DNA of 64,000 nucleotides from Candidatus Multivorans sp. GTDB lineage: Bacteria; Acidobacteriota; Thermoanaerobaculia; Multivoradales; Multivoraceae. Positions within the stretch are counted from its first letter, which is position 1; every line of letters begins with the position of its first letter. Under the pieces are notes generated by a model. That model worked only from the letters and a program-made list of their open reading frames with translations. It made no database searches and was not told the DNA's origin. The translations under genes were made by a program, and so were the position numbers. Below are positions 1-64,000 of the stretch, one piece after another. The DNA lies in contig OZ245033.1 of NCBI GenBank assembly GCA_965224025.1, positions 3,040,001 through 3,104,000 on the forward strand, read 5' to 3'.

Positions 1-743
1 ATCAGGCTGTCGGCATCATCGACGGGAAGGGAGCCGCCACAACCGGGCACGTTCGGTGAGCGAATGGTCTTCGCGGTGCACGATGCCGGCCTGAACGAGG
101 CCCTCCTTGGCGCGGACGGCTTGCCCCTCGTGACAGCGGAACTGGGTGCCGTTGGGGATGGGTGGTTCACTGGGACGTTGGCCGGCGAGACCAGAGCGTT
201 TTGGGAGGGGACTGGACTTTCGTGTGTCCGTGAGGCTGCCCAACAGAGCGCCGGTGATCACGCTCCCCATCGACGACGTGACGCTAACGGTTGGCGGTCG
301 GTCGGAGACCGTGAACCTCGCTTCGCACTTTCGGGACACGGTGGAGGAGGACTTGACCTACGCCGCGTCGTCCGGCGACCCCACGGTGGTCAGCGCAGTA
401 GTAGCGGATGGTGTGCTGACCGTGACCTCTTTGGCGGCAGGATCGGCCGCCGTCACGGTCACGGCCAGTGACCCTAGCGGCTTGACGTCGGACCCCGAAG
501 TGTTCACAGTGATTGCGCAGTCGCCCGTGAATGTGAGAATACCGGATGCTGGGCTTCGCACCGCCATCGAGGGGGAGTTGGGCAAACAGGCGGGGGAGAC
601 GATCACGAGCGCTGAGATGGAGTTCATCAGCAGCCTCGAGGGTGTGGGAAGGAACATCCAAAACCTGACCGGACTGAAGTTTGAGGTGGTCCCGGTCCTT
701 TGGACAGTTTCGAGGCCGGGCTAAGGTGTACTCCATGTGTTGA

Positions 744-1634
744 TTACGCCGCAGCCGCCGTCGCCGGGGCTGTGGAAAACTCTCGATTCTGCGGAATGCC
801 CATTAGTCCGCGGTGGGCTTCGGCAGGTGTCCTGCCGCCGAGCGCCGTGTGTGGCCGCTCCTCATTGTAGAAGGCGAGCCACCCATCGATCACCCGCCGC
901 GCCTCGATGCCGTCGACGAGTTCGTTCAGGTAGACCGCCTCGTACTTCAGCGAGCGCCACAGGCGCTCGATGAAGATGTTGTCGAGGAAGCGACCCCGGC
1001 CGTCCATCGAGATCTTCACCGTCGCGTTCTCGAGAAGACCGGTGAAGTCGCCGCTCGTGAACTGGCTCCCCTGATCCGTGTTGAAGATGTCCGGCTTGCC
1101 GTACCGGTCGAGGGCTTCGGCGAAGGCCTCGACGCAGAACGATGCGTCCAGGCTGTTCGACAGCCGCCAGGACAACACCCGACGGCTCGCCCAGTCCATG
1201 ACCGCCACCAGGTACAGGAACCCGCCGCGCACCGGAATGTACGTTATGTCCGAGCACCAGACTTGATCCGGACGCTCGATGGAAAGCCCCCTGAGCAGAT
1301 AGGGATAGACCTTGTGCTCCGGGTGAGGCTTGCTGGTCCGCGGCGCCCGGTAGATCGCCGCGATACCCATCAACCGCATCAGACGCCGCACCCGGTGACG
1401 ACCGACCCGAACGCCCTCTCGGCGAAGGTGGCGGACCATCTGACGCGAACCGTAGAACGGGTACAGCAGGAACAGCTCGTCGATCCTGCGCATCAGGGCC
1501 AGCGTCTCGGCGCTCTCGCCCTTGGGCCGGTAGTACAGCGAGGAACGGCTGATCTCGAGCAGACGGCACTGCCGACTCAAGCTCACGTCACCCGTCTCCC
1601 GCTCGATCATCCGCAGGCGCTCGGTCCGGCTCAG
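744..1634 (-). CDS. IS3 transposase OrfB (DDE/rve)
   Basis: WCSDITY, FNTDQGSQF and NIFIERLWRSLKYE motifs; start uncertain (ATG 1610 or coupling/frameshift near 1634). Confidence 0.93.
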   Translation of the reverse strand: MSRTERLRMIERETGDVSLSRQCRLLEISRSSLYYRPKGESAETLALMRRIDELFLLYPFYGSRQMVRHLRREGVRVGRHRVRRLMRLMGIAAIYRAPRTSKPHPEHKVYPYLLRGLSIERPDQVWCSDITYIPVRGGFLYLVAVMDWASRRVLSWRLSNSLDASFCVEAFAEALDRYGKPDIFNTDQGSQFTSGDFTGLLENATVKISMDGRGRFLDNIFIERLWRSLKYEAVYLNELVDGIEARRVIDGWLAFYNEERPHTALGGRTPAEAHRGLMGIPQNREFSTAPATAAAA

Positions 1635-1912
1635 TGCCCGAGCCCCCTGGACAAGAAATCCCGCTCGATCGTCAGCTCCCCGATCTTCGCGTGCAGGTCC
1701 CTGATCTCCTCCTCGTGGTCCCGGCGCCGCTCCGGCCCGGCCGAGAAGGTCTCACTCATCCCCTCGATCGCCTTCCGCTTCCAACTGCTCACCTGATTCG
1801 GGTGAATCCGGTGCCGCGATGCGATCGCCGCGAGCGGCTTCTCCTCACGCAGCGCCTCAAGCGCCACCTTCGACTTGAAAGCCGCAGTGAACTTCCGACG
1901 CTTCCTCTTCAT
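1631..1912 (-). CDS. IS3 transposase OrfA (HTH)
   Basis: RRKFTAAFKSKVALEA..IHPNQVSSWK is a typical OrfA HTH. Confidence 0.93.
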   Translation of the reverse strand: MKRKRRKFTAAFKSKVALEALREEKPLAAIASRHRIHPNQVSSWKRKAIEGMSETFSAGPERRRDHEEEIRDLHAKIGELTIERDFLSRGLGH

Positions 1913-2462
1913 CCTGGCTCCTCCTCTAGGTCGAGGAGTACACCTTAGCCACCTGTCCAGTTTTCCGGGACCACCTCAGTTCGCGACCGGCCTCGACTCG
2001 CTTGAACTCGGCGACAACTCGATCACGGACCTGACGCCGCTCTCAGGCCTCACCAACCTCAGGGACCTCCACCTTTACGAGAACGCGCTTACGGACGTAA
2101 CGCCGCTTTCGGGTCTCACTGGCGTCACGGCGATGGATCTCGACGACAATGAGATCACGGATGTAACGCCGCTTTCTGGACTCGTCAACCTTTCGAGACT
2201 GACTCTCGGCCGGAACGCGCTCACGGACGTAACACCGCTTGCGGATCTCACCAATCTCACGTCTCTGGGTCTCCGCAGCAACAAGATCACGGGCCTAACA
2301 CCGCTCTCGGGTCTGACCAACCTCGTACGGCTGGATCTCCACAGCAACGGGATCACGGACGTGACGGCGCTCTCCGGTCTCACCAACCCCTCTCTGCCAA
2401 CGTACGTGACACAGCGGGCATCCCGTTGAATAGTGGAGGGCACGCGTTGGCAAGGAGGATCA

Positions 2463-2948
2463 ATGTCAAGACGAGAGCAGAGGTTTGGCGGCGGCTCGGA
2501 GCTCCCGGCCGCGGGGGTTGAGGAGCGTAGCGACGAGGCCCCCGCGGCCGGCGCGGCGTCCGCGGGGGGCGTTCCCGACCCGGAGGTCGTAGCGAAGCCG
2601 ACCCGACGGCAGTTCACGGCGGAGTACCGGCTGCGGATTCTGGAGGAAGCGGATCGATGCACCCACCGCGGCGAGGTGGGTCGGCTGTTGCGGCGAGAGG
2701 GTCTGTACAGCTCCCATCTGGCCAACTGGCGCAAGGCGCGGCGCGAGGGCGCGCTTTCCGGTCTGAGGCCGAAGAAGCGGGGCCGCAAGCCTGTCGAGGC
2801 CAACCCTCTGATGCCGAAGGTGAAGCGGCTGGAAGCGAAGGTCAAGCGGCTCGAGAGGGAAGTCGCCGCCGCGCACACGATCCTGGACGTCCAGGGAAAA
2901 GTTGCAGGGCTGCTGGGATTCAGCCTCGAAGACGGGAAGGACTGCTGA
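2463..2948 (+). CDS. Transposase OrfA
   Basis: RRQFTAEYRLRILEEAD..LLRREGLYSSHLANWR; AGGAGG RBS upstream. Confidence 0.88.
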   Translation: MSRREQRFGGGSELPAAGVEERSDEAPAAGAASAGGVPDPEVVAKPTRRQFTAEYRLRILEEADRCTHRGEVGRLLRREGLYSSHLANWRKARREGALSGLRPKKRGRKPVEANPLMPKVKRLEAKVKRLEREVAAAHTILDVQGKVAGLLGFSLEDGKDC

Positions 2949-3946
2949 TGGCGGCAAGGTCCCTGGCCCGGCAGGTCGGCATCGCGCCGGCGTGCCGGGC
3001 GCTGGGCGTGTCGCGATCGACCTTCTATCGTCGTGCGAGGCCCGCTCCCGGGCGACGGCAGCCCCGCCCCACGCCTGCCCGGGCACTGAGCCAGATCGAG
3101 CGGAAACGGGTCGAGGCCACGCTTGCGTCGCCGCGTTTCGTCGATCGTTCGCCGGGAGAAGTGGTGGCCACCCTGCTCGACGAGGGCCGCTACCTGTGCT
3201 CGGAGCGCACGATGTACCGCATCCTCGAAGCGAACCACCCCGTGAGGGACCGCCGCAATCAGCGCGTCCATCCGTCGTACGCCAAGCCGGAGTTGGTCGC
3301 TGTCGCGCCCAACCAGGTCTGGTCGTGGGACATCACCAGGCTGCTCGGACCGCAGACCTGGACCTACTACTACCTCTACGTCCTGCTTGACCTCTTCAGC
3401 CGCTACGCGGTCGGCTGGATGGTCGCCGACCGCGAGAACTCCGCGCTCGCCCAAAGGCTCATCGAGGAGACCTGCCTCAAGCACGGCGTCAAGCCCCATG
3501 TCCTGACCCTGCATTCCGATCGAGGCGCCCCCATGACCAGCCAGGGCACCGCCCAACTGCTCGCCCGCCTCGGCGTGAACCGCTCCCTGGGCCGACCGCG
3601 GGTCAGCGACGACAACCCCTACTCCGAAGCACAGTTCAAGACCCTCAAGTACCACCCCGACTTCCCCAGCCGCTTCAACTGCCAGGACGCCGCGACCGAC
3701 TACTGCAGGTCCTTCTTCCCCTGGTACAACACCGAACACCGCCATGCCGGCATCGCCATGCTGACTCCCCAGACCGTCCACTACGGCCGGGCGCAAGCCG
3801 TCATCGAGCAGCGCCAACGCACGCTGAGCGCCGCCTGGGAGAGCTCACCCGAACGATTCGTCGGCGGCCAACCGATGCACACGCCACTGCCCCGGGCCGT
3901 CTGGATCAACAAGCCCGACAACGAGACTGCAGAGACCACTCAGTAA
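2948..3946 (+). CDS. IS3-family transposase OrfB (DDE)
   Basis: NQVWSWDIT, LHSDRG and DDNPYSEAQFKTLKY motifs; TGATG overlap with orfA. Confidence 0.92.
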   Translation: MAARSLARQVGIAPACRALGVSRSTFYRRARPAPGRRQPRPTPARALSQIERKRVEATLASPRFVDRSPGEVVATLLDEGRYLCSERTMYRILEANHPVRDRRNQRVHPSYAKPELVAVAPNQVWSWDITRLLGPQTWTYYYLYVLLDLFSRYAVGWMVADRENSALAQRLIEETCLKHGVKPHVLTLHSDRGAPMTSQGTAQLLARLGVNRSLGRPRVSDDNPYSEAQFKTLKYHPDFPSRFNCQDAATDYCRSFFPWYNTEHRHAGIAMLTPQTVHYGRAQAVIEQRQRTLSAAWESSPERFVGGQPMHTPLPRAVWINKPDNETAETTQ

Positions 3947-4600
3947 ATCCTGAACCCCGCTGTGTCAATGTCGTTGACAGGTTCCGAACCTCACACGGCT
4001 GGAGCTCTCCGAGAACGCGATCACGGATATCACGCCGCTCTCAGGTTTGACAAAGCTCATAACGCTGAGTCTCGCCCACAACGGGATCACGAGTGGCACC
4101 CCTCTCTCGGGCCTCACGGTCCTCAGACGGCTGGATCTCTCCTGGAACTGCCTCGCGAACATCGAAGCATTGACGAGCAACACAGGACTAGGCTCCGGTG
4201 ACTACATCTCACTCGATTGGAATGCCCTGGACGCAGACACGCTCGCTGACGACGTGACGGCGCTGCGGGACCGGGGACCGTGGTGATCTCGGAGACGCCT
4301 TCGGTGGAAGTCGGCGCGCCGCGCAACCTGAGCGCGACCCCGGGTGACCGCGAGCTCACGTTGACCTGGGCCGCCCCGTTAGACCCGGTCGACGTGCCCG
4401 TGTACCAGGTGCGCTGGCGTTCGGCTACCGGGTCGTTCAACGACTGGACGCTCGTTCCGTGCTCATCAAAGCGTCGGCACAAGCTGACCGGTCTGGTCAA
4501 CGGCACGACCTACACGGTGGAACTGCGAGGCGCGGGACATGTCGACAACGGGGTCGCGACGGCAAGCGCCACGCCTCAGCAGTAGTGGTGGCGCTAGCCT

Positions 4601-5068
4601 GTGGGGACGACGTTGCAGGCAGCCTTGACTGCACCGGGCACGGTGCCGAGCGTGACCTCGGGCTACGGCGGAACGGAGATTCGCGCAGAGGGTGTTTGGG
4701 CGCTGCGCCTCGAGGATGGCACGATCCGCCAGCCGCAACTGTACCTTCGTGTACTCCACGCTATCGAGGATCCACCTTCGGATACGCAGCAGGTCCGGAT
4801 CACGCTGTGGACATCGGCGACGGGGTCGGCATCGCCGCCTCAGGGCACCTTCGGTGGGCCAACTGCCTTGGCGATTCACGACGCTGGGCTCGAAGAGGCG
4901 CTCGTTGACGCGAGCGGTTCGCCTCTCGTGACAGCGGTCCTGACTTCCCTTGGCAATGGGCGGTTCGGTGGGGCGTTGGCGGGCGACACCGAGACGTTTT
5001 GGGACGCGTTCGAGGAGCGCGGCCCGTACAGCGAGAGCGAGGGCCTGTACGTTGAGCTGACGCCCTGA
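4601..5068 (+). CDS. Hypothetical protein; paralogue of the domain encoded at 1-210, possibly a detached C-terminal module of the LRR gene
   Basis: GTFGGPTALAIHDAGLEEALVDASGSPLVTA..GALAGDTETFW aligns with GTFGERMVFAVHDAGLNEALLGADGLPLVTA..GTLAGETRAFW. Confidence 0.6.
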   Translation: MGTTLQAALTAPGTVPSVTSGYGGTEIRAEGVWALRLEDGTIRQPQLYLRVLHAIEDPPSDTQQVRITLWTSATGSASPPQGTFGGPTALAIHDAGLEEALVDASGSPLVTAVLTSLGNGRFGGALAGDTETFWDAFEERGPYSESEGLYVELTP

Positions 5069-5278
5069 ATGGCGGCCTCCCGGTTCGGTGGACAGGGTCT
5101 GCAGCAGTTGGAGAAGGCGCTCGAGATCGACCCGGATCACCCCAGAGCGCGAGAGGTTTTCCACAGCTTGGGTGGCACCGGGAAGAACTCGACTAACATA
5201 CACGGTTTGGCCTCACCGGAGACGGCTTCTGCGCCGCCTGGTCAACGGCGCGAGGGAAGTGCTCTGGTGAGACTCTGA
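5069..5278 (+). pseudogene. Probable TPR-protein C-terminal remnant
   Basis: GLQQLEKALEIDPDHPRAR resembles one TPR helix; no full gene. Confidence 0.35.
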
Positions 5279-5539
5279 GTCGGGCCGGTCTCGATAGGAC
5301 AAGCGCCTGATCGGGAACGATTCGGAGTCGAACGGGCAGCCGGGAATCGTCCGGCGCGGCTGACCGCCTCGTCAGTCTCTCGGCTTCATCGGGTTTTTTC
5401 CACTTCCTGGGAGAGTTCCCGGGCGTATTCGGCATCTTCCGAGTGCGCACCGAGAGGCGTTGACTGCATTTCCGCACCTGCTGCCCTGCGGGCAGGTTGA
5501 TGAACTGGTGGAAGAGACGACCGAAAGGGGAGGTAACAA

Positions 5540-8500
5540 ATGGGCTGTGTTGGGCGTGTGGCGGTGGGTTGTGTGTTGGTGTTGAGTGGGGCGGCCGCGG
5601 GATTCGGGGGGGATATCGTGATCACCGAGATCATGAACAACCCCGGCGGACCGCCAGGCAATCTTGTTCCCGACAGTGCCGGCGAGTGGTTCGAGCTCTA
5701 CAACGATGACTCCGATCCGACGAACATGGTGGACATCAACGGGTGGACGGTCGAGGAGGCCGACCGAAGCCCCAGCTTCACCATCAACAACGGCGGCCCA
5801 CTGAACATCTGCGGGGGTTGCTATCTGGTTCTTGGCATCAACGCCGACATGGCCGCCAACGGTGGCGTCACCGTGGACTACGACTACCCCAACTCATGGT
5901 CACTGAACAATGGTTCGGACTCGATCGTGTTGAGGGACCGTAATGATGCGGTGAAGGACTCTGTCGCCTATGACAACGGCGCTACGTTCCCGGACCCGAA
6001 TGCCAGGTCGATGTCCCTCAGGGCGACCAACCTGCCCAACGAAGTCGGGTCGAACTGGTGTGAGGCGCCGGCGACACCCACCTACGGCGACGGCAGAAAC
6101 AGCGGCACGCCGGGCGCCGCCAACGACTGCGTTGGCGCGGCCCCCCCGCCCCCGCCGCCCCCGCCGCCCCTGCCACCCTCCACGTTCACGGGCGAGATCT
6201 TCCAGATCCAGGGCAGCGGCGCGACGAGCCCGCACGTCGACGCCTCGGTAACCACCGAGAACAACGTGGTCACGGCGGTGGGGACCGACGGCTTCTTCAT
6301 GCAGACGCCGGCCGCCCGCAGCGACAACGACCCCAACACTTCGGATGGCATTTTCGTCGCGACGGCCGATACGCCGACAGTATCGGTCGGCGACCTGGTC
6401 AACGTGACCGGCGAGGTGGAGGAGTTCTTCGGCTTCACTCGATTCGCCTCGGGGAGCACCGTCACTGCGGCGGGTTCCGGCACCGTGCCGGCGCCCGTGG
6501 AGTTCAATGCGGCACGGCCCTCGCCGGATCCGGATTCTCCGAGTTGCGCCCTCGAGTACGAGTGCTATGAGGGCATGCTGGTCCGCGTAGCCGTCGGCAC
6601 GATCGCCGGACCGAGTCAGAGCTTCCGCACCGACCCGATTGCCGAGATGTTCGTGACCCCGACCGCGGAGCGGTCCTTCCGCGAGCCCGGCCTCGTGTAT
6701 CCCGGCCACGCCTCCTACCCCAACGTTCCGGTGTTCGACGGCAACCCTCAGGTGTTCGAACTCGACCCCGACAAACTGGGCCTGACGAACGTATCCCTGG
6801 TCCCGGGTTCGACCTTCAGCGCCACCGGCGGGCTCGGCTTCGAGTTCGGCAACTACGAACTCTGGCCGTCCGCGTTGACCGTCCTCACCGAGGCCACGCT
6901 GCCGCGCCCGGTACGGCAGAAGAAGCCGGGTGAGATCACGGTCGGCTCGCTGAACGCTCTTAACCTGTTGTCGTCCCGCGCGACCACCAAACTCACCAAG
7001 CTGTCGCTCTACATCCGCGAGGTGCTGGGGTCGCCGGACATCCTCGGAATGCAGGAAGTCGGGACCATCGCCGATCTGACGGCCCTTGCCGACCGGATCA
7101 AGATGGACGATCCGAGCGTCGTCTACACCCCCTATCTGGAGGAAGGGCCGATACCCGACAGAATTGACGTCGGCTTCCTGGTGCGTTCGAGGGTCGAGGT
7201 CGGAAGCGTCATCCAGTACGGCAAGAACGAACCGAATCCCGATGACCTCACGGGCGAGTCCATTCTGAACGACCGGCCGCCGCTCTTGCTCCGCGCGACG
7301 GTGGATGGCTTCTCGCTCGCGGTCATGGTGGTCCACAACCGGTCGCTCATCGGCGTGGCGACCGAGTTGCGGGTGCGCACCAAGCGCTTGGCGCAGGCGC
7401 AGTTCGTGGCGGAGTTGGCGCAGTCGCTGCAGGATTCGAGGCTGATCATCGTGGGCGATTTCAACGCGTACCAGTTCACGGACGGCTTCGTCGATGTGAT
7501 CGGCCAGATCTCCGGCACCGCCATTGCGAGCCAGGCGGTGGAGTCGGGACCGAACCTGGTCTATCCGAGCCTGTTCAACGCGATCAACCTGTTGCCCGCC
7601 TCGGAGCGATACTCGTACCTGTGGCCGTGCGATTCCTCGGCACGGGACGGACCGCGCGATTGCGAAGCCCAGATCCTCGATCATGCGCTCGTGAACGCCA
7701 CACTCAGGCCGTATGTCGTGGGGATGCAGTTCGGACGCGGCAACGCCGAGGCCCGAAGCGCGCATAGCAGCGGCAGGACGACGCCGCTCGCGACGTCGGA
7801 CCACGACGGCTTCGTGGTCTACGTGAGCCCGCCCGCCCGTCCTCCGTCGGCGCCTTCCCAACTGACGGTCGCCACGATCAGCGACATCGAGCTGAAGCTC
7901 AGTTGGCGGGACAATTCGAACGATGAGACCGAGTTCGCGATCTCAAGCCGCGGACCGTACGATACCCGGTTCGCGCGGATCCGGACGGCGCCCGCGAACA
8001 CGACTTCCCTGGTCGTTGGGGACCTCCTCCCCGATAGCACGTACACGTTCGTGGTCGAGGCGTGCAAGGGCAGCAGTTGCTCCGACCCCACAGCCGAAGT
8101 CAGCGGGTCCACAGGGATCAACGTCACGCTCGACGCTCCAGTCGCGGGACGCCACGTCGCCCTCTACTTCAAGGGTTCGGGCGGCTTCGTGGGTCAAGCG
8201 GCGCCCGACCTGGCCTCGACCGAGGATGTGGACGAGAGCGTCGTGACGTTCCTGGTCACCTGCGGCAACCGGACGATGTCTCGCGAAGCCGAGAAGGACG
8301 ACAGCGGCATCGTTCGCCAGGTGTTCAACCAGGACAACGGCCTCGCCTGCAACGAAGGCGGCTCGATCGAAATGCACGGCCTCATGGACGGCGGCTGGTA
8401 CTGGATCAACGACGAGAACAACTCGGCGGTTTCCTCGCTCATCCTGAAAGCCGCGCTGGGCAACGCACAGACGAAGCCGATTGATCCGGGCGGCGTCACG

Positions 8501-9100
8501 ATTACATCCATGAAGGGCGGCGCCGCGAGCTTCGTCAAGCACGAAGCGACCGGTCGCGTGGGCCTCCTGCCGCACATTTTCCCTGAACCTCAGGTTGGTT
8601 GCAAAGGCGCCGCGGGCGAGCCATGCATTGTCGGTGCGGCCAGTGACTGGATACTGGTTGGTCGTATCGTGGACTCCCATGAGGAGTTCAGCGGTCCGAT
8701 CGAACGAGAGCCGCGCAAGACCCTTCGCGTTAGTCTGCAGCGGCGTGGCAACGCCGACTTCGTCAGGATCGGCACGATCGTCGCGGCCGCAGATCTCTTG
8801 GGCGGTGAGCGCGGCACGGGCCTGCCCCTGCCCGAGGGCGTGCTTCTCAGTCCCGGGAGGGAGTATGCATCTCCCGACGACTTCGACAAGATCGGCCTTG
8901 TCTACTACTGGGATATCACCATTGAAGACGACCCGGTTCGTTGCGCTGCCGGGAGCCGGGATCGGCGCCAACCGCAGAAGGTCGCGATGACGGTGACCAG
9001 TGGGCTGGAAGGTGCGATTCCGGCGTTCGCAGGGGGCCAGGGTCCCAGTTATGGCTTCGAGGTCGTCTGCAAGGCTGATTCTGCTTCCTCTGGCCGGTAG
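5540..9100 (+). CDS. Secreted nuclease: lamin-tail domain + Pro linker + OB fold + endonuclease/exonuclease/phosphatase + FN3 + unknown C-terminal domain (ExeM/YhcR-like)
   Basis: Signal peptide, IVITEIM..GEWFELYN (LTD), IFQIQG..DGFFMQ..SDGIFV (OB), GMQEV, GDFNAY, ILDH and SDHD (EEP), PSAPSQL..LSWRDNS (FN3); GGGGAGG RBS. Confidence 0.9.
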   Translation: MGCVGRVAVGCVLVLSGAAAGFGGDIVITEIMNNPGGPPGNLVPDSAGEWFELYNDDSDPTNMVDINGWTVEEADRSPSFTINNGGPLNICGGCYLVLGINADMAANGGVTVDYDYPNSWSLNNGSDSIVLRDRNDAVKDSVAYDNGATFPDPNARSMSLRATNLPNEVGSNWCEAPATPTYGDGRNSGTPGAANDCVGAAPPPPPPPPPLPPSTFTGEIFQIQGSGATSPHVDASVTTENNVVTAVGTDGFFMQTPAARSDNDPNTSDGIFVATADTPTVSVGDLVNVTGEVEEFFGFTRFASGSTVTAAGSGTVPAPVEFNAARPSPDPDSPSCALEYECYEGMLVRVAVGTIAGPSQSFRTDPIAEMFVTPTAERSFREPGLVYPGHASYPNVPVFDGNPQVFELDPDKLGLTNVSLVPGSTFSATGGLGFEFGNYELWPSALTVLTEATLPRPVRQKKPGEITVGSLNALNLLSSRATTKLTKLSLYIREVLGSPDILGMQEVGTIADLTALADRIKMDDPSVVYTPYLEEGPIPDRIDVGFLVRSRVEVGSVIQYGKNEPNPDDLTGESILNDRPPLLLRATVDGFSLAVMVVHNRSLIGVATELRVRTKRLAQAQFVAELAQSLQDSRLIIVGDFNAYQFTDGFVDVIGQISGTAIASQAVESGPNLVYPSLFNAINLLPASERYSYLWPCDSSARDGPRDCEAQILDHALVNATLRPYVVGMQFGRGNAEARSAHSSGRTTPLATSDHDGFVVYVSPPARPPSAPSQLTVATISDIELKLSWRDNSNDETEFAISSRGPYDTRFARIRTAPANTTSLVVGDLLPDSTYTFVVEACKGSSCSDPTAEVSGSTGINVTLDAPVAGRHVALYFKGSGGFVGQAAPDLASTEDVDESVVTFLVTCGNRTMSREAEKDDSGIVRQVFNQDNGLACNEGGSIEMHGLMDGGWYWINDENNSAVSSLILKAALGNAQTKPIDPGGVTITSMKGGAASFVKHEATGRVGLLPHIFPEPQVGCKGAAGEPCIVGAASDWILVGRIVDSHEEFSGPIEREPRKTLRVSLQRRGNADFVRIGTIVAAADLLGGERGTGLPLPEGVLLSPGREYASPDDFDKIGLVYYWDITIEDDPVRCAAGSRDRRQPQKVAMTVTSGLEGAIPAFAGGQGPSYGFEVVCKADSASSGR

Positions 9101-9168
9101 TTCACGTCCGAGTTCGAGAGAATTGCCGGCGCCACACGGCGGACCGGCAGAAGCTCGCGTTCCTGGGG

Positions 9169-9240
9169 TTACTCCGGCGTGTACCACATCGGCGAGGTGT
9201 AGGCGCGTCGCCGGGTGACCATGTAGCCGGCGGTCCGGTG
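9169..9240 (-). pseudogene. C-terminal remnant resembling a DUF3604-family protein
   Basis: Minus strand reads ..RAYTSPMWYTPE*, like the ERA(W/Y)(S/T)SPIWY terminus of that family. Confidence 0.5.
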
Positions 9241-9301
9241 GGCTATCGTCGGCCGGTCGAAGGCGGCGGACTCACGCCGCCTGGAACTCGGAGGCAGTCG
9301 G

Positions 9302-10351
9302 ATGAGTCAAAGCGGGAACGCGTTGAAAGCGGTTCAACTGGGTCGGAAGAGCGGACTCCGAGTGTCGGAGTTGTGCCTGGGGACCATGAACTTCGGCGAG
9401 CCGGGCCGGGGTCACCAGGGCGACTGGACCCTGGACATGGATGCGTCGCGCCCGATCTTCCAGGCCGCGGTCGAGCATGGCCTGTTCTACTTCGATTGCG
9501 CCGACATCTATGGCATCGGCGCCTGCGAGCGGGTCGTCGGTTCGCTCCTGCGGGAACTGCTTCCGCGGGACGAGTACGTCCTCTCGACCAAGGTCTCCAT
9601 GCCGATGGGCAGATCGCCGAACCAGGGCGGACTGTCGCGAAAGCACATCATGGAGGGGGTCGACGGCTGCCTGAAGCGGCTCGGCCTCGACTACGTCGAC
9701 CAGTTGATCATCCACCGCCACCCGCACGGCATTCCCGGCCAGGTCAGGGCGCCGATCGAGGAGACGATGGAGGCTCTGCACGACGTCGTCAAGGCCGGCA
9801 AGGCGCTGTACCTGGGCGGCTCGTCGATGTACGCGTGGCAGTTCGTGGAGCTCCAGATGACGGCGCGGCACAACGGCTGGACCGAGTTCGTCTCGATGCA
9901 GAACCACTACAACCTGGTGTACCGGGAGGAAGAGCGGGAGATGAACCCCTACTGCGCCCGGACGGGCGTTGCGCTGACGCCGTGGTCGCCGCTGGCGCGC
10001 GGCATCCTCACGGGCTCCTACAGGGGCAGCTTCGATGAGGGGGGCACCGACCGCTCGAAGGGCGGCGACCGGGCGCGCACGGAGGGCCTGTACAGGGGCG
10101 CCGCGACCTTCGATATCGCCGACCGCGTGGTCGAGGTGGCGAAGAAGTACGGCCGCACGCCGGCGCAGATTTCGCTTGCCTGGCTGGTGAACAAACCCGA
10201 GGTCTGCGCACCGGTCGTGGGCGTGTCGAAGGTGGGTCAGCTCGAGCAGCTTGTCCAGGCGACGAAGATCGAGCTGGAAGCGGCCGATGTCGAGTACATG
10301 GAGGAGCTGTACCAGCCGGTGGAGAACCTGCTGGCGCTTGGGCATTCCTGA
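9302..10351 (+). CDS. Aldo/keto reductase (YajO/Tas-like)
   Basis: GLRVSELCLGTMNFG, FDCADIYG, LKRLGLDYVD, MQNHYNL and PWSPLARG motifs. Confidence 0.95.
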   Translation: MSQSGNALKAVQLGRKSGLRVSELCLGTMNFGEPGRGHQGDWTLDMDASRPIFQAAVEHGLFYFDCADIYGIGACERVVGSLLRELLPRDEYVLSTKVSMPMGRSPNQGGLSRKHIMEGVDGCLKRLGLDYVDQLIIHRHPHGIPGQVRAPIEETMEALHDVVKAGKALYLGGSSMYAWQFVELQMTARHNGWTEFVSMQNHYNLVYREEEREMNPYCARTGVALTPWSPLARGILTGSYRGSFDEGGTDRSKGGDRARTEGLYRGAATFDIADRVVEVAKKYGRTPAQISLAWLVNKPEVCAPVVGVSKVGQLEQLVQATKIELEAADVEYMEELYQPVENLLALGHS

Positions 10352-10436
10352 GGAGGTTGCGTCCGCGCGGCGCGGCGCACTCCCAGGCGCTATCATCGGC
10401 ACCGGTCTTCGCGCTCCGACAGAGGGGGAACTCCGG

Positions 10437-12293
10437 TTGCAGCATCGCGCCCTTCCAGGAATTCGCGCGGCAGCGGTGGTCGCCTGCGCGCTTTCGCTCG
10501 CGGCGCCGGCCCTTGGCGCGCCGGTCGACTCCGCAGTGCATGCCTGGATCGGCGACCTCGAAGCCCTCGCTGAAGCGGAGTTCGGCTACGAGCAGGCGGC
10601 GCATCTGCTGGAACGCGCCGGTTTCGGCGGTACGCCGGTGCAGATCGAGGAGCTTGTTGCCTTGGGCCTCGAGGGTGCGGTCGCGAGGCTGGTCGACTAC
10701 GAGTCGATCGACGATTCCGGTCTCGAGGCGTTCGACGAGTCGGGAATCTGGGACGTTGGGATGGACCCGTTCCCGGCCAGCCGCGCCCAGGCGGTGCGGA
10801 TAGGGCGCCGGAACGGCCATGCCCTGGGCGTCGACGTGCTGCCGGAGGGTTCCTCGCGGCCGCTCCAGCCGGTGGTCGACAAGTTCTTCTACGGTCTGCG
10901 CAGCAACGTCCTGGAAACGCGGCGGCTGGCGCTGTGGTGGGGCGACCGCATGGTCGCGACGCCGCGGCCGCTCGAAGAGAAGATGACCCTCTTCTGGCAC
11001 GACCACTTCGCGACCTCGGAGGTCAAGGTCCGCGACGTCCGGAAGATGGCCGTGCAGAACCGGACCCTGCGCGCCCACGCCACCGGCGACTTCCGCGGTC
11101 TGGTGCTCGCGGTCATGCGCGACCCGGCGATGCTGGTCTACCTGGACAACCGGGAGAACGTGAAGGACCACCCGAACGAGAACTTCGGCCGGGAGCTGCT
11201 CGAGCTGTTCACGATGGGCCTGAACAACCTGGGAAACGCGAGCAACTACACCGAGCAGGACATCCGGGAGGCGTCGCGGGCGTTCACCGGCTGGACCAAC
11301 GAGGTGCTCGATTTCCGCTTCGACGCCGAACTTCACGACGACGGAGCGAAGACGTTTCTGGGGCGCGAGGGCAACCTGGGCGGTGAGGACGTGCTCGACA
11401 TCATTCTCGAACAACCGGCGACGGCGGAGTTCATCGCCGGCAAGGTGTACCGCTACCTCGTTCGCGAGGATCTGGAGCCCGCGCTCCAGGCGGAACTGGG
11501 ACGCCGCCTTCGGGAGTCCGGATACGAGCTGAAGGCCCTGTTGGGAATGATCCTCTCGTCGCGCGACTTCTACAGTCCGCCGTCGGTCGCGACGCAGATC
11601 AAGAGTCCGGTTCAGCTAGTCGTTTCGACCTATCGCAAGCTCGGGGTCAAGACGGCGCCCACGGTGCCGGATTTGGGCAGCCTGACCGGGCGCCTGGGGC
11701 AGCAGTTGCTCTACCCGCCGAACGTCGCCGGCTGGGCCGGCGGTCGGACCTGGATCACGCCGGCGACGTTGCTCGAACGCGGCAACGCGATGCGTTCCGT
11801 GCTCTTCCCGCCCAGGCTCGAGGAGTTCGGACATCCGGACCGGCGCATGCCGGGCATCTACCGGCAGGTCGGCGAGCGACTGGCGCGGGGAATGACGATC
11901 ACCGCGGCCACGAAGCTGGGCGATGCGGCCTCGAACGCGATGGCCGACGCCGACGAGGAGTACAACACGCGTTACGGCGGCTACCGCGGCTACGCGATGG
12001 CGTACGAGCGGGTCAAGCTTGTGCCGCGTCATGTCCTGGACGTGGACCTGAGGGCGATGGTTCTGGCGGCCGGAGCGACCGACGCGGAGGGCGCTGTCGA
12101 CCATCTGCTGCGCCGGTTCCTGCGCGTGCCGGTGACCGACCCGGGCCGCCAGGCGATGGTGGACTACCTGGCGGCGGAACTCGATTCGACCGGGCTGGAC
12201 GAAGAAACCGAGGGCGTCTCGGCGAAGGTGGAGAAGGCGCTCCGCTCGACGCTCTACCTCATCTTCAGTTCGCCGGAGTACCAGTTGGGCTGA
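10437..12293 (+). CDS. DUF1800 domain-containing protein
   Basis: AAHLLERAGFG, EKMTLFWHDHFAT, PAMLVYLD, PNENFGRELLELFTMG, PPNVAGW and SPEYQL; TTG start inferred from the RBS. Confidence 0.92.
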   Translation: MQHRALPGIRAAAVVACALSLAAPALGAPVDSAVHAWIGDLEALAEAEFGYEQAAHLLERAGFGGTPVQIEELVALGLEGAVARLVDYESIDDSGLEAFDESGIWDVGMDPFPASRAQAVRIGRRNGHALGVDVLPEGSSRPLQPVVDKFFYGLRSNVLETRRLALWWGDRMVATPRPLEEKMTLFWHDHFATSEVKVRDVRKMAVQNRTLRAHATGDFRGLVLAVMRDPAMLVYLDNRENVKDHPNENFGRELLELFTMGLNNLGNASNYTEQDIREASRAFTGWTNEVLDFRFDAELHDDGAKTFLGREGNLGGEDVLDIILEQPATAEFIAGKVYRYLVREDLEPALQAELGRRLRESGYELKALLGMILSSRDFYSPPSVATQIKSPVQLVVSTYRKLGVKTAPTVPDLGSLTGRLGQQLLYPPNVAGWAGGRTWITPATLLERGNAMRSVLFPPRLEEFGHPDRRMPGIYRQVGERLARGMTITAATKLGDAASNAMADADEEYNTRYGGYRGYAMAYERVKLVPRHVLDVDLRAMVLAAGATDAEGAVDHLLRRFLRVPVTDPGRQAMVDYLAAELDSTGLDEETEGVSAKVEKALRSTLYLIFSSPEYQLG

Positions 12294-12325
12294 GGGCGCC
12301 CGCAGCCAGGAACCAAGGAGCCGAC

Positions 12326-13582
12326 ATGCCTGAACGACTACCCTGCGGCTGCTCGCGGCGCGGCTTTCTGCGCCGGGGCCTCTACGGCATCGGCGTTGCC
12401 GCCGGCCTGCCGGCGGTGCTGGGCCGGGCTTCCGCGGCGCTCGCGTTCGAGGAACTGCAAGGCGGCGTCACGGACGCGTCGCGACGGATCCTCGTCGTGG
12501 TCGAGCTGTCCGGCGGCAACGACGGCCTGAACACGGTCGTCCCGTTCCGCAACGACGAGTACTACCGGGTCCGGCCGAACCTCGGCATCCGCCCGCGGCA
12601 GGTGATCGGGCTCACCGAAGAGGCCGGGTTCCATCCGTCGCTGAGCGGCATGGAACGCCTGTACAAGGAGGGGCAGATGGCGGTGGTCGAAGGCTGCGGT
12701 TACCCGAATCCCAGCCTCTCCCACTTTTCGTCGATGGGCTTCTGGCACACGGGCGTACCGAACGGCGGCGAGGCCCTCGGCTGGCTCGGCCGCCTCGCCG
12801 ACGATCACGGTCCCGACGGCACCCCGAACTACATCGTCAACGTGGCCAGGTCGCAGTCCCTCGCGGTGCGAGCCGCCCGCCACTCTCCCCTGGTCTTCGA
12901 CGATCCGGGCCGTCTGCGGCGTCAGGGCACGCCGCGGCAGAAGCGGGCGCTCGCGCAGCTCGGCAGCGACGAGACCAGCGGCAACGATGCCCTCGACTTC
13001 CTGCGCGGCACGGCCGCGGACGCCGCCTCGAGCGCGGCTCTGGTGCGCGACGCCTGGTCCGGCTACAGGACGCCGGTGGACTACGGCATCGGCGGGCTCG
13101 GCGCCGACCTTCGCAAGGTCGCGGCCCTGATCCAGGCCGAGCTGCCGACTCGCATCTACTACGTCAGCTTCCGCGGCAACTCCTTCGACACCCATGTCCA
13201 CCAGGCCGACACCCACGCCCGCCTGCTCATGTACATGTCCGACGCCGTCGCGGGCTTCATTCGCGATGTCGAACGGATCGGCCGCGCCGACGACGTGGCG
13301 GTGCTCATGTTCACCGAGTTCGGACGGCGAGTGGAGGAGAACGGCAGCCTCGGCACCGACCACGGCACCGCCGGACCGATGTTCGTCGCCGGCAAGGGCG
13401 TTTCCGGCGGCTTCTACGGCGACATGCCCAGCCTCACCGACCTCGACGACGGCAACCTCAAGATGACCACCGACTTCCGGCGCGTCTACGCATCGATGAT
13501 CGAGGGCTGGATGGGCATGGACGATGCCTCCGCAGTTCTCAAGGGCGAGTTCCCGGCGCTGCCTGTGTTCGGCGTGACGTAG
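12326..13582 (+). CDS. DUF1501 domain-containing protein (Tat signal)
   Basis: SRRGFL, LSGGNDGLN, FDTH, EFGRR..ENGS.GTDHG; canonical partner of DUF1800. Confidence 0.93.
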   Translation: MPERLPCGCSRRGFLRRGLYGIGVAAGLPAVLGRASAALAFEELQGGVTDASRRILVVVELSGGNDGLNTVVPFRNDEYYRVRPNLGIRPRQVIGLTEEAGFHPSLSGMERLYKEGQMAVVEGCGYPNPSLSHFSSMGFWHTGVPNGGEALGWLGRLADDHGPDGTPNYIVNVARSQSLAVRAARHSPLVFDDPGRLRRQGTPRQKRALAQLGSDETSGNDALDFLRGTAADAASSAALVRDAWSGYRTPVDYGIGGLGADLRKVAALIQAELPTRIYYVSFRGNSFDTHVHQADTHARLLMYMSDAVAGFIRDVERIGRADDVAVLMFTEFGRRVEENGSLGTDHGTAGPMFVAGKGVSGGFYGDMPSLTDLDDGNLKMTTDFRRVYASMIEGWMGMDDASAVLKGEFPALPVFGVT

Positions 13583-13712
13583 GCTTCGCGGGCCGGAAGG
13601 ATCATCCGGCTGCGAGGACCAGAGCCGGAACTGAAACCGGACGGCACGGGAGGCCGCTGAGCGGGATGGACAAGCGGGATCTGACCGAGCTTGGTGTTGC
13701 GAGGGCCGGCGC

Positions 13713-14860
13713 ATGACTCGCGTACCGGTAGCCGCGGAGATGCTCCGCTGGGCCTGCGAGCGCTCCGGTCGCGGCATGGCGGACCTCGCCGCCCGTGTTC
13801 CTCAGCTTCCGGCCTGGGTTCGAGGCGAGAGACAGCCGACGCTCAAGCAGTTGGAGAAGCTTGCCACGGCTACGCGGACGCCGTTCGGCTATCTGTTCCT
13901 GGCCGCGCCGCCGGAGGAGCGTCTTCGGTTCCCGACTTTCGCACCGTGTGGGGTGCTTCCCGGGCGAGACCGAGCCCCGACCTGCTGGACACGCTGTACA
14001 GCATGCAACGTCGCCAGGAGTGGCTCCGGGAGTGCTTGATTGAGAGCGACGTGGAACCGCTGTCGTTCGCTGGAAGCGCCCGCCTGACGGATGACCCGGC
14101 CTCCGTGGGTCGGGAGATGCGTCGAGCACTCGGCCTCGATGGCGGTTGGGCCGCGGGAGTGAGCACCTGGCGGGACGCCGTGAGCGAGCTTCGCCGGGCC
14201 ATCGAGCAAGTCGGCGTGATGGCGGTGATCAACGGAGTAGTCGGGAACAACACGAGCCGGAAGCTGAGCGTGGAGGAGTTCCGCGGCTTCGCGCTCACGG
14301 ATCCCTATGCGCCGTTGATCTTCGTGAACGGCGCTGACGCCAAGTCGGCGCAGATGTTCACCCTCGCCCACGAACTGGCCCACATCTGGCTTGGCACGGC
14401 GGGCGTCTCCGGCTTCGAGTCTTTGTTCCCTGGCGGCTCGGACGTGGAGGACTGGTGCAACGCGGCCGCGGCTGAACTCCTCGTCCCTTCGGAGGAACTT
14501 GCATCGCGTTGGCACGAGGTGAAGAGGGGTCCAAGGCCGTTCGAGACGCTCGCCCGGGCGTTCAAGGTGAGTCCGGTCGTTGCCGCCCGCCGAGCCCTGG
14601 ACCTGAGTTTTGTCGGCCGCGACGCCTTTCACGACTTCTACAGGGAGTACGTCAGACACGATCTCGCGGGTGGCGCGAGTTCCACCGGGGGCAACTTCTA
14701 CAACAACCAGAACACTCGTGTCGGCGAGCTGTTCGCGTCCCATGTGCTCCGTGCGGCGATGGAGGGCCGCATCGGATTCAAGCAAGCCTACGACCTGACT
14801 GGCATGCGTGGAGGAACCTTCCAGAAGTACGCGAGGCGACTAGGAGTGAATCTCCCATGA
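13713..14860 (+). pseudogene. XRE-HTH + ImmA/IrrE (M78) metallopeptidase, frameshifted near 13928
   Basis: N-terminal HTH (PTLKQLEKLA..PFGYLFL) and FTLAHELAH are in different frames; a 1-nt deletion breaks ERLPVPDFRT. Confidence 0.85.
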
Positions 14861-15380
14861 CGAACGGCACGACCTACCTCGTGGACTCGGATGTGTTCAT
14901 CACGGCGAAGAACCTCTACTACGCGTTCGGCCTTTGCCCCGGGTCTGGAAGAGCGTTCTGCACCACCACCGGAAGGGCCGGATCTTCAGCGTCGACAGGG
15001 TTCGCAGCGAACTCCTCGCGGGCAGCGAGACAGAGGATCTCGTGCGGTGGGTCAAGGGAGAAGTTCCACGGGAGTTCTTCCTCCCGGTGGATGCCGATGC
15101 TGTCGTGAGTGCCTACACCGAGATCATGATGTGGGTACAGCGCCACGGGAGGTACTTCGACCACGCCAAGGCGAAGTTCGCCACGGGCGCGGACGGCTGG
15201 TTGGTCGCCTGTGCATGGGTTCAGGGCGCCGCCGTGGTCACGAACGAACGGGAGGCGCCGGAGTCCCGGAGGGAGATCAAACTGCCCGACGTGTGCGAGG
15301 AGTTCGGTGTGGAGCACCCCAACGTCTTCGAGATGCTTAGGGCGCTGGACGTCCAGTTCGACTGGGCGGAGGACCGTTGA
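14857..15380 (+). pseudogene. DUF4411-family PIN-like protein, frameshifted near 14944
   Basis: YLVDSDVFITAKN.YY..CPG[F]W, ADGWLVA, VVTNE and IKLPDVC; ATGA overlap with the ImmA gene. Confidence 0.85.
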
Positions 15381-15402
15381 GCGACCCTAGAAGGTCTGCG
15401 AG

Positions 15403-16035
15403 CTACCGGATCTCGACGTAGCGCGCGAGCCGCTCGACCTCGTCGTCGTCGACGTACTTGACAATCTCGCGGCGGAACCGGGCCATCGCCTCGTAGGGCC
15501 GATACTCCTCGAACTCGTGCCGCATCCGGCGGCCCACGCCGGGGATGCTCAGGATGTCCTCGCCCGAGGCGGTGTTCAGGTCGATGCGGACGTACACGTA
15601 CTGAGCGAGTCTCTCGACCTCGTCGTGGTCGACGTACTTGCCGATCTCCCGGTGGAACTGGGCCAGCGCGGTGTAGGGGCGGTACTCCTCGAACTCATGG
15701 GTCATCCGCCGGCCGACGCCCGGGATGAGGCCGATTTCCTCGGAGGTCGCGTTGGTCAGGTCGATGGGGACCCAGATCGCGCCGTAGATTGAGTCGAACC
15801 CGTCCTCGGCGACGTGTTTGGAGATCACGGCGTGGAGGTCCGCGGCGCGCAGGAAGGGACGGCCGTCGAATAGAGCCTTGACCGCGTCACCGTCGAGGCC
15901 GCTGATTGCCGCGAGTTCCTCCTCGCTGGCGAGGTTCGGGTTCAGCAGGCCGTTGTTGGCGCCGACCTGTGCGGCGGCGGGGATGGCGAAGATCAACAGG
16001 ACCGTCGTGATCCACATTAGGGCCGAGCGTTTCAT
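15403..16035 (-). CDS. Secreted helix-hairpin-helix (ComEA-like) protein with an internal duplication
   Basis: Signal peptide; NLASEEEL; two copies of IDL(T/N).A..E.I..IPGVGRRM.HEFEEYRPY. Confidence 0.85.
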   Translation of the reverse strand: MKRSALMWITTVLLIFAIPAAAQVGANNGLLNPNLASEEELAAISGLDGDAVKALFDGRPFLRAADLHAVISKHVAEDGFDSIYGAIWVPIDLTNATSEEIGLIPGVGRRMTHEFEEYRPYTALAQFHREIGKYVDHDEVERLAQYVYVRIDLNTASGEDILSIPGVGRRMRHEFEEYRPYEAMARFRREIVKYVDDDEVERLARYVEIR

Positions 16036-16065
16036 GTCGAGATGCGTCCTCGTGTGGCTAGTGGG

Positions 16066-16542
16066 TTAGTTGTGCGGGGCGGCAGGGTCCGCCGCGTCGC
16101 CGTCAGGTGACGTGGCGGCGGAGCCACCGCCGGCCGCGGGGTGCTGGAGGGCGATCAGTATACCCAGCATGCCGAGGAGGATCATTGCCCCCGGAGCCAG
16201 GGTCGGCATGGCGCCTCCGAGACTCTCCGTGACGAGTTCGAATCCGCTGGAGTTCGGGTGGAGCTCACGCTCGAACTCGACATTCGACTGCTAGTGGAAG
16301 TAGACGTCCAGCAGGCCCGCCGGCACGTGCGCCGCCAGCAGGATTCTGAATGCTTGAATAGACCCTCGGGAAGGACGCACCGCCAGCCACACACCGGACA
16401 GAGTTCCACTCACCAGAAGCACCAGAGGGATCCACTGCCTCCAATCCACGCAATGGTCCAGCAGATACAGCTCCGCCAGTAGACCCACCGCCCCGAAGAG
16501 CAGGATGTACAGCAGGTACCGCCGCCAGGCCTCGATCATCAC
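16066..16542 (-). pseudogene. 4-TM membrane protein with a premature TAG at 16291-16293
   Basis: ELYLLDH..QWIP..VYFH*QSNVEFERE..GAMPTLAPGAM continues in frame to TAA at 16066. Confidence 0.7.
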
Positions 16543-16622
16543 GGAGTTCCGAATCGCCCCCTCACGACGACCCTACCCCCATACGAGGGGGCCGCACGCA
16601 GCCGACCGACGACCTCCAGCCT

Positions 16623-16718
16623 GCGGAGGGGTTCAGGGGGACGGGTCCCAGGTGGCTCGGAGCGAGCGACGCCCGACGCCTTGCAAGCGGCCGACGCCCA
16701 TCCCGAGCGAGCGGAGTG
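16623..16718 (+). repeat. One half of a ~160-bp palindromic repeat (MITE/REP-like)
   Basis: 16623-16654 is the reverse complement of 22732-22763 (31/32 match); the interior aligns to the reverse complement of 35135-35210. Confidence 0.85.
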
Positions 16719-16726
16719 CAGTTAGG

Positions 16727-16873
16727 TGCTCCGATGAGGGCATCGAGCGTGAGCTGGCGGAACGGGCCCTGGCCCACGCGGTCGGGAGCCAGGTCGAGCA
16801 GTGCTACGCCCGTAGCGACGTGCTGGAGCGCCGCCGAGAGGTCATGGAGGCCTGGGGCGCGTTCCTGGTCGAG
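16727..16873 (+). pseudogene. Tyrosine integrase (P4-like) C-terminal remnant, copy 1
   Basis: CSDEGIERELAERALAHAVGSQVEQCYARSDVLERRREVMEAWGAFL contains the box III LAH and the catalytic Tyr. Confidence 0.85.
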
Positions 16874-17060
16874 TCGGTGCTAGCGGCGGTGGCGGAAGTC
16901 GGATGTCTCGTCCGCCGGGTGTCCGACTCGAAAGGTACCAAGACCCCACAGTGCTACGCGCGCTTCGCCCGCTCCGCCCGTGGAGCTAGCGAGGGAGGGC
17001 CTGCGGCCCCCCTTCGAACCCCCCCGGCGCGTTCTGTTGCCGCGAGTGAGAATCGACGCG

Positions 17061-17240
17061 ACCATGCACGCGTTCCGCAGTTCGTTCCGGTCCTCGTGTT
17101 CCCGCCGAGGGGATTGACCGGGAGCTGGCGGAGCAGGCCCTGGCTCACGCGGTCGGGAGCCAGGTCGAGCAGTGCTATGCCCGCAGCGACGTGCTAGACA
17201 GTCGCCGGGAGATCATCGAGTCCGGCGCGTTCCTGGTCAG
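17061..17240 (+). pseudogene. Tyrosine integrase C-terminal remnant, copy 2
   Basis: TMHAFRSSFR (HxxR)..IDRELAEQALAHAVGSQVEQCYARSDVL, with indels. Confidence 0.85.
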
Positions 17241-17300
17241 ATTCGGTCGCCGACAGGGCACGGAACCGGCTTTCCCGGTCGGCGCCACTGAGTCGGCCCA

Positions 17301-18044
17301 CTATGACTTCCGCGCTGGCATCTGACTCTCCTCCAGCCGGAGCTCGGTAGCGACGGGCGGCTGAGTAGTGCTGAGAATCACGACGCGGTTCCAGGGAGCT
17401 CTCACCAGAATCTGACGCCGCACTTCGTCCGCTTCGTGGGAGTCCATTGGTGCGTGACCAATGTGGTCTACGAGTACGAGCCACAGTTGTTCATACTTGC
17501 CGCCCATCGCCCCGAGCTTCTTGGTCTTGCTGGCTACCGTCATGGGGATTCTCGAGAGGTACTCACGAACCGGGTACCTTCCCTCTCCCGAGTTGACGGT
17601 ACCTACTCTGTACTGAGGCTCGCTGCTGGAACGGCAGGCGGGCACCAAATCGAGACTGACCCCGCAAGGGAGGCAGATCCTCCCGGGATCCCAAAGGGCC
17701 TTCCGCGCCTGTTGCGTCACAGTGCGCCTGCTCGGAAGCTCCTTCTTCATGTCGTACTTAGCGACGGCGCTGTAGGACGGATGCCAGCGCGGAGGTTTGA
17801 TCTCCTCAAAGAGGACCTCCAGCGTTCTCCTCAGGGCCTGTTTCCGGCGACGGCCGTCGTCGTCATCCTCCTGTGTGTGCAGGCGGGTCACTTCGACACC
17901 GTACTTGCCGTCAACCAAGAAGTCAGGTGGATCGTCACAGATCTTCTTGACGGTGTGGCCCAGGTCTTCAAGCCACTGGCGTGCTTGTTTCTCGTCTAAG
18001 TTCTCAGATCGACAGGGGTTGTCGGTGACAGAATTGTGGCACAT
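17301..18044 (-). CDS. Hypothetical protein with a possible PD-(D/E)XK nuclease fold
   Basis: AAGGGAGG RBS; E..A..L..G..V....DPPDFLVDGKYGVEVT motif. Confidence 0.55.
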   Translation of the reverse strand: MCHNSVTDNPCRSENLDEKQARQWLEDLGHTVKKICDDPPDFLVDGKYGVEVTRLHTQEDDDDGRRRKQALRRTLEVLFEEIKPPRWHPSYSAVAKYDMKKELPSRRTVTQQARKALWDPGRICLPCGVSLDLVPACRSSSEPQYRVGTVNSGEGRYPVREYLSRIPMTVASKTKKLGAMGGKYEQLWLVLVDHIGHAPMDSHEADEVRRQILVRAPWNRVVILSTTQPPVATELRLEESQMPARKS

Positions 18045-18128
18045 TGGGGCCTCCCTTAGGGTTGCCGTGGTTCGTAGAGGTGTTGCCGAAGGCTGTGGGT
18101 CGACGAGGATTCTTGCGCGGTTCGGCAG

Positions 18129-18153
18129 GCAACGCATCGGTTCGATGCGTTGC
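18129..18153. terminator. Perfect 11-bp hairpin at the end of the TonB-domain gene
   Basis: gcaacgcatcg-gtt-cgatgcgttgc; no strong U tract. Confidence 0.45.
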
Positions 18154-19109
18154 TAGAATCCGTAGGACACCCTTACGTCTGTGTGAGTCCTGATCGGTTG
18201 GCCGTTTGCCGTAGCAGGTCGGTACTTCCACTTCCTGACTGTCGCCACAGCCATAGCAGTGGTTTGCTCTTCAGCAGAGCGTCGTCGTTCAGCATAGCCG
18301 CGACGCTCCTTCGCATACGCTCGACCGATGTAGGCTTCTCTCGTTACCTCGACATCCACAACCTCTCCACTCTCGGAGATTGTGAGACGAAGGTCCAGCC
18401 AGCCTCGAACACGGGCTCTTCGGGCTTCCTTCGAGAACGGCGGATCGGCGCCACTGATCTTCTCGGGCGGCACCATGATTGGGTCGGCTTTCGCGATCTC
18501 GGGTTCCACCCGAGGGCAGGCGGGGCCGTTGAGGAACGCCTCGACGACCTCTCGCTCGGGTTCGCCGAACGGCAGCCGCCAGACCGCCGTTGAGTTGTCG
18601 GAGTGACGGGCCTCGAACGCGAGTGTGGTGCCGGCCCACGCGGCCGACTCCTGCACGAACAGAGTGTGCGGCGGGTCGGTGGCGTTCTGCACCTGTCCGT
18701 TCAGGATCACCCTCGTTGGGCGCAGCGGTTCGCCGGACACCGGGATGCCGTTCGAGTTGACCCGACCTCGATCCGTGACGACCTGCACCACACCGTCGCA
18801 GTACACGAGAAGCATGGCTGTGTAGAACCCCGGCGTACTCGCGCTCGCTTCCGAGTACATGGGGGATCGGAGGTGACACGAACCCATCTGCCCCGTCAAG
18901 TCGTCGTGGTCGCAGATCTCACTCCACGACGAAACTTCGCGCACCGTCGGGTGGTTCTTCTCGTCCTCCCGAAGCGCGGCTTTCATGACCGGGTGGTCGT
19001 AAGTGAGCTGGCTGACTGGCAGTTCTGCTGACCGGCGCGACTCCGCTTCCTGCCCTTCAGACGCCGAAGCAGCTAGTAGCGCGAGGGGCAGAACCGCGAC
19101 TGCGGCCAT
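18153..19109 (-). CDS. Secreted protein with a C-terminal TonB domain
   Basis: Signal peptide; PPEKISGADPPF..ARRARVRG....LTISESGEV..AVRKWKYRPAT.NGQPI. Confidence 0.75.
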   Translation of the reverse strand: MAAVAVLPLALLAASASEGQEAESRRSAELPVSQLTYDHPVMKAALREDEKNHPTVREVSSWSEICDHDDLTGQMGSCHLRSPMYSEASASTPGFYTAMLLVYCDGVVQVVTDRGRVNSNGIPVSGEPLRPTRVILNGQVQNATDPPHTLFVQESAAWAGTTLAFEARHSDNSTAVWRLPFGEPEREVVEAFLNGPACPRVEPEIAKADPIMVPPEKISGADPPFSKEARRARVRGWLDLRLTISESGEVVDVEVTREAYIGRAYAKERRGYAERRRSAEEQTTAMAVATVRKWKYRPATANGQPIRTHTDVRVSYGF

Positions 19110-19690
19110 CGTTCTGGCCGTCCGCTCAGCTACGGAGAATCCCCTGACGGCGAGGGGCCGAGCGGCCTCATCTCGGCAACGAGTAACCCTTGTTGGGGGG
19201 TACCGTTCCGGTCCTCCGCCATACGGAGAGCGCTGCATCTGAGCCTCCTATACCCAGAAGGCAGAATAGCAGCCCCGCATTCCGCCCGATAGCCGGCGGG
19301 CACCGCCCAGGCCATGAATGGAGGCTCCTCGGCGCTGTTTGCCGACACGCCGACTGGTGCCGGGCCGTGTAACGCACCGTGCGCACAGGTAACTGATCCC
19401 GCTTATTCGCCGCGCTTGAGCACGGAACCCACGACCCCGACGCGAGCCCGTTCACCGACTGTTGTATTCCACAGGCGACCCGACGTGGGGAACCTGCACA
19501 CACTTGCGTTACCGCACCAGCGTAGCGGACGTGGGAGACGCCCTGGCGACTCAGCTGTCAATGGCAACTGAAACCGGTCACGGCCTGGGCGCGCTCCGCG
19601 TCCAGTAGTCGCCGGCGCAGAACTCGTGCACGGCCCTGGCGGCGCTCAGTGGCGCGTCTGGCCTCCGAGCCTTCCCGCAGGGATCAACTC

Positions 19691-19818
19691 TGACGTGAGC
19701 GACCCCAGGCCCGCGGTAAACGCCGCGGTAAACGAGGAGTAGGCCGCAGGGCCGCATCAGGCGGTGAAACAGGGGGGGCGCTCACGTCACGACCCGGCCG
19801 CTTGGAGCGGTCGGGTCG
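19691..19818. other. Double-hairpin structured non-coding segment with a tandem 12-mer
   Basis: tgacgtgagcg (19691) pairs with cgctcacgtca (19779); ccgcggtaaacg x2 lies inside; second stem cgacccggccgct/agcggtcgggtcg. Confidence 0.5.
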
Positions 19819-20113
19819 CCAGCCCGCTGCGGTGCCGGTGCAGAAAGGCTTCCGAGAAAACGACAGGCAGTGCAACGACATTCTCGGAGTGTCCTCGAAA
19901 GCGGACAAGTAAACGAGGACGGCGGAACAGCTAGACGAGGGGGATGCTGACCTTTTTCACTCCTGGAGCGGATCCTGGTCCGACTCCGTTAGGCGGTCAG
20001 GGATCGGGGCGTGGGGCTGCGGAGAGTCGAGGTCTGGTGTTCCCCAGCATTGGTCTGGCGAAAACGATCGCCGCAACTGCCGAGTCGGCCGGCCTCTACC
20101 AGACCTTGAGGTT

Positions 20114-20890
20114 CTAAGGCACATCGAGCAGAGCGCGCCAAGCGTCCGACGCGGTGTAGTAGCGAATCATGGCGTCTTCCGCCGCGAGTTCGGCCGTCTC
20201 TTCCGCTGCAGCGGCTCGCGTAAGGGCTGGAGCGGCGAACTCGGCCACTGCCGCGCGTTGAACACGCCGGAGTTCGTTGAGCGCGCGCCCGCTCGCACGG
20301 CTACTCTCTGCAAACCGTTCATAAAGCTCCGGGCGTGGTGTTTCGCCGGGGCTCAAAGCATGTCTCGACCATGCCGCCTCGGCGCGGTCTCTCGCTTCGC
20401 CGGTGCGAATCACTTCCGCCAAGGCGGAGGTCGATGCGGCGGTGATTGCCTCAGCGGCAGGACCTTGACTCACTTCGCCGCGACTCCGGGTAGCCAGCGC
20501 CGCTGCCGCTTCGGCCGAGACGGCCTTAGCAGTGTCTCGGGCCTCAAGGGCGGCTGCCAGCGCGTCGCCGAGCTGTTCGGCGTACTCGGCCGCTTCAAGA
20601 CTCCGGTCGAAGGCCGCAGCGGTTGCCTCGGGTGCTGTGTCACGCGCGTCGCGGGCCGCTTCCAGAGCCTCGCGCGTAGCAACTCGGAATCTGTCCCGGA
20701 CGCCGGCAGCGTCGGGATCATCGACGGCTCGTAGATCGTCGATTGCGTCGCCAGCAGCGGCAGCGGTGAGTGCAGCCAACCGGACCGCGGCAGGGTCTGG
20801 CTCTGTAGGCGCACACGCCACGGCCAGAACCGCGACGAGGGCACCAGCGAAGCCCTGCTCGAAGACTCCAGTTCTGTGCTTCGATTTCAC
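20114..20890 (-). CDS. Hypothetical Ala-rich helical lipoprotein
   Basis: Lipobox-like LVAVLAVAC; long Ala-rich ORF; start uncertain. Confidence 0.6.
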   Translation of the reverse strand: MKSKHRTGVFEQGFAGALVAVLAVACAPTEPDPAAVRLAALTAAAAGDAIDDLRAVDDPDAAGVRDRFRVATREALEAARDARDTAPEATAAAFDRSLEAAEYAEQLGDALAAALEARDTAKAVSAEAAAALATRSRGEVSQGPAAEAITAASTSALAEVIRTGEARDRAEAAWSRHALSPGETPRPELYERFAESSRASGRALNELRRVQRAAVAEFAAPALTRAAAAEETAELAAEDAMIRYYTASDAWRALLDVP

Positions 20891-20990
20891 GCTCGAAACC
20901 CTAGTCTGCCAGTGACCCCGGGGGAGGATGATACCTTTGCTCACAGTTGGCACTGCAGGACAATCGGGACACCAAACCGCCTTCCCTTTG

Positions 20991-21059
20991 GTGCTACGCA
21001 CACGGCGAGGTTGCTGGAGCGCCGGCGGAACGTCATGGAGGCCTTGGGCGCGTTCCTAG
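20991..21059 (+). pseudogene. Tyrosine integrase C-terminal remnant, copy 3 (interrupted by IS630)
   Basis: gtgctacgc..ctggagcgccggcggaacgtcatggaggccttgggcgcgttcctag; homology resumes as gtcgag after the IS. Confidence 0.8.
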
Positions 21060-22195
21060 TGTAGCGTCTCCGACATGGGTTGACAGTTTCGGTTAAGTTC
21101 GTCAGTATTCCGTTCATGTGGGAACCAGCGGAACGACTTGACATCGAAGAGAGCGATCGAGCGCTTCTCAAGAAATGGGTAGAGGCGCCGACGACGCCAC
21201 AACGCACGGTCCGGCGTAGCCGGATCGTGCTCGCTGCGGCGGAGGGCACGGCCAATCGGGCGATCGCGGCGAAACTCGGAGTTTCGCGGCCCACGGTGCT
21301 GCTGTGGCGTCGTCGGTTCGCGGAGGACGGGCCTTCGGGGCTGACCAGGGATCGTCCCCGCGGTTGCGGAAAGCCGCCGCTCTCGGAGTCGGTCGTGCGT
21401 AAAGTGATCGAAGCGACGCTGCACGAGAAGCCGCCCGGTCAGACCCACTGGAGCGTGCGTTCGATGGCTCGGGCCCAGGGCATCAGTCCGGCGGCGGTCC
21501 AGCGCATCTGGGCGGCGCACGGGCTGAAGCCCCATCTGGTCAGGACGTTCAAGCTGAGTAACGACCCCAGGTTCGTGGAAAAGCTGCGGGACGTTGTGGG
21601 CCTGTACCGGAATCCGCCCGAGAATGCGCTTGTGCCGTGCGTGGACGAGAAGAGCCAGATCCAGGCTCTGGACCGGACCCAGCCAGGTTTGCCGCTCAAG
21701 CGCGGCCGCGCGGGAACGATGACCCACGACTACAAGCGCAACGGGACGACGACGTTGTTCGCTGCGCTGAACGTGTTGGAGGGCACGGTGATCGCGGAGT
21801 GCATGGGCCGGCAGCGCCACCAGGAGTTTCTCCGTTTCCTCAAGCGTCTCGACCGTGAGATCCCAAAGCACCTCGACCTGCACCTGATCCTGGACAACTA
21901 CCAGACCCACAAACACGCCGCCGTGCGCGCATGGCTGGAGCGAAAGCCTCGCTTCCACTTCCATTTCATTCCCACTTAGTCGCCCTGGCTTAACCTGGTC
22001 GAACGCTGGCTGGGCGGTCTGACCACGAAGGCGATCCGGCGCGGTGCATTCCAGAGCGTCAACGACCTCGTAAAGACCATCTACGACTATGTGGACCACA
22101 GCAACGAAAACTCCCGGCCGTTCGTCTGGACGGCCACCGCCGACAGCATCGTCGCAAAGGTTACACGTGGTAAAGCCATGTTGGAGACACTACAC
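21059..22195 (+). mobile_element. IS630-family insertion sequence
   Basis: IRs gtgtagcgtctccgacat / atgttggagacactacac; CTAG target with TA duplication (21057-58, 22196-97). Confidence 0.95.
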
Positions 22196-22198
22196 TAG
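21116..22198 (+). pseudogene. IS630 transposase with an in-frame TAG at 21977-21979
   Basis: VDEKSQIQAL, THDYKRNGT and ILDNY motifs; FIPT*SPWLNLVER continues in frame. Confidence 0.9.
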
Positions 22199-22279
22199 TC
22201 GAGCCAGACCACCGGTGGTACGCCAGCGTGCAGACGAGGGGCCGGAGGGCCGTGAAGACGTACTCTCTGGGGGAAGTAG

Positions 22280-22471
22280 ATGAAGAGCAAGGGCCACAGA
22301 ACGAAACCATGGCACTTGTCGTCTACACAGACGGTGTACCACTACTGGAGCACCTGCCCTCTCGCGCATGAGAGATACGAGGAGAACGCGCAGAGCGGCA
22401 AGGGCGCCGGTCGCCGTCCGTGCGGCCACTGCCAGAACCACGAACGCGCCTGGGCGGTAACCAGACGGTAG
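22280..22471 (+). CDS. Small Cys/His protein, possibly metal-binding
   Basis: GGGGAAG RBS; VYH...C and G.G.RPCGHC pattern. Confidence 0.55.
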   Translation: MKSKGHRTKPWHLSSTQTVYHYWSTCPLAHERYEENAQSGKGAGRRPCGHCQNHERAWAVTRR

Positions 22472-22689
22472 AGTTTGAAGGGCTGCCTGAAGCGGACGGC
22501 GAGACTCTAACGGGCGCTCTCTAACTCTAAGTCTAAGAAGGCAGCAGAGTCTAGGCAGGAGTCGAGGCCCGCCGTCGGTCGCTGGTGTCCGGGTGGGGAC
22601 GAAGGGGACCGTATGGGGACAGTCCCCGACGAGCGTTCGCCTCAAGTATCTGCGTCTACTGCTACTTGGCCCGATTCAGAGCGGGAAGC

Positions 22690-22763
22690 AGTGAGCGCAC
22701 CCCCTTTCATTCTCCGACCAAGCGCGAACGGCACCTGGGACCCGTCCCCCTGAACTCCTCCGC
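22690..22763 (+). repeat. Other half of the palindromic repeat
   Basis: Reverse complement cccaggtgccgttcgcgcttggtcggagaatg..gcgctcac aligns with 35089-35137. Confidence 0.85.
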
Positions 22764-22785
22764 GGGCGGGTGAGTGCAACTCGGC

Positions 22786-24963
22786 TCAGGGCGCCTCGCC
22801 GGCCGCCGCCGCGGCCTGCTCGTCGGCGAGCATGTTGCGACGGTGCAGCACGTAGGACTTGAGGAGGGCGACGTCGTCGCGGTCGAGGACGGGCGCGAAG
22901 CTCGGCATGCCGAGGTCGACGAGGGCGCCTTCGAGCAAGACTGCCTCGTAGGAGTCGAAGACGCGCTGGGAGGACTGCCGCAGGTCGGGCGTGACGCCGC
23001 CGGAGACGGCGCCGTAGCCGTGGCAGACGAGGCAGTACTGGTTGAACAGCCGGCGGCCGGCGTCGATGTCCGCGGCCGAAGCGCCGTGGTCGGCGCGGGT
23101 GACGCGGATCTCGCGGCGCTCCCGCCGCTCGATCGGCCGGCCGGTGGCGCCGAGGGCGTAGACGACGATCCGGCCTTCGGAGTCGACCGCCTGTCGGGCT
23201 GAGCGGCTGCCGACGATGCCGAAGGCGCCGCCCCAGCCGGACATCACGGCGATGTACTGCGTGCCGCCGCTCTCGAAGGTGATCGGCGGCGCGATGACGC
23301 CGCTGCCGGTGTAGCTCTCCCAGAGCTTCTCGCCGTCGTCGGCCCGGTACGCGGTCAGGAGGCCGAAGGGGGTGCCCTGGAAGACGAGGTTGCCGGCCGT
23401 GGCGAGCGTGCCGCCGGACCAGGGCATCGTGTACTGCGCCCGCCAGACCTCGCGCTGGGCGACCGGGTCCCACGCCAGCAGGTGACCGGAGAGCAGAGCC
23501 GGCGGCGCGTCCTCGGCAAGCATCTGGCCGGAGAGGCCGGTGGCGTCGATCACCGCCTGAGGAATGTCCTCGGGTGCGGCCGGCCGCACGCCCAGGTTCC
23601 ACTGGCCCGGCGTGTACTTGAAGTTCAGGGCCGGCACGTAGAAGTTCGACATCTCCATCGCCGGGATGTACACGAGTCCGGTGTCCGGGCTGAACGCCAT
23701 CGGGTGCCAGTTGTGCCCGCCGAGCGGCCCGGGCGAGACGGCGACTGCCTGGTCGGTGTAGCGCGCTCCGGCGAGCTCGACCGGCCGCCCGGACGCGAGA
23801 TCGACGTGGCTGGCCCAGGTCACGGTGACGAACTCCTCGGCCGAGATCAGCTCGCCGGTGCGGCGATCGAGGACGTAGAAGAACCCGTTCTTGGGCGCCT
23901 GCATGAGGACGTGGCGCACCCGGCCGCCGATCGGCAGCTCGGCGAGCATGATCGGCTGGGTGGCGGTGTAGTCCCAGGTGTCGCCGGGAGTCGTCTGGTA
24001 GTGCCAGACGTACTCGCCGGTGTCGGGACGGAGCGCCACGATCGAAGACAGGAACAGGTTGTCGCCGCCGCCGGGGCTGCGGAGGTTGCGGTCCCAGGGC
24101 GCGCCGTTGCCGACGCCGATGTAGAGCAGGTCGAGTTCCGGATCGTAGACGATCGAGTCCCACACGGTGCCGCCGCCGCCGCCGGTCCACCACTCGCCGG
24201 TCCAGGTCTCGGCGGCCATCCGCATCGCCTCGTCCTCGAAGCCGTCCGCCGGGTTGCCCGGCACCGTGTAGAAGCGCCAGGCGCGCTCGCCGGTTTCCGC
24301 GTCGTAGGCGTCGACGTAGCCGCGCACGCCGTACTCGGCGCCGCTGTTGCCGATGATCACCTTGCCCTTCGCGATCCGGGGGGCGCCGGTGATCGTGTAC
24401 ATCGAGTCCTCGGGCACTGTCATCGTCGACCAGGCGAGTTCGCCTGTCTCGGCGTCGATGGCGATCAGGCGTCCGTCGAGGGTGGCGGAGATCACCTTCC
24501 CGCGGTAGAGCGCGGCGCCGCGGTTGACCGCGTCGCAGCAGGTCTTCATCGCGATGGAGCGCGGCACCTCCGGGTCATGGGTCCACAGCGGTTCGCCGGT
24601 GACCGCGTCCAGGGCGTAGATCACGTTCCAGGCGCCGGTCGCGTACATCACGCCGTCGACGATCAGCGGCGTGCCCTCGAGGCCGCGCTTCGTGTTCGTC
24701 TCCATGACCCAGGAGATGCCGAGCTCAGCTACGTTGCCGTCGTTGATCTGGTCGAGCGGGCTGTAGCGCTGCTCCTTGTAGGTGCCGCCATAGGTCAGCC
24801 AGTCGGCGGTACGGCCCGCGGCGCCGACCAGGGCGGCGTCGTCGACCGCGTAGGCGGCCTCCGCGCGACGCGGCGGCGGCTGAGACATCGCCGAGCCGGT
24901 GAGAAGGAGCGCCGCGGTCCCGGCGGCGAAGGTTCGGACGGAACGAGTGAACAAGTGGCTCAT
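22786..24963 (-). CDS. Quinohemoprotein (type II) PQQ alcohol dehydrogenase with C-terminal cytochrome c
   Basis: YSPLDQIN, CCDAVNRG, GAEYGVRGY, WDYTATQ, APKNGFFY, GGHNW and CLVCH. Confidence 0.95.
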   Translation of the reverse strand: MSHLFTRSVRTFAAGTAALLLTGSAMSQPPPRRAEAAYAVDDAALVGAAGRTADWLTYGGTYKEQRYSPLDQINDGNVAELGISWVMETNTKRGLEGTPLIVDGVMYATGAWNVIYALDAVTGEPLWTHDPEVPRSIAMKTCCDAVNRGAALYRGKVISATLDGRLIAIDAETGELAWSTMTVPEDSMYTITGAPRIAKGKVIIGNSGAEYGVRGYVDAYDAETGERAWRFYTVPGNPADGFEDEAMRMAAETWTGEWWTGGGGGTVWDSIVYDPELDLLYIGVGNGAPWDRNLRSPGGGDNLFLSSIVALRPDTGEYVWHYQTTPGDTWDYTATQPIMLAELPIGGRVRHVLMQAPKNGFFYVLDRRTGELISAEEFVTVTWASHVDLASGRPVELAGARYTDQAVAVSPGPLGGHNWHPMAFSPDTGLVYIPAMEMSNFYVPALNFKYTPGQWNLGVRPAAPEDIPQAVIDATGLSGQMLAEDAPPALLSGHLLAWDPVAQREVWRAQYTMPWSGGTLATAGNLVFQGTPFGLLTAYRADDGEKLWESYTGSGVIAPPITFESGGTQYIAVMSGWGGAFGIVGSRSARQAVDSEGRIVVYALGATGRPIERRERREIRVTRADHGASAADIDAGRRLFNQYCLVCHGYGAVSGGVTPDLRQSSQRVFDSYEAVLLEGALVDLGMPSFAPVLDRDDVALLKSYVLHRRNMLADEQAAAAAGEAP

Positions 24964-25049
24964 GGCAAGAGTTCTCCTACGAGGCGTGGGGCCTCGACCT
25001 GAGAGCGCGGGCATCTATGCCCGCATCCGGATCCTCGGTACGGCTGAGG

Positions 25050-27026
25050 CTACTCGGCCGGTTCGTCGCCCGCAGCCCTGGAAGGCAGCGCCAGGACGAC
25101 GAGTTCGGGCGGCGTACCGCCGCCGCCGATGCCGAACCTGCCGCCGCCGGTGGCGACGGCGAGATACTGCCGGCCGCTGTGTTCGTAGCTGATTACGTTC
25201 GAGTGCGGCGTCTCCGGCAGTTCGATGCCGCCCAGGTACTCACCGGTCGCCTTGTCGTAGACGCTGATCTCGGGCGGTACTTCGGGTTCTCTCGCCGCGG
25301 TGACGAAGAGCAGCGTGGGCGTAACCAGGGGCGCGGCGGTGTGGTTGACCCGCCCAAGCCGGCCGAGTTCCAGGCGGGCGATCGCGGGATGGTTCACCGG
25401 CCCTACGCCGTGCGGGACCATCCAAAGGTGCTCGCCCGTGTTCAGATCGATCGCCGTGATGCGGCCGTAGGGCGGCTTCACCAGGGGCAGCCCCCGGGGT
25501 CCTTCGACCGTCGAGTACCAGCGGTCGGGGACGAAGTTGAGGTCGGAGCGGTTCGGGTCGGGCTGGATGAGCGAGACGCTGGCCGGGCGGGTGTGGGAGA
25601 CGACGTAGAGCACGCCGCTCTCGGGATCGACCGCCGCGCCGGTCCAGTTCGCGCCGCCGCCGTCGGCCGGCAGTTGGATCGTCGGTTTGCCGGACTCCTC
25701 AAGACGCGGCGGCGTGTAGAGCGGCACGAGGTCGTAGTCGGCTGCGATCTCGAGCGCCTCGGCGCGGAGTTCCGGCGTCCAGTCGATCAGGTCGTCCTCC
25801 GTGATTCCCTGGCGGTCGAACGGGGCCGGCCGGGTGGGGAAGGGCTGGGTCGGCGCCGCGCGCTCGCCGGGTACGCCGCTGGGCAACACCTCGCGTTCCT
25901 CGATGTCCCAGACGGGCTTGCCGCTGGTCCGGTCGAAGACGAACGCGAACGCCTGTTTGGTGACCTGGACCACGCCGCTCACCTGCTCGCCGCCCACCGT
26001 CGCCTCGAACAGGTTGGGGGCGGTCGGCGGGTCGTAGTCCCAGAGGCCGTGGTGGACGAACTGGTAGTGCCAGCGGCGTTCCCCGGTCGCGCAGTCGACG
26101 GCGACGATGCTCTCGGCGTACAGGTTGTCGCCGAGCCGGTGGCCGCCGTAGAGATCGTTCGTCGGCGTGCCGATGGGCAGGTACGCGGTCCAGGCCTCCT
26201 CGTCGACCGCGATCATCGACCAGACGTTCGTGTTGCCGCTGTAGCGCCAGGAACCGTCCTCCCAGGTTTCGACGCCCAGTTCGTCGTTCTGGGGGATGGT
26301 GTGGAAGACCCAGGCAAGATCGCCGGTCGGGATGTCGTAGGCGCGGACGAAGCCGGGCGGGGCTTCCTTGTGGGTGGCGCCGTCGGCGACGATCGACCCC
26401 ACGATCACGGTGTTGCCGCAGATCGCGGGCGGCGAGCTGTGGGTCGTCAAGCGTTCCATCACCTCTCGTCCGAGGTGCGGCGTCATCTCGACCGCGCCGC
26501 CGTCGCCGAAGGCGGGGTCCGGCTTGCCGGTCGCGGCGTCGAGGGAGACGAGCCGGCGGTCGTGAGTGGGAATCAGCACCCGCTCACGCTCACCGTCCGT
26601 CCAGTAGGCGACGCCGCGGTGCTGGAAGCCGAGGTTCGCGGGACGTCCGGCGCGCCAACTCTCGGGGTCGTAGGTCCAGATCGTCTCGCCGTTGTCCGCA
26701 TCGATGGCGGCGACCTGGCTGAGCGAAGTGGACACGAAGATCCGGCCGTTGACCTCGAGCGGGATCGCCTTGAACTGGCCGCGCCGCACGGTGCTCGGAA
26801 CTTCCGTGTCGGCGGCGAAAGACCGCCAGCGCCAGACGACTTCGACATCCTGGAAGTTGTCGCGGTCGATCTTGTCGAGCGTCGAGTACTTGCTGTTGCC
26901 GGGATCGCCGCCGAAGACGGGCCAGTCGCCGGAGGCGCCCGCCTGGGCCGCGAGCGGCGGGCTCGCGAGCGCCGCGGCGAGCGCAAGACCGGCCGCGGCG
27001 AGGCGTGAGGTGAAATGCCTGGTCAG
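25050..27026 (-). CDS. Periplasmic PQQ-dependent dehydrogenase (glucose/quinate-DH-like)
   Basis: KYSTLDKI, RGVAYW, HHGLWDYD, PTQPFP, GGANWTG and KPPYG; signal peptide begins at a CTG overlapping the upstream TGA. Confidence 0.9.
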   Translation of the reverse strand: MTRHFTSRLAAAGLALAAALASPPLAAQAGASGDWPVFGGDPGNSKYSTLDKIDRDNFQDVEVVWRWRSFAADTEVPSTVRRGQFKAIPLEVNGRIFVSTSLSQVAAIDADNGETIWTYDPESWRAGRPANLGFQHRGVAYWTDGERERVLIPTHDRRLVSLDAATGKPDPAFGDGGAVEMTPHLGREVMERLTTHSSPPAICGNTVIVGSIVADGATHKEAPPGFVRAYDIPTGDLAWVFHTIPQNDELGVETWEDGSWRYSGNTNVWSMIAVDEEAWTAYLPIGTPTNDLYGGHRLGDNLYAESIVAVDCATGERRWHYQFVHHGLWDYDPPTAPNLFEATVGGEQVSGVVQVTKQAFAFVFDRTSGKPVWDIEEREVLPSGVPGERAAPTQPFPTRPAPFDRQGITEDDLIDWTPELRAEALEIAADYDLVPLYTPPRLEESGKPTIQLPADGGGANWTGAAVDPESGVLYVVSHTRPASVSLIQPDPNRSDLNFVPDRWYSTVEGPRGLPLVKPPYGRITAIDLNTGEHLWMVPHGVGPVNHPAIARLELGRLGRVNHTAAPLVTPTLLFVTAAREPEVPPEISVYDKATGEYLGGIELPETPHSNVISYEHSGRQYLAVATGGGRFGIGGGGTPPELVVLALPSRAAGDEPAE

Positions 27027-27493
27027 GACAGGAGGCCGATCAGGCGGGCCCAGACCGAGACGCTGGTCCAGATGCCGATGGACAGCACGCCGACCACCTT
27101 GGGCCAGTGCCCCAGCGTTCCTTCCTCTGCGAACGCGACGCGGCGGCGGATCGTGAAGGTGAAGAGCAGCCCGATGACGATGATCTGCATCTTCCACCAG
27201 AAGAACGGGCTGTAGTACTGCTTGAGCGCGGTGGACAGGACCTGGGGCACGCCGGTCACGAACAGGGCGACGAAGCTCCAGATCATCCAGCGGTCCAGCT
27301 CGCGTGCGAGCTGGTTGAGAGGCGTCTTGATGAGGCCGCGCCCGATCAGCCGCATGTCGACCACCAGGACGGCGCCGGCGAATGCCACCAGAGCGACCAG
27401 GTGCATGCACTGGATGATCGGCGACGCCCAGGTCTCCTCCAGCATCCAGGCGCTGAAGGACAGACCCTGCATCCACTCGAAGAAGGACTGCAT
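27023..27493 (-). CDS. DUF6644-like 4-TM membrane protein
   Basis: MQSFFEW..PIIQCMH..VDMRLIG..YY..FFWWKM..ARLIG. Confidence 0.8.
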   Translation of the reverse strand: MQSFFEWMQGLSFSAWMLEETWASPIIQCMHLVALVAFAGAVLVVDMRLIGRGLIKTPLNQLARELDRWMIWSFVALFVTGVPQVLSTALKQYYSPFFWWKMQIIVIGLLFTFTIRRRVAFAEEGTLGHWPKVVGVLSIGIWTSVSVWARLIGLLS

Positions 27494-27534
27494 CACTGAT
27501 CGATCCTCCGCATCATTGAGCCCATCCTCCGCGG

Positions 27535-28059
27535 TCAGGCGCCGATGTTCAGGTTGTCCCACCAGTCGGGCATCAGGCCGGCGTAGGCCATCATGCGGCC
27601 GGTCACGACGACCGCCGCCCACAGCACCAGCGAAACGACGCCGGCGAGCCGGGCGTTGATCGGAATCTCGCGGCCCTGGTCCCATGCCTGGACCGACTTG
27701 TAGGTCGCGTAGTGGAACCAGTACATGTTGATGCCGGCAACCACCATCAGCAGCATCTTGGCCCAGAAATAGAAGTTGCCGTAGTAGCGCATCGGCTGGC
27801 TGTAGAGCAGCAGTCCGCCGGTGATCAGGTTGATGCCGTAGCCGGTCAGGGCCCACGGGAAGAGGCGGGTGGGAATGTTCGACACCGGCACCTTCCTGAG
27901 CGTCAGCCCGACCAGCCGCATGTCCCAGAAGGCGATCAGGCCGGCGAACAGGCACATGCTGACGACGTGGGTCGTCAGCAGAGTCGGGTACGCGTTCAGC
28001 GATTCCCGCAGCGCGATGCTGCTGGGAAGCGCGTCGACCCACTCGAAGGCGCTACGCAT
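27535..28059 (-). CDS. DUF6644-like 4-TM membrane protein
   Basis: LRES..YP....H..DMRLVG..YYGN.YFWAKM..GR.MAY; paralogue of the adjacent gene. Confidence 0.82.
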   Translation of the reverse strand: MRSAFEWVDALPSSIALRESLNAYPTLLTTHVVSMCLFAGLIAFWDMRLVGLTLRKVPVSNIPTRLFPWALTGYGINLITGGLLLYSQPMRYYGNFYFWAKMLLMVVAGINMYWFHYATYKSVQAWDQGREIPINARLAGVVSLVLWAAVVVTGRMMAYAGLMPDWWDNLNIGA

Positions 28060-28112
28060 GAGAGTCGGAAGATGGCGCTCGTGGGCTCAGGCCGGGCGGC
28101 GCCGGCACAGCC

Positions 28113-28646
28113 CTACCTGCGGCAGCGGTCCTGGTACTTCCGGTAGATCGCGTGGCAGTCCTCGCAGGCGCCGGCGAGTTGGTTGGTCAGGTCGCTGACC
28201 TTCTCCTGGTCCTCTTCGTGCGCCGCGGCGTAAATCTCCCTGGCGACGGAGGTCAACTGCCTGGCGTACTTCTGGTAGTCCTCGTTGGCTACCGGTGCGT
28301 CCCTGCCGTTCTCGCACTTGCGGTCGGCGTTCATGATCAGCGCCTCGACCTCGGATAGCGCCAGCGCGGCCTGCTGCGGCACCTTCCAGCCGGTGTAGAT
28401 GCCGGAGAACAGGGACGATGCGGAGCGGTCGTCTTCGCTGCCGGCCTCGGGCGGGGCGCCCGGATCCGTGGTCTGGACGTCGAACAGGAAGTTCGAGTTC
28501 GGGAACAGGATGGCGCGCATCAGTTCGGCCAGATTGCCGACCGGCTCCTCGTGCTCCGAGGCGGCGAGCGGCGTCGCGGCCATCGTCGTGCCGGCAGCGA
28601 GAAGCACTGCCGCGGCCAGGAGCGGCGCAAGTTTGGTCAAGCGCAT
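28113..28646 (-). CDS. Cytochrome c'-like (class II) periplasmic protein
   Basis: Signal peptide, helical body and C-terminal CEDCH..YR. Confidence 0.82.
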   Translation of the reverse strand: MRLTKLAPLLAAAVLLAAGTTMAATPLAASEHEEPVGNLAELMRAILFPNSNFLFDVQTTDPGAPPEAGSEDDRSASSLFSGIYTGWKVPQQAALALSEVEALIMNADRKCENGRDAPVANEDYQKYARQLTSVAREIYAAAHEEDQEKVSDLTNQLAGACEDCHAIYRKYQDRCRR

Positions 28647-28738
28647 TTGCGGGATCTCCTTCCCTCGGCGGGAACAACGTTGTTGAGGTGAGTCGCGCGC
28701 TCGCGAGCGGCCAGTCTAACTCAGGGGTTCGGCGTAAC

Positions 28739-29239
28739 TCAGTCGTTCGAGGTCTCGTCTGGCGAACTTTGGCTGAGCTCGGCCAGTGTCGTGGACGCGA
28801 TCAGCCACTGCATTTCGAGGCCGGCGGTGCGATGGACCGAGAACTCGGTGACGCGCGGATCGCCTGCGATGCGCAGGAACTCCGCGCGCGACGGGTACTC
28901 GACCAGGGCGATCGAGTCGAAGCGTTCCTCCGTGTCTCCGATCACCATCGAGTCGACCCGGCCCGACCAGATCAGGCGGGCGCCCTGGGAGGTGATCCAC
29001 TGGATCATCTGGGCGCCGTAGCGCTGGTAGGCCTCGGCCCCGCTCAAGCCCTCGTCGGGCGCGTCGGCCTTGTCCTTGAAGCGCAGCAGGTTGACCATGA
29101 CGACCGGGCCCTCGGCGGGTCCCTTCAGGAGTTCTTCGATCTGTTCGGGCTCGGGTGCGATCTGGGCCATGGCGCCTCCGGCGGCCAGCACGGCCACGGT
29201 GAAGAAGATGAATGTGGCGGCGAAAAGGGGTCGGGGCAT
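28739..29239 (-). CDS. DUF1330 domain-containing protein
   Basis: GPVVMVNLLRF, SGAEAY..Y, LVEYPS and HRTAGLE. Confidence 0.85.
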   Translation of the reverse strand: MPRPLFAATFIFFTVAVLAAGGAMAQIAPEPEQIEELLKGPAEGPVVMVNLLRFKDKADAPDEGLSGAEAYQRYGAQMIQWITSQGARLIWSGRVDSMVIGDTEERFDSIALVEYPSRAEFLRIAGDPRVTEFSVHRTAGLEMQWLIASTTLAELSQSSPDETSND

Positions 29240-29263
29240 GACGGGCTCCTTCCTGGTTGGACG

Positions 29264-30526
29264 TCAGGCGGGTCTGGCCGCCATGGGTTGGAACTTCATG
29301 TAGGTAAGCGATCGCCACAGCCACTCGAGCGGTCCGAAGCGGAAGCGGGCGAGCCACCACGGCGACCAGATCAGTTGCAGCACCCAGATGGCAAGGACGA
29401 TGGCTATCTGGCTGAGGCGATCGACCTGCTCGAACAGGCCGAGGCCATGACCGTAGAAGATCAGCGTGCAGATGACGCTCTGCGTGATGTAGTTCGTGAA
29501 CGCCATTCTTCCCGCGGCCTGAAGCCGACGCTGCAGGCCGGGAAGCCAGCCTTTCTGCACCGCGAGCATGACCAGGGCGACGTAGCCGAGGAAGACTCCG
29601 AGCGAGCCGACGTAGTTGAACACCGTGCCCTGGAACATCGAGTGCTCGAAGGCGAAGTCGTGCCGGGTGTTGAAGACCACGCCGAGGATCACGATCGGCA
29701 GGCCGAGCGCGAGTCCGGCGGCCGCCATGCGCCGGTAGAACGCGGACGAGCGCTTCGCCGAGAGCACGCCGAGCTTGAAGAGCCCCATGCCGACCAGCAT
29801 CAGACCGCCGGAACGCCAGAGGAACAGGAGGAGGAAGACGGTGGTCTCCAGGCCAACCGCGGTGGCGCTGCGCTCCGGCATCTGGGTCAGCCAGCCCGAC
29901 TGGTAGGTCGCGATCTCGGCTTCGACCTCGCTCGCGGCCGGCGCCCAACCCACTTCGAGACCGGCCCGTACGTCGGCGGGCATGCTTGGTATCGAGGATG
30001 CGGCCAGCAGGAAGAAGACCGGGGTCACCGCGGTCATGGCGAAGCCGGCGATCACCAGCTTCCTCGGCTTGAGGCCGCGCAGGCTGTAGAGGATGAAGCC
30101 GCACAACGCGTACGGCACCAGGATGTCGCCGTACCAGATCAGGTGGGCGTGCGCGAGGCCGAGGAGCAGCAGCCAGAACTGCCGCCGGTAGTGGACGCCG
30201 GTGGCCGAGGCGCCGCGGGAGGCGGCCCGCTCGGCCATCAGCGCCATGCCGGCGCCGAACAGCATTGAGAAGATCGACATGAACTTCGTGTCGAAGAGGA
30301 CGTGGGTCAGCACCCAGACCGTGAAGCCGGCGCCCGCCAGCTTGTCGTTCGCGGCAGGGTTCAGGTAGGCCGCCGAGACCATCGAGTAGCTCTGCACGTT
30401 CATCGCCAGGATGCCCAGCACGGCGAAGCCGCGCAGGACGTCGATGGCCGCGATCCGTTCGCCGGCCCTGACGGGGGCGGCCTTCGGCGCGGCGGCGGCC
30501 TCGGTGGGCGGATCGGCTGTTGTCAT
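29264..30526 (-). CDS. DUF418 (YeiB-like) membrane protein
   Basis: RIAAIDVLRGFAVLGI, FSMLFG, GDIL, GRMAFTNY and GPLEWLWR. Confidence 0.93.
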   Translation of the reverse strand: MTTADPPTEAAAAPKAAPVRAGERIAAIDVLRGFAVLGILAMNVQSYSMVSAAYLNPAANDKLAGAGFTVWVLTHVLFDTKFMSIFSMLFGAGMALMAERAASRGASATGVHYRRQFWLLLLGLAHAHLIWYGDILVPYALCGFILYSLRGLKPRKLVIAGFAMTAVTPVFFLLAASSIPSMPADVRAGLEVGWAPAASEVEAEIATYQSGWLTQMPERSATAVGLETTVFLLLFLWRSGGLMLVGMGLFKLGVLSAKRSSAFYRRMAAAGLALGLPIVILGVVFNTRHDFAFEHSMFQGTVFNYVGSLGVFLGYVALVMLAVQKGWLPGLQRRLQAAGRMAFTNYITQSVICTLIFYGHGLGLFEQVDRLSQIAIVLAIWVLQLIWSPWWLARFRFGPLEWLWRSLTYMKFQPMAARPA

Positions 30527-30533
30527 GGCGGCG

Positions 30534-31442
30534 TCAGTCGGCGAGGAAGGCCCGGGTCACGGCCACGAACTCGTCGAGCTGGTCGTGGTGGACCCAGTGG
30601 CCGGCGCCTTCGAAGTTGCGCAGCTCCGCGCTCTGAAACGCCTCGATGCGGCCGTCCTCGACCGGGTCGCTGGCCCAGCTCTCCGTGCCCCGCACCAGCA
30701 GGGTGGGGCAGGTGATCCGGCCCCAGATGGTGCGCAGCTCCTCCTCGTCGTAGCGGTAGGGCGGGAACGAGCGGACGTAGTTGTCGAACTTCCAGGTGTA
30801 GGTGCCGTCCTCGTTGCGCGCCATGCCGTTGACGGTGAGGTGCCGGGCCTGCTCGGGGCTCAGGAAGCTGTTCACCTCCTGCATCCGCTCGGCCGCGGCG
30901 TCGAGTGACGGGTAGCGCCGCGGCTGCCGGCCGGCGAGCTTCTGCATGCTGCCGATCCAGCCCCGCATGCGTTCGTCGACGCCCGCGCTGACCCGGCCGC
31001 TGAGGATTCGGGGAGGCGGCCCCATGCCCTCGATCGCCACCAGCTTGTGGACGTTCTCGGGGTAGAAGCCGGTGTAGTGGAGGGCGATGTTCGCGCCCAG
31101 GGAGTGGGCCACGATGCGCACCGGAAAACGGTCGAGCGCCTCGAGCAGTTGGGCTACATCGAGCACGAAGTCGGTGATCGCGTACATGCCGCCGATCGCC
31201 CACTCGCTGTCGCCGTGGCCGCGCAGGTCCGGGGCCACGATGTGGTAGTCGCCGCGGAGCGCGTTGGCCACCCAGTCCCAGTTGTGCGCGTGGTCCCGGC
31301 CGCCGTGAATCAGCACCAGGGGCGGCTTGTCCTCGTTGCCCCAACTCAGGTAGTGGAGCCGGAGGCGCTGCGAGATGTAGAACTGCGACGACGGGCCGAC
31401 GATGTCCCTGAAGGGACTGTCGCTGAAGGCGGTGTTCATCAC
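30534..31442 (-). CDS. Alpha/beta hydrolase
   Basis: LIHGG, PDLRGHGDS, AHSLG nucleophile elbow and AGHWVH. Confidence 0.93.
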   Translation of the reverse strand: MMNTAFSDSPFRDIVGPSSQFYISQRLRLHYLSWGNEDKPPLVLIHGGRDHAHNWDWVANALRGDYHIVAPDLRGHGDSEWAIGGMYAITDFVLDVAQLLEALDRFPVRIVAHSLGANIALHYTGFYPENVHKLVAIEGMGPPPRILSGRVSAGVDERMRGWIGSMQKLAGRQPRRYPSLDAAAERMQEVNSFLSPEQARHLTVNGMARNEDGTYTWKFDNYVRSFPPYRYDEEELRTIWGRITCPTLLVRGTESWASDPVEDGRIEAFQSAELRNFEGAGHWVHHDQLDEFVAVTRAFLAD

Positions 31443-31467
31443 TTGGTTGCGGCTGTGCCGACCGCGG

Positions 31468-32076
31468 TCATTGCTGGTCCGGACGGGGCGGATTGATCAT
31501 TACGTGGGCCCCCGCGGTACCCGGCGCCATGAGCCACGGCGCGCCCGGCACGGGACGAGTCGTGAGCCCGGTCGATTCAGCGGTCGCGTACGGCGTGTAG
31601 ATCACCCAGCGCAGGTAGGCGTCCGTGACTTTGCCGGCTTCGGCGTCGAAGCCGCTGCCGTGCAGGACGTACAGGGTGCGCGGCTCGCGCGGCATCGCCA
31701 GCTTGCCCTCCGCGATCTCCTTCTCGCGCATCGCGATGCGCTCCTCGCCGGTGATGCCCTGGGCCAGCAGCTCGCGGCCGCGGGCCATGAACGGCTCGAG
31801 CGACTCGTGGTAGCAGGCGACGCTCCATTGAGGAGTGCCCGGTCTGGCGGCCAGACAGACGAGGTCATTGCTGCCGGCGCGCAACTCAACGACCTTGCCG
31901 TCTTCGTTCCAACCGAGGACCCGCGCGCCGTCCCGGCGATCGTCGGGCGCGGCCTGGATTGCGGCGGCAAGCTGGGCTGCGGCGTCGACCGGCTCCGAAG
32001 CCGCGGATGGGGCCGCGAGTCCGGCGAGTGCGAGAGCGCCGATCGTTGCTGCGAGAGTCGTCTTCCTGTTGTGCAC
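31468..32076 (-). CDS. Secreted hypothetical protein
   Basis: Signal peptide; GGAGG RBS; coding-like composition; ends PWLM.PGT..AHVM. Confidence 0.75.
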   Translation of the reverse strand: MHNRKTTLAATIGALALAGLAAPSAASEPVDAAAQLAAAIQAAPDDRRDGARVLGWNEDGKVVELRAGSNDLVCLAARPGTPQWSVACYHESLEPFMARGRELLAQGITGEERIAMREKEIAEGKLAMPREPRTLYVLHGSGFDAEAGKVTDAYLRWVIYTPYATAESTGLTTRPVPGAPWLMAPGTAGAHVMINPPRPDQQ

Positions 32077-32148
32077 CGCGTCCTCCTGTTGCGCCCTCCG
32101 TGTGTCGGCAGGGCGAACGACAGCGTATCGCGGCCGACCCTTCCGGCT

Positions 32149-33996
32149 CTAGGATTTGGCCACGGCGCTTCGCCGGCGTGTTGGTCTGAGCCGTTGGAGC
32201 AAGCGAAGCGTCCTCTGGACATCTGGCGGTACGGTGTTCATGTGGTGGATCACCTCTTCCTGAGCTAGGTGAAAGGGGAACTCCTCTTGCTGCAACCAAC
32301 CTTGAAGGCCGCTCAGCACCTTCTTGGCGTCCGACCAGTGTGCCAAGTTCGCGTCCTCAAGTGGGACCTCCTCCTGAGCTTGGTCCATAGCAGTCGTCAG
32401 GCTCAGTCGAGGGTCTTCTTGTTGGATTCTCTCGGCCACCCTTACCCAGATGCGTTCCCGCTGATCTCCCAGTCGGCGCTCCCATTCGCGAATAAAGCGT
32501 CATCGCACCCTGCGCCACGCCGTTTTCTTGGCCGTTGCGGCGGCGTTTGAATCGAGCGCGCGCAGAATGGCCTCTAGATCCAAGAGGTAATTCTCGACTT
32601 CATTCTCCTCCCAAAGGACGAGTCTAAAGTCGAGCTTGTACGCTTCGCTTTTGGCGGTGGCGTTCCGGTCTCGTAGTGCTCTCAGGCGCGTCTTGTCGGT
32701 ACGGTAGTCACGATCTCCGATTGCCAAGAACCTCGTAGTGACCGCACTCTCGAGTCCAGGGCTAGTAACGATATCTCGGACTTGAGGCGCCAGATCGAGT
32801 ACGCGGGCCTCTATGGGCCCTTGGTACGTGTACAGAAATGTCAGGTGGCGCCAGATCGCCTGCTGCTTCTTCGCTCCCCAGTGCTTTCGAGCAAAGGCCT
32901 CCAGGAGCTTGCGGTCGCTCTTGTTCTCCACGAAGACCACGACACGGTTCACCAGCAATGGCACCAGTTCCATCTGGTCCATGGCACCCAGATCGCCCAA
33001 TAGGAGGAGCTGGTCTGGTTGGACGGTGAAAGGAACGGCCTGACCGGCCATGCAAACGCGAATGGAGCCCGACGGTGCTGCGTTCAGGAGTTGAGGGGAG
33101 TGCGTAGCAAGCACGAACTGCTCGCCTTCTTCACGAGCCAGGCGCTCCAAGATGGCCATTAGCTGGCCTTGTAGGCGAGCGTGTAGGTGTGCGTCCGGTT
33201 CATCGAGAAGGAACATCGCCGCGCCGGGTGTCAGTACGGATGCCAGAATCTGAAGGGCTTGGTGGAATCCAGAGCCGGACGTGATGACGTCTCGCCTGCG
33301 TCGTAGAGCTTGGTCCTTGTAGGTGGCCTTCAGAAAACGGTCAATGTCGAGATTGAAGTCCACATCGACGGTGCTCTCTGGAAACAGCTCGGCCAATAGC
33401 TCTTGGAGCTTTCGCCAGCGCAGCGGCTCGTCTTGCTGTAGATGCCAGAGTTGATTCCGAATCGTCTCGCCGTGCCGCTGTAGGCGCAACCTGTCCTGCC
33501 GTGCAGGCGGCGTCAGGTACTCCTCCTGAGGCAAGAAGCCCGCGAAGATGGGAATCAGGCGAATCTCTCGGCGGTGTACTGCTTCTTGCCACGGGCCCTT
33601 TGCGCTTGGTTGGATGCTGAAGCGGTTGTAGCTGATCCGGATCTGAAACTCGATCTCGGAGCCGTTGGTGAACGCGGCCTTTAGTGAGATGGGTCTCGGT
33701 TTGGATTTGCGGGTGATCAGCCCGTCGGGCCAGAGGTCGCCGGGATGAGCGGCGGGAACGACGCCGAACTCCTCGAAGCCGGTCGTTCGGCTGGCCAGCA
33801 CCAAATCGTCGGCTCGACGGCCATTCCCGTTGTACTTCCGTGTGATCTCGATGCAGTACTGGAAGAGGGTCAGGGCTTGAAGGATCGTCGACTTCCCGCT
33901 GTTGTTCGCGCCGACCAACAGCGTGATGTCCTCAAGGTCGACGCTTGTCGCGTCGCGGAAGCGTTTGAAGCCCTTGATCGTGAATTGGCGGAGCAT
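32149..33996 (-). pseudogene. ABC-type ATPase + TOPRIM (OLD-like) nuclease, C-terminus disrupted near 32440-32500
   Basis: GANNSGKS, SGSG, LLDEPDAHLH, ATHSP, FVE..SD, GDRD and ENY; the tail VAERIQ..DAKKVL is in another frame; lower GC. Confidence 0.75.
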
Positions 33997-34303
33997 CGTC
34001 GGTCTGTCCTGAAGTCTCGGGAGAAAGGAGGCTCAGTCGGCGGTTGAGGGCCTCTTGGCGAACTTGGCCGTCGAAGGAGGAGGCCAGCGGCCGACCACCG
34101 TTGCGGCTCGTTGGGGAATCCTATGGCAACGGCGTGTCGGCAACAGTGTCGGTATCGGCTTTCCGGTCTTGGGATCGCGTTGCCGTTCACGCTCCGTGGG
34201 GATTTGGTCGGCTGTTGGGCGGCGCGCGCCCCAAAGAGGGAGGACCCGGTCGGCTATTCTGCCGTCCCCGTTCCGACCAGGTCTCACCGAGGGAGCATCG
34301 CCC

Positions 34304-35038
34304 ATGATCGATCTGCACTACTGGCCGACGCCGAACGGCAAGAAGGTCACCATCCTGCTCGAGGAGTGCGGGCTCCCGTACCGCATCGTGCCCTGCCGGA
34401 TCGGCTTCGGCGATCAGTTCAAGGAAGAGTTCCTGGCCATCTCGCCGAACAACCGGATGCCGGCGATGGTCGACCATGAGCCGGCGGACGGCGGCGAGCC
34501 CATCGCGCTGTTCGAGTCCGGCGCGATCATGATCTACATCGCCGAGAAGGCCGGGCAGTTCTACCCCCAGGAGCTGCGCGCGCGCCACGAGGTGAACCAG
34601 TGGCTCATCTGGCAGATGGCGAACCAGGGGCCGAAGTCTGGCGAGTGCGGTCATTTCCGTCGCCTGCGCGACACGGAGGGCGACCAGAGCTACGCCGTGC
34701 GCCGCTTCACCGACGAAGTGAACCGGCTCTACGGGGTGATGAACAACCGCCTCTACGACCGGCGGTATCTGATCGGCGACGAGTACACGATCGCCGACAT
34801 GATCTGCTACCCGTGGACGGTTCGCTGGGAGGACCAGCGGCAGGACATCGAGGAGTTTCCGTACTTCAAGCGCTGGTTCGAGGAACTCGGCGCCCGTCCG
34901 GCGGTTCAGCGCGGCATGGACGTCTCGAGCGGCGAAGCGATCGACTACAAGAACCTCTCCGACGAGGAACGCGCACGCCTGAAGAAACTGCTCTACAACC
35001 AGCGCGCCCGGCCGGCGCCGGAGGGTGGCCTGCTGTAG
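34304..35038 (+). CDS. Glutathione S-transferase (YfcG/YghU-like nu class)
   Basis: MIDLHYWPTPNG, SPNNRMP, FESGAI and YTIAD. Confidence 0.95.
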   Translation: MIDLHYWPTPNGKKVTILLEECGLPYRIVPCRIGFGDQFKEEFLAISPNNRMPAMVDHEPADGGEPIALFESGAIMIYIAEKAGQFYPQELRARHEVNQWLIWQMANQGPKSGECGHFRRLRDTEGDQSYAVRRFTDEVNRLYGVMNNRLYDRRYLIGDEYTIADMICYPWTVRWEDQRQDIEEFPYFKRWFEELGARPAVQRGMDVSSGEAIDYKNLSDEERARLKKLLYNQRARPAPEGGLL

Positions 35039-35069
35039 CGCTGGAGCGGCGGACGCACCCGCCCGTCTT

Positions 35070-35230
35070 GGGGCAGGAGGGGTCGGCTCCCAGGTGACGT
35101 TCGCGCTTGAGAGGAGATGGGAGGGGATGGCGCTCACTCCGCCTCACCCGCTCCGGTTTGGCGTCGGTAAGTGCGGTGTCGTCGGGCGTCGCTCGTTCAG
35201 AGGCACCTGGGAGCCGACCCCTCCTGCCCC
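35070..35230. repeat. Intact 161-bp palindromic element with 27-bp perfect terminal inverted repeats
   Basis: ggggcaggaggggtcggctcccaggtg (35070-35096) pairs with 35204-35230; lies between convergent genes. Confidence 0.9.
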
Positions 35231-35368
35231 GACTGGGCTGGATGTCGGTGCCGAGCGGGCTGGAGCACAAGGCGAGGCCCCGACCTGTCTGAGGGTGCGC
35301 GGGCCTTGCGGCCCGCATTAGGGCGATGCCTTGAAGGGGCGAGCGCGCGACGCGATCGGCGAAGTCAG

Positions 35369-36316
35369 TCAGCCGTCGGGCAGCTTAGCAACTGCCCTGC
35401 GGAGTTCCGCATACGAGCTATGGCCCGTCATGGGTTCGACGACTCCCTGCCACTGCCGGTTCCAGGCCGCGATGACTTCGGGGGGTACTTCACGGGAGCC
35501 TTCGCCGGACTTGCCCTTGCGGACTTTCGAGGTGGTGCCGGAGTCAGGTAGGCCGCAGGCGGCATTGCGGGCGTCGCGGACCAGATGGTCGTCGAACTTC
35601 GGTCCGTGCTTGCGCATGAAGTCGATCAATGCCTGGCGGGTGGCGACCGCGACGCTCGGGTGGTCCGGCCGGAGGCCGAGGAAGGTGGCTACACGAGCAG
35701 TGGCCGCGGGGAGATCGGCGACGATGTCCTCGAAGCAGAGCCACAGAGTGTCCGGGTCCAGGCGGCGGGGCCACCAGGACACCAGGTGATCCCAGTAGCG
35801 GCCGCTTCGGGAGCCGTGGAGGACGTACTCGAGGGCGAAGTCCTGTATCGACACGCTGCCGGCCTCGAAGACCCAGCCGCTGAAGAAGTGGAAGAAGGAA
35901 ACGAGAGAGTCGGCAGGGTCGCGGGCGACGAATATGTAGCGGCCGCCCTTGGGCGTCGAGTTCCAGTCGAAGTGGGTCTTGAAGGCCCGCGGCGCGGCCC
36001 GCTGCGGGGCGTCCAGGTCGAGGCCGAGGTCGTGGGCAAGCTCGAGCCACGGCACGACCTCCGTGATCTCGTCGAAGTCCATGTCGCCGCCGGTGCGCAG
36101 GCCGTGGACGATCTGCTGCATCAGGGTCGTGCCGGCCTTGGGGTAAGTGGCGATCAGGACGTCTGTCGGCTGCAGTTGGAAGTTGCGCCCCTTCTTGATC
36201 CCTTCCGGCGTCGCGAAGCCGGCCATACGCCGACGGATGCCATCGACCGTGGTCGCCCGGCTCAGGGAGGAGCCGCCATTGGGCGCGCCGGTGGCGCCGC
36301 CGACGTTTCCGCTCAC
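35369..36316 (-). CDS. PAPS-dependent sulfotransferase (Sulfotransfer_1)
   Basis: TYPKAGTT (5'-PSB), KTH, RDPAD..VS (3'-PB) and RKG..G. Confidence 0.93.
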   Translation of the reverse strand: MSGNVGGATGAPNGGSSLSRATTVDGIRRRMAGFATPEGIKKGRNFQLQPTDVLIATYPKAGTTLMQQIVHGLRTGGDMDFDEITEVVPWLELAHDLGLDLDAPQRAAPRAFKTHFDWNSTPKGGRYIFVARDPADSLVSFFHFFSGWVFEAGSVSIQDFALEYVLHGSRSGRYWDHLVSWWPRRLDPDTLWLCFEDIVADLPAATARVATFLGLRPDHPSVAVATRQALIDFMRKHGPKFDDHLVRDARNAACGLPDSGTTSKVRKGKSGEGSREVPPEVIAAWNRQWQGVVEPMTGHSSYAELRRAVAKLPDG

Positions 36317-37122
36317 GACAGCACCTCCGCCGAAAGGTCGACTCCCACCGGGCAGTGGTCGGAACCGGTGACATTCGTCGCGATGAAGGCGCGATCGACG
36401 AAACGCATCGCGGCCGCCGACGCGAGCACCAGGTCGATCCGCCAGCCGACGTTGCGCTCACGGGCATGGAACGCTTGCTTCCACCAGCTATAGCGCACCG
36501 TGTCGGGGTGCAGGGTCCGGAAGGTGTCGATCCAGCCGGCGTCGAGCCAGCGCTGGAGTTCCTCGCACTCCTCGGGCAGGAAGCCCGAGTTCTTCCTGTT
36601 CTGTTTGGGCCGCGCCAGATCGATCGGCTGCGGCGCGGTGTTGAAGTCGCCCATGACGAGGACGCGGTAGCCGGCCTCACGCGCTTGGTCGACCTGCTCG
36701 AACAGGGCGCGGTAGAAGTCCAGTTTGTAGGGCACGCGGCTGTTGTCGCGCTTGCTGCCGCTGCCCTTGGGGAAGTAGACGTTGGCGACCAGAAGCTTGC
36801 CGAAGAGCGCCAGTTGAAGACGGCCCTCGGCGTCGAAGCGGTGCTCGCCGAGGGAAGTGCGCACCCAGGTGGGCCGGATGCGCGCGTAGAGGCCGACGCC
36901 GGAGTAGCCGGGGCGCTCGGCGCTCGAGAAGCTTGTGTGCCAGCGGCTTGGCTTTCGCAGCTCCGGCAGCAGTTGTTCTGCGCGGGCCTTGGTCTCCTGC
37001 AGGCCGACGATCTGCGCCCGGCTGGTCCCGAGCCAGTCGAGGAACCCCTTGCGCCCGCGGGCGCGCAGGCCGTTCACGTTCCAGGAGACGACGCGGATGC
37101 GGCGCCGCGGGCGGGGACTCAG
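36313..37122 (-). CDS. xth: Exodeoxyribonuclease III
   Basis: SWNVNGLRA, LQETK, GYSGV, GDFN, GWRID and SDHCP; start is probably CTG. Confidence 0.93.
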   Translation of the reverse strand: MSPRPRRRIRVVSWNVNGLRARGRKGFLDWLGTSRAQIVGLQETKARAEQLLPELRKPSRWHTSFSSAERPGYSGVGLYARIRPTWVRTSLGEHRFDAEGRLQLALFGKLLVANVYFPKGSGSKRDNSRVPYKLDFYRALFEQVDQAREAGYRVLVMGDFNTAPQPIDLARPKQNRKNSGFLPEECEELQRWLDAGWIDTFRTLHPDTVRYSWWKQAFHARERNVGWRIDLVLASAAAMRFVDRAFIATNVTGSDHCPVGVDLSAEVLS

Positions 37123-37760
37123 ATGCCGCTCCGGTCCGGCGGGTCGACGTCGTACGACATGATCATCATGTCGCGCGTGCGTCCGGAGCGGTCGATCACC
37201 CAGTCCGTGAGCAGGGCCTCGGGCGAGAAGCCGAGCCGCTCGAAGAGTCGGCGGGCGCCGATCTGCTCGCGCGTCATCTGCGCCACGAGCTTGAGCAGGC
37301 CCATGTCGTGCGCCGTGTCGAAAACGCGCTGCGTCAGGATGCGGCCGAGGCCGGAGCGGCGGTGGCCTTCCGCGATGATCACGCGGATCTCGCCCAGGTG
37401 GCTCATCCACTGCAAGCCGCGCAGGTTGAGGCTGCCGTAGCCCACCAACTCGTTCTCGTAGTAGGCGAGGGTCGTGAACCGGCTGCCGGTGTCGGCGTCG
37501 CGGATCCAGCCCTCGACAACGTCCGGATCGGTGAGGTCGGAGCGCAGGAACTGCAGGTCGATCTCGGGCAGGGCGCGGGCGAGGCTCACGATGTCGTCGC
37601 GGTCTTCGGGACGCAGGCGGCGTAACTCGTAGTCGCGGTCGCTGCATTGGACCCGCTCGACGGTGCTTCCGTCTTCGACCCCCGGTGCCGGAACGTCGGC
37701 GCCGGGACCGGTTCCCGGTTGCAGGACGGCGGCAGTCAGGGCACTGCGGAGTACGGACAT
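37119..37760 (-). CDS. GNAT-family N-acetyltransferase
   Basis: HRRSGLG motif A and FERLGF..E; start uncertain. Confidence 0.85.
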   Translation of the reverse strand: MSVLRSALTAAVLQPGTGPGADVPAPGVEDGSTVERVQCSDRDYELRRLRPEDRDDIVSLARALPEIDLQFLRSDLTDPDVVEGWIRDADTGSRFTTLAYYENELVGYGSLNLRGLQWMSHLGEIRVIIAEGHRRSGLGRILTQRVFDTAHDMGLLKLVAQMTREQIGARRLFERLGFSPEALLTDWVIDRSGRTRDMMIMSYDVDPPDRSGI

Positions 37761-37987
37761 GTGCGAAGCGACCAGGTCGGCCGCCGGATGCTCGGTGCGT
37801 GCCCGCTCGGCCGGCCGACCCGGGTGGCGCGAGCCGCGCCACCCGTGAACCAGTCCGTGCGCCCGTCATCGGGCGCACGGATGGAACCTGCCAACGCTAG
37901 CAGCATGCAACCTTCCGGACCACGCCCGCGCATTGCAGCATCCCGGTCGGGTATCGTCGCGCGAACCAGACCGAAGGAGAAAGCGAG

Positions 37988-39058
37988 ATGGCTCCGATAC
38001 CGAAGGGCGGCACGGTCGCGGTCACGGGAAGCGCCGGGTTCGTCGGCGGTTGGGTGGTCCGCCTGCTGCTGGACAAGGGCTATCGCGTGCGCGCCTGCGT
38101 GCGGGACGCGAACGACTCGGAGAAAACGACCTTCCTGCGCGGGATGCCCGGGTACGCCTCGGGCCGGCTGACGATCCACTCGGCGAACCTGGACGAGGCG
38201 GGCTGCTTCAACGACATCTTCGCCGGTTGCCACGGCGTGGCACACGTCACGCACGTCAGCGACTACAACGACTTCGACTACGTCAAGAATGTGTGCGACC
38301 ACATCATCGCGAGCATCGAGAAGTCGGGATCGGTGACGCGGGTCGTCGTGACTTCGAGCATCGCGGCCGTCATCATGGAGGCCGACATCTACGAGTTCGT
38401 CCGGCGGCCGGTTCTGTACGAGGACCGCTATCCGGACGAGGCGAACCCGAAGCGCACCTCGGAGCGCGGCCACGGATACTCGATGAGCAAGCTCTACGCT
38501 CAAGGAGCCTTCACGGAAGCGGCGGAGAAGAGCGGTCGCTGGGACGCGATCACCTGCTGCCCTGGCGACAACGTGGGACCGATCCTGTCGGCGCACCAGA
38601 AGGACAAGGGTCCCTGGCAGCACAACATCGAGTTGATGCTGCTTGGCGAGTGCACGCAGACCCAGGCCTACCGGCCGTGGATGACCGTGGACGTGCGCGA
38701 CGACGCGGAGAGCCACATCCGGCTGCTCGAGAGCATCAACGTCAGGAACGGGGAACGCTTCATTGCCTGGTCGGCGGACGCGGTGCCGGTGGAGGAGATC
38801 AACGCCGGGATCGACCGCCTGCTGCCGGAACTCCGCCATGACACGCCGGAGGTTACGGACCCCCATCCCGAGCACGTGCAGAAGCGGGAAGACGAGTTGC
38901 GCGGGATCTGGGCCGGCTGCGAACTGCGCAACGACCGGATGCGGGCGGCGACGGGAATCACGTTCCGGCCCTTCGACGAGTCGCTGCGCGACTGCGTCGA
39001 GTCGCTGCTGGCGGTGGCCAAGGTGGAGCCGAAGCGGCGGCCGGAGACGGACGTCTGA
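37988..39058 (+). CDS. NAD-dependent epimerase/dehydratase (DFR/aldehyde-reductase-like extended SDR)
   Basis: VTGSAGFVG, TSSIAA, YSMSK and VDVRD. Confidence 0.92.
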   Translation: MAPIPKGGTVAVTGSAGFVGGWVVRLLLDKGYRVRACVRDANDSEKTTFLRGMPGYASGRLTIHSANLDEAGCFNDIFAGCHGVAHVTHVSDYNDFDYVKNVCDHIIASIEKSGSVTRVVVTSSIAAVIMEADIYEFVRRPVLYEDRYPDEANPKRTSERGHGYSMSKLYAQGAFTEAAEKSGRWDAITCCPGDNVGPILSAHQKDKGPWQHNIELMLLGECTQTQAYRPWMTVDVRDDAESHIRLLESINVRNGERFIAWSADAVPVEEINAGIDRLLPELRHDTPEVTDPHPEHVQKREDELRGIWAGCELRNDRMRAATGITFRPFDESLRDCVESLLAVAKVEPKRRPETDV

Positions 39059-39099
39059 GGCGGACGGCGTCGGGCTGGACCGCGTCGGGTTGTCGGGCG

Positions 39100-39319
39100 T
39101 TGGGCGCAGCGGCGTCCTCGCCACCGCCGGCGGTCTGGTCTGGAGCGCCAGCGTCGACGGGTACTCGCCCTGGACGAGGAGACCGGTGAACCGCTGTGGC
39201 GGATCTCGCTCGGCGCCGCGCCGCACGCATCTCCGATGAGTTACGCGGTCGGCGGGCAGAAGCGGGTGGTCGTCGCGATGGGCAACGTCGTCTTTGTGTT
39301 CGGTCTGGCTGGGGAGTAG
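39100..39319 (+). pseudogene. C-terminal remnant of a PQQ-dependent dehydrogenase
   Basis: SGVLATAGGLVW../ALDEETGEPLW..SPMSYAVGGQ..VVAMGNVVFVFGL*, with a frameshift. Confidence 0.75.
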
Positions 39320-39363
39320 GGTCCGGGCAGGTCGGCACGAAGCAAGCGGAGGTGTCGGAAGAG

Positions 39364-41949
39364 ATGGGAGTCCCCTGGTGGCGCCTTGCGGCGTGCGCGC
39401 ACTTGCTTGTCCTGTTCGTGGCTGGTCCTTCGCCAGGCCAGCAGGACGGCGAGTCCAAAGGTTCGGAGCCCGCACACGCCGAAGCCGAGTCCGACGATCC
39501 GGCGGCCCACGTCCACGACGAGATCGTGGTGACCGGCACCCGCGCGCGGCAGCGGTCCATCACCGAGTCGATGGCGCCGGTCGATGTGATTTCCGCCGAG
39601 CACGTGGCGCATCAGGGTGAGACGAACCTCGACGCGCTGCTGCGCAACGTGGTTCCGTCACTGAACATCAGCGCCACCTCCGGCGACGCCGCGGTGGTCG
39701 TGCGGCCGACGAACCTGCGCGGCCTGGCGCCCGACCACACCCTGGTGCTCGTCAACGGCCGGCGGCGCCATCGCGGCGCGGTGATCCTGTGGTCGCGGAT
39801 CGGTGTCTCACACGGCGCTCAGGGCCCGGACTTGTCGACGATTCCCGCCATCGCGCTGCGGCAGGTCGAGGTGCTGCGGGACGGCGCCTCGGCCCAGTAC
39901 GGTTCGGACGCGATTGCCGGGGTGATGAACTTCCTGCTCAAGGACGCCAGCTCCGGCGGGTCGTTCGAGCTGCTCACCGGCGCCTATGGCCAGGGGGACG
40001 GCGAGTCCGTGACCTTCGCCGGCAACGTCGGTCTGCCGTGGGGCGAGAGCGGCTTCGTCAACCTGAGCCTGGAGTACGGCGGCGCGGAGCCGACGAACCG
40101 GAACATCCAGCGCGCGGACGCCGCGCTGCTGGTCGCCGCCGGCAACACCCATGTCGCCGCCCCGGCGCAGCTCTTCGGCGCGCCGGAGGTCGAGGACGAC
40201 CTGAAGCTGTGGGCGAACTTCGGACGTCCCCTGGGCGGAGGCAGTTCGCAGTTCTACGGCCATGCGAACTACGCCAGCCGGCGGGTGGGGAGCCGCAACT
40301 TCTTCTTCCGCAACCCGAACACGCGGGACGCGGTGTTCAGCGGCGACGGCGGCGCCACGCTGCTGATCGGCGATGCGCTCGACGCGGCCGACGGGATCGT
40401 CGACGGGTCCGCCGGCTGTCCCTCCGTCTCGGTTTCGAACGGCCTGCCGGACCAGGGCGCGCTTGCCCGCGTGTTTGCCGATCCGAACTGCTTCAGCTTC
40501 CAGGAGATGTTCCCGGGCGGCTTTCAGCCGGTGTTCGGCGGCGACCGCACCGATGCTTCCCTGGTCGCCGGCGTGCGCGGATACACGGCCTCTGGCTTGA
40601 CCTGGGACGCGAGCCTCAGCACCGGCTCGAACGAGGCCGACTTCTTCCTCTACGACAGCGTGAACGCGTCCCTGGGGCCGGACACGCCGACCGCCTTCGA
40701 CCCCGGCTCCTACACGCAGGAGGAGCTGAGTGCGAACTTCGACGTCGCCCGCAACCTGAGCGAGCGGCTCCACCTCGCCGCCGGGCTGGAGTGGCGCAAC
40801 GAAGGGTTCGAGATCGGCCTCGGCGACATGGATTCCTGGCGTATCGGTCCCTATGCGCAGCAGGGCTTCAGTTCGGGCGCAAACGGCTTCCCGGGCTTCA
40901 GTCCGATCGCGGCCGGCGACTGGAACCGTTCGAACACCGCCGTCTACGGCGACCTGGAGTACGGGCCCCCCGACCACTCGTGGACCATTGGGACGGCGCT
41001 TCGCTTCGAGAACTATGACGACTTCGGCTCGACGGTGAACGGCAAGCTGGCGGGCCGCCGGGAGGTTGCGCCCGGACTGGCGCTCCGTGGCGGAGTCAGC
41101 ACCGGCTTCCGGGCGCCGACGCCCGGCCAGCAGAACGCCTTCAACGTCTCGACGCAGTGGGATCCCAACCTGATGGAGTTGGTGAACAACGGCACGATCC
41201 CGTCCACCTCGCGGGTGGCGGCGCTGCGCGGCGGCAAGGCCCTGGACGCCGAGAAGTCACTCAACCTGGCGGCCGGCATGGTCCTGGAGCGGGGTTCGTT
41301 CCTGCTCACGGCCGACGTGTTCCGGATCGACCTGCGCGACCGCCTGGGCGTGACCCAGCTCTTCGCGCTGGAGGCGGACGAGGTGGACCAGCTCCTGGCC
41401 GAGGGCATCACCAGCGCCGCGAATCTCGCGAACTTCCGCTTCTTCGCCAACGACTTCGAGACCCGCACGGAGGGCGTCGACCTGGTCGCGTCCTGGCAGC
41501 CGCCGGCCTGGGGCGGCCACACGACGCTCGATTTCGCGGTCAACCTGACCCGTACCGATGTCGTCGAGCACAATCCGGCGACCCTGGACACGCGGCGGAT
41601 CCGCGAACTGCGCGACGCCCTTCCCGGCTTGCGCTGGAACGCCTCGGTGCACCACGAGATCGGCCGGGTGGAACTGCTGGGACGCCTCGGCTATTTCGAC
41701 GGATGGTGGGATCCGAGGGACGCCTGGGCCTACGGCGGCGCCTACCTCGTCGACCTGGAGGCGGCGCTGCGGATCGACGAGCGCACTCGGTTCGTGATCG
41801 GCGGCCGCAACGCGCTGGACGGCGCCGCCGACCGCAATCCGAACCCGACGGTGATCGGCAACGTCTACAGCACGCGCGCGCCGTTCGACACGAACGGCGG
41901 CTTCTACTACGCGCGGTTGCAGTACCGGTGGGGAGCGGGCGGCGACTAG
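39364..41949 (+). CDS. TonB-dependent receptor
   Basis: EIVVTGTR TonB box, LVLVNGRR, VEVLRDGASAQYGSDAIAGV.N plug and aromatic beta-strand C-terminus. Confidence 0.95.
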   Translation: MGVPWWRLAACAHLLVLFVAGPSPGQQDGESKGSEPAHAEAESDDPAAHVHDEIVVTGTRARQRSITESMAPVDVISAEHVAHQGETNLDALLRNVVPSLNISATSGDAAVVVRPTNLRGLAPDHTLVLVNGRRRHRGAVILWSRIGVSHGAQGPDLSTIPAIALRQVEVLRDGASAQYGSDAIAGVMNFLLKDASSGGSFELLTGAYGQGDGESVTFAGNVGLPWGESGFVNLSLEYGGAEPTNRNIQRADAALLVAAGNTHVAAPAQLFGAPEVEDDLKLWANFGRPLGGGSSQFYGHANYASRRVGSRNFFFRNPNTRDAVFSGDGGATLLIGDALDAADGIVDGSAGCPSVSVSNGLPDQGALARVFADPNCFSFQEMFPGGFQPVFGGDRTDASLVAGVRGYTASGLTWDASLSTGSNEADFFLYDSVNASLGPDTPTAFDPGSYTQEELSANFDVARNLSERLHLAAGLEWRNEGFEIGLGDMDSWRIGPYAQQGFSSGANGFPGFSPIAAGDWNRSNTAVYGDLEYGPPDHSWTIGTALRFENYDDFGSTVNGKLAGRREVAPGLALRGGVSTGFRAPTPGQQNAFNVSTQWDPNLMELVNNGTIPSTSRVAALRGGKALDAEKSLNLAAGMVLERGSFLLTADVFRIDLRDRLGVTQLFALEADEVDQLLAEGITSAANLANFRFFANDFETRTEGVDLVASWQPPAWGGHTTLDFAVNLTRTDVVEHNPATLDTRRIRELRDALPGLRWNASVHHEIGRVELLGRLGYFDGWWDPRDAWAYGGAYLVDLEAALRIDERTRFVIGGRNALDGAADRNPNPTVIGNVYSTRAPFDTNGGFYYARLQYRWGAGGD

Positions 41950-41981
41950 CAATCAGCGCTGTGAATGCGCAGCGCTCGCTG

Positions 41982-43637
41982 CTACGGCTCGGGCGGTCCG
42001 CCGGCCTGGGATCCGTAGCGCTCGGCCATCGCCTCGCGGATGCGGCTCGATTCGTCCTCCGCGCCGCCTTTGAACCAGGCGTGCTCGGGCCGGGCGAGGA
42101 TCGAGTCGATCAGTGCCCGCACCGTCCGGGCCTGACGCTTGCGCCCGGTGGCGTCCGCGTGCTCGGTCATCTCGAGGGCTTGCGGAATGAACTCCATGTA
42201 GAAGCGCTCGGCGACCTCGAACATGCCGTGCCAGTGAGTGTAGTCGGGCGCCATCATCGAGGCGCCGTGGCGGGCCCGCCGTCCTTCGTGGTGCCAGAGG
42301 TAGAACCAGGTCCACTCGATCTCCTCGTCGAATTGAGTGGGGCTTCGAAGTCCGTGCTCGAGTAGCGCGGACACGATCGCCTGTCCCGGCTTGGCGAACT
42401 TCTCGTTGTAGAGGGTCACGAGGTCGTCGTACTGTTTGTAGAAGGCGTTGACGTAGTCGGGCGTATGGCAGTGCGAGCAGACCTCCTTCATGCGCGTACG
42501 CTTCGCTTCGGCGGTGTCGGCGATTCGTTCCCGGCGCTCCGCCGGGTCGGCCGTGGTCACGATGCGGTGTTCCGCGTCCGTGTCCATCGGCAGGCTGACC
42601 GGTGGCCTGTTGGTCCAGGAGATCCGTTCGCCGGGATCATGGGTGACGCGGCCGTTGTTCCGGGTGTGGCCCGACATGTGACAGGTCGCGCAGGTCGGCG
42701 CCGCCGAGTAGTCCACGCCCAGCACCCAGTCCTCGCCGTCGAGGTTCATGGAGTCGGTCAGGTCGCGGTAGGCGACGCCGTGCTTCGACTCTTCGTAGAT
42801 TTCCTTCTGCGGATGGTCGGGCCCGAGATGGCACTTGCCGCAGTTCTCGGGTTGGCGGGCGCGCCGCGGCGAGAAATCGTGGCGGCTGTGACAGGCGCTG
42901 CAGGAACCGCGCGAGCCGTCCAGGTTGAGGCGGCCGATGCCCGTGTTGGGCCAGGTGCCGGGGTCGAACAGGGGCCGACCGTCGTCGTTGCGCAGGATGC
43001 GGTCGAGGACCTCGGCTTTGGTCGGGATGCCGTCCTCGTCGGGGCGCAGGTCGTCGAGCGTGATCGTGCCGCCGTCGGTGGCCCTGAGGGCGACCTTGGA
43101 ACCGTGGCATTGCTGACAGCCGAGGAACGCGCTGGCGAGGCCGTTGACCGGTTCCATCGGGCGGCCCGGCGTGGGCGAGTGGGGGTTGAACGGCTGTGTC
43201 GAGCCTTCGACCGTCTCGGCCAGGAAGTTGTCCAGGGAAGCGAGGATGTTGCCGCCGGCGGCGTGATGGCTGCGCGCGAACTCCTCGGCCTCGTGAGGGT
43301 GGCAGGCGGCGCAGTCCCTGGGCGTGACCACGGTCGCTATCTGGAAACCGTAGTGGTCGTGACTGTCGGGATCTTCCGCTAGCGCGCGATGGCACTCGAC
43401 GCAGCCGACGCCCTTCTCGGCGTGGGTGCTGCCGCGCCAGTGGTCGATGATCCCAGGATTCGTTTCCTGATGGCATTCGATGCAGTCGACGGAACTGGCC
43501 GGCGCGACGATTCGCTCCGGGCGCAGGCCGGCCTCTTCGGCGCGGCGGATCGTCTCCAGCCACTGGACGAACACGAGCGAGAGAATGAACACGCCTCCCA
43601 GGCTGCCGATGATGATGCGCTTGGTTTCCAGGGTCAT
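41982..43637 (-). CDS. Membrane-anchored octaheme cytochrome c, hydroxylamine oxidoreductase (HAO) family
   Basis: Eight CxxCH; CSACHSRH.FS, CGKCHLGPDHPQ.EIY.ESKHG, APTCATCHM and APDYTHWHG. Confidence 0.9.
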   Translation of the reverse strand: MTLETKRIIIGSLGGVFILSLVFVQWLETIRRAEEAGLRPERIVAPASSVDCIECHQETNPGIIDHWRGSTHAEKGVGCVECHRALAEDPDSHDHYGFQIATVVTPRDCAACHPHEAEEFARSHHAAGGNILASLDNFLAETVEGSTQPFNPHSPTPGRPMEPVNGLASAFLGCQQCHGSKVALRATDGGTITLDDLRPDEDGIPTKAEVLDRILRNDDGRPLFDPGTWPNTGIGRLNLDGSRGSCSACHSRHDFSPRRARQPENCGKCHLGPDHPQKEIYEESKHGVAYRDLTDSMNLDGEDWVLGVDYSAAPTCATCHMSGHTRNNGRVTHDPGERISWTNRPPVSLPMDTDAEHRIVTTADPAERRERIADTAEAKRTRMKEVCSHCHTPDYVNAFYKQYDDLVTLYNEKFAKPGQAIVSALLEHGLRSPTQFDEEIEWTWFYLWHHEGRRARHGASMMAPDYTHWHGMFEVAERFYMEFIPQALEMTEHADATGRKRQARTVRALIDSILARPEHAWFKGGAEDESSRIREAMAERYGSQAGGPPEP

Positions 43638-43659
43638 CGCTGGCCGTCCTTTCGTTGGT

Positions 43660-44709
43660 TCAATGGGGCGCCACGGCTTCCCAGATCGTCATCCCGATGA
43701 TCAGGAGCGTCGCCGCCACGCCGATCCAGACGCTCGCTTCGCGCAGGCGGGTGCGCCGGCGCAACCAGGCGTCGATGAAGGGCCAGGCGAACATGAGGAA
43801 GACGATCAGACCCATGCTGAGCACTGCGGCCGTGCCGCCCATCAGCTTGAGCCAGCGGAACGTGACGTAGAAGAACCACTCCGGCTTGATCTCCTCCGGC
43901 GTGGTCAGGGGGTCGGCGAGCGGGCCCATCGTGGCCGGCGCCAGCGTCGCCAGAGCGCTGAGAACGACCATCAGAACCAGGCCGATGATGAGTTCGGTGT
44001 AGAGGTGGTCGGGAATGAAGGGGAACTTGCGGTCCTCGGTCGCCGGTTCCTCCCGGAACTTCAACTCGGTCACGCCCTGAATCCGCACCAGCGCGATGTG
44101 CGCCGCGATCAACGCGACGAGGAATCCCGGCAGCACGGCGGCATGGAGCACGAAGAATCGGGCCAGGGTTCTCTCGTTGTAGGCCTCTCCCGCGAGCAGC
44201 ATCTTCTTCAGGAAGCCGCCGATCACCGGGATCGTGTCGGCTATGTTCGCGGACACGGTCGCGCCCCAGTAGCTCAGTTGCTCGAAGACCAGGCTGTAGC
44301 CGGTGAAGCCGAGCATCAGGGTGCAGAGCAGGAGCAACATGCCGACCATCCAGTTCATTTCCCGCGGCTTGCGGTAGGCGCCGGTGAAATAGACTCGAAT
44401 CTGGTGCAGCACGACGGCGGCGATCATCAGCGTCGCCGCCCACTTGTGAACGCTGCGCAGGTACCAGCCGAAGGATGCCTCCTCGGTGATGTAGCGCACC
44501 GATTCCCAGGCGGTCGACGGATGGGGCTGGTAGTAGAGCGCCAGCAGGACGCCGGTGACGATCTGGACCACGAACAGGTAGGCCGGCGTGCCGCCGAGAG
44601 CGAACCACCAACGCTTGAGATGGTGGGGGACGGGTTCGTTGGTGAGTTCGCGGAGCGCGCCGGGCGCGATCGGAATCCGGTCGTCGAGCCAACGCTTGAT
44701 CGTGGTCAT
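43660..44709 (-). CDS. Cytochrome b (with fused subunit IV) of a Rieske/cytb complex
   Basis: QIVTG..L..YY.P, GW.LR..H.W, LH..RV, SYWG, RFF.LH and IKPEW. Confidence 0.93.
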   Translation of the reverse strand: MTTIKRWLDDRIPIAPGALRELTNEPVPHHLKRWWFALGGTPAYLFVVQIVTGVLLALYYQPHPSTAWESVRYITEEASFGWYLRSVHKWAATLMIAAVVLHQIRVYFTGAYRKPREMNWMVGMLLLLCTLMLGFTGYSLVFEQLSYWGATVSANIADTIPVIGGFLKKMLLAGEAYNERTLARFFVLHAAVLPGFLVALIAAHIALVRIQGVTELKFREEPATEDRKFPFIPDHLYTELIIGLVLMVVLSALATLAPATMGPLADPLTTPEEIKPEWFFYVTFRWLKLMGGTAAVLSMGLIVFLMFAWPFIDAWLRRRTRLREASVWIGVAATLLIIGMTIWEAVAPH

Positions 44710-45227
44710 GACCGGGGGCTCGGCGCCCTCAGCGGCACCGCCTCGACCTCGACGAACAGCATGCCGTTCCTCACCTCGACCGGGTAGCCCGAAAGCACCA
44801 TGCCCTCGGGTGGCCCGGCGGTGCCCAGGCCGTCGGAGTCGAAGACTCCGTTGTGGCACGGACAGAAGTAGCGGTTGTGTTGCGGCTGCCAATAGACCTG
44901 GCAGCCCAGGTGGGGGCAGACGCTCGAGAGCGCGGTGAAGTCCTCATTGCCGCCGGTGTCGTTGCGGCGGGTGACGTGAACCTCGGCCCCCGCCGGCGTC
45001 GTGTAGGTCAGGCTCTCGCCGGTCGCGAGGCGGTCGAGCGGCGCGACGAATTGCCATACCCGCTCGGAGGCGCGGGCAGGATAGAGGAACCGGCCGAGGA
45101 TGGCGCCGAACGCTCCATAGCCGCCGGCCAGCCCCAGGGCCATGGCCGAGCGCGAAAGACCGGCGAGAAACCGCCGGCGTCGTAAGTCGGCGGGATCGTC
45201 CGAAGGTGGCGCCTCTGACGAGGACAT
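44706..45227 (-). CDS. Rieske 2Fe-2S subunit
   Basis: RRRFL Tat motif, CPHLGC and CPCHNG.F. Confidence 0.95.
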   Translation of the reverse strand: MSSSEAPPSDDPADLRRRRFLAGLSRSAMALGLAGGYGAFGAILGRFLYPARASERVWQFVAPLDRLATGESLTYTTPAGAEVHVTRRNDTGGNEDFTALSSVCPHLGCQVYWQPQHNRYFCPCHNGVFDSDGLGTAGPPEGMVLSGYPVEVRNGMLFVEVEAVPLRAPSPRS

Positions 45228-45288
45228 CTGGACGGCAAACCTATCAGTCGGGACTTGTCGCTGCCATCCCGTTGGTGGTCAGGGACGG

Positions 45289-48200
45289 TCAGGAACCGCG
45301 AAGGGCCGGAGCGCCGTGGGAGATGGCCAAGCCGGCTCTCCGCGCCGCTCTGCGCCGGCCGCGGATCGCCCGCCGCCGTTCGCGGCCGCGCTCGACCAGG
45401 AGGTAGAGCGAGGGCACGAAGACCAGCGTGATCAGTGTCGAGGCGAGCAGTCCGCCGCCGACGACCCGGGCCAGGGGCGCCTGCAGCTCGGCGCCCTCGC
45501 CGATCCCGAGGGTCAGCGGCAGCAGGCCGAGCGCGGTCGTCAGCGTCGTCATCAGAATCGGACGCAGGCGGCGCCTGGAACCGCGGATCAGCGCCTCGTG
45601 CAGGGTGCAGCCGACGTCCCGGCGCATCCGGTTCACGTTGTCCACCAGGACGATCGCGTTGTTGACCACGATGCCGACCAGGACCACGAGGCCGAGGAAG
45701 GAGTTCATGTTCAGGGTCGTGCCGGTGACCGCCAGGGTCAGGAGCACGCCGAGCAGCGAGAAGGGCACCGCGGTCATGATGACCAGGGGCTGGAGCAGGG
45801 ACTCGAACTGAACCGCCATCACCGTGTAGACGAGGAAGACCGCGAGCAGCACGCCGATCAAGAGTTCCACGAAGACCTGGCGCTGTTCTTCCAGCTCACC
45901 GCCCATGTCGACCGCGAAGCCGTAAGGGGTCTCGACCCGCGCCAGCGCGGCTTCGACGTCGCTCGCCACGTCGCTGAAACGACGACCGTCGATGCCGGCG
46001 AGGACCTGCATGATGCGTTCCTGGTTCTCGCGGTTGATCGACAGCGGCCCCTCGCCGGGACTGATGGTCGCGATCGAGCCCAGGCGCACGACGTCGCCGT
46101 GCGGGGTGACGATGGGCAGTTGGGGAAGTTGCTCCAGGCGCAGACGGTCCTCGGGCTGGAGCTGGACCCGGATGTCGAACTCGTCGCCCTGGTCGCGGAA
46201 CCTGGTCGCCACGCGCCCGAGGACGTAGTGCTCGACGGCGTCGGCGACCTGGCTGCCGTTGAGCCCCAGCTCCGCAAGCCGGGCGCGATCGACGCGCAGG
46301 GTGCGTTCGAGTTGGCCGGATTCACGGTCGAGCCGGGGGTGGATGACCCCCGGGATCGCCTCCATCGCCTCGATCACGCGCTGGGCGAGTTCGTCGCCCT
46401 GGTCCAGGTCGTGGCCGCGGATCTCCACCACCAGGCGGGCGTCCTCTCCGCCCCGCATCATGCGCATCATCATGTTGCTGGAGGAGGCGTAGAGCTGGAT
46501 CCGGGCTGCCGGCACGTCGGCGATCGCGTGACGGATCGATGCGACGATTTCCTCCTGGCCGCGACTCCGATCGGTCACCGGGGTGAGCATGATCTCCATC
46601 GTGCCCTGGTTGGACTGGGCGGGGCGCCACCAGCTCTCGGGACCGGCGGTGGTGATCAGGTTGTCGAGTTCGTCGGGGCGGACAGCATTGCGGACCTGGG
46701 CTTCGATCTCGGCCATCGTGCTGGTTGTCGTCTCGAGAGGAGCGCCCACCGGCATTTCGACCTGCATGTTGAGCCGGCCCTCGTCGCTCTCCGGCATCAA
46801 CTCGAGACCGATCACGGGCACCAGGGCAAGGGAACCGAGCAGGAGCACGACGGCCGTGGCCATCACCAGGCCGGGCCTGCCGAGGGCCCACTCGATCATC
46901 CGGCCGTAGGCCATGTCGACGGGACCGAGGGCGGCGACGCACTCGTCCGTGACCTGGCGACTCTTCGGGACCTGCCGCAACCAGCGCGCCGCCGCGGCCG
47001 GAATCAGCGTGAGGGCGACGAACAGCGCGCACAGCAACGCGAAGCTGACGGTGATCGCCAACTGGTTGAAGAAGATGCCGGCGAAACCGGAGATGAAGAC
47101 CACCGGCAGGAAGACGGCCACGGTGGTCAGGGTGCCGGCGGCGATCGCCATCGCCACCTCGTTGCTGCCGGCGATCGCCGCGGCGGTGGGGCGTTCACCC
47201 TCGTGAAGCCGGCGGTAAATGCTCTCGAGCACCACGATCGAGCCGTCGACCAGCATGCCGACGCCGAGCGCGATGCCGGCGAGGGAGATCACGTTCAGGG
47301 TGAAGCCGTTGAAGTACATCAGGGCGACCGTGGCCAGCACCGAGATCGGGATCGCGGCGCCCACGATCAGGGTCGCTCGCAGGTCGCGGAGGAAGAACAT
47401 CAGCACGAGCACCGCCAGCGCGGCGCCGAACAGGGCCCCCAACTGGACGTTGTTCACCGCCTGCCGGATGAAGGCGGCGCCGTCCATGAGGATCGAGATC
47501 TCGGCGCGGCCAGCGTAGTCGCGGTTGATTGCGTCGATCTCGCGCTTCAACCGATCCACGACCTCGACCGTGTTGGAGCCGGACTGCTTCATCACGTACA
47601 TCCGCATGCCCGGAGTACCGTTGATCCAGAGCTCGTTGGTCAGTTCGCGGATACCGTCGTCGACCCGACCGACGTCGCGCACGAGGATCGGCCGACCTTC
47701 GCGGATGGCGACGATCGTGTTCTCGACGTCGACCTTGCGCTCGAACTCTCCGATCGCCCGGATCAGGACCTCGCGCCCCGTTTCGAGCATGTCGCCCGCC
47801 GAGACGTTGCGGTTCTCCCGCGACAGGGCCATGGTGACCTCGCCCGGCGTGATGCCGAGCGCGGCCATCCGGTCGGCGGCGAGCTGGACCTGGATTTCTC
47901 GCACGCGACCGCCCTGGACTTCCACCGAGGCGACGCCGGGCAGGCGCTCCAGCCGCCGGCTGATCGTCTGCTCGGCAAGGTGGCGGACCTGGCGCGCGTC
48001 GCCTTGGCCGGAGAGGCCCAGGAAGACGACCGGCATATCGGAGAGATTGAACTTGAACAGAGTCGGTTCCGAGGCGTCTTCCGGCAGCATGCCGCGCACG
48101 AAGTCGAGCTGTTCGCGGATGTCGTTCACCACTTCGTTCAGGTCGACGCCCCAGTCGAACTGGGCCTGGATGCTGCTCATGCCCTCCGCGGACATGGAGT

Positions 48201-48441
48201 TCAACTTGTCGAGACCGGTGACGGTGGACAGGGCCTGCTCGACCGGGCGGGTGATCAGGCTCTCCATCTCCTCCGGCGCCACGCCTTCGTAGGTCGTCGT
48301 GACCGAGATCATGGGCATGTCGACCTCGGGCATCAGGTCGACGGCAAGCTGACGGACGGCGACAAGGCCGAGCACGGCGACGCACACGTAGAGCATGCCG
48401 ACGCCGACCGGACGGTTGGCGGAGAGACGGGGGAGGTTCAT
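45289..48441 (-). CDS. RND efflux transporter permease (AcrB/MdtB family)
   Basis: 1050 aa; GMLVDGSIV, GIVVNNAI and RLRPILMTTLTT. Confidence 0.96.
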   Translation of the reverse strand: MNLPRLSANRPVGVGMLYVCVAVLGLVAVRQLAVDLMPEVDMPMISVTTTYEGVAPEEMESLITRPVEQALSTVTGLDKLNSMSAEGMSSIQAQFDWGVDLNEVVNDIREQLDFVRGMLPEDASEPTLFKFNLSDMPVVFLGLSGQGDARQVRHLAEQTISRRLERLPGVASVEVQGGRVREIQVQLAADRMAALGITPGEVTMALSRENRNVSAGDMLETGREVLIRAIGEFERKVDVENTIVAIREGRPILVRDVGRVDDGIRELTNELWINGTPGMRMYVMKQSGSNTVEVVDRLKREIDAINRDYAGRAEISILMDGAAFIRQAVNNVQLGALFGAALAVLVLMFFLRDLRATLIVGAAIPISVLATVALMYFNGFTLNVISLAGIALGVGMLVDGSIVVLESIYRRLHEGERPTAAAIAGSNEVAMAIAAGTLTTVAVFLPVVFISGFAGIFFNQLAITVSFALLCALFVALTLIPAAAARWLRQVPKSRQVTDECVAALGPVDMAYGRMIEWALGRPGLVMATAVVLLLGSLALVPVIGLELMPESDEGRLNMQVEMPVGAPLETTTSTMAEIEAQVRNAVRPDELDNLITTAGPESWWRPAQSNQGTMEIMLTPVTDRSRGQEEIVASIRHAIADVPAARIQLYASSSNMMMRMMRGGEDARLVVEIRGHDLDQGDELAQRVIEAMEAIPGVIHPRLDRESGQLERTLRVDRARLAELGLNGSQVADAVEHYVLGRVATRFRDQGDEFDIRVQLQPEDRLRLEQLPQLPIVTPHGDVVRLGSIATISPGEGPLSINRENQERIMQVLAGIDGRRFSDVASDVEAALARVETPYGFAVDMGGELEEQRQVFVELLIGVLLAVFLVYTVMAVQFESLLQPLVIMTAVPFSLLGVLLTLAVTGTTLNMNSFLGLVVLVGIVVNNAIVLVDNVNRMRRDVGCTLHEALIRGSRRRLRPILMTTLTTALGLLPLTLGIGEGAELQAPLARVVGGGLLASTLITLVFVPSLYLLVERGRERRRAIRGRRRAARRAGLAISHGAPALRGS

Positions 48442-48471
48442 CTGCCAATCCTCACGGACTGCTAGTCATCC

Positions 48472-49866
48472 TCAAGACCCGGCGGCGCCGGCGGGGGAGG
48501 CGCCGCCCGGCGCCCCGTTTGCTTTGACCACCCGTATCGGAGCGCCGTTGCCGAGCTGCGTGTGCCCCAGGGTCAGCACCAGCTCGCCAGCCTCGAGGCG
48601 GCCGTCGACGGCGCTGAACTCACCGGAGCGGCCGGCGACGTTGACCGGCCGCCACTCGGCCAGGCCGTCGACCGGAACCAGGACGCCGACCGAGCGGGCG
48701 CCATCCATCGCCACCCGCTCCAGCAGGGCGGCGCCCGGAACGATCAGCGCGTCGTCGAGGTCGCGCAGGCTGACGGAGACGTCCGCGTACATGCCGGGCC
48801 GCAGCAGGTCGTCGGTTCCCGCGAGTTCGCCCTCGACAAGCACGGTGCGATCGTTGCGGCGTACCTCGCCGGCGACCCGGCGCACGGTGCCGGAGAAGAT
48901 CTGCTCGCCCGTGGCTTCGGTCGAGACATCGAAACCGGCGCCTGCCCGAACCGCGGCGAGATCGCGTTCCGGCACCCGGAACTGAACCATGAGCGGCGCC
49001 TCCTCGACCAGCCGCAGGATCGGGGTTCCAGGCTGCACCAGGGCGCCCCGGTCCAGGTAACGGTCGGCGACGACAGCATTGAACGGTGCGCGGACGCGGG
49101 TGTTGGCGAACTGCTCGGCGAACTGGGCCTCCCGCGCCGCGGACTGCCGGACCTGAGCTTCGGCTGCAGCCAGGTTCGCCCTGGCCGTGGCGTACTGGGA
49201 CGTGACCTGCTGCTGTTCCTGCTCCGAGAGCAGGCTCTGGTCGTAGAGCTCCATCGCCCGCTCGTAGTCCGCCTCCACGCCGACCAGTTCGGCCGCCGCC
49301 TTGTCGCGGTTCGCCTGGGCGACGCCAAGTTGACCTCGGGCCTCCTGGAGCTGGTTCTTCAGATCGATGTCGGCGATCACGGCGAGAACGGCGCCGGCAG
49401 CGACCCGCTGGCCGATTCGGGTGGGCATATCGATCAGCAGGCCCGAGACCTGGGGCGAGATGTCGGCGACCTCACCGACCAGTTCGCCGGAGTAGGCGGT
49501 GCGCACCGAGAGATGTCCCCGGCGGGCGGCCTCGGCGCGCACCGGCACGGCCTGGGCCGGCGCGGCGTCGGCGCCGGGCGCCGCTGCCCCGGACTGTGGC
49601 GAACGGCCCAGGGCGATGACGGCCGCCGCGGCCAGAACCACTGTCCCTGCCACGCCAACGGCGATCCAGGGGCCGCTGAGGCGGCGGCGTGGTTTGACGG
49701 CGGGGCGAGAGCCGGCCGGGACGAAGCCGCCCGCGGCGGGATCGAAGCGCTCGGCGCCGTGGGCGTGCTCCGACGGGCGAGGCGCGTTGGCCGCCGGTCC
49801 AGCGGCTGCTCGGGAGCGGGGCGGCACGGGGCCGGTTCCAGCTCCTCCGGATTGAACTATCGCCAT
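48472..49866 (-). CDS. RND periplasmic adaptor (MFP)
   Basis: TM anchor, PQVSG lipoyl half, coiled hairpin, VRAPF and LRPGM. Confidence 0.93.
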   Translation of the reverse strand: MAIVQSGGAGTGPVPPRSRAAAGPAANAPRPSEHAHGAERFDPAAGGFVPAGSRPAVKPRRRLSGPWIAVGVAGTVVLAAAAVIALGRSPQSGAAAPGADAAPAQAVPVRAEAARRGHLSVRTAYSGELVGEVADISPQVSGLLIDMPTRIGQRVAAGAVLAVIADIDLKNQLQEARGQLGVAQANRDKAAAELVGVEADYERAMELYDQSLLSEQEQQQVTSQYATARANLAAAEAQVRQSAAREAQFAEQFANTRVRAPFNAVVADRYLDRGALVQPGTPILRLVEEAPLMVQFRVPERDLAAVRAGAGFDVSTEATGEQIFSGTVRRVAGEVRRNDRTVLVEGELAGTDDLLRPGMYADVSVSLRDLDDALIVPGAALLERVAMDGARSVGVLVPVDGLAEWRPVNVAGRSGEFSAVDGRLEAGELVLTLGHTQLGNGAPIRVVKANGAPGGASPAGAAGS

Positions 49867-49909
49867 GGTCGTCGTTCTCTCTGGTTGGTGGTCGTGCTGT
49901 TGGAGTCGC

Positions 49910-50455
49910 CTACGCAGTGCCGGGTCGGGAGTTGCCGCCACTTTCCTCCATCGTGGCGAGCACGGAGTTGAGGCTGTCGGCGAGGGTGGCGTAGAAGCGG
50001 ATAAACCCGTCCAGGCGGCCAGCGACGACGCTCCCGTCGGCGCCGCTGGGAAGGAGCGCCTGCTTCATCTCTTCGGCCATGGCCTGCCGGTCGCGGAAGC
50101 GGTCCGCGACCCGCTGCAGCAGGCCGGGTTGCTCGTTGATCTGGAAGTAGTCACGGCGGTCGCCCGGGCGAGTAACCCGTTCGATGACGCCCATGTTTTC
50201 CAGCAGACGGGTGTTCGTACTGATGCTGCCGCGGCTCACGCGCAGGCGCTCGGCCAGACGGTCGAAGCGAAGTGGCTGCGGCGACAGGATGAGCAGGCCG
50301 ACCAGGCGGCCCGCGATGCGGGGCAGACGGTCCTCTTCGAGCGCCAGACCCATGCCCTCGATGAAACGTTCTTTCGCGGCGTCGAGGCTGAGGCCGGCCG
50401 CGGCGGAGGGCTCGGCGGATCGATCCGGAACGGAAATCGGCTCGGAGACGGCCAT
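49910..50455 (-). CDS. GbsR/MarR-family transcriptional regulator
   Basis: LPRIAGRL.G.L, L.VSRGSIS.N.RLL and PGDRRDYF. Confidence 0.9.
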   Translation of the reverse strand: MAVSEPISVPDRSAEPSAAAGLSLDAAKERFIEGMGLALEEDRLPRIAGRLVGLLILSPQPLRFDRLAERLRVSRGSISTNTRLLENMGVIERVTRPGDRRDYFQINEQPGLLQRVADRFRDRQAMAEEMKQALLPSGADGSVVAGRLDGFIRFYATLADSLNSVLATMEESGGNSRPGTA

Positions 50456-50464
50456 GAGTCAGAG

Positions 50465-50493
50465 ATGTTGGAACATTTGATTTGTTTTGTCAA
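50465..50493 (-). promoter_or_regulatory. Sigma70-type promoter of the regulator-RND operon
   Basis: TTGACA-N17-CAACAT, 9 nt before the ATG, in an AT-rich patch. Confidence 0.7.
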
Positions 50494-50556
50494 GACTGAA
50501 CGGGATGAACAGCGAGAACGGAACCGAGCTTGCCCCAAGCCGCTAGGCTCGCGGCC

Positions 50557-50943
50557 ATGCGGTCCTCAAAGCGTCGCTCGAGCCCCGGGTTCCTGCCCCT
50601 GCTTCTGGGCCTCGTAATGCTCGTCTTCGCATTGCTGCAGCTCAACGACCCGGACCCCCTCATCTGGGTGAGCTACTACGCGGCAATCGCCTGCGCCTGT
50701 ACGGTCGCCGCCTACCGGCCGCTGCCCACGGCCGCGTTCCTGGGCTTGGCCGCGGTGACCGCGGCCGGCGCGGTGCTCACCCTGCCGGGCTTTACCGACT
50801 GGGTGCTGAACCGCCCGACGAGCGATCTCTGGGCGCCGATGTCGGCCGACCGGATGTACATCGAGCACAGCCGGGAGCTGCTGGGACTCGTGATTGCCGG
50901 CACCTGTCTGGTAACCGCACAGTGGCTGTCGCGGAGGCGGTAG
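50557..50943 (+). CDS. TMEM220-family membrane protein
   Basis: QLNDPDP.IW..YY and IE..RE..GL.I. Confidence 0.85.
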   Translation: MRSSKRRSSPGFLPLLLGLVMLVFALLQLNDPDPLIWVSYYAAIACACTVAAYRPLPTAAFLGLAAVTAAGAVLTLPGFTDWVLNRPTSDLWAPMSADRMYIEHSRELLGLVIAGTCLVTAQWLSRRR

Positions 50944-51088
50944 CGTCGCCGCTTCGCGGCGCGTTTCTCCCCCCGGGTCAGAAGACCCGGGGTCACGGGC
51001 ACCTGCCTGGTAACCGCGCACTGGCTGTCGCGGAGGCGGTAACGTCGCCGCTTCGCGGCGCGTTGTTTTCCGCGGGTCAGAACCCGGG
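50899..51088 (+). repeat. Imperfect tandem duplication, period 99 bp
   Basis: ggcacctg(t/c)ctggtaaccgc..gtcgcggaggcggta(g/a)cgtcgccgcttcgcggcgcg..gggtcagaa at 50899 and 50998. Confidence 0.9.
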
Positions 51089-51163
51089 TGGCGCGATCCG
51101 CGCCACCAGTCCGTGCGCCTTTCATCGGGCGCGCGGATGGCAGACCCGCGGCTACACCCGCGG

Positions 51164-52462
51164 TTACTTCTCCGGGGCGGCGGCGCTCATCATGAAGCCC
51201 ATCATCATCTCGTCGGTCGACGGCTGGCCGAAGCGGACGGTGCGGCCCGAGTTGAAGCCGTAGCGCTGCGCCTTCTCGGCCGAGTTGTCGTACCAGGCCG
51301 TGTACTCGACCCGGGTGCCCTTGGGGATCCGCTTCAACTGGTCGTAGTAGTAGACCGTCTGCCACGAGAAGTCGAACCGCGGTACGTCCAGCAGCACCTC
51401 GGTGGTGCCGTCGGCGTAGAAGGCCTCGAAGCGCGCGGCCTTGCCCCGCATGTGCATGTGCGGCATCAGGGCGATGATGTCCGTGTCTCGCTGGGCGACC
51501 GTGGAGTAGGGGCCGACTTGGTGGTTGCCGTCGCCCGGCGGGATTGCGAAGGTGAAGTTCATGATCGGCCTGAGGCCGGAGCCCAGCGACCGCGTCACCG
51601 GCTTGTCGGCGAAGACGAAGCCGATCGACGACTGGTCCCACACGCCGGTGCCGGCGCCGGCTTCCTTGTGGTAGTGGATGTCGAAGGTGACCCGTGAGCC
51701 CTTCTTGAGCAGGAAGCCGTAACCCTCCGGATACCGGTTCGCGTCGCTGCCGGAGGAGACGCCGCCCATGTAGTTGCCCGCGTTCTCCGGCGACGGCGCG
51801 ATCTGGTCCTGGTTCGGGAACTCCGGCGGCGGCGGGAGTTCGCCGGTCTCGTCCGGCGCCAGGAGGTGGAGGTTGAAGTGGTGGATGATGTCGCTGTCCG
51901 GCTTGCACTGGAAGGCGACGACCCAGCGGTCCTCCGGCAGATCCTCCTCGGTGAGGATGTAGGAGAAGGCGGCGTAGAGGTCAGAGGCGGAGTCCTCTAC
52001 GAAGTAGGGCTCGGGCATCGTCACGACCAGGTTGGGCTCGCCCACGACCCATCCCCCAAAGCTGGGGAAGTCACGCGGGGGCGGGGCGTCGGCGGCGTTG
52101 CCGGCGGCGCCGCCGGTCGCGGCCCAGCTCACCAGGGTCTCGATCTCGGCCGCGCTGAGCACGCGCTCGTTGGCGAAGGTCCCGTCGTGTTGGGGATGCG
52201 CGTCCCAAGGCGGCATCTCGCGGGCGGCCACGGTGCGGGCGATCGATTTGGCCCAGGGCCGCACGTCGGCGTAGCTGGTCAGCGCCATCGGCGCGCGCAT
52301 GCCGCCATAGTTCGCGCCCGCCGGCCGGTGGCAGTCCTGGCAGTGCATCTGGAGCACCGGCAGCACGTCGGCGTAGAAGGTCGGCGCGTCGCGGTCGGCC
52401 GCGGCGGCCGGCGCGGCAACGAGGGTGAGAAGGACGGCGGCGGGCAGGGCTGAGCGCTTCAT
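51164..52462 (-). CDS. Secreted monoheme cytochrome c + PHM/DBM-like copper monooxygenase
   Basis: Signal peptide; CQDCH..MPPW; IIHH, IHY, PHMH and DEM copper-ligand pattern. Confidence 0.8.
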   Translation of the reverse strand: MKRSALPAAVLLTLVAAPAAAADRDAPTFYADVLPVLQMHCQDCHRPAGANYGGMRAPMALTSYADVRPWAKSIARTVAAREMPPWDAHPQHDGTFANERVLSAAEIETLVSWAATGGAAGNAADAPPPRDFPSFGGWVVGEPNLVVTMPEPYFVEDSASDLYAAFSYILTEEDLPEDRWVVAFQCKPDSDIIHHFNLHLLAPDETGELPPPPEFPNQDQIAPSPENAGNYMGGVSSGSDANRYPEGYGFLLKKGSRVTFDIHYHKEAGAGTGVWDQSSIGFVFADKPVTRSLGSGLRPIMNFTFAIPPGDGNHQVGPYSTVAQRDTDIIALMPHMHMRGKAARFEAFYADGTTEVLLDVPRFDFSWQTVYYYDQLKRIPKGTRVEYTAWYDNSAEKAQRYGFNSGRTVRFGQPSTDEMMMGFMMSAAAPEK

Positions 52463-52504
52463 GGCGTGAGAGTACCAGCGGGCGGTTCGGAGCGGAGCGC
52501 CGCG

Positions 52505-52582
52505 GCCGCTTCGCGGCGCGCCGGATGCCGGCCAGAGGCCGGCGCACACAGTCCGGATGCGGGCGAGACGCCCGCGTTCCCA
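52505..52582. repeat. Cluster of REP-like short palindromes
   Basis: gccgcttcgcggc (also twice at 50.9-51.1 kb), gccggccagaggccggc and gcgggcgagacgcccgc. Confidence 0.6.
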
Positions 52583-52597
52583 AAGCCGGAACTACGC

Positions 52598-55500
52598 TCA
52601 GGCGGTCGCCAACTGCTGTTCCGGGTGCATCTCGTCGACATCGACGCCGACGATCTTCGACACGCCCCGTTCCTCCATCGTGACGCCGTAGAGCGTGCTC
52701 GCGGCCTGCATCGTCAGCTTGTTGTGCGTGATGACCAGGAACTGGGTGTCGGCCGACATTCGCTTCAGTAGGTCGACGAAGCGCAGGATGTTCGCGTCGT
52801 CGAGCGGCGCGTCCACTTCGTCGAGGATGCAGAAGGGGGAAGGCTTGGTCTGGAACAGGGCGAACAGGAGGGCGATGGCGGCCAGCGCCTTCTCGCCGCC
52901 CGACAGCAGCATGATGTTCTGCGCCCGCTTCCCAGGCGGCCGGGCGGTGATTTCGATGCCGCAGTCCAGCGGGTCGTCCTCGTCCATCAGGCGCATCTCC
53001 GCTTCGCCGCCGCGGAACAGTTCCGTGAAGATGTGGCCGAAGTTCTCGTTGACCTCGCGGAAGGCGCTGACGAAGCGCTCGGAAGAGGTCTTGTCGATGT
53101 CGCGGATCGTGCGTCTCAGGCTCTCGATGGACTCGGTGACGTCGCTCCGTTGTGCGGTCAGGAATTCGTGACGCTCCTGGTGCTCGTCGTACTCGTCGGC
53201 GGCGAGGACGTTGACCGGCCCCATCCTCTGCAGCAGGCCTCGCCGGCGTTCCAGCTCCCCGGTCATCGCTTCGAGGTCGCGCGCCTCGCCGGCCCCGGTT
53301 GCCCGCAGTTCCTGCCCGGCCAGCTCGCGCCCGAACTCCTGGCGGTAGTCCTGGCCCAGGTGTTCCGACTCCTGTTGCAGGCCGGCCTGGCGCACGCGCA
53401 GTTCCTCGATCCGGCCGCGCAGTTCGTCGCGGCGCGCGTCGAGTTCCCGGAGTTGCGCCTCGAGCGTCCGGCCCTGTTCCCGTTCGTCGTCGAGGGCGCG
53501 CTGAGCCCCGGCGGCTTCGTCCTGGGCGTTCGTTCGCTCGGCGAGAGCCTCATCCAGCTCCCGCCGAGCGGCAGCCGCGGCAGCTTCATGCTCGCCGATC
53601 CGCCCCCGCAGCCGGTTCGTTTCGGCGGCCCAGGCTGCGTCGGCCTCGCGCAGCGAGGCGATCTGGGCCTCGACACGCTCCCGCTCGCTCCGTTCCGAGG
53701 CCGCGCGTTCTTCGATCAGGTCGAGCTGCCCCTGGCGGCCGGCCCCCGCGGTGATCCGCTCTTCGCGCTCTTCGCGGGCGCGCTCGACCGCGGCGCTTGC
53801 CTCATCGGCTGCTTGTTGCAAGGCGGCGAGCCGGGTCTCGGACTCCGCGATGTCCGTGTCGACCTTGGACCGCCTTGCCCCTCTCGCCTCGATTTCTCTC
53901 TCCAACTCGTCATGCTCCGCCTGGGCCGCTCCGTGCTCGTGATGAAGAGCCGCACGTCGCTCGCCGATGTCTTGGAGACGGGCCTTGGCCACCGCCAGTT
54001 CCTGGCGCAGTTCCGCGGCTGCCCGTTCCAGGCGCTGGCCCTCGGCGGCGGCTTGATGAACACGCTCGCCGGCCGCTTCGATCTCTCCGCCGAGGGCCGA
54101 ACGCTGTTGTTCCAGTTCGGCGATCCGGTTGCCGAGTTCGTCCATCTGGCGCTGGCGGCCCAGGGCGCCCAGCGCCGCCTGTTCGCCGCGTACCGTCACG
54201 CGCCCGGCCTCGATCCAGAGACGGTCCCGGCACAGGAAGGCGACGCCTGGATGGTGCGGCGCCAGACGCTCGGCATCCTCCGGACTCTCGACCAGGTAGG
54301 CGGGGGGAAGGGCGTTGCGCGCTTCCTCCGGGAGTCCGAGCGCCGCGGCGAGGTCGCCGACGATGGCCGGATCTTCGACCGCCGGGAGCGGCCTTGCGAC
54401 GTTGCCGGAGCGCAGCAGAGTGGCCTGGAAGTCGGAACCGCCGATGGAGCGGGCGATGGCCAGGGCGTCTTCGTCTCCGGGAGTCATGACTGCGTTGCGC
54501 AGGGGGCCGAGGAACAGATCGAGGCTGTGCTCCCAACCTTCGGGAACCTGAACTTCGTCGTCCAGGAAGCGTGGCTCCGGAAGACCCAGTTCGAGCAGAG
54601 CCTTGCGAATCTCGCTCCTCTCTTCGGCGTCGCGCTGGCCGAGTTCACCGAGCACGGCGGCCCTCTTCTGCGCCTCGACCAGTTCCTCGCGACACGTTTC
54701 GAGCTCGGCTTGGGCCTCCTGTCGCCGATTTCGGTTCGCTTCGAGATCGGCCGCCACCCGTTGGGCGGTCCTGGTCTCGGCGATCAGGGCGACCTCCAGG
54801 GATTCGATCTTGGTTCGGACCGCCTCGACTTCGTCATCGATGGCCTTGAGCGCATCGCGGCCGCGGTCGAGGATAGCTTCGGCCCGGTCGCGGCGGTCGA
54901 CGGCCTTCTCGCTGCCGATGCGCTCGGCGATCAGTGTTCCGTGCAGCTCGCCCTGCCGCGCCCGGCAGGTCGCGAGTTCGTCAAGCAGCCGGCGCTGCCG
55001 CTTGCGGGCTTCCGCAATCGCGGTGTCGGCGTTGCCGATGCGCCGGCGGTCCTCCTGGACGTCGGCCAGGGCCTGCTCGCGCTTGGATTGGAGCATCCGG
55101 CGCCGGCCGAGGAGAGCGGCAAGCCGCTCTTCGGCCACTGCGAGGTCGCGCCGACGCCGTTCAGCGCTCACACTGCCGGCTTCGAGCCTTTCGGCGATCT
55201 CCGCGAGCGTGGTTCGGGCGCCCTTGATCAGCTCCTGGCGACCCTCGATCACGGCGAACAGTTTCGCCTGGCGCTCGCTGGACCGAACGGTGTCCTCGGT
55301 GCGAGCGTCGATGACCTGCCGGCAGGCGGCGAGTTCCGCGTTGGCGCGCGCGAGTTCGGCCACCAGATCGGCTTCGCGATCGGTGTCCTGTCTTAGAGTC
55401 GAGGCCAGGTCGTCCAGGTCGGCATGGAGCAGGATCCAGCGCTCCTGGAGCACGGCGTCGAGGAGCTCGCGGTAGGACTGCCGGCGTTCACCGTAGCGGC

Positions 55501-56140
55501 GGGCGGCGTTCGCCTGCCGTTTCAGGGAGCGCAGCCGCCGCTCCACCTCGACGATGATGTCGTCGAGACGAAGCAGGTCGGCGTTTGCGTCCTCAAGCTT
55601 GAGTGTCGCCAGCCGCTTGCGGTTCTTGTAGCGGGTGATGCCTGCCGCTTCTTCGATCAGCTTGCGCCGGTCCTGGGGTTTGCCCGACAGGATCATTCCG
55701 ATCCGCCCCTGTTCGATCACGGAGTAGGCGCGGATTCCCAGACCCGTGTCCATCAGGATGTCGCGGATGTCCTTGAGCCGGACGACCCGGTCGTTCAACC
55801 GGTACTGACCCTCGCCGCCGCGGAAGATGCGGCGTCCGATCGTGATCCGGCCGTCCTCCGCCCGCGGGGTGCTGCCGTCGGTGAGGAAGGAGAGGCTGAC
55901 CTCGGCCATTCCCAGGGGCTTGCGCTCGTGGGTGCCGTTGAAAATGACTTCCTCCATGGAACTGCCGCGCAGCGACTTGGCGCTCTGCTCGCCCAGTACC
56001 CAGGTGATCGCCTCGGCCAGGTTGCTCTTGCCGCAGCCGTTCGGCCCGACGATCGCCGTGATTCCGTGCGCGAAGTGACTCGTCATCGGCTCAACGAAGG
56101 TCTTGAAGCCGTTGACTTTCAGGTGTTCCAGTTTGAGCAT
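52598..56140 (-). CDS. smc: Chromosome segregation protein SMC
   Basis: GFKTF, GPNGCGKSN, EQG, long coiled coil, LSGGEK, LDEVDAPLD and ITH. Confidence 0.97.
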   Translation of the reverse strand: MLKLEHLKVNGFKTFVEPMTSHFAHGITAIVGPNGCGKSNLAEAITWVLGEQSAKSLRGSSMEEVIFNGTHERKPLGMAEVSLSFLTDGSTPRAEDGRITIGRRIFRGGEGQYRLNDRVVRLKDIRDILMDTGLGIRAYSVIEQGRIGMILSGKPQDRRKLIEEAAGITRYKNRKRLATLKLEDANADLLRLDDIIVEVERRLRSLKRQANAARRYGERRQSYRELLDAVLQERWILLHADLDDLASTLRQDTDREADLVAELARANAELAACRQVIDARTEDTVRSSERQAKLFAVIEGRQELIKGARTTLAEIAERLEAGSVSAERRRRDLAVAEERLAALLGRRRMLQSKREQALADVQEDRRRIGNADTAIAEARKRQRRLLDELATCRARQGELHGTLIAERIGSEKAVDRRDRAEAILDRGRDALKAIDDEVEAVRTKIESLEVALIAETRTAQRVAADLEANRNRRQEAQAELETCREELVEAQKRAAVLGELGQRDAEERSEIRKALLELGLPEPRFLDDEVQVPEGWEHSLDLFLGPLRNAVMTPGDEDALAIARSIGGSDFQATLLRSGNVARPLPAVEDPAIVGDLAAALGLPEEARNALPPAYLVESPEDAERLAPHHPGVAFLCRDRLWIEAGRVTVRGEQAALGALGRQRQMDELGNRIAELEQQRSALGGEIEAAGERVHQAAAEGQRLERAAAELRQELAVAKARLQDIGERRAALHHEHGAAQAEHDELEREIEARGARRSKVDTDIAESETRLAALQQAADEASAAVERAREEREERITAGAGRQGQLDLIEERAASERSERERVEAQIASLREADAAWAAETNRLRGRIGEHEAAAAAARRELDEALAERTNAQDEAAGAQRALDDEREQGRTLEAQLRELDARRDELRGRIEELRVRQAGLQQESEHLGQDYRQEFGRELAGQELRATGAGEARDLEAMTGELERRRGLLQRMGPVNVLAADEYDEHQERHEFLTAQRSDVTESIESLRRTIRDIDKTSSERFVSAFREVNENFGHIFTELFRGGEAEMRLMDEDDPLDCGIEITARPPGKRAQNIMLLSGGEKALAAIALLFALFQTKPSPFCILDEVDAPLDDANILRFVDLLKRMSADTQFLVITHNKLTMQAASTLYGVTMEERGVSKIVGVDVDEMHPEQQLATA

Positions 56141-56223
56141 GGCGTGGTTGTCCAGCAGCGTGTACGGTCGGCAGGGATGGGAACCCGTTGCCATGGAGGA
56201 ACTTAGCAGCTTTCGCGCATAAG

Positions 56224-56271
56224 TCACAACTTGTTGTGCCCTTGCGGCCCAGGTTCCACAACATATGGCGC
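56224..56271. promoter_or_regulatory. Tandem NrdR-box-like operators between divergent smc and pyrR
   Basis: tcacaacttgttgtgc (56224) and ccacaacatatggcgc (56256), 32 bp apart, match acaCwAtATaTwGtgt. Confidence 0.65.
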
Positions 56272-56303
56272 TTGCGTCGACAGACTGATACGCTGCCGCG
56301 CCA

Positions 56304-56858
56304 GTGAGCAACCTGACCGTCAAGAGGACGCTGTTCGACGCCCGCCAGATGGCGCGAATGATGCGCCGGATGGCGGCCGAACTCGTCGAGCGCGCCGGAG
56401 GCACCGAGACGCTGATGCTGATCGGCGTCCGAACGCGCGGCGTGCCGCTGGCGGATTTCGTGGCCGCCGAGATCGCGCGCACCGAGGGTGTCGACCTGCC
56501 GGTGGGCGTGCTCGACATCACGCTCTACCGGGACGACCTGTCGATGATCGCGCCGCAACCGGTGGTCAAGGAGAGCGTGCTGCCGGTGCCGCTCGACGAC
56601 AAGATCGTCGTGCTCTGCGACGACGTGCTCTACAGCGGCCGGACGATCCGCGCGGCGATGGACGCGCTGATGGACTATGGCCGGCCGCGTGCGATCCGGC
56701 TCGCCGTGCTGATCGACCGGGGTCACCGCGAGCTGCCGATTCACGCCGACTGCGTCGGTGAGAACGTCCAGACGACGGACACCGAAGTGATCAAGGTCTC
56801 CTACGCCGCGACCGACGACGGCAAGGAGATGGTCCAGCTCCTCGAGCGCGAACCGTGA
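56304..56858 (+). CDS. pyrR: Bifunctional pyr regulator / uracil phosphoribosyltransferase
   Basis: [30 protein letters not shown] and DRGHRELPI. Confidence 0.97.
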
Positions 56859-57802
56859 GCGAACTCAGGTGGCAGCGAGGCGACCTGCTTGGGGTCGCCG
56901 AGTTGTCCACAGAGGAGATCATTCACGTTCTCGACACCGCGGAGTCGTTTGTCGAGGTTGCGGCGCGGCCGGTCAAGAAGGTGCCGACGCTGCGCGGCAA
57001 GACGGTGATCAACCTCTTTTTCGAGGCGTCGACGCGAACCAGGTCGAGTTTCGAGATCGCCGAGAAGCGGCTCTCCGCCGACAACATCAACTTCGGGGCG
57101 TCCGGTTCGTCGCTGTCCAAGGGCGAATCGCTTCTCGATACCGCGCGCAACCTGGAGGCGATGGCGCCCGATCTGGTCGTCATCCGGCACGCGCACCCCC
57201 GGGTTCCCCACGGTCTCGCGGACCGCATCGGTTCGGGAGTCGTCAACGCCGGCGACGGCGCCCACGAGCATCCGACCCAGGCGCTGCTCGACGCCTTCAC
57301 GATCCGTCGCCACAAGGGCCGGGTCGAGGGCCTCAAGGTGGCGATCGTCGGTGACGTGGCGCACAGCCGCGTAGTGCGTTCAAACGTCCTCTGCCTTAGC
57401 AAGCTGGGCGCCGAGGTCACGATCGCCGGTCCGCGCACGATGATGCCCGAGGCGCCCGAGGCGCTCGGCGCGCGGGTTGCCTACTCCCTGGAGGAAGCGA
57501 TCTGCGGCGCGGACGCGATCATGATGCTGCGCGTGCAATTGGAGCGGCAGGCGCGCGCCTCCTTCCCCTCGGAGCGCGAGTACTTCGAGTTCTTCGGTCT
57601 CACGGCGGACCGGCTGCAAGCCGCCGCGGACGACGTGATCATCATGCACCCGGGGCCGATGAACCGCGGCGTCGAGATCGCAAGCGAGGTGGCGGACGGT
57701 CCCTGGTCGGTGATCCTCGAACAGGTGGCGAACGGCGTCGCGGTGCGGATGGCGGTGCTCTATCTGCTGGCCGGGGCCAAGAGCAGCGTGGAGGGCCCGT
57801 GA
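56855..57802 (+). CDS. pyrB: Aspartate carbamoyltransferase catalytic subunit
   Basis: [18 protein letters not shown] and HPGPMNRG. Confidence 0.98.
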
Positions 57803-57817
57803 CTTGAGGGGGACGAC

Positions 57818-59107
57818 TTGAACGGGGCGCTGCTCATCCGTGGCGGCCGGGTCGTGGATCCGAGCCAGGAACTCGATGGCCGGGCCGATGTCCTGATCGA
57901 GGACGGCGTGGTCACGGCGTGCGGCCCGGAGCTCAAGGCGCCGGACGGAGCACGGGAAGTCGACGCCGCCGCGTTGGTGGTGACGCCGGGTCTCATCGAC
58001 ATGCACGTCCATCTGCGCGAGCCCGGACAAGAGTACAAGGAGACGATCGACAGCGGCGCCCGCGCCGCCGCCGCGGGCGGCTTCACCGCGGTCGCTTGCA
58101 TGCCGAACACGGCGCCGGTGAACGACGATCCGTCGGTCACCGAGTTCGTCCTCAGGCAGGCCGAGCGGGCCGGTTCGGCTCGGGTCCACCCGATCGCCGC
58201 GGTGAGCAGGGGGCTCGAGGGCCGGGAACTGACCGAATTCGGGGCGCAACGCCGCGCCGGCGCGGTGGCGCTGTCGGACGACGGGCGGCCGGTGTGGAAC
58301 GCGGCTCTCATGCGGCAGGCGCTGCGCTACGCCCGGCACTTCGACCTGCCCGTGATCCAGCATGCGGAGGAGCTCGAACTCTCGGGCGACGGAGTGATGC
58401 ACGAAGGCCGGTTCTCGACCCTGCTCGGGGTGTCCGGGATTCCCGGCGCCGCCGACGACGTGATGGTCTGCCGCGACCTCGTGCTCACAGCCGACACCGG
58501 CGGCCGCTACCACCTGGCGCACATGTCGACCGCCCGCAGCCTGGAACTGATCCGGGACGCGAAGGCGAGCGGCCACCGGGTCACGGGCGAGGTCTCGGCG
58601 CATCACCTGCTGCTGTGCGACGAGGACGTGTACGACTCGGGCCTCGATCCGGACTTCAAGATGCACCCGCCGCTGCGCGGCGCGGCCGACCGGGACGCTC
58701 TGGTGGAGGGCATCGCCGACGGCTCGATCGACGCGATCGCCAGCGACCACGCGCCCCATCATCCGGACGAGAAGGAACTCGACTTCGTCGCCGCGCCGAA
58801 CGGCGTGGTGGGGCTCGAGACGACGCTCAGTCTGTGCCTGGACCGCCTGGTGGGGAAGGGCGCGATCGATCTGACGCGCCTTGTCGAACTGCTGTCGATG
58901 GCGCCGGCCCGGATACTCGGCATCCCGGGCGGCAGTCTGGCCCCCGGCGCCGCCGGCGATGTCACCCTGATCGATATGGACCGCGAAGTCGAGGTCGACC
59001 CGGGCGCCTTCCACAGCAAGTCGCGCAACACGCCCTTCGCGGGCTGGAAGCTCAAGGGCGCCTCCGCCGGCACGATCGTCGGCGGCCGCGTGATCGAGTT
59101 GCCGTAG
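57818..59107 (+). CDS. pyrC: Dihydroorotase (type I)
   Basis: DMHVHLREPG, MPNT, SDHAPH and SKSRNTPF. Confidence 0.97.
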   Translation: MNGALLIRGGRVVDPSQELDGRADVLIEDGVVTACGPELKAPDGAREVDAAALVVTPGLIDMHVHLREPGQEYKETIDSGARAAAAGGFTAVACMPNTAPVNDDPSVTEFVLRQAERAGSARVHPIAAVSRGLEGRELTEFGAQRRAGAVALSDDGRPVWNAALMRQALRYARHFDLPVIQHAEELELSGDGVMHEGRFSTLLGVSGIPGAADDVMVCRDLVLTADTGGRYHLAHMSTARSLELIRDAKASGHRVTGEVSAHHLLLCDEDVYDSGLDPDFKMHPPLRGAADRDALVEGIADGSIDAIASDHAPHHPDEKELDFVAAPNGVVGLETTLSLCLDRLVGKGAIDLTRLVELLSMAPARILGIPGGSLAPGAAGDVTLIDMDREVEVDPGAFHSKSRNTPFAGWKLKGASAGTIVGGRVIELP

Positions 59108-59147
59108 CCAGCCAAGAGCTGGGCTACGCTACTTGCCCATGTCCGCG

Positions 59148-59402
59148 ATGACGCGCGTCGTAAGGCTGACGGAGGACGGTGAAATCAGAGTCCCGGAGGG
59201 CCTGCTGGGAGCGCCGGATCTGGGCGAGAGGGTCGAAGTCCGGGCCGAGCTCGGCCGGCTCGTGGTGACCGCGGCGGATTCGGTTCGCCAGTCTCGCCAG
59301 GGCTGGGCCGACGAAGCGCGGGAGATGCGCGCGGCCGGAGACGATCGGCTTCTCGATCCTCACCAGGCGACTTCGTTCGACGATGAGGAGTGGGAGTGGT
59401 AG
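59148..59402 (+). CDS. AbrB/MazE-like antitoxin
   Basis: Swapped-hairpin-like N-terminus, RQGW and acidic FDDEEWEW tail, upstream of a PemK toxin. Confidence 0.8.
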   Translation: MTRVVRLTEDGEIRVPEGLLGAPDLGERVEVRAELGRLVVTAADSVRQSRQGWADEAREMRAAGDDRLLDPHQATSFDDEEWEW

Positions 59403-59405
59403 CTC

Positions 59406-59728
59406 TTGGCGGGTGTGGAGCGAGGCGAGGTCTATCTCGTCAGGCTGAACCCGACCGCCGGTAGTGAGATCAGGAAGACGCGGCCCTGCCTCATCGTTTC
59501 GCCGGATGAGTTGAACCAGCAGCTTCGGACCGTCATCGTTGCGCCGATGACCACCGGCGTGCCTACCGGTGGCGACCGATCTGTCGGTTTGAAAGTCGTA
59601 CCGGCTACGTTGCCCTGGACCAGATCCGAACTGTCGACAAGCACCGGCTTGTGCGGCGCCTTGGGCGGTTGGGGCCCCAGACCGTAGTGGACACTCTGAG
59701 GATGTTGAGGGTCATGTTCGCCGAGTAG
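59406..59728 (+). pseudogene. PemK/MazF toxin, frameshifted near 59558
   Basis: LNPTAGSEIRKTRPCLIVSP..VAPMTT; DQIRTVDKHRL..MFAE* is in another frame. Confidence 0.88.
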
Positions 59729-59742
59729 CCTGCTCCAGGGGT

Positions 59743-60014
59743 CTAGCCAATGCTGCGGCCCCCGTCGACGTCGAGGCAGACGCCGGTAGGAAAGGCGGCG
59801 CGAGTTCCATGGCCCCGCGCTTCCCGAGTTGGACCGTGGTCCGGTTCCCCTGGGCGTGATCGATGTCCGCGAGCGCGACGGCGCCGCCCTCGCCGGCGAG
59901 CCTGCGAGCGATCGCCCGGCCGAAGCCGCCCACGGCGCCGGTCACGACCGCGACCTTGCCGGCGAAGCGGGGATCCCGGCGCGCTACGTTGTTGCTGCTC
60001 TTCGAGTCGTCCAT
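59743..60014 (-). pseudogene. Internally deleted SDR oxidoreductase
   Basis: GKVAVVTG..GGFG.AIA (N-terminus) is joined to TGVCLDVDGG (C-terminus). Confidence 0.75.
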
Positions 60015-60099
60015 GATGAAGGTCCTCCCTGGGTTCCGGGCGGCTACGCTACCTTCCGGCGCCGGAGGGGCGCCGAAGTCATGGAAGACCGAGCAGCAG

Positions 60100-60311
60100 T
60101 CAAGCGGCGTGTCACCGTGGTACTGGCCAGCGGCGGTTTCGAGGCGAGCCGCGAGTGGCGGCGGCACCTGGGCGAGGGTTGGGAAGCGGCCAAGGTGCGT
60201 GGCGGCCGCTACAACACGGGCGACGGCATTCGAATGGCGCTCGAGGCCGGCGCCGCGCGCGCCGTCCTCGGCCGGATTGCGGGCGCCGGGGCGGCGGGGC
60301 GCGATGGCTGA
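60100..60311 (+). pseudogene. Remnant of a TcuA-like FAD-dependent dehydrogenase
   Basis: VVLASGGFEA..W..LG.GW..AKVRG..YNTGDGIRMAL is fused to a C-terminal AV.GRIAG. Confidence 0.7.
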
Positions 60312-61353
60312 CCGGCTTCTTGGCGGCGACTCCCGCCTCGGGGAGATTCAGTTCCACGGTCCGCGCGGCCGGGTGCGCTATCTGACTGTAACGAGGTTGT
60401 GGCTGCAGCTCGCTGTAGCAGTCGCCGTCGTCTTCTTCGCTTTCTTCGTCAACGCCGTTGTGGCCGCGCCGGCCGTGGTGCGGGACGAGTTGTTCCGGGC
60501 CGACCACGTCGAGCTCGCCTCTGCGCGCCAGCGCTTCGGTGAGAGGTTCGAGGCGCTGACGGGACGCTACGAGGAGATGCGGGAGGTGGCTTCCGATCTC
60601 GACAACCGCCTCTGCAAGGTGGTTCTTGCCTACGGCGTCGAAGGAATAGCCGCCGAGGGCTGCGGCCGGGCGGCCGATCTTGGCGCCGTGCCGGGAGCGA
60701 CGATCTCCGAGGAGCGGCTACGGGCGGTGCGAACCGCGATCGAGACAGATGTAGAGGGCGTCGCCACGCGTTTCGCAATCCGGCTGGAGGCCGCGGTCGA
60801 GGTCGAGTCGTCACGGCCCGACCTGATCGGCTTCACGCCGTCCGCGTCTCCGCTGCGCGGCGACGACTTCGTTCTCGTCGCCCCCTTCGGGGAAACCGCG
60901 AACCGTGTGACTGGAGCGCCCGAGTTTCACGACGGCATCGATCTCGCGGCGCCGGCCGGGGCGCCGGTTCGGGCCACCGCCGCCGGCCGGGTGACCTTCG
61001 CCGGCCGCGGCGCCGCGCTGGGACCTGCGTGGAGACGGTACGGCCGCGTGCTGGGGATCCGTCACGGAGACGGCTTCATCACCATCTTCGGTCACCTGGA
61101 AGCCACCGAGATCCGCGCTGGTCAGCGTGTCGAGAGGGGCCAGAGGATCGGTACGGTCGGGGCGACCGGCTGGAGCGTGGAGCCGAACCTGCACTATGCG
61201 GTCCTCCGTCGCCGGAGCGATGGTCGCTACGAGGCCATGGACCCGCGGATCCACATCCTCGACTATCGCTGGGACAACGAGCAGGCTCTGGTCTCCGAGA
61301 TCGTGGCGGCGCCGGACGCTCTTCCGCCGGTGCCGGCGACCCTTCTGAGATGA
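60304..61353 (+). CDS. M23-family metallopeptidase
   Basis: TM segment, coiled coil, HDGID, FGHL and GATG.S..PNLHY. Confidence 0.9.
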   Translation: MADRLLGGDSRLGEIQFHGPRGRVRYLTVTRLWLQLAVAVAVVFFAFFVNAVVAAPAVVRDELFRADHVELASARQRFGERFEALTGRYEEMREVASDLDNRLCKVVLAYGVEGIAAEGCGRAADLGAVPGATISEERLRAVRTAIETDVEGVATRFAIRLEAAVEVESSRPDLIGFTPSASPLRGDDFVLVAPFGETANRVTGAPEFHDGIDLAAPAGAPVRATAAGRVTFAGRGAALGPAWRRYGRVLGIRHGDGFITIFGHLEATEIRAGQRVERGQRIGTVGATGWSVEPNLHYAVLRRRSDGRYEAMDPRIHILDYRWDNEQALVSEIVAAPDALPPVPATLLR

Positions 61354-61414
61354 AGGGGTGTTGCTGAGATAGAAAGCTGCGTTCTGGATCTTGGCGACAC
61401 GGAGTGAGTTGCGC

Positions 61415-62077
61415 ATGAAGTACCGAGCTGTGATCTTCGACTTGGGTGGCGTGGTCTTCGGATCGCCCCTGCATGCGATCCGGCGCTACGAGCTGGCGAA
61501 CGGGATCGAGGAGAACTTCGTCAACCGCCTGGTCGTCTCGGCCGGACCGGAGGGCTCGTGGCAGCGGATGGAGCGGGGCGAACTGGTCATGGGTCTGGGG
61601 TTCTTCGCCGCCTTCGACCGCGACGTGAAGGCTGCCGACCCGGCGGTCGCGGAGCATTTCTCGGCTGAGGCGATGATGGCGGCGATCGCCGAGGAGTCGG
61701 GGCCGCGGCCGCAGATGATCAAGGCGCTCCGCCGGCTCCGGGCCGACGGCTACACGGTGGCGGCGCTTACCAACAACTGGGTCAGCGAGGAGGAACGGGA
61801 ACCGAAGGACGCCAAGGAGGCGGCGATGCGGGCGGAGGTCCGGGCCCTGTTCCACGACTACGTCGAGTCGAGCGTGGTCGGCCTGCGCAAGCCGGACCCG
61901 GCGATCTACCGCCTCGCCCGCCGTCGGATCGGCGTGGAGTTCGATGAAGCGGTGTTCCTGGACGACATCGGATCCAATCTGAAGACGGCGCGGGCGCTCG
62001 GCATGACCACGATCAAGGTCGACGATCCGGACGATGCCCTGGCCGAACTGTGGCGGACGCTGGACGGCTACCGGTAG
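61415..62077 (+). CDS. HAD-family phosphatase (sEH N-terminal / ACAD10-like)
   Basis: FDLGGV, LTNNW, RKPDP.IY and FLDD. Confidence 0.93.
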   Translation: MKYRAVIFDLGGVVFGSPLHAIRRYELANGIEENFVNRLVVSAGPEGSWQRMERGELVMGLGFFAAFDRDVKAADPAVAEHFSAEAMMAAIAEESGPRPQMIKALRRLRADGYTVAALTNNWVSEEEREPKDAKEAAMRAEVRALFHDYVESSVVGLRKPDPAIYRLARRRIGVEFDEAVFLDDIGSNLKTARALGMTTIKVDDPDDALAELWRTLDGYR

Positions 62078-62204
62078 AGCCCGTCTCGAAGACTGGCTCG
62101 TCAGCGACCGCGGCGACGAGTTCGTAAAATCTCATGGCGAGAACTTATCAACTCTGGCTATTTGGTGCCGCCGAACCGCGCCGGCGTCGTGACAGCCACG
62201 TCCC

Positions 62205-63017
62205 CTACGGAGCTTCTGCCGTTCCCGGCAGGGCGAACGTGAGATCGACCATGCCGGTGAGGCCGTCGAGCAGGGTGACAGCGGACCGTTGGGTGCCGAG
62301 ACGTTCGTGCCAGGCCTCGATCGTGTAGGTGCCAGCCGGCAGGCCTGGAATCTCGAATGAGCCGTCGGCGCCGGTGACGGCGAAGTAGGGGTGGTTGAAC
62401 ACGGCCAGGTAGGTCGACATCCACGGGTGGACGTCGCACTTGATCCGGAAGGGAGGCTCCTCGTCGGTGAAGGAGAAGGTGGCTCGCTTGATGGCGCCCG
62501 GCATCGCACGGTTGAAGGGCCGGTTGACCTCGGACAGCGAGTGGACGTTGTGCAGCAGTTCGTCGGAGTTCAGGACCTCCAGCTCCTGGCCGACCATGAT
62601 GCCGGCGACGTGGGGCGTGTATCGGCAGCCCTGCTGGTCGATAAGGGGCGGCTCCGCCAGCGGGTAGGGGCCGCCGGGAAGGTTGTCGGCGACGTAGACC
62701 AGGACGTTGGCCAGGCCGGCCTGTTCGTCTACTTCGAGGATCTCTGGATAGACGGCCTCGGTGTGCTTGGCGGCGCAGGCCGGGTCCGCGTCCATGTTCA
62801 GCGGCTGCAGTTCGGGGAGTACCCCGTCGTAGCGGATCGAGCCCCCGATCGTGCTGGCGCCGAGGGGCGCCGCGGGCGGCTCTTCGGCTTCCGGAGCAGC
62901 CTGGTCGGCCCCACCGCCCGTGCCGCCGCCGCAACCGGTCAGGGCGAGGGGAAGGAGGAGCAAGAGGAGCGTCGCGGGCGGGACGCGGCGGAACGAGCGA
63001 AGCTGGAGATGAGTCAT
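62205..63017 (-). CDS. Lipoprotein with cupredoxin-like and carboxypeptidase-regulatory-like domains
   Basis: LTGC lipobox; DQQGC.Y.PH, HNVH, KCDVHPWM and AWHE. Confidence 0.8.
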   Translation of the reverse strand: MTHLQLRSFRRVPPATLLLLLLPLALTGCGGGTGGGADQAAPEAEEPPAAPLGASTIGGSIRYDGVLPELQPLNMDADPACAAKHTEAVYPEILEVDEQAGLANVLVYVADNLPGGPYPLAEPPLIDQQGCRYTPHVAGIMVGQELEVLNSDELLHNVHSLSEVNRPFNRAMPGAIKRATFSFTDEEPPFRIKCDVHPWMSTYLAVFNHPYFAVTGADGSFEIPGLPAGTYTIEAWHERLGTQRSAVTLLDGLTGMVDLTFALPGTAEAP

Positions 63018-63175
63018 GGAGTCATTCTATTGGCCTTCGGACTGAGATCGAACGGCCGAATTCGCGTTCTTCGGGCCGGATTCCTTGACCCGGATGGGGG
63101 CCGGTGTTAGCTTCCGCGCGATTCGTGGCCCGGCTTAGCCCTTGAGGGTACCGCCGCCCTACTTCTTCGCCCTTG

Positions 63176-64000
63176 ATGGCACAGAGTCAGGACAACACTC
63201 ACGAGCCCGTCGCCGGACGCGCGCCGCTGATCGTCGGCGGCTACGACTTCCGTTCGATCACGGAAGCGGTCGCCGTCCCCGTTGAGCGCAAGACGCCGCT
63301 CGGCTGGTGGTTCTTCTTCCTGCCGTCGCTGGCGATGCTGGGCCTGTTCGGGGTCTCCATCGGCTGGCTGTTCTGGGAGGGCACCGGCATCTGGGGCCTG
63401 AACAACCCGGTCAACTGGGGCTTCGCGATCGTCAACTTCGTCTTCTGGGTCGGCATCGGCCACGCCGGCACCTTGATCTCGGCGATCCTGTTCCTGTTCC
63501 GGCAGAAGTGGCGCACCTCGATCAACCGCGCCGCCGAGGCGATGACCATCTTCGCGGTCATGTGCGCGATGGTGTTCCCGGGCATCCACGTCGGCCGGGT
63601 GTGGGTCGCGTACTGGATGTTCCCGCTGCCGAACCAAATGGACATGTGGCCGAACTTCCGCAGTCCGCTGATCTGGGACGTGTTCGCGGTGTCGATCTAC
63701 GGCACGGTGTCCCTGATGTTCTGGTACGTCGGTCTGATCCCCGACCTGGCGACGATCCGCGACCGCGCCAGGACGCGGATTCGCAAGCTCGTCTACGGCA
63801 CCTTCGCACTCGGTTGGCGCGGCTCGCACCGGAACTGGCTGCACTACGAGCGGGCCTACCTGATGCTGGCCGGGTTGGCGACGCCGCTGGTTCTCTCGGT
63901 CCACTCCGTGGTGTCGATGGACTTCGCCACCGCGCAGTTGCCGGGCTGGCACACGACCATCTTCCCGCCCTACTTCGTCGCCGGCGCGATCTTCTCGGGC
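63176..64000 (+). CDS. actC: Alternative complex III subunit ActC (NrfD family), truncated by the window end
   Basis: [48 protein letters not shown] and [18 protein letters not shown]; absent from the ORF track because it has no stop in the window. Confidence 0.93.

Follow-up and report, generated by a model that had tools for sequence, protein, structure and literature searches.

Islands that integrate with a tyrosine integrase are textbook elements, and to our knowledge their targets are almost always single-copy genes. Genomic islands of the P4 / CP4-57 type and satellite prophages integrate into tRNA or tmRNA genes. ICEclc uses several equivalent attB sites in tRNA-Gly genes, and the CIMEs of Streptococcus are integrase-less cis-mobilisable elements that undergo accretion and retain their att sites. 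The Neisseria filamentous prophage Nf1/MDA carries a recombinase of the Piv/IS110 type and not a P4-type tyrosine integrase. It is described as integrating into dRS3, a 20-bp repeat present in 200-700 copies per genome, and with such a multi-copy attachment site the integration locus varies between strains (PMC7058167). REP/BIME palindromes are described as targets of IS elements of 1-2 kb with IS3- or IS110-family transposases (Tobes and Pareja, 2006; PMC1525189). Our literature searches turned up no tyrosine-integrase island with a dispersed palindromic repeat as its target.

We analyzed a stretch of 64,000 nucleotides (the window), in which a palindromic repeat is split by an accessory region. 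Taking all evidence together, we assign a probability of roughly 0.88 to the explanation that an integrative island, now decayed, occupies this region, and that the P4-type tyrosine integrase of its family targets a fixed core, ..G(A/G/C)AGTGAG.., which lies within the conserved inner part of a palindromic repeat of ~200 nt; the figure applies to this explanation as a whole. The insertion spot is fixed, and because a genome has dozens of such repeats, the repeat family acts as a multi-copy landing pad. One of the two readings offered by the original prediction, a multi-copy attB for a tyrosine-recombinase element, is thus borne out by empty alleles in the congeners G016 and G010, by attL and attR junctions at a fixed position and by intact islands. 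Features of the locus are collected in Table 1.

Table 1. Features of the split repeat, the island and its surroundings in the window.
Feature	Position	Strand	Basis or remark
Left chromosomal flank, 83-aa ORF	16291..16542	-	Abuts right-flank gene in 7 congeners
Left half of split repeat, B arm of attL	16603..16722	+	nhmmer profile positions 2-98; includes GCAGT 16718-16722
Integrase 3' remnant 1, codons ~328-378	16725..16881	+	Translation; tblastn against congener full-length integrase
Integrase 3' remnant 2, from codon ~309, frameshifted	17026..17247	+	Repeat comparison, translation
Island ORF, 278 aa	17301..18137	-	No family match
Cargo gene, 361 aa, TonB C-terminal domain	18153..19238	-	Pfam PF03544, E 1.1e-9; NCBIfam
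Non-coding or unknown island segments	19660..20003	+	Also in own genome at 1576-1577 kb and in G014, G004, G045, G048
Integrase 3' remnant 3, last ~20 codons	20991..21060	+	Cut by IS insertion
IS630-family insertion sequence	21054..22198	+	Pfam DDE_3 and HTH domains; CTAG at both flanks
Island-borne right arm, P arm of attR	22604..22687	+	Kept in related islands of other genomes
Core at attR, GCAGTGA	22688..22694	+	attL counterpart GCAGTTA 16718-16724
Right half of split repeat, B' arm of attR	22695..22772	+	nhmmer profile 82-157 at 22679-22754; collinear with G016 copy
Right chromosomal flank, PQQ-dependent dehydrogenase with cytochrome c domain	22786..25014	-	Pfam; synteny
Intact family member	35046..35254	-	Paralogous copy, not empty allele (35070-35230 in the original prediction)

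The target is what separates this locus from the described systems. P4 / CP4-57 islands use a single-copy RNA gene, whereas here the target is a non-coding palindromic repeat with 32 full-length copies. As reported for the IS elements of REP/BIME sequences, a dispersed extragenic palindrome is struck at a specific position, giving nested repeats; in contrast to those elements as they are described, the insertions here are islands of 4.6-14 kb with a tyrosine integrase, arm sites and a duplicated core. A multi-copy repeat as attachment site is shared with the published outline of Nf1/MDA, but a ~200-nt structured element takes the place of the 20-bp dRS3. Several alternative landing sites per genome, tandem arrays, and remnants that have att sites and no integrase are also known from ICEclc and the CIMEs, which differ in using a handful of sites in essential genes, whereas here dozens of sites belong to a repeat that is itself subject to gain and loss among congeners.

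The repeat was searched with a profile of the element (nhmmer). The genome from which the window derives (5.14 Mb) contains 54 matches at E≤1e-3, 32 of them full-length and 22 partial, and the repeat is therefore not a chance occurrence. Across the genus, which belongs to the Thermoanaerobaculia (Acidobacteriota), 37-38 of 42 genomes gave matches, and copy numbers per genome run into the tens. The original prediction gave the element a length of 161-165 bp, which is too short: with its conserved flanks included it is a hairpin of ~200-210 nt. It folds into a ~45-bp stem (z about -5.9), and RNAalifold analysis of 22 copies yielded 39 pairs, 21 of which show double changes that preserve pairing. 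Being dispersed, intergenic and an imperfect palindrome with compensatory changes in its stem, it is a structured intergenic repeat of the REP/BIME or ERIC type; no Rfam family matches it. The copy number is MITE-like, and many copies have near-perfect arms. Short inverted GGCG/CGCC flank the 7-nt stretch GAGTGAG in the copy at 35070-35230. The integration site is located ~15 nt away from the geometric centre of the repeat, inside a sequence-conserved block. In six copies of the window's genome a 65-nt repeat is nested at a fixed position of the element, showing that the element attracts several kinds of insertion.

At the ends of the split copy, the predicted 32-bp inverted repeat is present, and 31 of the 32 positions of its arms (16623-16654 and 22732-22763) are complementary. 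As had been proposed, the halves are collinear with 35070-35230 read in reverse complement, and intact copies of the window's own subfamily match better still; the left half is also collinear with these and with the intact orthologous copy in G016. Details of the junctions had to be revised. The letters common to both are not AGTG but GCAGT (16718-16722 and 22688-22692): intact copies of the subfamily read ...GGAGTGCAGTGAGCGC..., and the two AGTGs noted earlier are thus adjacent, different tetramers. The core shared in the window comprises only 5 nt, and the 7-nt stretch is identical at 6/7 positions (GCAGTTA vs GCAGTGA); to the left of the core, both junctions show an imperfect similarity of ~26-30 nt. 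Integrase homology, which had been placed about 8 bp inside the junction, starts at 16725 (codon ~328), at most 2 nt past GCAGTTA. The left junction is an abnormal attL that lacks the 206-nt arm described below. This joint between left half and remnant is absent from all 30 relatives searched, and its history is inferred for that reason. Half-elements do to some extent occur alone, which the original prediction had named as a possible refutation, since nine of them in the same genome have no partner within 35-70 kb; the pairing in the window is nevertheless not coincidental, because the stems match at 31/32 positions and G016 has an intact orthologous copy.

The empty allele that had been asked for was found in G016, where a single unsplit element lies between the genes that also flank the window's island. 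Seven further congeners (five read base by base, two judged by coordinates) have neither repeat nor island at the orthologous site, so the repeat is or was mobile. A second split copy is present in the window's genome (C1 1304614-1304711 / 1315647-1315711, 11 kb apart, sharing GTGAGCG), and at its site G010 has an unsplit element and G008 no element. Public runs with this DNA consist of short contigs breaking in repeats, and their skips from 16678 to 22688 show no empty allele; the skips carry 37-40 other letters and thus stem from other family copies. Recombination, a circle or excision was not observed, and these contigs yielded no junction-spanning sequence. All relatives are metagenome-assembled genomes, and misjoins at repeats are therefore possible, although many of the assemblies are single-contig.

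To compare junctions across the genus, right junctions from nine other genomes were aligned base by base. They have the same island arm of ~90-130 nt, different stems and at least eight distinct loci or outer flanks, and in 9/9 cases the arm meets the right half at the same column, confirming that splits share one position. An alignment of ten attR junctions showed that 54-63 of 86 columns of the right arm are identical to the window, with invariant blocks. In G017:C53 and G053:C160, near-identical island arms lie in different element copies with different stems. A census of 42 genomes for attR, defined as an island arm of at least 45 nt running into the right half, yielded at least 15 junctions in 11 other genomes among the 150 matches listed out of 184. 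The corresponding census for attL, defined as a left half running at least 36 nt into the left arm of the island, yielded at least 13 junctions in eight genomes among the 150 matches listed out of 388; one of the 13 is the query itself, and the remaining 137 of these 150 matches stop at the core. In other genomes there are five island arms that stop at the same nucleotide and adjoin something other than a normal right half, so that either targeting is not exclusive or later rearrangements are common.

These junctions bear on two readings that dispense with site-specific integration. If the halves were terminal inverted repeats of a large cargo transposon, the 161-200-nt elements would be internally deleted MITEs and the shared letters deletion microhomology. 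The complementarity at 31/32 positions would fit, as would the MITE-like copy number with near-perfect arms and the absence of the element from the orthologous site in seven congeners, but we regard this as very improbable: the element is unsplit at the orthologous site in G016 and, for the second island, in G010; island arms are conserved while stems vary between loci; arms of the same type occur in different element copies (G017 vs G053); some arms stand without any element half; intact islands have no recombinase at the junction other than a tyrosine integrase with an arm-binding domain; and the IS630-family copy inserted independently with its own ends. An assignment to MITE/TIR transposons with cargo was rejected on the grounds that G016 keeps the whole element without cargo and that arms pair with different stems. 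The same observations dispose of the other reading offered by the original prediction, that the arms are the ends of a cargo-carrying non-autonomous element. Breakage of a hairpin or cruciform near its centre, followed by capture of foreign DNA through end joining without a dedicated recombinase, has even less to recommend it. The fold into a ~45-bp stem would fit, and both split copies of the window's genome are broken in the interior; the break, however, falls at the same nucleotide in all nine aligned junctions with conserved arms on both sides, intact islands lie between short direct repeats of the core, and the site is off-centre in a conserved block.

Two congeners, G045 and G048, contain intact islands of 14 kb. 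Their order is left half, core, 206-nt arm, integrase reading inward, cargo, ~130-nt arm, same core and right half, which is the attL - integrase - cargo - attR layout of P4 / CP4-57 islands. The 9-nt core GAAGTGAGC occurs exactly twice in 17 kb of G045 (positions 1312 and 15682), and the 8-nt core GGAGTGAG exactly twice in G048 (1705 and 15781), both cores sitting at the same position of the element. A full-length integrase of 377-378 aa begins 206 nt past the left core, and it is the only recombinase adjoining a junction. PF13356, PF22022 and PF00589 all score above the Pfam cut-off; these domains (Arm-DNA-bind_3, Phage_int_M and Phage_integrase) identify a P4-type tyrosine integrase, with the arm-binding N-terminus, central domain and catalytic domain known from P4 / CP4-57 islands. 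The right arm ends in ~30 nt resembling the element's own sequence left of the core. Such attP/attB homology is also seen in tRNA-targeting islands, and a short identical core combined with a longer, target-imitating stretch on one island arm is likewise found in P4 / CP4-57 islands. The integrase would catalyse the exchange, the crossover would lie within the shared 5-9 nt, and the elements would pass through a circle.

In the Myxococcus phage Mx8 the integrase gene contains attP. If this applied here, integration would split the gene and leave a 3' remnant at the left junction as a matter of course. Remnant 1 begins at most 2 nt past the 7-nt core stretch and reads inward, and the 5' ends of two remnants elsewhere (at 1577.9 kb of the same genome and in G004:C27) fall no more than ~12 nt from the same codon. 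We nevertheless consider this explanation very unlikely, because G045 and G048 carry the whole integrase gene inside attL with no 5' part at attR, no 5' part adjoins the window's right junction, and the 5' ends of the eight remnants examined are scattered over codons 285-361.

Islands of this family may also accumulate. G048 has two or three attL, and G004 has three attR plus four arms in an array; P4 / CP4-57 islands likewise undergo tandem accretion and decay into remnants without an integrase. The arm arrays in G004:C1 only look like cassettes, and an integron was rejected, the integrase lying within the mobile unit beside attL and not fixed with attI. As a tentative proposal, which we hold to be somewhat less probable than its opposite, a P4-type integrase clade may have exchanged single-copy tRNA genes as its target for a structured palindromic repeat with many copies, where the core lies on the 5' arm of a conserved internal hairpin, GAGTGAG between GGCG/CGCC being much like a tRNA stem-loop. 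Dozens of interchangeable sites might then permit hopping within a genome, multiple copies and cassette-like tandem arrays, a mode half-way between genomic island and transposon, and repeat and island may co-evolve in these symbiont genomes. A dispersed repeat as attB allows several simultaneous island copies, moves within one genome and tandem accretion, and it provides many homologous junctions inviting rearrangement. The structured repeat is exploited by at least two different kinds of mobile DNA, integrase islands and the nested 65-nt repeat. Split repeats are a simple comparative-genomics marker for islands in poorly known phyla, and a natural integrase for which each genome already offers tens of landing pads could be developed into a multi-copy insertion tool for these uncultured Acidobacteriota.

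The island in the window has a GC content of 58-66%, compared with ~70% outside, and GC3 of its ORFs is 0.53-0.79 vs 0.92-0.93 in the flanking genes. No tRNA gene was found in the window or at seven related loci. The P arm, TonB-like gene, non-coding segments and integrase remnants match islands of G048, G045, G004 and G002, and BLASTN gives 76% DNA identity between the TonB-domain gene and part of the intact island in G048. Remnant 1 is 90% identical in DNA to the 3' ends of full-length congener genes and retains the ALAH...Y-A-R-S-D end of the catalytic domain, its stop codon being mutated. Since the integrase is represented by three 3' remnants only, this copy is a decayed member of the P4-type islands. 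That another kind of element targeting the repeat made the insertion, with the integrase remnants as passengers, is extremely unlikely: the nested 65-nt repeat would be a precedent, but a Pfam domain search found no IS110-type gene in the island, and the junction position and both arms are those of integrase islands.

For the integrase island of the window, the comparisons suggest the following history. The element copy would have been present first, as it still is in G016, and the island would have integrated into it. About 1.2 kb, comprising the left arm and codons 1-327 of the integrase, was probably lost afterwards, bringing the core almost directly to codon 328. With these parts missing, the island is probably fixed in place and no longer mobile. 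The two further integrase 3' remnants are probably earlier tandem arrivals or products of internal rearrangements. The insertion of the IS630-family element would be the last step; it is a later, independent insertion with its own ends. Its transposase ORF (21080-21979, 299 aa) lies in the window, and five other full-length copies with at least 99.3% identity, in addition to partial ones, are present in the genome.

The 6-kb island of the window interrupts one copy of a dispersed palindromic repeat (the element). As the original prediction had claimed, the sequences on either side of the island are the two halves of a single element; their outer arms are complementary at 31 of 32 positions, and a repeat search of the window links the intact paralogous copy to both halves. 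A profile was built from full-length BLAST hits and used to search the 5.14-Mb genome holding the window (own genome), yielding 54 matches at E<=1e-3, 32 of them full length. The 22 partial matches comprise the two window halves, a second split pair, a copy on contig C2 that is deleted internally (two matches), six copies interrupted by a nested repeat at profile position 132, one near-full copy and nine lone halves. With the threshold relaxed, none of these nine lone halves proved to have a partner up to 35-70 kb away in the own genome. A lone left half (C1 2616550-2616475, minus strand) and a lone right half (2561165-2561113, minus strand) are 55 kb from each other, correctly ordered and oriented, and may represent a third, large split copy; an IS630 fragment is located near 2561.8 kb, close to this right half.

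With its conserved flanks counted, the element is ~200-210 nt long and has a long, rod-like fold (z -5.9). RNAalifold predicted 39 base pairs from 22 copies, and pair-keeping double changes were detected in 21 of them; the predicted pairs include an internal hairpin, on whose 5' arm the insertion site is located. In the window no Rfam family was found above threshold, the element being matched only weakly by plant miRNA hairpins, and tRNA genes were detected neither in the window nor in seven related loci. A 24-mer taken from the element is matched exactly in records of Thermoanaerobaculia, Candidatus Multivorans or Acidobacteria metagenome-assembled genomes.

The sequence just inside the right junction of the window (the right arm of the island) is conserved in three congener genomes (G002, G004 and G014), where it is joined, at the same nucleotide, to right halves whose stems, the outer arms of the element, are different. 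A search for attR in 42 genomes of the genus showed at least 15 junctions in at least 11 other genomes, matched over at least 45 nt from the arm into a right half, among the matches listed (150 of 184). Nine such junctions, from nine genomes, were aligned with the window, and the junction falls in the same column in 9/9; their differing stems and outer flanks indicate at least eight loci. Near-identical arms are also present in different element copies (G017:C53 compared with G053:C160). Five further right arms end at the same nucleotide and then continue into something other than a normal right half, in one case a right half carrying a nested small repeat. For attL the left junction of G048 was used as the query: at least 13 matches in at least eight genomes, query included, start in the left half and continue into the left arm among the matches listed (150 of 388), and the remaining 137 of those listed end at the core, the short stretch shared by both junctions. 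Matched left and right junctions in consistent order and orientation were found on one contig in G045 (14.4 kb apart), G048 (14.1 kb), G036:C3 (~7.8 kb) and G053:C162 (~4.6 kb). Four copies of the right arm lie within 16 kb in G004:C1 9438-24829 (L036/L037), with ends at 9511, 16057, 18296 and 24823, and one of them is fused directly to a 3' remnant of the integrase; this cluster is a cassette-like tandem array.

Intact islands were found in G045 and G048, where a left half is located 14 kb upstream of the family right junction. The order is left half, core, a 206-nt arm, a full-length integrase gene directed inward, cargo, right arm, the same core and right half. The cores, GAAGTGAGC in G045 and GGAGTGAG in G048, each occur exactly twice per 17-kb locus. 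Both integrases have 377-378 amino acids and contain the domains Arm-DNA-bind_3, Phage_int_M and Phage_integrase. The cargo consists mostly of unknown ORFs, together with an FG-GAP protein and IS21-type insertions; among 12 ORFs scanned in the G045 locus no phage or conjugation genes were recognised. An Mx8-like attP within the integrase gene is contradicted by these intact islands. A 23-nt perfect repeat in G004:C3 was discarded as a core, since a 270-nt stretch at 83% identity would by chance contain ~0.6 runs of that kind.

The junctions of this family are position-specific, the cores are duplicated, empty sites exist and a full integrase gene adjoins attL. On this sequence evidence, the exchange would be catalysed by the island integrase, with the crossover probably inside the 5-9 nt common to both junctions and a circular molecule as the likely intermediate. 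At its end the right arm imitates, over ~30 nt, the element sequence left of the core, and therefore the right junction retains an almost complete element interior after integration. Three right halves, that of the window and those at 1052202 and 1966253 of the own genome, start with GAGCGGGAAG and had been considered to be of a special "P-type" origin; this was dropped because their common ~30 nt are explained by the island arm imitating the element, and upstream homology among the three ends at that ~30 nt. A full-text search of literature outside subscription journals retrieved no case of a tyrosine-integrase island with a dispersed palindromic repeat for its attB, and an earlier description is possible. 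The nearest cases in that literature are IS elements targeting REPs (PMC1525189) and the Nf1 prophage integrating into dRS3 repeats (PMC7058167).

Thirty relatives were searched with window positions 14000-25000; all relatives compared are metagenome-assembled genomes, and the orthologous site was readable in G016 and seven congeners and not in the other ten congeners of the search. The flanking genes are adjacent in the seven congeners, and base-by-base reading of five of these showed neither element nor island. G016 contains one unsplit element between the same flanking genes, and therefore the element was there first and the 6 kb arrived later. In G052, which is close to G016 at this locus, another member of the island family sits in the same element copy, and the left flank is duplicated. 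Skips observed in short contigs from public runs proved to be other copies of the family and not an empty allele. An extra spacer of ~60 nt left of the element (16543-16602) is common to the window and G016 (L006) and absent from the seven "empty" congeners. Flank identity to the window is 79-90% for G016 and 82-93% for the element-free congeners, G016 being no closer; element presence does not track flank similarity.

The window island shares with related islands the right arm, a gene with a TonB-C domain, non-coding segments and integrase sequence. At its left junction the core letters GCAGT and two bases are followed by the integrase gene from codon ~328, and therefore ~1.2 kb (the left arm and 327 codons) is missing. 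This junction of left half and remnant was not found in any of the 30 relatives searched. A microhomology between TCCCATGAGGTC of the left arm and TCCGATGAGGGC of integrase codons 330-333 (10/12) was rejected as cause of the 1.2-kb deletion because the integrase homology of the window begins 5 nt further left (GGTGC). The two other window remnants are likewise 3' parts only, and the third was cut by an IS630-family element. The starts of eight integrase remnants from various loci fall anywhere from codon 285 to codon 361, with homology reaching exactly to the stop codon in every case, a pattern which we read as probable decay after tandem arrivals. Three of eight 5'-truncated remnants (window 16725, own C1 1577921 and G004:C27, L017 ~8125) begin no more than ~12 nt from codon 323-329; either common descent or a hot spot of recombination may account for this.

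The halves of the second split copy in the own genome (island 2) are 11 kb apart, and GTGAGCG is common to both junctions. The cargo comprises IS elements, a methylase and a large CarboxypepD_reg protein, and no integrase was found in the 11-kb insert; the left junction retains a shortened version of the left arm of the family. At the orthologous site, G010 carries an unsplit element and G008 carries no element. Within island 2 (C1 1304500-1315800, L001) an ISL3 transposase gene is split by a 2.86-kb unit encoding an IS1595-family transposase and an N6/N4 DNA methylase, of which three other 100%-identical genomic copies exist.

Table. Features of the window and of the own genome (window positions unless a contig is named)
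Feature	Position	Remark
Element, left half	16603-16722	
Element, right half	22695-22772	
Outer arms	16623-16654 / 22732-22763	
Intact paralogous element	35070-35230	
Integrase remnants	16725..16881; 17026-17247; 20991-21060	
TonB-C-domain gene	18153-19238	
Non-coding segments	19660-20003	
IS630-family element	21054-22198	five other full-length own-genome copies, >=99.3% identity
Right arm	~22604-22694	
Island 2, element halves	C1 1304614-1304711 (left); 1315647-1315711 (right)	
Small REP	37820-37884; 51084-51140	
Small REP nested in large element	C1 135082, 679579, 1556726, 1824385, 3845995, 4766798	

A second, small repeat of ~65 nt with two hairpins (small REP) gave 341 BLAST hits in the own genome, of which ~160 are near-full copies. 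Six copies of the large element carry it nested at profile position ~132, after ..GCGCGAAC; the fact that these six represent different subfamilies suggests that the insertion is target-specific. A second full-length P4-type integrase (own C1 1577757-1579347, L002; ~238050) is accompanied by an extra 3' remnant 25 nt past the stop, 87-90% like the first window remnant. The integrase-proximal end of this island, located at 1578 kb, adjoins a copy of the small REP with 4 mismatches, all of them in its last 10 nt. Boundaries for the island were rejected, relatives showing rearrangement instead: in G014 and G016 the flanks of C1 238019 and of 1579383 lie side by side, and a large rearrangement is present there in G000. 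From this adjacency and the abutting copy, the island therefore seems to sit within a small REP hairpin. Further repeats in the window are 66-nt periodic repeats (2000-2391 and 3998-4125), apparently coding and leucine-rich-repeat-like in appearance, a 99-nt tandem duplication with 85% identity (50885-51082) beside a small REP copy, and a 180-nt tandem duplication (15407-15766, 77%) within a ComEA-like helix-hairpin-helix gene (15403-16035).
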